Assembly (NCBI GenBank): GCA_016213555.1
Contig: JACRAC010000002.1
Span: 1-33,842, forward strand
Origin: Candidatus Aenigmatarchaeota archaeon
GTDB lineage: Archaea > Aenigmatarchaeota > Aenigmatarchaeia > GW2011-AR5 > JACRAC01
Direction: 5' to 3'
DNA length: 33,842 nt
Part shown: one piece after another, positions 1 through 33,842 of the stretch
How the letters are laid out: every line of letters begins with the position of its first letter
Numbering within the stretch: position 1 is the first letter of the stretch
The notes under the pieces: model-generated
What the model saw: the letters and a program-made list of their open reading frames with translations, nothing else
Told to the model about the DNA's origin: nothing
Database searches by the model: none
Made by a program: the position numbers and the translations under genes

Positions 1-576
1 GAATTTTCTATAATCTTCACCTTCATCTCTTATATGTGCATCAAAATAATCGGTAGGTATTACTATTCCTCCTCTTTCTGATATAGCTTTTACACCAGTT
101 AGATATTTTGGAAATATTAGTGAATTTGCATATTCATTAGCAAATCCAAGAGCTCCAACAGTTTTTGCAAAAGGACCTTTTCTGCATAATTCTGTTCTTG
201 TTTTTGCAAACATTGTAGTTTCTGGTAATGTCCTATGGCTTTCAAGTTCTTCCAAAGATATTCCTAAAGAATTTGCCAATTCTATAAAATATTTGTTATG
301 AGCTCCTTCTAACTCTGAACCCCAATGTTCTATTGATAAAAACTCTGCGATTGGCCTTGCTAATTTCCATGCAGGTATATCTAATTTTTCATCTCCTGCC
401 TATCCATATGCATGGGCTAAAGCATATGGCAATGATGTTGATAATCTATACTGCTCTTTTACAAATCTTCTAAAATTGTCAATGGTCATATAACCAAAAT
501 TATCTAGAAAACTATGTTTTAGAGATTGGTGCTTTCTTACGGTTTCTTCAATTCCTAGTAAATATTTTGATGTCAT
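1..576 (-). pseudogene. Heme-oxygenase-like diiron protein (TenA/PqqC/CADD superfamily) with an in-frame TAG at 400-402; runs off the window edge
   Basis: Manual translation from ATG 576: MTSKYLLGIEETVRKHQSLKHSFLDNFG...FVKEQY...AHAYG*AGDE...IEHWGSELEGAHNKYF...GALGFANEY...YFDAHIRDEGEDY. The E-x(n)-H, E and YF.xH..xD pattern is typical of HO-like diiron proteins. The frame is otherwise open to base 1. Confidence 0.65.
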
Positions 577-606
577 TATTTTAGTTAAAGAGAAGTGTAT
601 AAACCC

Positions 607-1980
607 CTACTTTTTCTTCTTTAGCTTAATATATTCTGAACGTTTTACTAATGCAGCAAGAGCTGCAGCAGCTCTATCTGGAGTTGGATATGTAGGGATA
701 CCAGATTCTTCTAGGATTTTTTTATAAATATCTGTAAATTCTCCTCCTAAAGAGCATAGTACAATAGGTTTTTTGTATTTTTTAGAATCCGATATGATCT
801 TTATCATTGTACTGTCTAAAGTAGAAAGTTGGAATAATACTATTAGTAAAATGGCATCAACATTTTTGTCTTTCATGGCTGTTTCTATAGATAATTTATA
901 TCTTTGGGAATCAGCATCTCCTGTTAGATCCAAAGGATTGTTAATAGATATGTAATTTGGTACAGATTTCTTTATTTTTGATTTAGAAGATTCTGACAGT
1001 TTTGATAGTTGTAATCCTTGGTTTGTTATTGCATCTGTTGCTATTATTCCAAAACCACCTCCGTTTGTTATTATTTGGATCTTCTTTCCCTTAGGTAATG
1101 GTTGTAAATCCAAAGCTTTTGAAAAATCAAATAACTCGTCTATATTTTCTGCCTCTATTATGCCTGATTGTTTGAATAAAGATGAGTAAATTTCAGCTTG
1201 TCCTGCTAAAGATGCTGTATGTGATTGAATTGCATGAGCTGCTTCAGAGGTTTTTCCTGACTTTAGGACTATCAAAGGCTTCTTAATTTTCTTAAGGGTT
1301 TTGATAAAATCTAAACCATTTTTAGCACCTTCTATGTACATTGCAATGGTTTTTGTTTCTTTGTCTTTTTCAAGGTAATTTAGAAGGTCTATTTCGTCTA
1401 TATCTATTCTATTTCCAATAGAGATGAATTTTGACATTTTTATGTGTTCAGAAGCTGCTATGTCCATCATGGCAACTCCAAATGCTCCTGATTGTGATAC
1501 GAAAGAAATACTACCTTTTTTTGGTCTTTCTTGTCTATGTATTTTTGTAAATAATGTATCTAGACCAGAATCTGCGTTGTATATTCCAATACAATTCGGA
1601 CCTAGGATTCTCATCTTTTTAGAGAAATTTCTTATCTTTTCCTCCTCTTTTACGTTGCCTATTTCACTAAATCCAGCAGAAAGAATTATGACAGAAGATA
1701 TTTCTTTTTTTGAACACTGCTGGATTATGTCATAGACATTATTCGCAGGGGTTATTATAATAGCAAGGTCAATATTACCCTTTACATCTAATAATGATTT
1801 GTAACATTTTTTACCTAGAATAAATTCTGCCTTTGGATTTATAGGATAAACATCTCCTTTGAAATCAATAAGCATGTTTTCTAACACTATATGTCCTAAT
1901 TTCTTTGGATCTCTACTGGCTCCTACTATTGCTACTGTAGATGGATTGAAAAAATTATTCATTCTTATAGTATTTTTCAA
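607..1980 (-). CDS. acdA: ADP-forming acetate-CoA ligase, alpha subunit (likely start ATG 1962)
   Basis: AIVGASRDPKKLG CoA-binding start, GPNCIG, SQSGA, SHTASLAG phospho-His, TNGGG and NPLDL motifs. Confidence 0.93.
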   Translation of the reverse strand: MKNTIRMNNFFNPSTVAIVGASRDPKKLGHIVLENMLIDFKGDVYPINPKAEFILGKKCYKSLLDVKGNIDLAIIITPANNVYDIIQQCSKKEISSVIILSAGFSEIGNVKEEEKIRNFSKKMRILGPNCIGIYNADSGLDTLFTKIHRQERPKKGSISFVSQSGAFGVAMMDIAASEHIKMSKFISIGNRIDIDEIDLLNYLEKDKETKTIAMYIEGAKNGLDFIKTLKKIKKPLIVLKSGKTSEAAHAIQSHTASLAGQAEIYSSLFKQSGIIEAENIDELFDFSKALDLQPLPKGKKIQIITNGGGFGIIATDAITNQGLQLSKLSESSKSKIKKSVPNYISINNPLDLTGDADSQRYKLSIETAMKDKNVDAILLIVLFQLSTLDSTMIKIISDSKKYKKPIVLCSLGGEFTDIYKKILEESGIPTYPTPDRAAAALAALVKRSEYIKLKKKK

Positions 1981-2072
1981 TCAGAGATAAAGATTACTGT
2001 TAACGAGAAAACGAATTATAACGTTTTATTGACGAAATTTTGTAAAAATTTTTCTAAATTTGGCAAAAAAAT

Positions 2073-2088
2073 CCCAAAACTATATAAA
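2073..2088 (+). promoter_or_regulatory. Archaeal BRE/TATA promoter for the micro-ORF pair
   Basis: CCCAAAAC followed by TATATAAA (2081-2088), about 35 nt upstream of ATG 2124, with a GGTGA RBS at 2114-2118. Confidence 0.6.
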
Positions 2089-2123
2089 CAGGTCAAATGT
2101 AATATAAAGTATCGGTGATTAAA

Positions 2124-2162
2124 ATGGCAGCTAAAAAGAAAAAAGCAGCTAAGAAAAAATAA
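2124..2162 (+). CDS. 12-aa Lys/Ala micropeptide MAAKKKKAAKKK
   Basis: GGTGA RBS 5 nt before ATG, upstream TATA, downstream hairpin plus T-tract, and a paralogous copy 122 bp downstream. Confidence 0.7.
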   Translation: MAAKKKKAAKKK

Positions 2163-2165
2163 ATT

Positions 2166-2200
2166 AAATAAAAAATAGTTTTCAATTTTTTATTTTTTTT
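2166..2200 (+). terminator. Hairpin plus oligo-T terminator
   Basis: AAATAAAAAAT (2166-2176) pairs with ATTTTTTATTT (2185-2195), followed by a T run. Confidence 0.55.
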
Positions 2201-2245
2201 CACAATTTTGATTCTGATATTTTAATATAAAACGGGTGACTAAAA

Positions 2246-2281
2246 ATGGCAGCAGCTAAGAAAAAAGCTAAGAAGAAATAA
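2246..2281 (+). CDS. 11-aa Lys/Ala micropeptide MAAAKKKAKKK
   Basis: GGGTGA RBS before ATG, leader resembling copy 1 (AATATAAA...GGTGA.TAAAATGGCAGC), T-tract at 2309-2322. Confidence 0.7.
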   Translation: MAAAKKKAKKK

Positions 2282-2367
2282 ATTCTAGCAAACAGTTAAA
2301 AAATCATCTTTTTTCTTTTTTTATATTTAACTAATTCTATTTAATTTCTTAAAACAACATAAATTTT

Positions 2368-2787
2368 ATGATACGAAAAGGTAAGGATTTTTACCATAAT
2401 CAATATGACAAAGCTATGCAAATGTATAGAGATGGTATCTCTATAAAGGATATTGCCAATAGTCTAGGAATATCTTATTCTAGCGTATATTCATGGACAA
2501 AGGGAAAAATACCAGAAGAAGGTAAATTGAATGAATTTATAGCTTTTTTAGAGAAAACTGGACCATCTCCTGTTATTGTTATTAGAGAGATGTTTTCTAG
2601 TCATGATGATCTATATCAAAATTCTTTGAAAAGAGGTTTTAATGTTAAGAGGTATAAAACAAGCTTACAGAAAATTGGGTCTGCAGCTACATGGTATTAT
2701 TTAGAAGGACAGGAGGATGAATTAAAGAAAAGAGTTTTAGATATGGTTAAAAGATATAAGGAATTGAGAGAGAAATTTGTTGCCTAG
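2368..2787 (+). CDS. N-terminal helix-turn-helix protein
   Basis: KAMQMYRDGISIKDIANSLGISYSSVYSW is a clear HTH. Confidence 0.75.
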   Translation: MIRKGKDFYHNQYDKAMQMYRDGISIKDIANSLGISYSSVYSWTKGKIPEEGKLNEFIAFLEKTGPSPVIVIREMFSSHDDLYQNSLKRGFNVKRYKTSLQKIGSAATWYYLEGQEDELKKRVLDMVKRYKELREKFVA

Positions 2788-3414
2788 CTATTTTACAGAT
2801 AATTGTACTATAGACTTCCAGTTAGATTCTACTTGTTTTTGATCAAATTGGTATTTACTTTGTATGCTATGAACAGGTTCTAAAATACCTAGTTTAGCTG
2901 GTCTAGGTCCTAGAATTACTTTTCCGCCTTCTATTTCAAATAAAGGCCATATTCCTGATTCTACTAAGTCTCCTGCTACCTGAACTGTTAAAGAACGATC
3001 ATAATCCCATTCTGAAGGACATGGTGCTAAAACTTCTATAAATCTTAATCCTGTCATTGTATGAGCTTTTGTTATTTTTCTAGATAAATCCTCTATGTTG
3101 TCGAAAGAAGCTGTTGCAGAATATCCTATGTTTCCAAGCATTTTCACGAATTTCACAAAGGGAGTTCTGTTGCAGCATATTACAAGTATTGATGATTTTA
3201 TTAATGAAGGTAAGAAGCGCTCTGCTGTTTTATCGTCTATAACAGCTATAGCATTGCTTTCTAAAGGATTTTCCATGAAAAAACTTTCATTGAATATACT
3301 AACGTGGTCTTTAAGTGAGGTAGAAACTGTTAAAAGATCTTTCTTTATAACATCTCTTAATAATTTCATTGTTAATTGTGAACCGCAACCTACTATCATA
3401 TTTACACCATCCAT
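2788..3414 (-). CDS. porB: Degenerate 2-oxoacid:ferredoxin oxidoreductase beta subunit
   Basis: Retains GCG, G.RFIEVLAPCP.EW and VESGIWPLFEIE.G, but lacks the GDG...N ThDP motif. Last gene of a G-D-A-B order. Confidence 0.75.
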   Translation of the reverse strand: MDGVNMIVGCGSQLTMKLLRDVIKKDLLTVSTSLKDHVSIFNESFFMENPLESNAIAVIDDKTAERFLPSLIKSSILVICCNRTPFVKFVKMLGNIGYSATASFDNIEDLSRKITKAHTMTGLRFIEVLAPCPSEWDYDRSLTVQVAGDLVESGIWPLFEIEGGKVILGPRPAKLGILEPVHSIQSKYQFDQKQVESNWKSIVQLSVK

Positions 3415-4352
3415 ACTCTTTCTAATTTATCAGATGTCTTCAAATGCTGGAATAATTCTATTACATCATCTGTGCTTGCTAAATCTGCTATAAAACTTAT
3501 AGTATTTTTATTCATTTCCTTAATCTCTCTATGAAGCATTCCACTAGATCCTAAAAAGAATTTTGTATCTATTACAGCTATCTTTCTTCCATTTACTATC
3601 TCTTCACAGCTTGTTAGAGGGAAAAGATGCATTCTTATTAATCCGACTTTTTCTCCTAAGCCTCTTAGCTTTTTTACAGCTAATTTAGCGTTTGTACTTA
3701 TAGATCCATAAGACAGGATTATAAAATCAGCTCCTTCTGTCATATATTTTTCAGATGGTATAAATGAACGTTTTGTACGTTTTTTCCAATTATCTGAAAC
3801 AGCTTCTATATATTTTTGAACATTGTCAAGAGATTTTTGCATTAATGCAACAGATTCTAGATTGTCTGGTAAAATTGCCTTTAAAAGTTTTTCAGGCTTT
3901 TCAACTGAATATGTTTCTAGGAAATTTTCAACTACTTTAGAACTTAATGTTTCTAGCTGTTCTCTAGTATTTTTTAATAGATTATCCAAGTGTATTACAA
4001 TTGGAACAAGAATTTTTTTATCTTCAGAGAGTTTGAATGAGCATAGAATATCATCATATAATTCTTGAATAGATTCTGGATAGATGTTTAATGCATAGTT
4101 TACAGGTGTTTTGTTCAAGCTCACTAGTACAGAAGGTATTTTCATTAATGCCAGACGTTTTACAGATACTATGCTTCCTAAAACTAAGCTTCTTTTTGCT
4201 ATTAAGGCGCTTCCTATTACAGCGTCTTCTAATGAGTCTGTAACAATACCAGCATTTATTCTAGAAGATGCTTTGTGGTCTGCTATAAGTTTAGCAGAAG
4301 CTCCTTCTGCTGCTGCTAGTATTGCTTCATAAACATTCATAATTTCTGGCAT
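3402..4352 (-). CDS. porA: Degenerate 2-oxoacid:ferredoxin oxidoreductase alpha subunit
   Basis: ESIQELYD, EKYMTEGADFIILSYGS...AVKKLR.GEKVGLIR and KIAVID match the PFOR domain II core. YPITP is absent. Confidence 0.8.
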   Translation of the reverse strand: MPEIMNVYEAILAAAEGASAKLIADHKASSRINAGIVTDSLEDAVIGSALIAKRSLVLGSIVSVKRLALMKIPSVLVSLNKTPVNYALNIYPESIQELYDDILCSFKLSEDKKILVPIVIHLDNLLKNTREQLETLSSKVVENFLETYSVEKPEKLLKAILPDNLESVALMQKSLDNVQKYIEAVSDNWKKRTKRSFIPSEKYMTEGADFIILSYGSISTNAKLAVKKLRGLGEKVGLIRMHLFPLTSCEEIVNGRKIAVIDTKFFLGSSGMLHREIKEMNKNTISFIADLASTDDVIELFQHLKTSDKLERVWMV

Positions 4353-4356
4353 TTTA

Positions 4357-4611
4357 TCACTTTTCAGACTTTTCTTCTGTTATTGCACTGTGAGTGCATT
4401 CTCTTAAACAAATAAGACATCCGTCACAAAGATCATAGTTTATCTTTGGTTTATTGCTAACAATTTCTATTGCTGCTCTTGGGCATAATGCTATTGATAC
4501 ACATGTAGAATCGCATTTTTTTGCATTTAATACTGGTCTAAACACCTTCCATCTTACATCTTTTTCTTCTTTTATTTCTTGTCTTGCTTTGATTTCAGAT
4601 TCTAGTTTCAT
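4357..4611 (-). CDS. porD: POR delta subunit (ferredoxin-like), one intact 4Fe-4S motif
   Basis: WKVFRPVLN..KC, INYDLCDGCLICLRECT..AI. The first cluster motif (CDSTCVSIALCP) is irregular. Confidence 0.85.
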   Translation of the reverse strand: MKLESEIKARQEIKEEKDVRWKVFRPVLNAKKCDSTCVSIALCPRAAIEIVSNKPKINYDLCDGCLICLRECTHSAITEEKSEK

Positions 4612-4615
4612 ACTA

Positions 4616-5110
4616 TCACTTTACTAATTTTAATCCTTCTTCTGCTGCTAAGCAGTTTTCTTTTTGTTTTTTGTTTAGCTCTTTTTCAATTGCACTTTTG
4701 ACATGCTTTATCTGTAATTTTGTAAAATATTTAGTAACAGCTCCAGCAATAGGCATGTTTGGAATACCTTTTCCAGTGTTTTTCAATGCTATTTCTGTTG
4801 CATCTATTACATGTAAATTTTTAGATTTTGTAGCTGCTTTTGGCTTTTCCAAGGTGTTTAGAATAAATATGTTAGTTTCTTTCAGGTCTTTTATTGAAAA
4901 AAGTGAAGAATCTAGTATTACAACTAGATCAGGGTTTTTTATAGGACCTTTTTCTAAAACATCTTTGTCTATTCTCACGTAAGCCTTTTTCACACTTCCT
5001 TTTTCACAAAAGTCATTGCTATTAAGACCTGCTAACATTCCTGCTCTTGATAAAGTTCTGGCAAGAGTCTCTACTCCCTGCCCATCATATCCAATTATAC
5101 TTATTTGCAT
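4616..5110 (-). CDS. porG: POR gamma subunit (divergent)
   Basis: G.DGQG, AYVRI, PDLVVILD, IDATEIALK..G..IPN...GA and N..AAEEG motifs. Confidence 0.85.
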   Translation of the reverse strand: MQISIIGYDGQGVETLARTLSRAGMLAGLNSNDFCEKGSVKKAYVRIDKDVLEKGPIKNPDLVVILDSSLFSIKDLKETNIFILNTLEKPKAATKSKNLHVIDATEIALKNTGKGIPNMPIAGAVTKYFTKLQIKHVKSAIEKELNKKQKENCLAAEEGLKLVK

Positions 5111-5279
5111 TACATATCATCTATATACTAAAAAATATATGTTGTAGACTTTGTATACTACTCTCTAATAGATATATAATACTTCGAAACGTTAAAAGGC
5201 TTGTTTTGGCTGTTAATTTGAGTGGGAAGAAAGTGCAATTTTAAATATCTTTGACATTAATTCTTTGTAAGGTTGTCTT

Positions 5280-5618
5280 ATGTGGGGGTATGGTTCGTCT
5301 CAAAATAGTAAAAATTCTGATGATTTTCCTCAAGCAGGAGGGCTTGTGTTGCCAGATTTTTCAAAAATTCCTGGAAAAATTGTTTTGATAGCTACACCTA
5401 TAGGTATTGTAGCATCTTATTTTGAAAAAGATGCTACTAACCCTTATACAACAGCTTCTTGTCCCTCTGAGCAAGATATTAAATATACAATTCATCGTGC
5501 TTTAGATGTCGGAGCTGATATTGAATTAAAAGGGGGCGATAGTTTTAGATATTATGTTGAAGTTTACTTAATTCCAGAAGTACAGAAGGAAATAAATATT
5601 CAAAAACCAAAGAAATAG
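5280..5618 (+). CDS. Hypothetical protein
   Basis: 112-aa ORF with gene-like codon usage in an otherwise free interval. Confidence 0.55.
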   Translation: MWGYGSSQNSKNSDDFPQAGGLVLPDFSKIPGKIVLIATPIGIVASYFEKDATNPYTTASCPSEQDIKYTIHRALDVGADIELKGGDSFRYYVEVYLIPEVQKEINIQKPKK

Positions 5619-5619
5619 A

Positions 5620-5919
5620 TTAAACAGATCTCTTTATAGGTTCTGCTTCTTCAGCTGAAGTAGGTGTTACGTGTTTTATAATTACTACATCGCCTATTGC
5701 CTGTACCATTTGAAATGGAACTACTACTCCACGTTTGTCGCCTACTAATCCTGACAAAAATGATCCTTTATCTGTGTCTATTACCATTGATTTTATTCTA
5801 AATTTTTCCATGTCTAAGTCAATATCGCTAACTTTTCCACAAAACATACCTTTTGCTGTGAATACATCTTTCTTTACTAATTCAGAATAGTTTTTTTGAG
5901 TAACTGCCATATATCTCAC
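5620..5919 (-). CDS. PRC-barrel domain protein (CdpB-like)
   Basis: SELVKKDVFT.KG.FCGKVSDI...VVPFQMVQAIGDVVII signature. Confidence 0.85.
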   Translation of the reverse strand: MRYMAVTQKNYSELVKKDVFTAKGMFCGKVSDIDLDMEKFRIKSMVIDTDKGSFLSGLVGDKRGVVVPFQMVQAIGDVVIIKHVTPTSAEEAEPIKRSV

Positions 5920-6002
5920 TATAACTATCTTATCTCTTATAGAATATAAGCTTTGTGTAATTTCGGACGTTGGTTTTATTAGTAAGGATTATATAATTAA
6001 TT

Positions 6003-6629
6003 ATGGATAAAATCAAAAAAATGGTTGATAATGAAGCTTATAGGCTTTTAGAAAAATACAAAATACCTATTGCTAAATATAATTTTGTCAAAAAAAGTAA
6101 GAATTTTGAGAAAGATATTGAAAAACATATAAAAGACTACCCTTGTGTTGTTAAGATAGATGGAGATGTTATTCATAAGAAAAAAGCTGGATGTGTAGAG
6201 ATAGTATACAAGAAAGATGAATTGAAGAAAAAGGTTTCTAGTATTGTAAAAAATTCTAAAAAGTTTAAAGTAAACGGGGCTATTATTCAAGATTTTGTTG
6301 TAGGAAAGGAAGTTATGATAGGTTCAAAGAGGGATCAGCAGTTTGGAACTATATTGATGTTTGGATCAGGAGGCGTTATGGCAGATGTTATCAAAGATGT
6401 GAGTTTTAGGGTATTACCTGTAGATGAAAATGAGCTAGAATTCATGATAAAAGAGACAAAAGCTTATCAGGTGTTTATGGAAGGTGAAAATGTTGACGAA
6501 TTTGTAGATGTTTTGAAAAAAGTGTCAAAATTAATGACTGACAATGTTGAAATAAAAGAGCTTGATATTAACCCATTTTTTCTAAATCAAAAGATTTGTG
6601 CTGGAGATATTAGGATTATACTAAGATGA
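6003..6629 (+). CDS. acdB: ADP-forming acetate-CoA ligase, beta subunit (ATP-grasp)
   Basis: EAYRLLEKYKIP, YPCVVKI...HK, RDQQFGTILMFGSGG, DVSFR and ELDINP motifs. Confidence 0.9.
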   Translation: MDKIKKMVDNEAYRLLEKYKIPIAKYNFVKKSKNFEKDIEKHIKDYPCVVKIDGDVIHKKKAGCVEIVYKKDELKKKVSSIVKNSKKFKVNGAIIQDFVVGKEVMIGSKRDQQFGTILMFGSGGVMADVIKDVSFRVLPVDENELEFMIKETKAYQVFMEGENVDEFVDVLKKVSKLMTDNVEIKELDINPFFLNQKICAGDIRIILR

Positions 6630-6633
6630 TTTT

Positions 6634-6972
6634 ATGAGAAAACATTTTAATACAAATTGGAAATTTCTTATAATTTTAATTATTTTTGTCATAGCTCTTT
6701 TGATTTCTATAAGCTTTGATATAAATTTTCAGGTAAATAGCGATGGCTTATTCAAGGCAAAACTAACATGCTACGATACTGATAATGGACTGAATTTTAC
6801 AAAGACAGGTTCTGTAAGTATTTTTTATGGAAGAGATCCTTCTACATCTCATCTTGATGAATGTAGAGACGACAAATTAATAGAATATTATTGTGATGAT
6901 AGTCTGAAAGATAAATACAGTATTGTTGTAAAAGATTGTAATTGCCTAGATGGAAGATGTGTCATAGATTAA
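6634..6972 (+). CDS. Membrane-anchored Cys-rich extracellular protein
   Basis: N-terminal TM helix plus a C.DTD.G...G.V...D.C...L.EYYC...C.C..G.C domain of the kind seen in DPANN surface proteins. Confidence 0.75.
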   Translation: MRKHFNTNWKFLIILIIFVIALLISISFDINFQVNSDGLFKAKLTCYDTDNGLNFTKTGSVSIFYGRDPSTSHLDECRDDKLIEYYCDDSLKDKYSIVVKDCNCLDGRCVID

Positions 6973-7702
6973 GAGCTTCAAATATTGTATTTACTGTCTG
7001 AAATTCTCCCCAAGTTTTGTCAATTGTTTTATAGCCTCTACAAATTGCAAGAAGGTTACCGTCTTTATCAAAAAGACCTCCTCCGCTAGATCCACCTGCT
7101 GTTAGCAGATCTGCTGTTATTTCAGGAACACATCTTGAAAGATCCAAATCTTCGTAAGGTTCAAAATCTATCTGTGTTCTTCTTGATAAATATGATAATC
7201 CAGATCTTCCTACGGGTAGTCTGTTATCTAACCAAAGATCTATTGCATCAACTGGAAATCCTAAGCTTACTGTAACTTTAGGATCTTTAGGAAGATCTTT
7301 TGACAGTTCTACTGATTGTATAAAATCAAAAGGAAATTCAAATATTGCAACGTCTGCTATAGGTAGCTTTGATTTTGGGTCTTCAGCTATTGGAGTTGAA
7401 TATATCATATGTAAATATCTTAGTGGCATTTCCATATCTTGCCAATAAAATTTATGATTGCTAGGTCTTTTATAAGCTGTTGGCCCTGTTGAATGTGAAG
7501 CTGTTACAAGGTATTTTTTACCTTTAGATCTAACAACAACTCCACCGCCTATATGAAGCTTTTTAATTTCAGTATAAAGATCTCCTGATACAATACCCAT
7601 TGCTTTTCTTGCAACAGCTAATCCAGGTGTTGGCATTTCTGTGAAATACGTATTGTTAATCGAAAGCTCCTCACTTTTTTCATCTCTATGTTTGTATAAC
7701 AT
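6962..7702 (-). CDS. Trypsin-like serine protease
   Basis: Catalytic triad motifs LVTASH, ADVAI and GGSSGGGLFD..G.L. Confidence 0.8.
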   Translation of the reverse strand: MLYKHRDEKSEELSINNTYFTEMPTPGLAVARKAMGIVSGDLYTEIKKLHIGGGVVVRSKGKKYLVTASHSTGPTAYKRPSNHKFYWQDMEMPLRYLHMIYSTPIAEDPKSKLPIADVAIFEFPFDFIQSVELSKDLPKDPKVTVSLGFPVDAIDLWLDNRLPVGRSGLSYLSRRTQIDFEPYEDLDLSRCVPEITADLLTAGGSSGGGLFDKDGNLLAICRGYKTIDKTWGEFQTVNTIFEALNL

Positions 7703-7738
7703 AACTAAGAAAATAACAACTTCTTTCTTTAAATGTTT

Positions 7739-7867
7739 TCATTTATTAACAGCATGCTTTATTATCAATATATTGCACGAAGAATTCTTCGAGCACCATT
7801 CCTCGCATTTTTCCTGCCATTTCTTTTCTTTATAGTCCAATCCGCAGAATTTGCATTTGTATTTCAT
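7739..7867 (-). CDS. 42-aa Cys-rich putative zinc-binding protein (below ORF-track cutoff)
   Basis: MKYKCKFCGLDYKEKKWQEKCEEWCSKNSSCNILIIKHAVNK. Its ATG overlaps the upstream stop (ATGA at 7864-7867). Confidence 0.75.
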   Translation of the reverse strand: MKYKCKFCGLDYKEKKWQEKCEEWCSKNSSCNILIIKHAVNK

Positions 7868-8382
7868 TTTCTCACCTTATTTTTAGCATTTACTTTGCAC
7901 AAAGCTGTCAGATTTCTTGAAAGAATGTATATTGAGAATAGCAGCAAGCTAATGCTAATCAATGAAAAATATATAAGATATTTACCAAAAAATGCTGTTG
8001 TTGAGAGCAGGAATGCTCCTGAAAATCCGAAAAGAACTAATATGCTTGGAAGTATAGGAGCACAGCATGTCATTGCAAGCATTCCTGTAAGCAGGCCTGC
8101 TGCAGTTGTTCCAGCTTCTTTCGCTCTAAATAACGATAGTCTAATAAAATAAGCTTGCATTGATATAACAATTCCAAATAATCCAGACAATACAAATAAT
8201 GTAGCTAGCCGAATGTAATTTACTTCGAAGAATATCCCATCTGGAAAAAATGTTATTGTTTGGCTTGCAAATAGATATACAAACGCCATAACTATTGCAG
8301 AAAATGCAGCTATTGCTATGTATTTTTTATCTTCAAATACAATTTGAAAAGATGTTTTAAATTTCTCAAACATAAAAATCAC
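7864..8382 (-). CDS. Four-TM membrane protein with an intramembrane CC pair
   Basis: Hydrophobic segments and MTCCAPILP, reminiscent of the Cys pair in MerT/MerC-type carriers. Confidence 0.7.
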   Translation of the reverse strand: MIFMFEKFKTSFQIVFEDKKYIAIAAFSAIVMAFVYLFASQTITFFPDGIFFEVNYIRLATLFVLSGLFGIVISMQAYFIRLSLFRAKEAGTTAAGLLTGMLAMTCCAPILPSILVLFGFSGAFLLSTTAFFGKYLIYFSLISISLLLFSIYILSRNLTALCKVNAKNKVRK

Positions 8383-8419
8383 TAGGAATCAATAAAAATA
8401 AAATAAAAAAACAAATCAT

Positions 8420-9163
8420 CTAAAGCTTTGATACTAAACTTTGTACCTTTTCTGTGCTGCAAGCAGGTGCTTTATTCTTGCTATTATAACAAATAATAGC
8501 AGTTATGACATCTGCTTCATTGTTTATGCTAATAGCTTCTTTTGCATCTGGATTGTTTTTCAGATCTTCCTGTATTTCAAAAAAAGACAAACCACTTAAA
8601 GTTCCAGGAGAATATCCAGAACTTATCTGAACGTACACACCTTTCTTGCCTGATATCATAAGAAAAGGTATGGATCCTTTTGGATTGTATTTGTTGAAAA
8701 CCTCCTGCTCCTCAGTTGTGAGCTTTTCCAATTCATTGAAATCTCTGTCCTGTATTTCTTTATGATCAAATCTAACATAACCGCTCGTATAGTCTACTCC
8801 AATAAGATGGAATGTCGCTAGATTTGATGGCATGTCTTTTATTTCAGCACTAGTTGTTCCTTTCAGTTCTCCAAGCTCTCCAAATTTTTTCAAGCTTTCT
8901 ACTAAAGGCCATCGTTGTGCTGCACAAAATGGACAAAATTCGCCTCCTACAAACAATACTCTAACTTTGCCATCTGAATTAGCTGGCTGATTTGAGTACT
9001 GAAAATAGTTTCCTAATGTCTTTACAGGAGCTGTTAGTTCTTTTTCTGTACTTTCAATTGCCTGTCCTGTAACAGGTTTTGAAGGATTTAGAAGAATCAA
9101 TCCTACTATTACAGTTACAATGACAACAACCACAGCTGCTATTACTATTTTATTTTTCATCAA
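8420..9163 (-). CDS. DUF929-like membrane-anchored thioredoxin-fold protein
   Basis: N-terminal TM, GK..VLFVGGEFCPFCAAQRWPL..L.KFG, SIPF cis-Pro, and IT.IIC...C. Confidence 0.8.
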   Translation of the reverse strand: MMKNKIVIAAVVVVIVTVIVGLILLNPSKPVTGQAIESTEKELTAPVKTLGNYFQYSNQPANSDGKVRVLFVGGEFCPFCAAQRWPLVESLKKFGELGELKGTTSAEIKDMPSNLATFHLIGVDYTSGYVRFDHKEIQDRDFNELEKLTTEEQEVFNKYNPKGSIPFLMISGKKGVYVQISSGYSPGTLSGLSFFEIQEDLKNNPDAKEAISINNEADVITAIICYNSKNKAPACSTEKVQSLVSKL

Positions 9164-9172
9164 TTCACCCCA

Positions 9173-9193
9173 TTACATTTACAATTAATGTAA
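9173..9193. promoter_or_regulatory. Candidate operator palindrome TTACATT-N7-AATGTAA
   Basis: Perfect 7-bp inverted repeat between a minus-strand TATA (about 9220-9228) and the DUF929 start at 9163. Confidence 0.45.
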
Positions 9194-9269
9194 AACTTAC
9201 TTGTATTGAGATTAAATTGTATATATAACTATTCATTAAACCATATGTTTAAGGTGTAAAAGAATTGGT

Positions 9270-9893
9270 TTAACGCTGTGGGCAACTATCTATAATAATT
9301 TTTCCTAGCATAGTCAAGTTAATAGACAATCTACCCTTTTTTTCATTGACCTCTACAAGACCCATATTTGCTAATCCTTCTGATTTTCTACTTCCATTTA
9401 TATGGTAGGAAACCAATGGTAAACTCATTTTTAGCTTTTTTGACAATTCATCAAATGATGCACAGCATGTTTTGTCGTCTCTAAGGACTCTTAAAATTTC
9501 CAGCTTTTTCTCAGGAATCAATTTATAGTAAGAAAAGTTTAATGTAGGAAGCATATTTACTTCTCCATCGTTTACTGAAAAAGCTTTCAATCCATTTACA
9601 AAAGCAGCGCAAATTGCAGGACATTGATTTTTAGCTGTAGAAATATTTACTAGAACATTTTCATTTGCTGCTTTGATATCTGAAAATATTTTGAATATAG
9701 AACTCCAAGAACCTTCAGTTTTCATAATTTTTACAGGTATATTAAATTTCTTCAGTTCTTTCAAAGATAATTTTGTATTATCCATTGTTTTATCAATAGA
9801 AACAATAATAATTTTCTCTATTTGAAATTCTTTAATTCCAATAAACAAATTCTTAAGGTTATCTTCTGAAATAGCAACCATTGTATGCTTCAT
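9270..9893 (-). CDS. Transcriptional regulator, CARF-like/DUF6293-type N-domain plus winged HTH
   Basis: Rossmann-like N-terminus with VLVNISTA, then LP, then SFDELSKKLKMSLPLVSYHING....GL..MGLVE...LT.LG wHTH. Confidence 0.75.
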   Translation of the reverse strand: MKHTMVAISEDNLKNLFIGIKEFQIEKIIIVSIDKTMDNTKLSLKELKKFNIPVKIMKTEGSWSSIFKIFSDIKAANENVLVNISTAKNQCPAICAAFVNGLKAFSVNDGEVNMLPTLNFSYYKLIPEKKLEILRVLRDDKTCCASFDELSKKLKMSLPLVSYHINGSRKSEGLANMGLVEVNEKKGRLSINLTMLGKIIIDSCPQR

Positions 9894-9966
9894 AAGTATT
9901 TGATATTTTTCATTTAATTTAAATCTTTATTTTAAAAGCTAAATATAATATTTAATAGGCAATTTA

Positions 9967-10203
9967 ATGAAAGTAAAAATATATGGATCAAAAGGATGTC
10001 TTCAGTGCTTAATGCTTAAAGAGTTTCTGAAAAAACATAAAATAAAATATAAGGAAATTGATGTAGAAGATAATGAAGATGCATTCAAGAAAATGGTAAA
10101 TAAATCAAATCAAGATAGGACTCCTGTAGTTGAGATAGATAATAAAATTATCATAGGTTATGATAAGCCAAAATTAGAGAAGCTTTTAAAAATCAAAGAA
10201 TAA
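9967..10203 (+). CDS. Glutaredoxin/NrdH-like redoxin
   Basis: CLQC, TPVVEID and IIGYD motifs. Confidence 0.9.
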   Translation: MKVKIYGSKGCLQCLMLKEFLKKHKIKYKEIDVEDNEDAFKKMVNKSNQDRTPVVEIDNKIIIGYDKPKLEKLLKIKE

Positions 10204-10255
10204 CTTTCTTTAAATGTTTTCTAAGATGATGTTTAGAAATAGCTCTAAGAGTAAT

Positions 10256-10401
10256 GCTGGGGTAGCCAAGTGGTTACGGCGCTAATTCGTAAACTATATT
10301 TTACGAAGCGTGTGCCTGCTAATAACATTTGCTTTAAAAAAGCAAACTAGCTGTAAGCTAGTTTCCGAAAGGATGCGTGGGTTCGAATCCCACCTCCAGC
10401 G
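10256..10401 (+). tRNA. tRNA-Ser(GCT) with two introns (10285-10313 at about 29/30; 10322-10355 at 37/38)
   Basis: Acceptor GCTGGGG/CTCCAGC with G73, long variable arm, GTTCGAATCC. Removing both BHB introns gives the anticodon arm CTAGC-CT GCT AA-GCTAG. Confidence 0.88.
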
Positions 10402-10409
10402 CTTACCCA

Positions 10410-10434
10410 AACTTTTCTTTTGAAAAGAAAAGTT
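10410..10434. repeat. Perfect AT-rich palindrome downstream of tRNA-Ser (possible terminator)
   Basis: AACTTTTCTTTT-G-AAAAGAAAAGTT, 12-bp arms. Confidence 0.6.
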
Positions 10435-10476
10435 ACGGTTCTATCAAAAGAAACTTCAGTTCTAAAGAACTGATTA

Positions 10477-11031
10477 TTGGCGAATTATATGAAAAAGGTA
10501 CATATAACGTATTTTGTGCACGGAACTACTACTGATAATGAGGCTGGCTTGAGTAGTGGATGGAGTGATGTAGGTTTAAGTGACTTAGGAAAGAAACAAA
10601 ACTTAGATCTTAAGGAACTTATCAAAAGAAGCAAGTTTGATATTGTTTTCACAAGCGATCTTAGAAGAGCAAAAGAAACAGCTAACTTTGTATTTAATGG
10701 AACTAAGATTATTGAAGATAAGCGCTTAAGAGAATTAAATTATGGCGTGCTACAAGGTGCTAGAGAAGAAGAGATCGTTTATGAAAAACATATTTCTAAC
10801 AGATTTCCTAATGGAGAATCTCTTAAAGATGTAGAAAAAAGGATGAAAGAATTTTTAGATTATCTGAAGAATAACTATTCTGGAAAACACGTAGCTGTAG
10901 TGGCTCATAAGGCTCCTCAACTTGCTTTGGATGTTTTGCTGAATGGAATGACATGGAATCAAGCTATTGAAAATGATTGGAGACATAAAAAAGCCTGGAA
11001 ACCTGGATGGGATTATTTGTTAGAATGTTAG
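10477..11031 (+). CDS. Histidine phosphatase family protein (likely start 10489)
   Basis: FVHG.T.DN, SDL.RA.ET, LRE.NYG, FPNGES and VVAH motifs. Confidence 0.9.
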   Translation: MANYMKKVHITYFVHGTTTDNEAGLSSGWSDVGLSDLGKKQNLDLKELIKRSKFDIVFTSDLRRAKETANFVFNGTKIIEDKRLRELNYGVLQGAREEEIVYEKHISNRFPNGESLKDVEKRMKEFLDYLKNNYSGKHVAVVAHKAPQLALDVLLNGMTWNQAIENDWRHKKAWKPGWDYLLEC

Positions 11032-11076
11032 GTGTATACTCATATTTTATAAAGTTTTCTCATTAATTATAATTCT

Positions 11077-12657
11077 ATGACATCTAGGTCTAAAAGTTTA
11101 TTTAATACTGCAGATCCTGATATGAGAAAACTTCTTGAGAAAGAGGCAGTGTTGACTGATTTAGGTAATGCTTCTGGACTTGCTTATTGGGATCAAGATG
11201 TAAATATGCCAGAAGGTGGAGAAGATGCAAGAGTAAAACTTATCTCTACTTTGGATACTATACAACATGATCTACAGACAAGAAGATATTTAGATAGGCT
11301 TATAACAAGACTTGAGGGCAAAGTAGATAATGGAGATTTTTCTGAATACGATAGGGCTCTTTTAAGAGAACTTAGAACTGATTATGATTTAGCATCTAAA
11401 CTTCCTAGAAGATTTGTAACTGAACAAAGCAAAGTTAATTCTAAAGCTCAACAAACATGGAAGAGAGCTAAAATGGCTAATGATGGAAAAGGAGATTTTT
11501 CATTATTTGCTTCTGATCTGGCAGCTGTGTTTGATTTAAAAAGAAGAGAGGCAGATTATCTGGGATTTCAAGGACATCCATATAATGCTTTGTTAGATCA
11601 GTATGAACAAGGGTTAACTGTAGAGCAACTAGACACTATTTTTCCTGTATTAGTAGATGCTACAAAAACCATTCTAGATCGTGTAGAAGGTGCTGAAGTA
11701 GATAGAAGTTTTCTTTCTTTAAAATATCCTAGAGGAGTTCAGTGGTCTTTTGCCAGAAGACTGTCTAGATCTTTAGGATTTGATTTTACTAGAGGAAGAC
11801 TAGATAGAGCAGTACACCCATTTACAATAAAGTTTGATCCTACTGATGTAAGAATAACTAATAGAGCAGATCCTAATTATTTGCCTGCTGGAGTATTTGG
11901 AGTTATTCATGAAACAGGACATGCTCTATATGAACAAGGAGTTGATAGAGGACTGTCAGGAACAAGACTTGCTACAGGTACATCTATGGGTATACATGAA
12001 TCTCAATCAAGATTTTGGGAAAACTATGTAGGTAGAAGTAATGAATTTTGGGAATATTGGTTTCCAATGCTTCAGAGAAAATTTCCAAGTCAATTAGGAT
12101 CTGTTAATGTAGATCAGTTTGTTAAAGCGATAAATGCTGTTAGGCCTTCTCCAATTAGAATAGAGGCTGATGAAATAACATATAATATACATGTAGTTAT
12201 TCGTTATGAAATTGAGAGAGATTTATTATCAGGTAAAATACAAACAAAAGATGTTCCAATGATTTGGAACGAGAAAATGAGATCGTATTTAGGAATTGAT
12301 CCTCAAACAGATTCTCAAGGAGCTTTACAAGATGTTCATTGGTCTAGTGGTCTTGTAGGATATTTTCCTTCATATTCTCTTGGAAATATATATGCAGCTC
12401 AGTTTTATAATTCTTTAAGAAATCAGCATCCAGATATTGATAGAAGTATTTCTAAAGGCGAGTATGGTTTTATTAGACAATGGTTGAGGGAAAATATACA
12501 TAGACATGGAAGTGTTTATAGACCAGGAGATTTATCTACGAATGTTACAGGTGAGCAATTAAATCCACAATATTTTGTTGATTATGCTATGAATAAATTT
12601 GGACGGTTGTATGGAATTGATTTAAAAACATCTCAACTTAATCCACTTCATGCCTAG
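11077..12657 (+). CDS. Carboxypeptidase M32 (Taq/Pfu type)
   Basis: HPF, D.RIT, HETGH, HESQSR, IRIEADE, G.LQDVHW and GYFPSY.LG motifs. Confidence 0.96.
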   Translation: MTSRSKSLFNTADPDMRKLLEKEAVLTDLGNASGLAYWDQDVNMPEGGEDARVKLISTLDTIQHDLQTRRYLDRLITRLEGKVDNGDFSEYDRALLRELRTDYDLASKLPRRFVTEQSKVNSKAQQTWKRAKMANDGKGDFSLFASDLAAVFDLKRREADYLGFQGHPYNALLDQYEQGLTVEQLDTIFPVLVDATKTILDRVEGAEVDRSFLSLKYPRGVQWSFARRLSRSLGFDFTRGRLDRAVHPFTIKFDPTDVRITNRADPNYLPAGVFGVIHETGHALYEQGVDRGLSGTRLATGTSMGIHESQSRFWENYVGRSNEFWEYWFPMLQRKFPSQLGSVNVDQFVKAINAVRPSPIRIEADEITYNIHVVIRYEIERDLLSGKIQTKDVPMIWNEKMRSYLGIDPQTDSQGALQDVHWSSGLVGYFPSYSLGNIYAAQFYNSLRNQHPDIDRSISKGEYGFIRQWLRENIHRHGSVYRPGDLSTNVTGEQLNPQYFVDYAMNKFGRLYGIDLKTSQLNPLHA

Positions 12658-12715
12658 AAAATCTTAATAATTATTAATTATTGCTCTTTATAAATATTCT
12701 AAATAATGTGGTAGA

Positions 12716-13585
12716 ATGGGCATTGAAGAAGTTTTTAATGAAAATTTTGTAATACCTTTGGGAAATTACTATACCCCTGTTAATACTATTATTTATGGTT
12801 TAGTATTTGCTTTGGCAGTTTTCGGAGTTTATAAACTTCTCAGAAGAATGAATGTTGATATTGATAGAAATTTTGTAATAGGAATAGTTCCTTATGTTGT
12901 TCTTGGTAGCGTGCTTAGGGTATTGAGGGATGCAAAACTTCTTGATTACTGGTTTTTTGCATCACCGATAATCTATATGCTTTTGTTTGTAGTTGCTACG
13001 ATTACTTTGGTATTTAGCAAACAGCTGGAAAAATTTGCAAAAGCTGCTAAAAAGAAGTCAGGACTTACAGACTTTCTTTCAGATTATCATAGACTTTGGT
13101 GTTTATTAGGAATAATACTAGTTATTGCAGGATTTGTAATACTTTCCACAGTTGGTTACAAAAATTATTATGCAAGCGGTCTTATGTTAGGATTGGCTGC
13201 TATATGGGGAGCCATTCTTTATCTTGCTTATGAAGCTAGAGAAAAATTCGGGGAGAAATATAAATTCTTAAGTGTATTTTCCAAGGAAAACTGCTTGTTA
13301 TTAGGAATACATTTATTTGACGCTTCTACAACATTTGTTGCATTGACCTTCTATCCATATTATGAACAGCATGTGGTTTCTAACTTTGTTATAGGCTTTT
13401 TAGGACCTGCTGGACAATTTGTCCTTAAAATTGCTGTAGTTACTGTTGTATTATGGGCTTTGGACAATTACTTGAAGACAGACAAGGATAGCATTTACAT
13501 GAGAAATTTCATCAAGATAGCAATATTTATCCTAGGATTTGCACCTGGGTTTAGAAACTTCTTGAGATTAGGATTTGGAGTATAA
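12716..13585 (+). CDS. DUF63 family membrane protein
   Basis: Y..VNT..YG, P....G..LRVL.D, H.FDA.TT, Y.EQHV and LG.APG.RN..R...GV motifs. Confidence 0.85.
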   Translation: MGIEEVFNENFVIPLGNYYTPVNTIIYGLVFALAVFGVYKLLRRMNVDIDRNFVIGIVPYVVLGSVLRVLRDAKLLDYWFFASPIIYMLLFVVATITLVFSKQLEKFAKAAKKKSGLTDFLSDYHRLWCLLGIILVIAGFVILSTVGYKNYYASGLMLGLAAIWGAILYLAYEAREKFGEKYKFLSVFSKENCLLLGIHLFDASTTFVALTFYPYYEQHVVSNFVIGFLGPAGQFVLKIAVVTVVLWALDNYLKTDKDSIYMRNFIKIAIFILGFAPGFRNFLRLGFGV

Positions 13586-13720
13586 ATCTAAGCATTTTCT
13601 TTTTATAAAAAGAATTCTTGGTAGTTTCCTAATAGAAATTCGACAGCCATATGGTCATTCATAAATTTACCAGTTGATTAATGGATTTAAACTCTTTCTT
13701 CCTATATTGCTTTATTAGAT

Positions 13721-13810
13721 GGGCCGGTGGTCTAGCGGTTATCTTTAAAGAGCGTAAATGACGCCGCCCTTACAAGGCGGATATCGCAGGTTCGATTCCT
13801 GCTCGGCCCA
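13721..13810 (+). tRNA. tRNA-Val(TAC) with a 17-nt D-loop intron (13741-13757)
   Basis: GGGCCGG/TCGGCCC-A acceptor, CCGCC-CT TAC AA-GGCGG anticodon arm, GTTCGATTC. Intron removal restores GTCTAGCGGTTATGAC. Confidence 0.9.
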
Positions 13811-14323
13811 CTTTAAAAATTTTTTATTATGTTTAGAATTATTCGGGGTTACTAGTTTCCACCATCTAATTACGTTTTTACTACCCATGCTATAAATCCT
13901 GTATCTTTTATATATTTTTTTAGTTCTTTTGTCAAAACTTTCATGTTTGAAAATACTATGTTTAAATTCTAAATTTTTTAAAATTTGTGAGATATCTTTT
14001 TTTAGATTGTTACTATTTGTTACTATCTCAATAATTGGATATTTTTTATCTCTTAATCTAAAACAACCGTCAGAATCTATTATACCCCTTAAAAAAGCTA
14101 TTTGAAATTGTTTGCTTGAAAGTATCCATTTAGGTATTCTTATGTTATTTTTTGGAGATTCTTGTACATTCAAAATATCTCTGAAGAAATGAAAAACAGC
14201 TTTTGATCTCAGTCTTATTCTTATACCATTCTTATTTTTTAAGTAATCTAATTTAATGTTATTAAAATTGAACAAATTCTGCTTTCTTTTTATTAGTATA
14301 GACTCAAAATATTCTATATCATC
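13745..14323 (-). pseudogene. C-terminal 192 aa of a LAGLIDADG-family protein separated from its N-terminus by an inversion
   Basis: RIPKWI...AFLRGIIDSDG second LAGLIDADG helix. The frame is open upstream of the ORF-track start up to the breakpoint at 14323-14325. Confidence 0.85.
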
Positions 14324-14471
14324 TATCTCTTGCTGGAAAAAGTGTCTCCACAGTAGCTTTCATTGCCTCATTCCAAAATAAACCAACTACAAACACCATA
14401 GAAGTAACAATAGCTGCAAGAAACATCATCTTAAAATCTTGTTTTTCAGCAGATTCTTGAACAGAAGCCAT
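14319..14471 (-). pseudogene. N-terminal half of a DUF5654-like small membrane protein
   Basis: MASVQESAEKQDFKMMFLAAIVTSMVFVVGLFWNEAMKATVETLFPARD(R*). The F...L.WN.A motif is present and the ORF stops at the breakpoint. Confidence 0.75.
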
Positions 14472-14805
14472 AATAACCTAATAATTATTTAGTTTTTAGA
14501 AGTTAAAAAAGATAACTAGCGTGGAAATTTTAACATATATTCTCTGAAATATATTTTTGTGTTTTTGAGCTCTAGGCAAAGTTTGTATATATTCTACAAT
14601 CTTTAGTTACATATGAATCTGGATCTTTCAAATGTTGAATTTAGCAAGAATGATTTAAGACGTAGAATAAGAATTCCTGAAATTTTGTCAGAAGAACTAG
14701 CAGAAGATGTAGGGTTTCATATAGGAGATGGATATATGAGATCCAGAAAGAATAAAAACGATAATGAGATTAAATACGATTTTGATTATGCTGGTAGTAA
14801 TCTAG
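14323..14805. other. Precisely inverted 483-bp segment with 3-bp CTA/TAG inverted cores
   Basis: Flipping between CTA (14323-14325) and TAG (14803-14805) restores two complete in-frame genes. Confidence 0.85.
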
Positions 14806-14816
14806 CCTTGGTGTGA
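14613..14816 (+). pseudogene. N-terminal 64 aa of the LAGLIDADG-family protein
   Basis: IP..LSEELAEDVGFHIGDG first LAGLIDADG helix; terminates three codons after the breakpoint. Confidence 0.85.
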
Positions 14817-15025
14817 AATTTGCGACTGCTATGATTGTGACAGTGATAGTAGCATTTGCAATTTTCATATTATACAGATCTATAACTTTGGCTCAACGAG
14901 CTCAGAAAGGAGTTGTAAATCAGATGTCAAGACTAAAGATAGAACTAGATAAACAAAGAAAAGAAGCAGAAAGAAGACAGAAATTATTGGAAAAGGCTCT
15001 CGCAAAAGCCACTAAAAATCTATAG
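14804..15025 (+). pseudogene. C-terminal half of the DUF5654-like protein (TM helix plus coiled coil)
   Basis: SLGVKFATAMIVTVIVAFAIFIL..., which joins in frame to 14325-14471 after re-inversion. Confidence 0.75.
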
Positions 15026-15248
15026 TCTTTTTCTATGTTTGAAAAATAAATCTTTTATGCTCTGTGCTATAATTTGCTTTTCCTTATAGATAGTGTTGTT
15101 TTTAGAAGTTTTATAGATATTCATACACTTAACTTGGGGGAGATATTTTTACCATTCTTTTTCTATAGGTCTTTATAATACGAATATTCTTTTAGATACT
15201 TATTAGCCATTCAAAATTGTTAGTTTTAGAAAAAATAATATAAAATCC

Positions 15249-15818
15249 TTATGAAACACTTCTTATAAGATTCTCTAGCTCTTGATGAGTATTTATATAT
15301 AATTTGTTCAGCTCATTAAAATAAACATCATTTAATAAAATCTCTTTATCGTAGCATGTGAGCTTTGGAACGAGTTTTTGGTTTGTTACATCACCTTCTG
15401 GAAAAAAAGCGAGTGTGTTATGTGCAAATCTATTTATTATCTCCCTAATTCTGTCCATATTATCTGCTAAGTCTTTCAAATCCTTTCCCAATAATAAATA
15501 ATGTTCTTTTGTGAGTCTTCTGAAAAGTGATATTTTACTATTAAATGTCATAGGTCTTTCTTTAAGGATAAAATGATCAAAGATCTTTTTGATTTTCTCT
15601 TCATCCCCTGTAATATAGCCTTTAGGGTAAAATAGGTTTTGAATGAGTTGATCTAGAATTATTTCTATTTCTATGCTTATTGCAATTACATTACCTCTTA
15701 TTTCTCTTAATGCTTTCACTTGTAATTGCCAATCTTTAGCCAATTTCTTATCTATGTGAATTGATTGTCCTGGTGATATGGTTATCCAAGAATCTCTAGG
15801 TGCTATTGGGGTTTTCAT
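15249..15818 (-). CDS. HEPN-like (MtlR/Abi-type fold) protein with an altered Rx4H motif
   Basis: Helical pattern RG.VI....IE..LD, TF.SKI, and D.IREIINRFAH where RNxFAH is expected. Confidence 0.55.
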   Translation of the reverse strand: MKTPIAPRDSWITISPGQSIHIDKKLAKDWQLQVKALREIRGNVIAISIEIEIILDQLIQNLFYPKGYITGDEEKIKKIFDHFILKERPMTFNSKISLFRRLTKEHYLLLGKDLKDLADNMDRIREIINRFAHNTLAFFPEGDVTNQKLVPKLTCYDKEILLNDVYFNELNKLYINTHQELENLIRSVS

Positions 15819-15880
15819 GTTAATTTTATGGATATTAAAAATTTAATATAGGTTACTTTATTGGTGATAGATATTACTAT

Positions 15881-15968
15881 TATACTATGTGACATAACAA
15901 ACTAGAATATTATTATGACACTACTATATACAGAATGTATAATTATGTTCTAAATTGTTATACATTCT
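15881..15968 (+). repeat. Double-palindrome element, copy B
   Basis: Imperfect IR 15881-15897/15913-15928 and perfect IR AGAATGTATAA-N15-TTATACATTCT (15932-15968); aligns with the reverse complement of 17848-17933. Confidence 0.8.
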
Positions 15969-16081
15969 ACTATAATTCTCTATTGAAGATTGAAAGATAT
16001 TTTATGGATAACAAGAAGTTTATCATAGGAGGGTAATTTGAAACTTCGAGAATAATATATTAAAGCTAAAAACCCCTAAAA

Positions 16082-16327
16082 CTAAGGGTAATCTATACAA
16101 GATTCTGTATTATCGTTAGTACATCTTTTTATTCTCTTATATGTGTAATACCAACCTCTAAAGAATCCATATTTTTCCACGGCTTTGATACCATAGTTTG
16201 AACAAGATGAGTAGAAACGACATATAATCCCCTTTCTTTTATTATGGTTTCTACCAAATTTTCCATGCCATATTTTCTTTATGAAAAATATAGATAAGAA
16301 TCCTAGAATGCTATAATTTCTTTTCAT
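16082..16327 (-). CDS. YidD-like (DUF37, membrane insertion efficiency factor) protein
   Basis: CRFYSSCSNY...AVEKYG...G......RI.RC...D.P motif. Confidence 0.85.
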   Translation of the reverse strand: MKRNYSILGFLSIFFIKKIWHGKFGRNHNKRKGIICRFYSSCSNYGIKAVEKYGFFRGWYYTYKRIKRCTNDNTESCIDYP

Positions 16328-16655
16328 AATATAAGGGTTCTTCTTTATAATCAGCTGAACTGCATTTTGGACATTTTTTAATCTTATCCAATTCTGTTTG
16401 ATTTGCCTCTACATTTCTTTTTGCTTGATATGCAGCTCCTTTATCACCACAGCAATTTCCAATAACGCCCCAGTTATTAACATTTATATTATCTTTGATT
16501 TTTTTCTCCCTATTTGCCAAAGAATGCCATATTTTTTTACATTGGTTACAAGTTCTCTTAAACTCTGCCACGTGTTTTTTTGGATCAAAGTTATCTTTTG
16601 TTATTTTCATTTTATTCATATCAACACCTATAACAATAACATGTATCTGCACCAT
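16311..16655 (-). CDS. Zinc-ribbon protein (likely start at MNKMK, about 16619)
   Basis: RTCNQCKKIW...KCPKCSS, two CxxC pairs. Confidence 0.65.
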   Translation of the reverse strand: MVQIHVIVIGVDMNKMKITKDNFDPKKHVAEFKRTCNQCKKIWHSLANREKKIKDNINVNNWGVIGNCCGDKGAAYQAKRNVEANQTELDKIKKCPKCSSADYKEEPLYYEKKL

Positions 16656-17682
16656 CTACTGTACTATGATGTTCTAATCTAAATCCCCATGTTGTTATTT
16701 CATATGATGTATTAGATTTAATTGCTTCATCAGATTTGACAAAACTTTTATTTTCTAAATGTCTTTCTTTACACATAGATTCACAAATTGTTTCTAATTC
16801 ACATTTAGACCTAGATAATCCCTTAGACTCACACCAATCAGTAACCTCACTCTCATAAATATATGGATCATAATAAGTATAGTATTCCTTAACCATATCG
16901 TCATAACAGTTTAATGAGTATAGATTATATCCATCAGATGTAGATTCTTTTTTAGTTGTTAGTGTATCCCCAGAAGGAGCAAAAGGTTCTTTCTTTATTA
17001 GAATTGGTTTTTCTTGTATTTCAGGAAATATAATTGGTTTGAATGTTATATTAATGTAGTTTGGAGAGGATTTATTATAATTATACACCAAGGCAATTCT
17101 CAATACTAATTTATTTGAATCGCTACATCTTATCTTCATGTCAGATGTATAGCTTGTGCCACCGCCTGTAAAAGTAACTGTCCTTCCTGAAGGTATATCT
17201 TTATCAGCATAATCTCTAAGTAAATAATCTGGATTTAATGTACAGTTTCCAAATGAGTAATGTAACCCAGACATACAATAACTACAACTTCCATAAGACC
17301 CTCCTATATAGTAAAGTGTAGAATTTCTTTCATTAGTTATATAAAATTCAAAATAACTTGTTTTCCATCCTTTCCATGGGTTATCTTTATCAATAAGAGA
17401 AAAGCTATTCTGTACTAATGTAACATTTAATCCATCTTGTAAAATAGACTGAGAATATATGGTAAGATCATTATTAGCTGCTTGTTCTGTTAAAGAATCT
17501 GATTTTTGTCCAGTTTCTATATTAGATTTCTCTACTTTATTTGTTTCAGAAGAAACAGATGTATCTTTTGTTTTGGTATCAATATTCGAAGTGTTCTTTT
17601 CATTCTGCCCTATACATCCACTAACAACTACTACTGTAGCTAAAAGAATAATTATTGAAATACTTTTCCACTTTCCATACAT
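16621..17682 (-). CDS. Secreted or lipid-anchored Cys-containing surface protein
   Basis: Signal peptide with VVSGC lipobox-like motif, Ser/Thr/Lys linker, beta-rich domain and a Cys-rich C-terminus. Confidence 0.75.
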   Translation of the reverse strand: MYGKWKSISIIILLATVVVVSGCIGQNEKNTSNIDTKTKDTSVSSETNKVEKSNIETGQKSDSLTEQAANNDLTIYSQSILQDGLNVTLVQNSFSLIDKDNPWKGWKTSYFEFYITNERNSTLYYIGGSYGSCSYCMSGLHYSFGNCTLNPDYLLRDYADKDIPSGRTVTFTGGGTSYTSDMKIRCSDSNKLVLRIALVYNYNKSSPNYINITFKPIIFPEIQEKPILIKKEPFAPSGDTLTTKKESTSDGYNLYSLNCYDDMVKEYYTYYDPYIYESEVTDWCESKGLSRSKCELETICESMCKERHLENKSFVKSDEAIKSNTSYEITTWGFRLEHHSTVDGADTCYCYRC

Positions 17683-17683
17683 A

Positions 17684-17831
17684 TGCTCTGTGCGGGATTT
17701 GAACCCACGTCACAGCCTATCTTTATATCACTGCCATTCAAATGAATGACTCTAACCTTTCGGTATTCGAAAGGGCCGTATCCTTTTCCGTAAACTTTTG
17801 AAAAGTCTTGACCGGACTAGACGAACAGAGC
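17684..17831 (-). tRNA. tRNA-Glu(TTC) with two introns (17786-17809 in the D-loop; 17719-17767 at 37/38)
   Basis: Spliced product GCTCTGTTCGTCTAGTCCGGTCAAGGATACGGCCCTTTCGAGGCTGTGACGTGGGTTCAAATCCCGCACAGAGCA. The canonical intron has a CTTT/AAAG BHB helix. Confidence 0.9.
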
Positions 17832-17847
17832 TTATTAGTAATACAAT

Positions 17848-17933
17848 AGAAGACATTACTATTTAGAACATATTAATGTCTTCTGTGTATAGTATTTGAC
17901 ATAATAATATTCATAGTTATGTCAAATACTATA
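17848..17933 (-). repeat. Double-palindrome element, copy A
   Basis: Perfect IRs AGAAGACATTA-N15-TAATGTCTTCT (17848-17884) and TATAGTATTTGACATAA-N12-TTATGTCAAATACTATA (17888-17933). Confidence 0.85.
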
Positions 17934-17972
17934 GAATAAAGAAAACTTTAAAAGTAGAATTTTTCCAAGCTA

Positions 17973-18506
17973 TTAGACTATCAGAGCTAGCAGTCCTATG
18001 ACATTTAGGAGATAGATGAATGCCAGACTGAAGATGAAGTTTATGAACATGAATACTGCACCAAATCCGCCGGATATAACTGCCTGTACTATTGCAGCTG
18101 TTATTTGCTTGAATAAAAGAGCTATGATCACTGCTATTAAGAATCCGAACTGAGCTGGGAGAAATCCTATCATTGCTGAGGCTATAGCAATTGCTACAAA
18201 GTTAATATTTGGATAGATTGGTATTACATCTTTTGCTGATAGACTTGACAAAATTGTTATCAAAAGAGGCATTAACAGAAGAGAATAGAAAAACCCAAAT
18301 ATAGGGCCTAGTGCTATACCTGCTATAAGACCTGAAAGCGTAACCAGCTCAAATCCTATTGTTCTTATTGTAAGAATATAGTTTGCAATTATCATTGCAT
18401 CTATCCAGAGCAGCAAGTAAACTAAAAATATCAATGGATTAATTAAATATGCTAGTAGTGATCCAACTATTAATGTTAATGCGTAAACTGTTAGTTTGTA
18501 ACTCAT
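17973..18506 (-). CDS. Polytopic membrane protein of unknown function
   Basis: About six hydrophobic helices; G...GP..G pattern loosely like ECF S-components. Confidence 0.65.
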   Translation of the reverse strand: MSYKLTVYALTLIVGSLLAYLINPLIFLVYLLLWIDAMIIANYILTIRTIGFELVTLSGLIAGIALGPIFGFFYSLLLMPLLITILSSLSAKDVIPIYPNINFVAIAIASAMIGFLPAQFGFLIAVIIALLFKQITAAIVQAVISGGFGAVFMFINFIFSLAFIYLLNVIGLLALIV

Positions 18507-18554
18507 ATCTTTTCCTCAATAAAATAAACAAATAGCTAGTTATAACTAGTCATT

Positions 18555-18773
18555 TTAATATGGTCTTTCTTTTACTTTTAGATGTTCTTTTTCACCACAT
18601 CCAGGACACTTACAATCGCTAAGAGAGACACTGACATCTGCTTTGCATTTTTTACAATGACAAGGCACTTCTGTAAAAGATCTTAGGAACTTAGGTAGCT
18701 TTATGCTTTTATTGTCTTTTCTCTCTTTTTTTTGTTTACTTGGGGTTTCTTCGCCACCTTTCATAAGTATCAA
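18555..18773 (-). CDS. Small zinc-ribbon protein
   Basis: CKKC...CPGCG motif with a basic N-terminus. Confidence 0.6.
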   Translation of the reverse strand: MILMKGGEETPSKQKKERKDNKSIKLPKFLRSFTEVPCHCKKCKADVSVSLSDCKCPGCGEKEHLKVKERPY

Positions 18774-18842
18774 TTATAGAATCTTTTCAAAGGATTAAAG
18801 CCTAAATTACGAGTTTTAATGCATTAAGAGGTTAGATATGTT

Positions 18843-19028
18843 ATGTCATCAAGATCAAGCGGAACAAAGGCAAGAAACGAAAAACAACAGAAAAGAAAAC
18901 CTGAATGGAATAGAGGATATATACAAAACACCCCTATTACAAATGCTGAAGTTTCTTGCAAACATTGTTCTTTCAAAGCAAGATATCAGTTTGTTCGATG
19001 TCCTGAATGTGGTAAAACTCAAGAATAG
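18843..19028 (+). CDS. Small zinc-ribbon protein
   Basis: CKHC...RCPECG motif. Confidence 0.65.
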   Translation: MSSRSSGTKARNEKQQKRKPEWNRGYIQNTPITNAEVSCKHCSFKARYQFVRCPECGKTQE

Positions 19029-19035
19029 GGTTTCT

Positions 19036-19707
19036 CTATTTCATTGCTGATGATGACTTTCCGTTGAGGACATGATTTAATCTAGTATTTACTTCATCCC
19101 AGTTTATATTTTCTATAAATGTTTTAATGTACGATGCCTTATCTGTTCCGTAGTCTATCATGTAAGCATGTTCCCAGCAATCTAGAGCAAGTATAACATC
19201 TTGAGCAATTGCAGGAACATTTATGCTGTGTTCATGAATTACCCAATTTTTTAGCTTGTTAGAAATTCTATCGTAAGTAAGAAGAACCCATCCAGGAGTT
19301 GATGCTCCATCTGCCTTTGTCTCTATCTTCCATTTGTCTAAAGATCCGAAAGACTGCTTTACAAGCGATTTTAATTGATCATCAGGCTCTCCAATGTTTT
19401 CTATGTTTTCAAAATAAGCTTTATGTAGATAACTTCCATTAAATGCAACTATTTCTCGTCTTTTTAATTCACTCCAGAGTCCAAAACTAAAGTTTGCGTT
19501 TTTTTGAAGAATTTCAGGATCTTTGTCTAGCTGAGTCCTCATTTCTGATAATTTTTGTTGGATCTCATTAAGTTTTTTAACATAACCATCATAAAGACCT
19601 AAATGAGCTTTTATCTGCTTAGAACTAAGTCCTTTTATAGCATTTTCTTCTAGAAGATTTGTAAAGTCTTTTGTTAAATGCTGCATATTAATAACGTACA
19701 TTAACAA
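19036..19707 (-). CDS. Fe/Mn superoxide dismutase family protein (short ChrC-like type; likely start 19686)
   Basis: H..LY.GYV..LN, LH..YFEN, GW, and LALDCWEHAY..DYG; all four metal ligands are present. Confidence 0.9.
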   Translation of the reverse strand: MLMYVINMQHLTKDFTNLLEENAIKGLSSKQIKAHLGLYDGYVKKLNEIQQKLSEMRTQLDKDPEILQKNANFSFGLWSELKRREIVAFNGSYLHKAYFENIENIGEPDDQLKSLVKQSFGSLDKWKIETKADGASTPGWVLLTYDRISNKLKNWVIHEHSINVPAIAQDVILALDCWEHAYMIDYGTDKASYIKTFIENINWDEVNTRLNHVLNGKSSSAMK

Positions 19708-19744
19708 TATTTAAAATATCTTAAAATGACATTAACGTATTCAA

Positions 19745-20452
19745 ATGTCTTCACTTTGTGGTCTTATGTTGAATAAATTTTTGAAAGATCTTCAAGCTGT
19801 CTCAAATAAGGAAAAGGCCATTTCACTAAGAAAATATTTCAAGACAGGAAAAGGAGAATATGGAGAAGATGATGTATTTCTAGGCATAACTGTTCCTGAC
19901 CAAAGAAATATTTGTAAGAATTATACAGAGTTTTCCTTATTTGATATACAAAAACTTCTTGATAGCAAGGTACATGAGCATAGGTTATGTGCTCTTTTTG
20001 TCTTAATTCATAAATATAATAAAGTATCTGACCAAGAATCTATTATTAAATTTTATTTAAGAAATACTAAAAATATAAATAATTGGGATTTAGTTGATAC
20101 ATCTGCACCAAGTATTTTAGGAAAATGGCTTCTTGATAAGGATAGAAAAATTCTTTCCAAATTAGCAAGATCTAAAAGCCTATGGGAGAAGAGAATTTCT
20201 ATAATTTCTACTTATGAATTTATTAAAAACGGTCAGTTTAATGATACACTTTCTATAGCTGAGATTTTGTTAGATGATAAGCACGATTTGATACATAAGG
20301 CAGTTGGATGGATGTTAAGAGAAGTGGGTAAAAAAGATATTAAAGCTGAAGAAGTATTTTTGAAAAAACACTACAAAAATATGCCTAGAACTATGCTCAG
20401 GTATGCTATAGAAAAGTTTCCTATAGGTAAGAAAAAATACTATATGAATTAG
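19745..20452 (+). CDS. alkD: DNA alkylation repair protein (AlkD-like)
   Basis: YFKTGKGEYGE.D.FLG, NNWDLVD, HDLIHKAVGWMLRE and MPRTMLRYAIE motifs. Confidence 0.9.
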   Translation: MSSLCGLMLNKFLKDLQAVSNKEKAISLRKYFKTGKGEYGEDDVFLGITVPDQRNICKNYTEFSLFDIQKLLDSKVHEHRLCALFVLIHKYNKVSDQESIIKFYLRNTKNINNWDLVDTSAPSILGKWLLDKDRKILSKLARSKSLWEKRISIISTYEFIKNGQFNDTLSIAEILLDDKHDLIHKAVGWMLREVGKKDIKAEEVFLKKHYKNMPRTMLRYAIEKFPIGKKKYYMN

Positions 20453-20634
20453 GACTTTAGGATCTTGTTCTTGTCTTTTAGATACCTGAAAAACAATGCT
20501 ATTATCAATATTGCTACTATAATTGCTACAAAGGCTATAGGAAGTATTTTTGACACAAAATATCCTATAGTTATCAAAGCCATTGAAAATACTATTACTA
20601 TGAAAAAGCTTTTTCTTATAAATTGCATAAACAA
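20449..20634 (-). CDS. Small two-TM membrane protein
   Basis: Two hydrophobic helices and a basic tail; fills the gap between neighbouring genes. Confidence 0.5.
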   Translation of the reverse strand: MFMQFIRKSFFIVIVFSMALITIGYFVSKILPIAFVAIIVAILIIALFFRYLKDKNKILKS

Positions 20635-20678
20635 ATTTGTAGATTTAGATATTTAATACAAGAAAACAAAATATTTGT

Positions 20679-21353
20679 ATGAAACAAAAATACAAAATAA
20701 AGGCAATAATATTAGATATGGATAATACTCTATTAGATTTCTTTGGATATAAAATTAAAGCTACAAAAGCTGCTTTAAGGGCTATGCAAAAAGCAGGACT
20801 TAAAATAGACAGTAAAAAAGGCTATGGAATACTTTTTTCAATGTACTACAAATATGGATTTGAGAGCAGACAGATCTTTCAAAAATTCTTGGAAGAGGTA
20901 ACTGGTAAAGTAGATTATAGGTTGATGGCTGCAGCAATGATTGAGTATAGAAAAGCTAGAGATCTTGCATTGATACCTTATCCTGGTATAAAACCTACAT
21001 TAAGAAAACTTAGGAAGAAGGGAATCAAAGTTATTATAGTTTCTGATGCATTGAACCTGAAAGCATGGCTACGGTTGTATACAGCAAGACTTGAGAATGA
21101 GTTTGACGTTGTTATTACAAGTGATATGGCTGGGGGATTTAAGTCAAGTGGAAAGCCATTTAAGATGGCTGTTAAAAAGCTGAAATTAAAACCAAATCAA
21201 ATACTAATGGTAGGAGATTCTCAATCAAGAGATATTATTCCAGCAAAAAAATTCGGATTTAATACATGTATTGCAATGTATGGAAGGAAACACAGACCAG
21301 AAATGGATGTTCAATGTCTGAATAAATTCAGTGATATTCTTAAGTATGTTTAA
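20679..21353 (+). CDS. HAD-superfamily hydrolase
   Basis: LDMDNTL, VSD, K and MVGDS..RDI motifs. Confidence 0.92.
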   Translation: MKQKYKIKAIILDMDNTLLDFFGYKIKATKAALRAMQKAGLKIDSKKGYGILFSMYYKYGFESRQIFQKFLEEVTGKVDYRLMAAAMIEYRKARDLALIPYPGIKPTLRKLRKKGIKVIIVSDALNLKAWLRLYTARLENEFDVVITSDMAGGFKSSGKPFKMAVKKLKLKPNQILMVGDSQSRDIIPAKKFGFNTCIAMYGRKHRPEMDVQCLNKFSDILKYV

Positions 21354-21430
21354 ACTCTTGATAAGTTTTTAAATGTTTATTTTTTACTGTAAATAAATAG
21401 CTTTAATCCTTTTTGGTTTAATGGTTTCTT

Positions 21431-23416
21431 ATGCATGATGATGTCCAAGCACTGGTTAATGAAGAAATAAAGGAAAAAATTCAAGATGTTTTAGATAATA
21501 AAAAAGATCCTGTTGAGAGATGGGAATATTTCAAACAAATAGCTATTGGTAATAAACTATCTTTTGAAGTACATGAGGCTTTGTATAAACTTGCTTATTT
21601 AGACTGGAATAGTGATATACCAAAGCCTGTATGGATTCCTACAAAAGAACAGATAGAAAATAGTAATATAGGAAAGTTGATGAAATCTCTTAATTATACT
21701 GATTATAAAAAATTCCATAAATGGGCTTCTGATAATAGAGAAGAGTTTTGGAAAACAATGATTGAAAAACTAGGAATAGTTTTCTCACATTCGTATTCTA
21801 AAATAATGGATGGAACTGTTCAGGAGCCTTTATGGCTAAAAGATGCAAAGATGAATATTGTTGATAGTTGTTTCAAAGCTGATAAAGATAAAATAGCTGT
21901 GATTTATAAAAAAAATAGACTGATTAAAAAGGTTAGCTATGACCAACTTGAAAAACTTGTTAATAGAATTGCAAATTCTTTGATCAATATTGGGATGGAA
22001 AAAGGAGATAATATTGCAATAGATATGCCAATGACGTATGAGTCTGTTGCAATATACCTAGGCATAATAAAAGCTGGTATGAGTGTTGTATGTATAGCAG
22101 ACAGCTTTGCTATTGATGAAATTTCTACAAGGGTAAGGATAGGAAATGCTAAACTAATCTTTACACAAGATTTCAATGTTCTTAGAGATAAGCAAATTGA
22201 TATTTATGAAAAGGTTAAATTATCAGAATCTCCAAGAGCTGTGGTGTTATTTTTTGATAAGGAAGAAAATAGAACACTCAGAGAAAATGATTTAAGTTGG
22301 AATGATTTTCTTGTTTCTAATGATGAATTTGAATCTGTTAAAATGAATCCATATGATAATTCAACTATACTATTTTCTTCTGGAACAACAGGAGATCCAA
22401 AAGCTATTCCTTGGACACATTCAACTCCTATAAAATGTGCTTCAGATGGTTATCTTCATATAAACATTACAGAAAATACAGTGGCTTCATGGCCTACAAA
22501 TCTTGGATGGATGATGGGACCTTGGTTGATTTATTCAACTCTTATAAATAACGCTACAATGGCTTTGTATCCTATTGCAGCTAGCGAGAGAGAGTTTTGC
22601 GAATTTATTCAAGACTCAAAGGTTACAATGTTAGGAGTTGTTCCAAGCTTGGTAAAGGCTTGGAGGCTTAATAAAGTAGCTGAAGGATTAGACTGGGATA
22701 ATATTCAACTATTTGCTTCTACAGGAGAGGCTTCAAATGAAAGTGACTATTTCTATTTGATGAGTCTTGTAGGATACAACCCTGTTATTGAATATTTGGG
22801 AGGTACTGAGATAGGAGGAGCTCATATAACAGGAACTGTTGTTCAGTATTCTTCACCAGCAACATTCTCAACTATTGCTTTAGGATTGGATGCAGTTATT
22901 CTTGATGAATATGGAGTGGAGATAAAGAAGGGAGAATTATTTATAAATCCACCTTCTATAGGTCTTTCTTCAACTTTGCTTAATAAAGATCATAAGAAAG
23001 TTTATTTTGATGGCTGTCCTAGAGGATTGAGAAGACATGGAGATGAAATAGAAAAGTTTTCAAATGGATATTTCAAAGCACATGGACGTGTTGATGACTC
23101 TATGAATCTCGGAGGTGTTAAGGTAAGTTCTGCTGATATAGAGAGATGTGTTATGAAACATCCTGATGTTATGGACGCAGCTTCCATAGGAATTTCTCCA
23201 AAAGATGGAGGGCCTAGCAATTTAGTAATTTATATTGTTTTGAAAAATAATTTTAAAACAAATCAATATATATTGAAGAAAGAATTGCAGGGTTTAATTA
23301 AAGAAAAATTAAATCCTCTATTTAAGATATACGATATTGTGATTACAAATAGCTTGCCTAGAACAGCTTCCAATAAGGTAATGCGAAGAGTTCTAAGAGA
23401 TATGTATTCAAAATAA
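21431..23416 (+). CDS. AMP-forming acyl-CoA synthetase (resembles plant AAE17/18 type)
   Basis: FSSGTTGDPK, WPTNLGWMMGPW, STGE, GGTEIGG, GR.DD.MNLGG.K and LPRTASNKVMRR motifs. Confidence 0.9.
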   Translation: MHDDVQALVNEEIKEKIQDVLDNKKDPVERWEYFKQIAIGNKLSFEVHEALYKLAYLDWNSDIPKPVWIPTKEQIENSNIGKLMKSLNYTDYKKFHKWASDNREEFWKTMIEKLGIVFSHSYSKIMDGTVQEPLWLKDAKMNIVDSCFKADKDKIAVIYKKNRLIKKVSYDQLEKLVNRIANSLINIGMEKGDNIAIDMPMTYESVAIYLGIIKAGMSVVCIADSFAIDEISTRVRIGNAKLIFTQDFNVLRDKQIDIYEKVKLSESPRAVVLFFDKEENRTLRENDLSWNDFLVSNDEFESVKMNPYDNSTILFSSGTTGDPKAIPWTHSTPIKCASDGYLHINITENTVASWPTNLGWMMGPWLIYSTLINNATMALYPIAASEREFCEFIQDSKVTMLGVVPSLVKAWRLNKVAEGLDWDNIQLFASTGEASNESDYFYLMSLVGYNPVIEYLGGTEIGGAHITGTVVQYSSPATFSTIALGLDAVILDEYGVEIKKGELFINPPSIGLSSTLLNKDHKKVYFDGCPRGLRRHGDEIEKFSNGYFKAHGRVDDSMNLGGVKVSSADIERCVMKHPDVMDAASIGISPKDGGPSNLVIYIVLKNNFKTNQYILKKELQGLIKEKLNPLFKIYDIVITNSLPRTASNKVMRRVLRDMYSK

Positions 23417-23429
23417 CTTTATACAGTTT

Positions 23430-24398
23430 ATGTTTTGTGGGTTTATGATTGATAAGATGAGAAAAGAGTTTGAAGGGTTTCCAGATCAGATAGAAAGCTC
23501 TATCCATGCGGGAGATAATATTCTTGTAAGTGATATAAAAAAAATAATTGTTGCTGGTGTTGGAGGCAGTTCATGGCCTGGAAATATATTAGAGACATTA
23601 CTTCCTAATGTTGATATTTCTCTAAGTAGAGTGTATACTATTCCTGATTATTGTAATGAACATACACTTGTTTTTGTTATCTCGTATTCTGGAAACACAG
23701 AAGAGGCTATATATAGTTTGAATGATGCTCTAAGAAAGAAGTGTAAAGTTGTTTGTATATCTTCTGGTGGAAAATTGGAAGAGATTGCATTAAAAAACTC
23801 ACTTCCATATATAAAAATACAATCTGGGCTAGAACCTAGGAATTCAACTGGATATATAGTTGTTTCCATGTTGTCTGTTCTTATAAAAAATAATATAGCT
23901 AGTGATATTGATCTTATATCTGCTGTAAATGACATAAAAACCAATGATATAGAATCTATTGGTAAGACAATTGCATCAAAACTTGTAGGAAAGATACCTC
24001 TTATATATAGTTCTGAAAAACTTCTAATTCTTTCTTATGCATGGAAAATAAAGATTAATGAAAACAGTAAAATTCATGCATTCTATAATGTACTCCCAGA
24101 ACTTAATCATAATGAGATTACAGGTTACACACATCTCTTAGGAGATTTTTATACAATAATATTCTCTGACAGAGATGATCATGAGAGGATAAAGAAAAGA
24201 TATTCTATTACAAAACAAATTATAGAAGAGAAAGGTGGACAATGTGATATAATAGAGACTATTGGAAGTAATTTGTTTTCAAGAATCCTGTGTACTCTTC
24301 ATATAGGAGATTGGGTAAGCTATTATCTTGCAAAAGAATATGGATTTGATCCAAAACCAGTTGATATAATAGAAAATCTAAAGAAGAAGCTAGCTTAA
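23430..24398 (+). CDS. Bifunctional phosphoglucose/phosphomannose isomerase
   Basis: G.GGS, SYSGNTEE, SSGG.L, PR, INENSK and PELNHNE motifs. Confidence 0.92.
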   Translation: MFCGFMIDKMRKEFEGFPDQIESSIHAGDNILVSDIKKIIVAGVGGSSWPGNILETLLPNVDISLSRVYTIPDYCNEHTLVFVISYSGNTEEAIYSLNDALRKKCKVVCISSGGKLEEIALKNSLPYIKIQSGLEPRNSTGYIVVSMLSVLIKNNIASDIDLISAVNDIKTNDIESIGKTIASKLVGKIPLIYSSEKLLILSYAWKIKINENSKIHAFYNVLPELNHNEITGYTHLLGDFYTIIFSDRDDHERIKKRYSITKQIIEEKGGQCDIIETIGSNLFSRILCTLHIGDWVSYYLAKEYGFDPKPVDIIENLKKKLA

Positions 24399-24408
24399 CG
24401 TAAATAAA

Positions 24409-24834
24409 TTATTCTACGATGGTTAGAGTTCCCCAATGACCGTTTTGCCTGTGACCTGGCATACTACAGTAGTATACAAATTCTCCTGATTTGTCTGCAA
24501 TAAATTCTATTGTAGTTATTTGACCAGTAGGCGTTTGTTTATGTACATTTAATTCGTCTATATTAAAATCATGGGTTCCTTTTGTTGTATTCACATATAT
24601 TCTTACAAAATCCCCTTTATTTACAGTTATGTTTTTAACAGAGAATTGTGGATGAGGGTTACCATCTTCCATTGTATAAAAAGATTCTAAATGGAATTCT
24701 TTGACATTATTCTCATCAGCATGAGATGTATTACTAGGTTGTTGTGTTGCATTACCAGTTACAGCAAAATACCCTATTGATATAGCTGCTATAATTAAAC
24801 ACAATCCTACTATTAAAACAATTTTGTTATCCAT
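24409..24834 (-). CDS. Membrane-anchored cupredoxin
   Basis: N-terminal TM, HDF, and YYCSMPGH..NGH copper loop with His at the usual Met position. Confidence 0.85.
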   Translation of the reverse strand: MDNKIVLIVGLCLIIAAISIGYFAVTGNATQQPSNTSHADENNVKEFHLESFYTMEDGNPHPQFSVKNITVNKGDFVRIYVNTTKGTHDFNIDELNVHKQTPTGQITTIEFIADKSGEFVYYCSMPGHRQNGHWGTLTIVE

Positions 24835-24842
24835 ATTATCAA

Positions 24843-25226
24843 TTATTTCTTTGATGCTAGTGCGTAAATAGCTTTTATTGACAGAACTGCTGCTATTGGT
24901 GCTATGAGTATTGCTATAAGATCTATTACATTTTCTAACATTGTTCCTATCCTAGGAAATATGTTGTTTATAGGATCAAATGCTGTTCCTGAAACTACAA
25001 TAAGAGCTATAGCTGCTATTAAAAAAGGTATTATTTTTTCAGCAGATATTGATGTAAGACCTACTATTAATCCTATAGCTACTAGAATTACAAGCATCCA
25101 GGATATCCATGATACAGATGTTAGATTGCTCATAGAAAGTCCTAAAGCTCCAGTAAATATACCAGATATTATTGCTAATATTATTCCTATTATGAACAAA
25201 AATTTGCCAAAATCTCCTATTTTCAT
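24843..25226 (-). CDS. Small four-TM membrane protein
   Basis: G...FIIG..LA, GL.VG...I...E...FLIAAIAL and P.A...SIK pattern. Confidence 0.7.
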   Translation of the reverse strand: MKIGDFGKFLFIIGIILAIISGIFTGALGLSMSNLTSVSWISWMLVILVAIGLIVGLTSISAEKIIPFLIAAIALIVVSGTAFDPINNIFPRIGTMLENVIDLIAILIAPIAAVLSIKAIYALASKK

Positions 25227-25332
25227 AAATTTACCACATAAAGATTACTTGTATATAAGATATAAATATTTTTCTTTTTAACCTTATATAGGACATCATA
25301 TATTTAAATATATTCTCAACAAAATTATTATT

Positions 25333-26318
25333 ATGAGTAATTCTATACATGTTGAAAAATTAACAAAGAAATATGGAGAATTTACAGCGGTTGATTCTAT
25401 TGACCTTAGCATAAAACAAGGAGAGCTTTTTGGATTGTTAGACCAAATGGAGCAGGCAAATCAACTGCTATCAGCATGTTGGCTACTATACTTAGTCCAA
25501 CTAGTGGAGGTGCTAAATTAAATGGGTTTAGTTTAGATGACAGTGAGAACGTAAGAAGGAGCATTGGAATTGTATTTCAAGATCCTAGTCTTGATGATGA
25601 GTTGACTGCAAAGGAGAATTTGGAGTTTCATGCAAGAGTTTATCATTTATCAGAACAGGAAAAAAATAAAAGAATTCCAGAAGTTTTGGAGATTGTAGGT
25701 CTTAATGAAAAAGCAGATTTGCAGATAAAAACCTTTTCTGGAGGGATGAAAAGAAGATTGGAGATAGCTAGAGGACTATTGCATTATCCAAAAATTTTAT
25801 TCTTAGATGAGCCTACAATTGGATTAGATCCTCAGACAAGAAGAACTATTTGGGAACATATAGAGAATCTAAATAAACAACAAGGAATTACTGTTGTTCT
25901 GACAACCCATTACATGGATGAAGCTGATTATCTTTGTGATAGAATTGCAATAATAGATAAAGGTAAAATTATCGCACTGGATACTCCAGAGAATTTGAAA
26001 AATGTAATGGGAGGAGATATTGTAATAATTGATACAGATGATAAAGAAAAATTTCAAAAAGTTCTAAAATTTGACTGGATTAAAGAAATCAAGGAATTTG
26101 AAGGAAAGCTGAATATTACTGTGCTAAATGGAGAGAAAGCTATTCCTAAGTTACTTGACCTATCTATCAAGCATAAAATAAAAATAAATTCTGTTAATCT
26201 GAAGAAGCCTACATTGGAAGACGTTTTCATTCATTATACAGGAAGAGCTATAAGAGATGAAACATCAAGTTCAAAAGATCTTTTAAGATCTCAGGCAAGT
26301 GCTATGTGGAGAAGATGA
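25333..26318 (+). pseudogene. DrrA-type ABC ATPase with a one-base frameshift at about 25441
   Basis: Adding one G (TTA G[G]A CCA AAT GGA GCA GGC AAA TCA ACT) restores GLLGPNGAGKST and joins the two ORFs. FSGGM, LDEPT and TTH motifs follow. Confidence 0.9.
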
Positions 26319-26354
26319 CTACCAAAAAAGAAAATCTAAGTTAAGTGATATAAT

Positions 26355-27101
26355 ATGAATATGATTGGAGATATTTATGCTGTTTGGCTAAGAGAGATGA
26401 TAAGATTTGTAAGAGCCAAGTCAAGAGTCATAAGCAGTTTGGCTATGCCATTTTTCTGGCTTGTTTTTATAGGAATTGGTATAGGATCTTCTTTTTCATT
26501 GCCTGGAACTAGTTACATAACTTTTCTTGCTCCTGGAATATTAGGAATGACTTTATTGTTTAGCTCTATTTTTGCTGGAGTCTCTGTTATCTGGGACAGA
26601 CAGTTTGGGTTTTTGAAAGAACTTTTAGTAGCTCCTATATCAAGGACTAGTATTGTCCTTGGAAAAGTTTTTGGAGGAGCTACTGTTTCAATGATTACTG
26701 CCATGATAATGCTTGTTGTAATGGTTTTTGTAGGTCTTATTAGTTTTAGTGTTATGATTTTGGTTTCTATAGTTTTCATGGCACTAATATCAATGACTTT
26801 TGTTTCCCTAGGAGTTGTTATGGCTTCTAGAATGAAAGGCATGGAAGGATTTCAGATGATAATGTCTTTCTTGATAATGCCTATATTCTTTTTATCAGGT
26901 GCTTTGTTTCCACTAGAAAATACACCTGGGTGGATGCAGGTAGCATCTTACCTTGATCCTCTAACTTATGGAGTAGATGGATTGAGAGGCGCTTTGATTG
27001 GACATAGTATATTTCCTATAACATTAGATTTGACAGCTTTGGCATTGATCACTATTTCAATGATTATAATAGGAAAATATATGTTTGACAAGGCTAATTG
27101 A
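26355..27101 (+). CDS. ABC-2 type permease
   Basis: Y..FL.PGI, DRQFGFLKELLVAP, FLSGALFP and PLTY.VDGLR motifs. Confidence 0.93.
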   Translation: MNMIGDIYAVWLREMIRFVRAKSRVISSLAMPFFWLVFIGIGIGSSFSLPGTSYITFLAPGILGMTLLFSSIFAGVSVIWDRQFGFLKELLVAPISRTSIVLGKVFGGATVSMITAMIMLVVMVFVGLISFSVMILVSIVFMALISMTFVSLGVVMASRMKGMEGFQMIMSFLIMPIFFLSGALFPLENTPGWMQVASYLDPLTYGVDGLRGALIGHSIFPITLDLTALALITISMIIIGKYMFDKAN

Positions 27102-27132
27102 TCAAATATAAGCATTACTTTCCAAATAGTAA

Positions 27133-27921
27133 TTGACAATTATGGGATTTTCAGATTATTTTAATTCAATGTATGTTTGGGCTATAGGAACTTTGATAAT
27201 AATTGCGGCTCTAGCAAGTTATACTTTGAATACAATTCCCCTAAATCTTATTCTTGCTGTTTTTTTATGTTGTGTTATTGATATACTAATTAAGAAAATT
27301 GTTTTGAAGAAAGATCTTTCTTTTCCTAAGTCTGCATTTATAACAGGATTGATAATTGGATCTGTAGGGTTGCTTAATTTTGATATTTTATATGTAGTTA
27401 TAGCTTGTTTGATTGCAATTGGATCAAAGCATGTTATCAGACTGAAAGGAAGACATATATTTAATCCAGCTGCACTAGGTCTTTTGGTTTCACTTGTATT
27501 GCTTAGTACTGGAGAAACATGGTGGGCTACAACAGGATTTCTACTTTTTGGTCTTACTATACCACTTACGGTTTTCTTGATTTTTGCTAATTACAAGGCT
27601 GATAAATTAAAAATAGCTATTCCAGCTATCTTACTTTTTGGAATTGTCTACTTTATAGAAGGATATCTAAAATTAACTTTTACTTTAAATGGAATATTAG
27701 GAGCACTGGCTGTTATACCATTTTTCTTTATATTTATCATGCTATCTGAGCCTAAAACAAGTCCATATTTTGCAAAGGAACAACTTTTATTCGCATTAGG
27801 AGTTGTTAGTTTAGGACTTTTGTTAGAGTATATGAAAATTTTCCATCCAATGTTCTTGGCTTTGCTTGCAGGTAATCTTGTTTATGCTATTTATAGAAGT
27901 AGACCTAATGCAGGAGCTTAA
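27133..27921 (+). CDS. Stand-alone RnfD/NqrB-like membrane protein
   Basis: SA.ITGLI, AI.SK......RHIFNPAA.G, WW and M..EPKTSP motifs. Confidence 0.7.
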   Translation: MTIMGFSDYFNSMYVWAIGTLIIIAALASYTLNTIPLNLILAVFLCCVIDILIKKIVLKKDLSFPKSAFITGLIIGSVGLLNFDILYVVIACLIAIGSKHVIRLKGRHIFNPAALGLLVSLVLLSTGETWWATTGFLLFGLTIPLTVFLIFANYKADKLKIAIPAILLFGIVYFIEGYLKLTFTLNGILGALAVIPFFFIFIMLSEPKTSPYFAKEQLLFALGVVSLGLLLEYMKIFHPMFLALLAGNLVYAIYRSRPNAGA

Positions 27922-27962
27922 TACAAGGATTATTTATTATTCTAAATTTCAATATTTTTAGC

Positions 27963-28787
27963 TTAATTAAAACAGAAAATAGTCTTTATCCCATATTTTT
28001 TTGATAAACTGTTTATTTCTGATCTTATGTCTTTCCAATATCCTGATTTTCCAAAAACAACTTTATTCCATTTTTCAACGCTATCTGGATAGTTTTTCTT
28101 TAAAGCTGCTTCTATATATTTCCAGTTATCTGATTTTATGTTAAGTTTGTCTACCCATATATGATCTAGACTAAGCTTGGAAAATTCTTCAAATAATTTT
28201 TCTAGATCATGTTCAGTTATGTATGGCAATATAGGAGAGAGAAACGCAAATGTTTTAATTTTGTTTTTCTTTAATTCTTCTAAGGCTTTTAACCGCTGTT
28301 GAGCTCTGGATGCGTATGGTTCAAAGACTTTTTGTACTGCTATATCAAGAGTTGATATACTAAAGCCAACTTCACAAGAAAGTTTTTGAAATAAGTCTAT
28401 ATCTCTCAAACAAAGGGTAGATCTTGTTAAAATTGATATATGAAACTTTCTTCCTTTTTCAGATTTTACAAATTCTTCCAGTATTTTTCTTGTTAATTCA
28501 TACTTAGCGTCTATTGGCATGTATGGATCTGTCACAGAACTCATTAGTATGTTTCCAGGTGGAAGCCCTTTTATTTCTTGACGTAATATTAAATGGCTAT
28601 TCAATTTGACGTCTGCAAATTCTCCCCATCCTCCCTTTTGCTGTGTATATTGTTTCATGAACATTGCATAACAAAATGGACATGCATGCTCACATCCTAC
28701 GTAAGGGTTTATAGAATAATCTACTCCAGGCAATTTGCTTGGAGTCAACACTTGCTTAGCACTGATTTCTTTTACAGAGAATTCCAT
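27963..28787 (-). CDS. Radical SAM protein, SplB/Rv2578c-like
   Basis: NPYVGCEHACPFCYA, SSVTDPY, ILTRS...RD.D and FEP.A....R motifs. Confidence 0.9.
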   Translation of the reverse strand: MEFSVKEISAKQVLTPSKLPGVDYSINPYVGCEHACPFCYAMFMKQYTQQKGGWGEFADVKLNSHLILRQEIKGLPPGNILMSSVTDPYMPIDAKYELTRKILEEFVKSEKGRKFHISILTRSTLCLRDIDLFQKLSCEVGFSISTLDIAVQKVFEPYASRAQQRLKALEELKKNKIKTFAFLSPILPYITEHDLEKLFEEFSKLSLDHIWVDKLNIKSDNWKYIEAALKKNYPDSVEKWNKVVFGKSGYWKDIRSEINSLSKKYGIKTIFCFN

Positions 28788-28938
28788 ATAAACCCCTTTC
28801 TTTTAGAAAGAAAGGTTTTTATCAAGTTCCAAAGAAACATTTGAATATGATAAAAAGATCTTTCTAATTAATTACATTTACTCAGAGATTATAAAGCTCT
28901 TTAAATTTGATTTTAAATATATTATAATTATAGATCAT

Positions 28939-29121
28939 GTGTTGGTTTTGTCTATGATGAAAGGAACTTCAGGGTATTTCATATTTTTGAGCATTATTGG
29001 AATAATTGTAGGAATTGCAATGATACTAGTAGGATTTGGAGGTAATGGATTGTCTGCTCCTATTGTGATAATACTTGGATTCTTTGTGTTATTCAAAGAG
29101 ATTCTGGATTTGTTCCATTAG
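28939..29121 (+). CDS. Small two-TM membrane protein
   Basis: Two hydrophobic helices ending in KEILD. Confidence 0.5.
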   Translation: MLVLSMMKGTSGYFIFLSIIGIIVGIAMILVGFGGNGLSAPIVIILGFFVLFKEILDLFH

Positions 29122-29167
29122 TGTTCCTACTTTTAGATTTAAGAACATTTGCTAGTAAAGGATTTTT

Positions 29168-29509
29168 ATGGTTACACAAGAAGAACTTCAAGAAAAATTA
29201 AGAGGTCTATCAGAACTTCAAATTCCTTTTGATACAACAGGTCTTTCTGAAAACGAAATTCAAGTTTTAGACATCTTAAAAAATGCTACATCTCAGGTAG
29301 ATGAGTTATTTCTTGAACAAATGTATTCTCGAAATTTAGAGTTAAGAGATAGATTATCTGGATCAACAGATCCTTTAGATGCTATGAAACTGAGACTGCT
29401 TAGAGCACATGGAGGTCCTTGGGATAGTTATGATCATAATAAACCTTTTATTGAAAATGTTCAAAGACCAATTGGATGTGAATATTATCCTCGTAATAAG
29501 GAACAATAG
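29168..29509 (+). pseudogene. N-terminal fragment of a peptidase M49 (DPP III-like) protein
   Basis: LS..E..VL..L..A...VD.LF..Q, GGPWD..D.N.PF and RP.G..YYP, truncated right after YYP. Confidence 0.65.
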
Positions 29510-29712
29510 GAAAAAATACTAGCGGAGAAAACGATTATACAGGACCTTGCCCACCAGACAAAAGACATAGATATTTCTTTAGATTATATGCGCTTAATAA
29601 GCTTCTTGAGTTAAGAGAAGGTGCAACAAAACAACAAGTTTTAGACTCAATGAAAGGTCATGTAATAGAACAGACAGAACTAGTGGGAACATATGATAAA
29701 AAACATAAGTAA
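29500..29712 (+). pseudogene. C-terminal fragment of a YbhB/YbcL (PEBP) protein with no start codon
   Basis: GTIGKNTSGENDYTGPCPPDKRHRYFFRLYALNKLLEL...MKGHVIEQTELVGTY, preceded in frame by TAA TAA. Confidence 0.85.
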
Positions 29713-29738
29713 ATGATTTAGCTTAAAGGTATTTGAAT

Positions 29739-29885
29739 ATGGTAGACTTGATGTGTGGTTGTAAAGTTTCTGAAATAGGAGAGTTTATAGTAGGAAGATT
29801 TTGTGTAAACTGTAAAGAATGTAATACAATACCTAATATTCATCCTTTTGGGAATGGAAGACTTATTAGTAATCAATTAAAATAA
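29739..29885 (+). CDS. 48-aa Cys-rich protein
   Basis: MVDLMCGCKVSEIGEFIVGRFCVNCKECNTIPNIHPFGNGRLISNQLK; ends 5 nt before the next gene. Confidence 0.55.
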   Translation: MVDLMCGCKVSEIGEFIVGRFCVNCKECNTIPNIHPFGNGRLISNQLK

Positions 29886-29890
29886 TTTAT

Positions 29891-30109
29891 ATGATTATAA
29901 AAGTTAGAGCAACTCCAAATTCTAATAAAAATGAGCTAGTAAAAGACGACAACATCTATAAAGTTTATCTTACCTGTCCTGCTAGGGATGGAAAAGCAAA
30001 TAAGCTCTTGATAAAAATTCTTGCAAAACATTTTTCAATTAGCAAAACACAGATAAAGATAGTTAAGGGTAATAAATCAAGAGATAAGATAATAGAAATT
30101 ATTGAATAA
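29891..30109 (+). CDS. DUF167/YggU (UPF0235) protein
   Basis: V...PN, P..DGKAN..LI..LA..F and IVKG.KSR.K motifs. Confidence 0.9.
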   Translation: MIIKVRATPNSNKNELVKDDNIYKVYLTCPARDGKANKLLIKILAKHFSISKTQIKIVKGNKSRDKIIEIIE

Positions 30110-30110
30110 A

Positions 30111-30401
30111 TTAAATAATTCTAAATAGAACTTTTGCAACAACTCTATCAGAAGAAACAAATCCAAAATACCTACTATCAGTGCTATGCTCTTCATTATC
30201 TCCTATAATATAAACTCTATTTTTTTTGATCTCAGAAATCCTCTTTATCATCAAAATATCTCTTCCAGGAACTTTTATCACAACTATGTCCCCTACATTA
30301 GGCTTTAACAAACTTACAGACACAGTAACAACATAATTACCACTTCTTAAACTAGGTTCCATACTCCTTCCACGAACCTTGAATATAGAAATCGGTAGCA
30401 T
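30111..30401 (-). CDS. sodX: Nickel-SOD maturation protease (S26)
   Basis: V.G.SM.P.L, GD.VV, IKR and GDN...S.DSR.FG motifs; directly downstream of sodN. Confidence 0.9.
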   Translation of the reverse strand: MLPISIFKVRGRSMEPSLRSGNYVVTVSVSLLKPNVGDIVVIKVPGRDILMIKRISEIKKNRVYIIGDNEEHSTDSRYFGFVSSDRVVAKVLFRII

Positions 30402-30437
30402 AATATTATTAGAACAAGGAATTTCTTATACTAAGAG

Positions 30438-30932
30438 TTATAGCATAGGTAACACAAACTCTCCTCCACTTGGATAAGGTGCTTTAACTCTTTTAATCTC
30501 AATGCCTTTTGTTTTCCAGAATATTTCAGCTAACTTTCTTGTAGCTTCTAACAGATCTTCAGATACTTTCTTATCAGTTCCTTGCTTAACTTTGCTGCAT
30601 AATTTCATAATATTCCAAACTAGTTCATGAAGATCAGGATATTCTTTCAGATGTTCTGGCTTGAAATAATCTCCCCATAATATTCTTGCTTCATGCTTGA
30701 CAATTTCAGCATGTTCTTCCTTGACCATTACATGTCTAAAAAAAGTATTTCTAAACTCAGCATCATGAGTCTTATGATTTTTCTCCAAATCATGCATAAG
30801 ATCTATCATTCTTATTACAGTATGTGCCGCAACTTGCATTCTATGAGGATCATAAATTCCACAAGGTACATCACAATGAGCATTTACCTCTTGTATATTT
30901 AATTTATCAAGAAATGTTCCAATAAGACTCAT
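30438..30932 (-). CDS. sodN: Nickel superoxide dismutase precursor
   Basis: 18-aa leader ending VNA followed by the Ni-hook HCDVPCGIYDP, plus KEEHAE, LWGDYFK and FW.TK. Confidence 0.95.
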   Translation of the reverse strand: MSLIGTFLDKLNIQEVNAHCDVPCGIYDPHRMQVAAHTVIRMIDLMHDLEKNHKTHDAEFRNTFFRHVMVKEEHAEIVKHEARILWGDYFKPEHLKEYPDLHELVWNIMKLCSKVKQGTDKKVSEDLLEATRKLAEIFWKTKGIEIKRVKAPYPSGGEFVLPML

Positions 30933-30992
30933 ATTTATGAATATATAATTTACTTATTTAAAGATCATTTTGAATATCTTTTTAGTGGTTAT

Positions 30993-31289
30993 ATGAAAGG
31001 CTATAGAAAGCCAATCAAAGTACTTGAAAAGCCAAAAGAACTGCCTGTAGTAGTTTTTGTTAATGTACCCTACGAAAAAGGCGATCAAGAACAAAGACTT
31101 GACAGAGTTGTAAAATTATTAGATCATCTAACAGAATATCAAACTATTCATAACATAGATACTGCTGGAAAATTTGACCAAAAAATGGCTTACGATGCTC
31201 TTTTAAGATTTAGAACTTCAGAAGAAGCTGAAGCTTATTTAAAACAAGCCCAAGGAAAATTTCCTGAATACAAGTTTAGAATCTCATAA
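30993..31289 (+). CDS. Hypothetical protein
   Basis: 98-aa ORF with gene-like codon usage. Confidence 0.55.
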   Translation: MKGYRKPIKVLEKPKELPVVVFVNVPYEKGDQEQRLDRVVKLLDHLTEYQTIHNIDTAGKFDQKMAYDALLRFRTSEEAEAYLKQAQGKFPEYKFRIS

Positions 31290-31291
31290 AA

Positions 31292-32200
31292 TCATTTAAA
31301 ACTTTTTATGCTTCTTGAATATTTTTCAACTTTTTCAGATAAATCATACCTCTTTTCAACATCTCCCAGAGCTTCAGAAACCTTTTTTGGCGTAAGCTTA
31401 TTTTTCTTTGTAAAATCCATGAATTTAACACATGTAAAGGATTTTCCTAATCCTCTAGGAACCATTGATTTCAAAGCTATAAAGAAAAAGATAGCTCTTG
31501 TTACATCATAAGCACTCAAATCTTTATTTTTCTTTTTCATTTCATCTACAAGTTCTTCAGTCTTTTTTATAAAATATTTGTCATCTTCATAATATTGGTA
31601 GTAAGGTCCTATCTCATTGTTTACAAAAGATTTTATCTGTCTTGTAGCAGGTATAGCACTTTTTCCTCTACCTATAGAATGTAACCAAATAATAACTTTT
31701 GTTTGTCTTACATTGGAAACATCCTCATCCTCAGCTATTTCATCTATAAATTCCGCTGTTGTAGCATCATCTTTTGTAAGTTTATCAATATCCTGTATTA
31801 CCTTTCTTCTGTCAAAAAATCTTCCAAGCCCTTTTATAGAAGCAGTAATTCTAAAAAGTTCTTTCAATAAATTATTTATAAAAACTTTGTCTTCTTCCTC
31901 CATTTTTTCCATTTTCTTCTTTAAAATCTTTTCAATTTCCTTTGATAAATCATCGCCAGTTAGCTTGTTTACCTTTTCAAGCTTTAGCAACCCATCTTTT
32001 TTAAAATATCCTAAAAGCACGTTAGTGTCAGCTTCGCTTCTACCGCCACCGATAAGAGCAACTTGAACAAATTTATCCCAAATATTCTGACCATTAATTT
32101 TTTCAACAGGCTCTTTTACAGTCCATTTCACAACATCTTCAAACCCTACAGGAATGTCCATCACTAAATTTGGATAGAAAAGACTATAAAGTGTTGGCAA
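31292..32200 (-). CDS. Hypothetical helical protein (possibly HhH-glycosylase-like fold)
   Basis: Long charged ORF; IW.KF....L and V...K.IIWLH..G...IP...I..F are only loosely HhH-like. Confidence 0.55.
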   Translation of the reverse strand: MPTLYSLFYPNLVMDIPVGFEDVVKWTVKEPVEKINGQNIWDKFVQVALIGGGRSEADTNVLLGYFKKDGLLKLEKVNKLTGDDLSKEIEKILKKKMEKMEEEDKVFINNLLKELFRITASIKGLGRFFDRRKVIQDIDKLTKDDATTAEFIDEIAEDEDVSNVRQTKVIIWLHSIGRGKSAIPATRQIKSFVNNEIGPYYQYYEDDKYFIKKTEELVDEMKKKNKDLSAYDVTRAIFFFIALKSMVPRGLGKSFTCVKFMDFTKKNKLTPKKVSEALGDVEKRYDLSEKVEKYSRSIKSFK

Positions 32201-32248
32201 ATTTTATTCATTTAAATAGTTATTTCTTGTAAATAGTTACAGATACAT

Positions 32249-33148
32249 ATGGTTGCAATGAAAGGAGTTAGACCTAGTATAGATGTTTACAAAGTACTAT
32301 TACCAAGTCTAGAGGCAAGAGAATATAGTCTTGTTGAAGATCGAGAAGCTATTGAACGACATTATAGAGGTGAACCTATAAGTTGTACAACAGGATTTGA
32401 AAGAAATAGAGAGAGAGTAAGAAGTTCCTTGGTAAATTTATTTGATGATATTTGGGAAGAATATGGATTGCCTAGAGAAAATATTATAGAATACGGTTCT
32501 GGAGCAACAGGTTACTATGATGCTTTTTTAAGACCAAGAAATATTAAGAATTGGTTACAAATAGAGATAAATCCTACAGCTATAGCCGAAAATAGAAGAA
32601 GAAACCCAAGAGCAAATATTGTTGAAGGCTCCTATAATGATATACAATATAAAAACGTTCCTATGATAACAGGACTGTCTTCTTTTGATACATCAGAAAA
32701 TCTTTATCACGCAATGAATCAAGTTGCAACAGCTCTAGAATCAGGAGGTTATTTTCTTCATGTGCAAGATGTAAGACCAGGAGTAACAACAGTACTAAAT
32801 TATCTACATAAAAAAGGAATAAATTCAAAAACATTTTTAGGTCCTTCTAAAGTTGTATGTGGTGATATGCTTGCTGTGATTAATGGAAACCCAGTTCCTA
32901 CAGTAGATATTTTTAGAGATGCTTTAGGTGATGCTATAAAATCTCAGCCAAACCTTGATTTAGTTGAAAACACGTATTTTACATTAATAGAAAGTAATGG
33001 AAAACTTACTTATGAAGTATACGATGCAAATGTGTATTTGGAAATACCTTTACACAATCTTTTGTCGTTTGGAGATATTGATGAAGTTGGTCACCTAATA
33101 GGAAGAAGAGAAGTGTGTGTTTTGGCAACAATAGCTAGAAAGAAATAA
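32249..33148 (+). CDS. Class I SAM-dependent methyltransferase-like protein
   Basis: IIEYGSGATG, IEIN.T and L.SGGYF motifs. Confidence 0.7.
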   Translation: MVAMKGVRPSIDVYKVLLPSLEAREYSLVEDREAIERHYRGEPISCTTGFERNRERVRSSLVNLFDDIWEEYGLPRENIIEYGSGATGYYDAFLRPRNIKNWLQIEINPTAIAENRRRNPRANIVEGSYNDIQYKNVPMITGLSSFDTSENLYHAMNQVATALESGGYFLHVQDVRPGVTTVLNYLHKKGINSKTFLGPSKVVCGDMLAVINGNPVPTVDIFRDALGDAIKSQPNLDLVENTYFTLIESNGKLTYEVYDANVYLEIPLHNLLSFGDIDEVGHLIGRREVCVLATIARKK

Positions 33149-33181
33149 TTGTTTTTAATAATTAGTTGTATAGCTAGTTCT

Positions 33182-33705
33182 ATGAAATATCGTGATTTTG
33201 GAAAAACCCAGAGTAAAGTATCTGAAGTAGGTATGGGTTGTTGGGCTATTGGAGGAAACGAATATGGTAATAGTTACGGTAGTACAGATGATTCTGATTC
33301 TATAAGAGCAATAAAAAGATCTGTTGAACTTGGCTGTAATTTTTTTGACACAGCAGATGTTTATGGACAAGGACATTCAGAAGAATTGCTTGGAATGGCT
33401 TTGAAAAAAGTGCGTGAAAAAGTTATAATTGCTACAAAGGTCGGCGGTTCTTATATGTATGGTGGTCAATGGGGTATGTCTAACTTTTCTGAAGAATACA
33501 TAAGATTTGCTCTAGAAAAAAGTTTACAAAGACTACAAACAAACTATATAGATATTTATCAACTTCATAACCCTTCATTAAATTTAATTAAAAAAGCTGA
33601 GATATTTAGTATTCTTAGAAAGCTACAAAAAGAAGGAAAGATAAAACATATAGGAATTTCTGTTCATACTCTAGAAGAAGGTGTGGCTGCTCTTAATTAC
33701 GTAGA
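33182..33705 (+). pseudogene. Aldo/keto reductase interrupted by an IS insertion
   Basis: G.GCW.IGG, FFDTADVYG, IATK, SL.RLQT.YID.YQLH and GKI..IG.S motifs; ends at about 175 aa exactly at the IS terminus. Confidence 0.9.
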
Positions 33706-33842
33706 TGTTAACTGACAGCCCATACGAGTCCACTACTTTGCTTGGCTCTAAATACTTGTAGTGGAGACAAATATTTAAGACTTGAGTGTGGTGTGCTGTT
33801 GTATTCTTTCTGAAATATTTTCAAGAGCTCATTGGTATGATC
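33706..33842 (-). mobile_element. Right end of an IS481-like insertion sequence (partial)
   Basis: Terminal TGT on the + strand (ACA-3' on the - strand), with the transposase stop codon inside the terminus. Confidence 0.75.
33708..33842 (-). CDS. C-terminus of a DDE integrase-core transposase (partial)
   Basis: DHTNELLKIFQKEYNSTPHSSLKYLSPLQVF...*, matching the YN..xPHSSL...(T/S)P motif of IS481/IS3-type enzymes. Confidence 0.8.
   Translation of the reverse strand, partial: DHTNELLKIFQKEYNSTPHSSLKYLSPLQVFRAKQSSGLVWAVS

Follow-up and report, generated by a model that had tools for sequence, protein, structure and literature searches.

A reciprocal 483-bp inversion splitting a LAGLIDADG gene and a DUF5654 gene in an uncultivated groundwater archaeon

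Described inversion systems and the layout of the locus

Invertons, including those that lie within genes, are described in the available part of PMC10028968 as segments with inverted repeats that are recognised by a recombinase or invertase. Inversions from Salmonella chemostats, which were verified experimentally, had a junction microhomology of at least 12 bp (PMC3411829, in the part available). For illegitimate recombination a gyrase subunit-exchange model was put forward by Ikeda and co-workers from work with E. coli gyrase in extracts, and it is presented as unproven in the accessible portion of PMC11164529.

The locus studied here resembles the invertons of PMC10028968, as far as that source was available, in that the segment ends inside coding region, premature stops are created and two putative divergent promoters lie on the flipped piece. 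Unlike them, it was found without flanking repeats, an invertase or conservation in relatives, and a single orientation was seen in the contigs. The Salmonella inversions arise without a site-specific recombinase (PMC3411829, same part), which would be a likeness, but at least 12 bp are shared there, compared to 3 bp at most in the present locus, a length within chance. Neither the inverton nor the Salmonella short-repeat description fits the locus. With illegitimate recombination as outlined in the portion of PMC11164529, it has in common a reciprocal and conservative exchange with almost no homology and no dedicated sites. The present case differs from the gyrase model in that no GyrA match was found in the genome (87% complete). 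A topoisomerase VI A subunit is encoded instead, which marks the genome as archaeal; a role of a topoisomerase at this locus is hypothetical.

Homing-endonuclease genes pass through a life cycle of invasion, fixation, degeneration and loss. A patchy, multi-copy LAGLIDADG gene beside a tRNA gene, inactivated in one lineage, is much like the decay phase of this cycle. The difference is that a clean inversion, rather than point mutations or a deletion, inactivated the present gene, and that a conserved host gene was hit too.

The window, which is the whole stretch of DNA analysed (33,842 nucleotides, 31% G+C), makes up all of contig C10 in a metagenome-derived genome bin of a groundwater archaeon. 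The bin has 0.88 Mb in 62 contigs and is 87% complete, and no second copy of the inverted locus was found elsewhere in it. Its size and composition would suggest a DPANN-like archaeon. Upstream of the locus lies a DUF63 gene (12716-13585, Pfam E 8e-57), on the plus strand like the tRNA gene and the restored DUF5654 gene. The features of the locus are as follows.

13721..13811, plus strand: tRNA gene (ARAGORN), beside the LAGLIDADG gene
13745..14323, minus strand: LAGLIDADG C-part, 192 codons and stop, with the second motif (Pfam, G007 homologue)
14319..14471, minus strand: DUF5654 N-fragment ORF, 50 aa, of which 49 native residues and one foreign, then stop (Pfam)
14323..14805, no strand: inverted segment, 483 bp with both 3-bp cores and 477 bp between the cores (re-inversion, homologue scoring)
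14323..14325, no strand: left joint, CTA on the plus strand, putative 3-bp microhomology
14472..14612, no strand: divergent intergenic region, 141 bp, A/T-rich, within the inverted segment
14613..14816, plus strand: LAGLIDADG N-fragment ORF, 67 aa, of which 64 native residues with the first motif and three foreign, then stop
14803..14805, no strand: right joint, TAG on the plus strand
14807..15025, plus strand: DUF5654 C-part, 72 codons and stop (ORF list, alignment of the restored protein)

The restored genes and their ancestral orientation

When 14323-14805 was re-inverted by script, a single ORF of 256 aa resulted on the minus strand and another of 122 aa on the plus strand, exactly the two products that had been claimed in the initial annotation. 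The first is a two-motif LAGLIDADG protein and the second a DUF5654 protein. Intact counterparts of both were present in relatives. G007, a relative that belongs to the same order but to another family, has a 244-aa gene (L008, 1319-2053) with 48.6% identity to residues 3-247 of the restored LAGLIDADG protein, and G001, from the same genus as the window genome, has a 120-aa DUF5654 protein with 46% identity to residues 1-84 of the restored one. MAFFT alignments with two LAGLIDADG and 12 DUF5654 homologues were gapless at the joints, and for DUF5654 the 12 family members aligned without gaps through the second hydrophobic stretch. The residues around the LAGLIDADG joint, ..SNL|DDIEYF.., correspond to ..GNYPEDIDYF.. 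in the homologue, and those around the DUF5654 joint, ..ARD|SLGV.., to ..SRDEVGI... Judged from these alignments, the restoration of both ORFs is not due to chance. With both ORFs restored and gapless at the joints against intact relatives, the proposal of a 483-bp inversion breaking two divergent genes was confirmed.

The position of the breaks was scored against two homologues for 5041 breakpoint pairs (a 71 x 71 grid). The top score of 830 was shared by four equivalent pairs, 14323/14805 to 14326/14802, which together make up the CTA/TAG core. Pairs a few bases off on the same diagonal scored 821-827, and the breakpoints are therefore located only within a few bases. The earlier claim that no base was gained or lost thus holds at codon resolution, but not to the base.

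The two LAGLIDADG pieces match different parts of the G007 homologue. The C-part (13775-14323, minus strand) corresponds to query residues 62-243 and was recognised by Pfam as LAGLIDADG_3 (E 5e-11) and Hom_end (E 1e-4). The N-part alone (14619-14801, plus strand) gave no Pfam match; it corresponds to query residues 2-60, with 54% identity over residues 2-60 of the homologue. Both motifs of the restored protein contain their acidic residues: the N-part has ...HIGDGY... and the C-part has ...IDSDGCF.... The break lies inside the first domain, and the predicted nuclease is most likely dead.

Within the order, the LAGLIDADG family was found in 30 of 70 genomes and reached five copies at most in a genome; the query had no match in G001 or G002, both from the same genus. 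Among 18 loci of relatives, three lie inside a 23S rRNA gene (L048, L051 and L052), one is situated 86 nt beyond the 3' end of a 23S gene (L047), and five are within 100 nt of a tRNA gene or overlap it (L039, L043, L045, L050 and L054). The window genome has several LAGLIDADG genes. In the window, approximately the last 22 codons of the C-part overlap the tRNA gene in antisense, in its 3' part; the G007 gene has the same geometry, with its end lying antisense within the 3' end of tRNA-Val(UAC). On contig C11 of the window genome, the end of a paralogue falls within the 5' part of a different tRNA gene. This patchy multi-copy distribution, with copies in or near 23S rRNA and tRNA genes, assigns the LAGLIDADG gene by sequence criteria to the mobile, homing-endonuclease-type selfish genes. 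The 23S rRNA in the loci of the relatives is archaeal.

The tRNA gene at 13721..13811 was called Leu(GAG) by ARAGORN. Comparison with tRNA-Val(UAC) of G007 and with the tRNA-Val(tac) by DUF5654 in L018 and L027 makes it more likely to be Val(UAC), with a D-arm that contains an insertion of 17 nt.

The N-part of the DUF5654 gene matched PF18898 at profile positions 4-40 of 71 (E 2e-6, 28 bits against a cut-off of 23.8), and it was the only match to this family in the 87%-complete genome. The C-part alone had no Pfam match. The break is situated after codon 49 or 50, in the loop between two hydrophobic stretches. An in-frame GTG at 14813 in the C-part overlaps the stop of the LAGLIDADG N-fragment. 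Together with the location of the break in a loop, this start codon makes split expression of DUF5654 conceivable.

Between the two N-fragments, the spacer 14472..14612 contains TATA-like stretches rich in A/T and, around 14530-14595, a conserved element of approximately 50-60 nt. This element was also seen ahead of genes on contigs C11, C14 and C3, two of them LAGLIDADG-type and one a 361-aa ORF without a Pfam family. The spacer is probably a divergent promoter region.

Gene order and the matches in relatives were used to assign the ancestral orientation. In G001, a His-phosphatase gene, the DUF63 gene and an unrelated 267-aa gene are followed by a tRNA gene and then by DUF5654 on the same strand. 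The tRNA gene, at 2989-3213, has large insertions when read by eye, and a LAGLIDADG gene is missing. tRNA-Val(tac) adjoins DUF5654 in L018 and L027 too. Relative to G001, the LAGLIDADG gene is an insertion between tRNA and DUF5654. In the search of 70 genomes, 51 LAGLIDADG match rows were obtained, and an opposite-strand split was seen only in the two pieces of the window. The other 49 rows were unsplit, and the strongest of them each formed one open frame, 217-383 aa long. The 29 DUF5654 matches elsewhere all extended to at least position 55 of the 71-position profile, whereas the match in the window ended at 41; none of the 29 was truncated at the position of the joint. Gene order in G001 and the unsplit matches of both families indicate that the restored orientation is ancestral, and that the inverted state is derived and unique among the genomes searched. 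The comparison with related genomes proposed in the initial annotation thus supported a one-off inversion and argued against switching, as none of the relatives was split likewise.

No nearer strain of the window genome was found for comparison in further searches. The LAGLIDADG C-part as a query gave no related loci in metagenome contigs or genome contigs, and 27 nt of the DUF5654 C-part, searched for as an exact pattern, had no matches in the metagenome contigs. A protein homologue search returned only the 176-aa fragment of the window itself, a 240-aa protein (50% identity) and a 296-aa protein (30%).

Recombination sites and possible mechanisms

The plus strand reads ATCAT-CTA-TCTCT at the left joint (14323-14325) and TAATC-TAG-CCTTG at the right joint (14803-14805). 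When the flanks were compared in the inverted register, 10 of 38 positions matched, compared to 10.8 +/- 2.9 for random positions in the window. A repeat search agreed with this comparison: no longer inverted repeats flank the segment, as had been noted before, and no insertion sequence or repeat was found at the segment ends. The probability of a microhomology of at least 3 bp was 0.072 for random breakpoints 200-550 bp apart in the window. As 7.2% of random breakpoints share at least 3 bp, the core is not significant by itself.

Family searches of the 87%-complete genome gave no matches to Resolvase, IS110 transposase or Ku. Phage_integrase had two matches, on contigs C26 and C1 and not on the contig of the window, and a TnpB-like zinc-ribbon had one sub-threshold match in the whole-genome search. 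Sixteen ORFs or ORF pieces of the window, scanned with Pfam, were housekeeping or of unknown function and had no recombinase domain. The statement that the window has no recombinase gene therefore stands for the family searches, which placed none on this contig, and for these 16; the window has 55 ORFs of at least 80 aa. A recombinase gene could possibly be situated in the unassembled part, since the genome is only 87% complete. The search for serine, tyrosine and IS110 recombinases that had been suggested thus produced only the two tyrosine recombinases on other contigs. A recombinase or transposase with a short core, one of the two origins first proposed, gained no positive evidence, the 3-bp identity being within chance.

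The explanation considered probable is a single, recent and fixed conservative inversion of about 480 bp, independent of homology (illegitimate), that killed both the LAGLIDADG and the DUF5654 gene. The ancestral order would have been the tRNA gene on the plus strand, the LAGLIDADG gene on the minus strand, the divergent promoter region and the DUF5654 gene on the plus strand. One break would have occurred after codon 64 of the LAGLIDADG gene and the other after codon 49 or 50 of DUF5654, and the intervening piece would have been put back the other way round, with nothing detectably gained or lost. From each promoter an N-terminal stub would now be read, with its stop 1-3 codons beyond the joint. 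As the stubs stop this soon, both genes are regarded as broken. We infer that the event happened once and is not reversible. None of the four gene pieces has internal stops or frameshifts, which suggests that the event was recent, but their intactness would fit continued selection on the pieces equally well. The loss of the LAGLIDADG gene would be the expected fate of a selfish gene, and the loss of DUF5654 collateral damage. Selfish nuclease genes may thus be disabled by such inversions too, and not only by point mutations or deletions, and a conserved neighbour may go along with them. The locus is a clean natural case of a reciprocal, codon-precise inversion without meaningful homology, apparently fixed in an uncultivated archaeon with a small genome.

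Two routes to an illegitimate inversion are compatible with the data and inseparable here. Subunits could have been exchanged between two type II topoisomerase cleavage complexes, or two double-strand breaks could have been followed by rejoining of the flipped fragment, perhaps helped by the 3-bp match. Simple end-joining often leaves small gains or losses at joints. Perfect conservation at both joints would be unusual for it and would fit a concerted cut-and-religate enzyme, which is slightly favoured by this precision.

A one-off flip could also have resulted from staggered cuts by a sequence-tolerant nuclease or recombinase at pseudo-sites, with religation of the cohesive ends. Candidates would be the LAGLIDADG enzyme itself, a paralogue or one of the two tyrosine recombinases. 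The conservative exchange with a short shared core at both joints, the several LAGLIDADG genes and two tyrosine recombinases in the genome, and the position of one break within the nuclease's own gene are all in line with such a flip. The overhangs left by LAGLIDADG enzymes are 4 nt long, and tyrosine recombinases require an identical overlap of 6-8 bp; the two sites, otherwise unrelated, have 3 bp at most in common. As a core of this length is expected by chance often enough (P = 0.07) and the breakpoints are placed only within a few bases, a staggered-cut origin is considered unlikely.

An unrecognised conservative DNA-inverting activity that needs three matching bases or fewer, exerted by subunit exchange of topoisomerase VI or by the LAGLIDADG enzyme through cuts at two sites and perhaps reversible at low frequency, is considered decidedly improbable. 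If such an activity existed and were reversible, a selfish nuclease and a membrane protein would be toggled in the population with neither inverted repeats nor an invertase. The illegitimate inversion preferred here is an ordinary kind of event, and a new mechanism would be indicated only if both orientations appeared in reads.

Orientation of the locus in two samples

Three public runs from one groundwater study (X1, X2 and X3) were compared with the window. X1 is the likely source run of the window and X2 a second sample. The comparison was made with assembled contigs, which drop rare variants. A 7348-nt contig of X1, built by a different assembler at a depth of 28.8, spans 13600-15600 with both joints and 0 differences. 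The other four X1 records were short and matched the tRNA, a paralogue and the conserved element of the spacer. X2 gave five short contigs at a depth of 2-4, also with 0 differences. One of these, of 206 nt, is identical to 14743-14948 and bridges the right joint with 60 and 143 nt on its two sides. The left joint is covered by the X1 contig alone, as X2 has no cover at 14203-14470. X3 contributed only a 37-nt tRNA-like piece, uninformative on the locus. Among those listed in the contigs, no loose ends or joints were found at 14323 or 14805, and no contig of X1 or X2 shows the restored orientation. The present arrangement is real DNA and the majority form in two samples; a minority of cells may carry the opposite orientation.

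These results also bear on a programmed, reversible phase-variable inversion (an inverton) by which a harmful nuclease would be switched off and on together with its neighbour, a switch of the kind that the initial annotation had suggested. The geometry would switch two divergent genes together, the exchange is conservative and all four gene pieces are still intact. Intragenic invertons that create premature stops, one of them in an archaeon, are described in the available part of PMC10028968. Flanking inverted repeats are expected from the same part of that source, but the flanks here match at the random level given above. Resolvase and IS110 were not found in the 87%-complete genome and the tyrosine recombinases are not on the contig of the window. 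The contigs of two samples show a single orientation, and no relative is split alike. With no inverted repeats, no detected invertase, one orientation in the contigs and no relatives split alike, a phase-variable switch is regarded as very improbable.

An assembly or amplification artefact, such as a chimera or a graph bubble traversed wrongly, could arise in a 62-contig metagenome bin, and inverted chimeras are a known product of amplification, but an artefact is hardly credible, as the same 2 kb were rebuilt without differences by a different assembler at considerable depth, the right joint was recovered independently from a second sample, no inverted repeat is long enough for an ambiguous graph path, and the event is reciprocal with its two joints both present. 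The caveat of an artefact, raised when the inversion was first proposed, is largely removed by the X1 contig and the X2 contig over the right joint.

Two apparent short ORFs and two apparent orphan C-terminal ORFs in the window are the parts of two broken genes. Caution is advisable in annotation, as split short and orphan ORFs may be halves of broken genes.

LAGLIDADG genes and tRNA gene ends

The 3' ends of LAGLIDADG genes of the window's family were found inside tRNA genes in the window, in G007 (a relative from another family of the same order) and in a paralogue on contig C11 of the window's own genome:

Window 13745-13811: LAGLIDADG 3' end overlapping tRNA
L002 (C11) 874-903: LAGLIDADG 3' end overlapping tRNA
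L008 (G007) 2012-2053: LAGLIDADG 3' end overlapping tRNA

The overlap is convergent in the window and G007, where the 3' end of tRNA-Val, read antisense, supplies the last LAGLIDADG codons. The last codons of the C11 paralogue are formed by the 5' part of a tRNA on the sense strand. The ending of these genes inside tRNA genes suggests that the ends of tRNA genes are targets or settling places for members of the family.

The 91-nt window tRNA (13721-13811) was assigned as tRNA-Leu(GAG) by ARAGORN, the anticodon arm taken being a weak A/T stem, and 13721-13811 was not reported by the Rfam tRNA model at the gathering score. Removal of 17 nt after the D-loop resulted in a 74-nt sequence matching tRNA-Val(UAC) of G007, and from this match the gene is probably a tRNA-Val with a non-canonical intron in the D-arm.

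In the same-genus genome G001 (contig C57, L024 2989-3213), the tRNA upstream of the DUF5654 gene appeared by eye to be interrupted at two or three points by insertions (total about 225 nt); it was reported by neither ARAGORN nor Rfam. In another relative, G054 (contig C19, L048 2389-2670), Rfam places an 87-bit match to the group I intron model RF00028 inside the 23S rRNA gene, and this intron adjoins a LAGLIDADG gene of the window's family.

A repeated non-coding element

Four genes of the window's genome carry a non-coding element 20-40 nt upstream. The element is roughly 50-60 nt long with a TATA-like box at its end:

Window 14530-14595: element copy
L002 (contig C11), about 1624-1707: element copy
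L003 (contig C3), about 1500-1545: element copy
L004 (contig C14), about 1500-1557: element copy

Two of the four downstream genes are of the LAGLIDADG family (249-256 aa), the one on C11 being assigned by homology only, with no Pfam hit. The others encode a 423-aa LAGLIDADG+HTH protein and a 361-aa protein without a Pfam family. DNA identity among the copies was 71-87%, and the encoded proteins were at most about 36% identical. The element may serve these genes as a common promoter or operator, or it may represent a mobile 5' module. Weak matches were observed in three relatives (G002, G012, G022) as well as on a further contig of the groundwater metagenome run X1.

Gene content near the inversion and on other contigs

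Window 11077-12657: M32 carboxypeptidase gene (Pfam E 3e-172)
G000:C26:383-2217 (L028, L030, L034): tyrosine recombinase frame and large open frame

The M32 gene sits between His-phosphatase and DUF63 genes. Since these two are neighbours in G001, it is a second gene-content difference from that genome near the inversion locus.

On C26, another contig of the window's genome, the tyrosine recombinase frame (265 aa) is closely followed downstream by an open frame of 1348 aa. This large frame has two LAGLIDADG_3 matches and is probably an intein-bearing gene. A 914-aa frame on contig C27 likewise has two LAGLIDADG_3 matches.

What the first reader, a model, noticed from the sequence alone, without database searches (positions are those of the whole stretch)
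15881..17933. Inversely oriented double-palindrome elements with compensatory changes bracket a tRNA-Glu cargo cassette
Seen: 15881-15968 aligns with the reverse complement of 17848-17933, and each copy is two adjacent palindromic units. In one unit the 11-bp arms differ between copies (AGAATGTATAA versus AGAAGACATTA) yet each remains a perfect inverted repeat, while the 15-nt spacer is 13/15 identical (TTATGTTCTAAATTG versus ATATGTTCTAAATAG). The second unit has a related spacer in opposite orientation (TAATATTC..), so there are four related sites. The arm TTATGTCAAAT differs by one base from the XerD arm of E. coli dif (TTATGTTAAAT), but the spacer is 12-15 rather than 6 nt. Between the copies lie tRNA-Glu, a surface protein, a zinc-ribbon and a YidD-like gene. 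Inference: structure-selected recombination sites of a cassette capture or inversion system (pdif- or attC-like), a MITE, or a small structured RNA.
Basis: partly seen in the sequence, partly recalled or inferred. Interest (0 to 1): 0.78.

Follow-up and report, generated by a model that had tools for sequence, protein, structure and literature searches.

The report
Dispersed hairpin repeats, not a cassette
The two inverted double-hairpin sequences are real, but they are two copies of a small, probably mobile, repeated DNA element scattered through this tiny archaeon's genome and its relatives, not the ends of a gene-cassette system.

Summary
Observation confirmed. 15878-15970 (+) and 17846-17936 (-) are inverted copies of a two-hairpin element. 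Their alignment scores 74, against 20.6 +/- 3.8 for shuffles, and the stems differ with full compensation. They are not a matched pair and are not special to this locus. This 0.88-Mb genome holds unit A at 11 loci and unit B at 6. Unit A matches in 29 of 61 related genomes and unit B in 10 of 61, with up to 57 matches per genome. In a phylum-wide sample both are nearly confined to one order (8 and 2 of 151). Copies within one genome are 92-100% identical while their flanks are unrelated. Units are bounded by TA, occur singly, paired or with extra hairpin modules between them, and some have decayed. The left copy's nearest relatives lie elsewhere (0.90, 0.89); the right copy ranks 11th (0.78). 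I found no recombinase nearby and no inversion joint, and the genes inside and outside the "cassette" are equally orphan. Best reading: miniature non-autonomous palindromic mobile repeats (MITE / REP-BIME-like) whose mobiliser is unidentified. The scan has found this kind before in other Aenigmarchaeota genomes. I found no paper describing it. It is a new member of a known kind, of modest interest.

The parts
15878..15928 (+). Unit A, left copy. This hairpin module has decayed and its stem is imperfect.
   Evidence: Model R2 scores it 64.3 bits. The fold shows only a partial stem.
15929..15970 (+). Unit B, left copy. It has a perfect 11-bp stem and a 15-nt loop, with TA before it and TATA after it.
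   Evidence: Model R1 scores it 68.4 bits. Pair table.
17846..17887 (-). Unit B, right copy. Its stem belongs to the other subfamily. It ends 14 nt upstream of tRNA-Glu.
   Evidence: Model R1 scores it 64.5 bits.
17888..17936 (-). Unit A, right copy, a perfect 17-bp hairpin. It starts about 37 nt after the stop of ORF 17973-18506.
   Evidence: Model R2 scores it 60.4 bits. Fold.
17684..17831 (-). Bystander: tRNA-Glu(UUC) with a 24-nt D-arm intron and a 49-nt anticodon-loop intron.
   Evidence: ARAGORN with introns allowed and after removing the stretch absent from the G001 orthologue. Plain ARAGORN and Rfam at gathering score miss it.
16082..17682 (-). Bystanders: three ORFs between the copies. 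They are a YidD-like ORF of 81 aa, a 114-aa protein with two CxxC pairs, and a 353-aa secreted or lipoprotein-like orphan.
   Evidence: The 353-aa protein has no homologue in 20 relatives.

Best explanation
The two elements are independent members of a family of miniature, gene-less, palindromic repeats of the MITE / REP-BIME kind. The family is modular.

- Unit A is about 48 nt and unit B about 42 nt. Each is a hairpin whose two arms are inverted copies of one another.
- Every unit is bounded by TA.
- A and B usually sit head to tail as a composite of about 90 nt. The composite's outer arms again form terminal inverted repeats.
- Other small hairpin modules can sit at the TA between A and B.

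Inferred, not shown: the modules are copied to new TA or TATA sites in intergenic DNA by an enzyme supplied in trans, which recognises the folded hairpin or cruciform. This would explain why the arms stay complementary while their sequence drifts. After insertion, single copies decay. The tRNA-Glu segment merely lies between two such insertions.

The mobiliser is not identified. The candidates are an IS630/Tc1-type DDE transposase and a Y1 (HUH) transposase.
For: Shown:
- Dispersal in the own genome. Unit B occurs 6 times at 62 bits or more, and unit A at 11 distinct loci at 43 bits or more, across 10 contigs.
- Location. Of the 10 well-supported loci examined, 9 overlap no ORF of 70 aa or more. 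The tenth overlaps an uncertain ORF start by 15 nt. C23 and C61 are likewise between genes.
- Spread in relatives. Unit A matches in 29 of 61 genomes and unit B in 10 of 61, G000 included. In a phylum-wide sample the figures are 8 and 2 of 151.
- Sharp edges. Copies within one genome are 92-100% identical over 94-150 nt, while their 100-nt flanks are at background, 0.27-0.66.
- No shared neighbours. Among 222 neighbouring ORFs, only 3 cross-locus homologue pairs were found.
- Boundaries. 40 of 43 unit B hits are preceded by TA and 36 of 43 are followed by TATA.
- Modularity. There are A-only, B-only, A+B and A+insert+B forms, a B with an internal deletion (C23), and truncated A copies in G001.
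- Covariation. In unit A, 95.3% of cells pair against 87.9% in shuffles, and 6 of 15 pairs change on both sides (0 of 500 shuffles reach the score). In unit B, 4 of 11 stem pairs are compensated and none is broken.
- Decay. The left unit A and the degenerate copies on C53, C45 and C62 have degraded.
- Not a pair. The left and right copies are only 0.78 alike.

Leads on the enzyme:
- The IS630-like elements of G001 and G002 begin with the same five bases as unit A.
- By my tally, DDE_3 occurs in 7 of 29 unit-A-positive genomes and 1 of 32 negative ones.
- By my tally, Y1_Tnp occurs in 14 of 29 positive genomes and 5 of 32 negative ones.
Against: - No autonomous partner was found. G000 (87% complete) has no Y1_Tnp and no DDE_3 hit.
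- G025, G031 and G038, assemblies of 2-10 contigs, have 8-12 unit A matches and neither transposase.
- 0 of 8 Y1 genes in 4 genomes have a unit or a similar hairpin within 1.5 kb.
- The full IS630-like copies of G001 carry no unit at their ends.
- I have no clean filled-versus-empty site. G001 lacks the element upstream of tRNA-Glu, but synteny there is scrambled.
- TA duplication is seen in only 1 of 3 insert types.
- The elements are 75-92% identical between genomes whose orthologous proteins are only about 63-66% identical and whose other DNA does not match by blastn. This could also mean selection for a host function.
- One intergenic site is occupied in both G000 (C9) and G001 (C84), with different, compensated stems.
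- The co-occurrence tallies ignore relatedness and assembly quality.
Confidence: 0.72

Rival explanations
1. The hairpin modules are kept by the host for a function at the DNA or RNA level. They could be portable TATA-box promoters, insulators, terminator or mRNA-end hairpins, or binding sites for a chromatin protein. On this view they are domesticated repeats, as bacterial BIMEs are.
For: - They are far better conserved than the surrounding genes between genomes.
- Their stems covary.
- They persist in near-closed genomes without Y1 or IS630-type transposases.
- One syntenic site is occupied in both G000 and G001.
- Both ends of a composite read outward as TATA.
- Three own copies start 37-46 nt after a stop codon and point towards the next gene or tRNA.
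Against: - Orientation towards the neighbouring genes is mixed: 4 sense and 2 antisense among the own composites.
- Single copies decay.
- Distribution among relatives is patchy, 29 of 61.
- G001 expresses its tRNA-Glu locus without an upstream element.
- No conserved flank lies beyond the TATA.
- Copy number ranges from 1 to 57 matches per genome.
Confidence: 0.13
2. The composites are genes for a small structured RNA made of two to four hairpins and present in several copies.
For: The hairpins are stable (z -6 to -9 for three of the four composites folded; the left window copy only -2.1). They show compensatory changes. The loops of A and B share a motif in opposite orientation, which would allow a few loop-loop pairs.
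Against: - No Rfam family matches, even at E up to 5.
- No conserved promoter or terminator lies outside the element.
- Stems pair equally on both strands, and there are almost no wobble-only positions.
- The loop variants of A and B do not co-vary between copies (my reading).
- Units occur singly, truncated and nested.
Confidence: 0.08
3. The two inverted copies are sites of a site-specific recombination system (Xer/pdif-like, attC-like or an invertase) that captures or flips the tRNA-Glu segment.
For: They lie in inverted orientation 1.9 kb apart around strain-specific genes. Structure-selected palindromes recall attC. tRNA-Glu has the opposite orientation relative to a conserved neighbour in G001.
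Against: - The copies are only 0.78 alike and belong to different subfamilies.
- The same units lie at 9 further own loci that show no such pairing.
- The tyrosine recombinase genes are on contigs C26 and C1, which carry no units.
- No inversion or excision joint appears in contigs of 3 runs. This is weak evidence, since contigs drop rare forms.
- The genes outside the pair are equally orphan.
- Synteny with G001 is scrambled far beyond the pair.
Confidence: 0.03

Closest known systems
Prokaryotic MITEs, especially TA-targeting ones derived from IS630/Tc1-mariner elements. Archaeal MITEs are censused in PMC11602168 (passages read). Sulfolobus SM1 and Neisseria Correia elements are recalled from memory, not from any call.
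   Same: They are small and non-coding with terminal inverted repeats. They occur as many near-identical copies in intergenic DNA, are bounded by TA, nest into each other, and carry no transposase of their own. The first bases of the ends are shared with IS630-like elements of the same genus. According to PMC3119063 (passages read), that is how MITEs are usually tied to their transposon.
   Different: No partner transposon with matching ends was found. The inverted repeats make up almost the whole unit, and they covary instead of keeping one binding sequence. Units are combined as modules.
Bacterial REP / BIME / REPIN elements with RAYT transposases. I saw the abstracts in the listing for PMC2817692, PMC3116915 and PMC3733652, and for PMC3733652 also passages from its reference list only.
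   Same: They are short extragenic palindromes, often as inverted doublets, assembled into mosaics with other motifs, and they persist in a lineage. Read on the opposite strand, the outer 3' foot of unit B starts with the four bases of the GTAG tag.
   Different: These are AT-rich rather than GC-rich. They number tens of copies rather than hundreds. The tag-like bases lie on both feet. No Y1 gene is flanked by units (0 of 8). The host is an archaeon. In the papers listed, archaea appear only in passing; I checked this in PMC3733652.
Haloquadratum walsbyi transposase-free repeats: SMRs and PATEs (PMC3119063, passages read).
   Same: This is an archaeal precedent for 52-110-bp gene-less mobile repeats with prominent inverted repeats or near-terminal palindromes. 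They insert into one another, and for the SMRs the mobilisation is unknown.
   Different: There is no sequence relation. SMRs and PATEs are described as making no target duplication. PATE palindromes match the ends of IS605-type elements in the same genomes, which I did not find here.

Membership tests
MITE | Short and non-coding | tested here: met
   Elements are 88-150 nt with no ORF.
MITE | Terminal inverted repeats | tested here: met
   The arms of each unit pair over 11-17 bp. The outer arms of the A+B composite are related (my reading).
MITE | Several near-identical copies at unrelated sites | tested here: met
   Elements are 92-100% identical while flanks are at background. 222 neighbouring ORFs gave 3 homologue pairs.
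MITE | Target-site duplication | tested here: inconclusive
   TA precedes 40 of 43 unit B hits and TATA follows 36 of 43. An extra TA appears beside only 1 of 3 insert types. No empty site is available.
MITE | Ends match an autonomous transposon in the same or a related genome | tested here: inconclusive
   Only the first five bases are shared with the IS630-like ends in G001 and G002. The full IS copies carry no unit. G000 has no DDE_3 or Y1 hit.
REP/REPIN-RAYT | A single-copy RAYT (Y1) gene flanked by the repeats | tested here: not met
   0 of 8 Y1 genes in G001, G002, G045 and G047 have units or similar hairpins within 1.5 kb. G000 has no Y1 gene.
REP/REPIN-RAYT | Very high copy number (over 100) of a GC-rich tagged palindrome | tested here: not met
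   The own genome has 11 unit A loci and 6 unit B loci. The most in a relative is 57 matches, counting both strands. GC of the units is 0.21-0.35.
IS200/IS605-derived PATE | Palindromes like those at the ends of IS605-type elements of the same genomes | tested here: not met
   No match of 13 bits or more beside the Y1 genes. Their hairpins differ.
Integron attC / cassette array | Same-orientation array of cassettes, each ending in a site, next to an integrase | tested here: not met
   Units lie singly on 10 contigs in both orientations. The tyrosine recombinases are on C26 and C1 only.
Xer dif / pdif site | Two conserved 11-bp arms around a spacer of about 6 bp (feature recalled, not from a call) | tested here: not met
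   Spacers are 12-21 nt, and the arms differ between copies with compensation.
Known RNA family (Rfam 15) | Match to a curated covariance model | tested here: not met
   Nothing reached gathering score on the elements. At E up to 5 there were only chance-level miRNA-type hits of 18-21 bits.

The most novel reading that the evidence does not exclude
The family is not ordinary transposase-driven junk. It would be a hairpin-structured element that spreads or is maintained without any recognisable transposase. It persists with 8-18 matches in genomes that have neither a Y1 nor an IS630-type enzyme. It is far better conserved than the genes around it across families of one archaeal order. The host would use it, for example as a portable outward-facing TATA promoter or as a boundary element in these minimal genomes.
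Probability: 0.12. Interest if true: 0.65.

Novelty: new member of a known kind. Interest (0 to 1): 0.3.

Why it matters
The finding removes a tempting but wrong reading, a cassette capture or inversion system around a tRNA gene. It also adds one more genome to a picture that this scan has met repeatedly. Aenigmarchaeota, despite genomes under 1 Mb, carry a family of modular TA-bounded hairpin repeats. I found no description of this family in the papers I could search.

The open question of real interest is what copies these elements, given that they keep perfectly compensated stems and are shared between families. Two covariance models (R1 and R2) now exist with which to pursue that question.

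Tried and rejected
- **Expression.** No RNA holder is listed for the stretch, so expression is untested.
- **Laying contigs of 3 DNA runs of one study.** No joint appears at the elements. The single joint (17714 to 17807; one contig, depth 6, with 19 other letters) lies inside the tRNA gene and looks like another organism's intron-poor tRNA. Runs X2 and X3 leave parts uncovered.
- **Known RNA families and mobile records.** Rfam gave nothing. Distant blastn of the left element against phage and plasmid records gave no match.
- **Kissing-loop idea.** The loops of A and B share a motif in opposite orientation, but the loop variants in G045, G047 and G001 do not co-vary. I dropped the idea.
- **RAYT or IS605 partner.** 0 of 8 Y1 loci carry units.
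- **IS630 partner.** Model R1 found nothing at the two full G001 copies. In G002 the IS copies abut units on C36 and C98, which looks like insertion next to or into a unit rather than shared ends.
- **Recurrent neighbour gene as a 'reader'.** None was found.
- **Orthologous empty site for the window pair.** The flanking ORFs 15249-15818 and 17973-18506 have no homologue in 5 family-level relatives. The 353-aa ORF has none in 20 relatives.
- **tRNA targeting.** 3 of 43 unit B hits lie just upstream of a predicted tRNA, which is not clearly more than chance.
- **Wide scan of the public genome collection.** No collection-wide search for a partner transposon was therefore made.
- **Earlier findings by sequence.** Searching with the window's own element found nothing.

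Full report
**What is there**

The window is contig C10 of a 0.88-Mb assembly of 62 contigs with 31% GC. Earlier notes of this scan call the organism an Aenigmarchaeota (DPANN) archaeon. I did not test that label. The small genome and the many intron-bearing tRNA predictions (18 of 25) fit an archaeon of that kind.

The left stretch (15878-15970, +) and the right stretch (17846-17936, -) align at 84% column identity. The alignment scores 74, against 20.6 +/- 3.8 (maximum 39) for 2000 shuffles.

Each stretch is unit A followed by unit B. Unit B has an 11-bp stem in both copies, with 4 differences that are all compensated, and a loop identical at 13 of 15 positions. The right unit A is a perfect 17-bp hairpin. 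The left one has decayed.

**It is a family, not a pair**

A covariance model of unit B (R1) finds 6 strong copies in the own genome. A model of unit A (R2, built from 25 copies) finds 11 distinct loci.

- Six loci are A+B composites: C8, C39, C22, C42 and the two in the window.
- C23 has an A followed by a B with its middle deleted.
- C61 breaks at the contig end inside the repeat.
- C9, C19 and C29 have A with other modules.

The well-supported copies lie between genes.

Among 61 related genomes (G000 included), unit B matches in 10 and unit A in 29, with up to 57 matches in G001. In an even sample of 151 genomes of the phylum, the figures are 2 and 8, nearly all in the same order.

**Anatomy**

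Across 43 unit B hits from 11 genomes, 40 are preceded by TA and 36 are followed by TATA. Beyond that the flanks are unrelated.

Unit A begins and ends with the same five bases in mirror image. In one subfamily it carries a single bulged T.

Between A and B, at the TA, some copies carry about 55 nt made of two small hairpins. Three different versions of this insert exist: G000 C39 and G001 C74; several G047 copies; and G046 C62. The same kind of paired mini-hairpin module also occurs on its own beside units. Only the G046 case shows an extra TA, as a target duplication would give.

Unit B comes in two stem subfamilies. G001 holds both, and one of them is nearly identical to the copies in genomes of another family (G009, G045-G047).

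Stems are always paired:
- In unit A, 95.3% of cells pair against 87.9% in shuffles. Six of 15 pairs change on both sides, and 0 of 500 shuffles reach the covariation score.
- In unit B, 4 of 11 stem pairs are compensated and none is broken.

**Signs of copying**

Within G047 and G001, copies are 92-100% identical over 94-150 nt, while the 100 nt on either side are at background.

Of 222 ORFs next to elements in different places, only 3 pairs are homologous.

A 4.5-kb stretch around the finding matches the same-genus genomes only at the repeat units (75-92% identity) and at the tRNA. Orthologous proteins are about 63-66% identical.

This sharpness and sharing are what dispersed mobile repeats give. 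Strong conservation could also mean a function, and I keep that as the main rival.

**The 'cassette'**

- The left copy's closest relatives are a G001 copy (0.90) and the own C8 copy (0.89). The right copy ranks 11th (0.78). Its own closest relatives are two G001 copies (0.82) and C22 (0.81).
- G001 has tRNA-Glu, lacking the first intron, with no element upstream.
- The 353-aa ORF inside the pair has no homologue in 20 relatives. The two ORFs just outside have none in 5 relatives either. The pair therefore does not delimit the variable region.
- The two tyrosine recombinase genes are on other contigs that carry no units.
- Contigs of three DNA runs of one study follow the window's arrangement and show no joint at the elements. 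This is weak evidence, because contigs drop rare forms.

**Who moves them**

This is unresolved.

- *Presence in G000.* It has no Y1_Tnp and no DDE_3 hit.
- *Co-occurrence across the 61 genomes.* Y1_Tnp is in 14 of 29 unit-A-positive genomes and 5 of 32 negative ones. DDE_3 is in 7 of 29 and 1 of 32. These are my tallies, and relatedness and assembly quality are not controlled.
- *Adjacency.* No unit lies within 1.5 kb of 8 Y1 genes.
- *IS630-like elements.* Those of G001 and G002 start with the same five bases as unit A, after a TA, but are otherwise different. In G002, IS copies abut units.
- *Persistence without either enzyme.* G025, G031 and G038, assemblies of 2-10 contigs, have 8-12 matches and neither enzyme.

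**Comparison with what is known, and novelty**

The family behaves like MITEs and like REP/BIME mosaics. Its archaeal precedent is the set of transposase-free SMR and PATE repeats of Haloquadratum (PMC3119063, passages). A census reports MITEs at high density in some DPANN genomes (PMC11602168, passages). Its sequence lists are in supplements that I could not open.

My searches found no paper on this family.

This scan, however, has met the same kind in other Aenigmarchaeota genomes. The notes are e1-2772995, e1-695080 (which shares words with the G047 four-hairpin form), e1-2646513, e1-3388647 and e1-1065503. My tests agree with those notes on three points: TA boundaries, nesting, and the lack of an identified transposase.

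**Verdict**

The cassette reading is not supported. The element is a new member of a known kind.

Noticed in passing
window 17684-17831 (-): tRNA-Glu(UUC) has two introns. A 24-nt intron in the D arm is absent from the G001 orthologue, and a 49-nt intron follows the anticodon loop. Plain ARAGORN and Rfam at gathering score miss the gene.
   Followed up: yes
whole genome G000; window 10256-10402: With introns allowed, 18 of 25 ARAGORN tRNA predictions carry introns of 15-109 nt. Several of the type calls (Pyl, Stop, Met for the Glu gene) are unreliable. Earlier notes of the scan say that hairpin modules of this kind also sit in tRNA introns of related genomes. I did not test that.
   Followed up: no
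window 13745-14275 (-) and 13721-13811 (+): A LAGLIDADG homing-endonuclease-like ORF (PF14528, E 4e-11) overlaps the tRNA-Leu(GAG) gene on the opposite strand.
   Followed up: no
window 16082-16327 (-): An archaeal genome carries a YidD-like ORF (PF01809). From recall, that family is mostly bacterial.
   Followed up: no
G000 C39:10546-10599; C29 about 4940-4992; G001 loci L066, L068, L073: There is a second repeat module: two mini-hairpins joined by a 6-nt palindromic centre. It is found between A and B and also on its own beside units.
   Followed up: partly
L039 (G001:C84) 1411-1432 and 1594-1617: A 20-nt direct repeat flanks a segment of about 160 nt that holds an A+B composite. The same intergenic site in G000 (C9:8730-9022) holds an A unit with a different stem and what looks like a decayed B.
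   Followed up: partly
G002:C36:1-290, C68:1-250, C98:100-185: IS630-like (DDE_3) copies sit at contig ends, and their termini abut unit B (C36) or an inverted unit A (C98). It looks as if the IS inserted at the TA-rich junction of a composite.
   Followed up: partly
window 11077-12657 (+): A 526-aa ORF lies between two genes (10477-11031 and 12716-13585) whose homologues are adjacent in G001 (L052 168-1558). This may be an insertion in G000.
   Followed up: no
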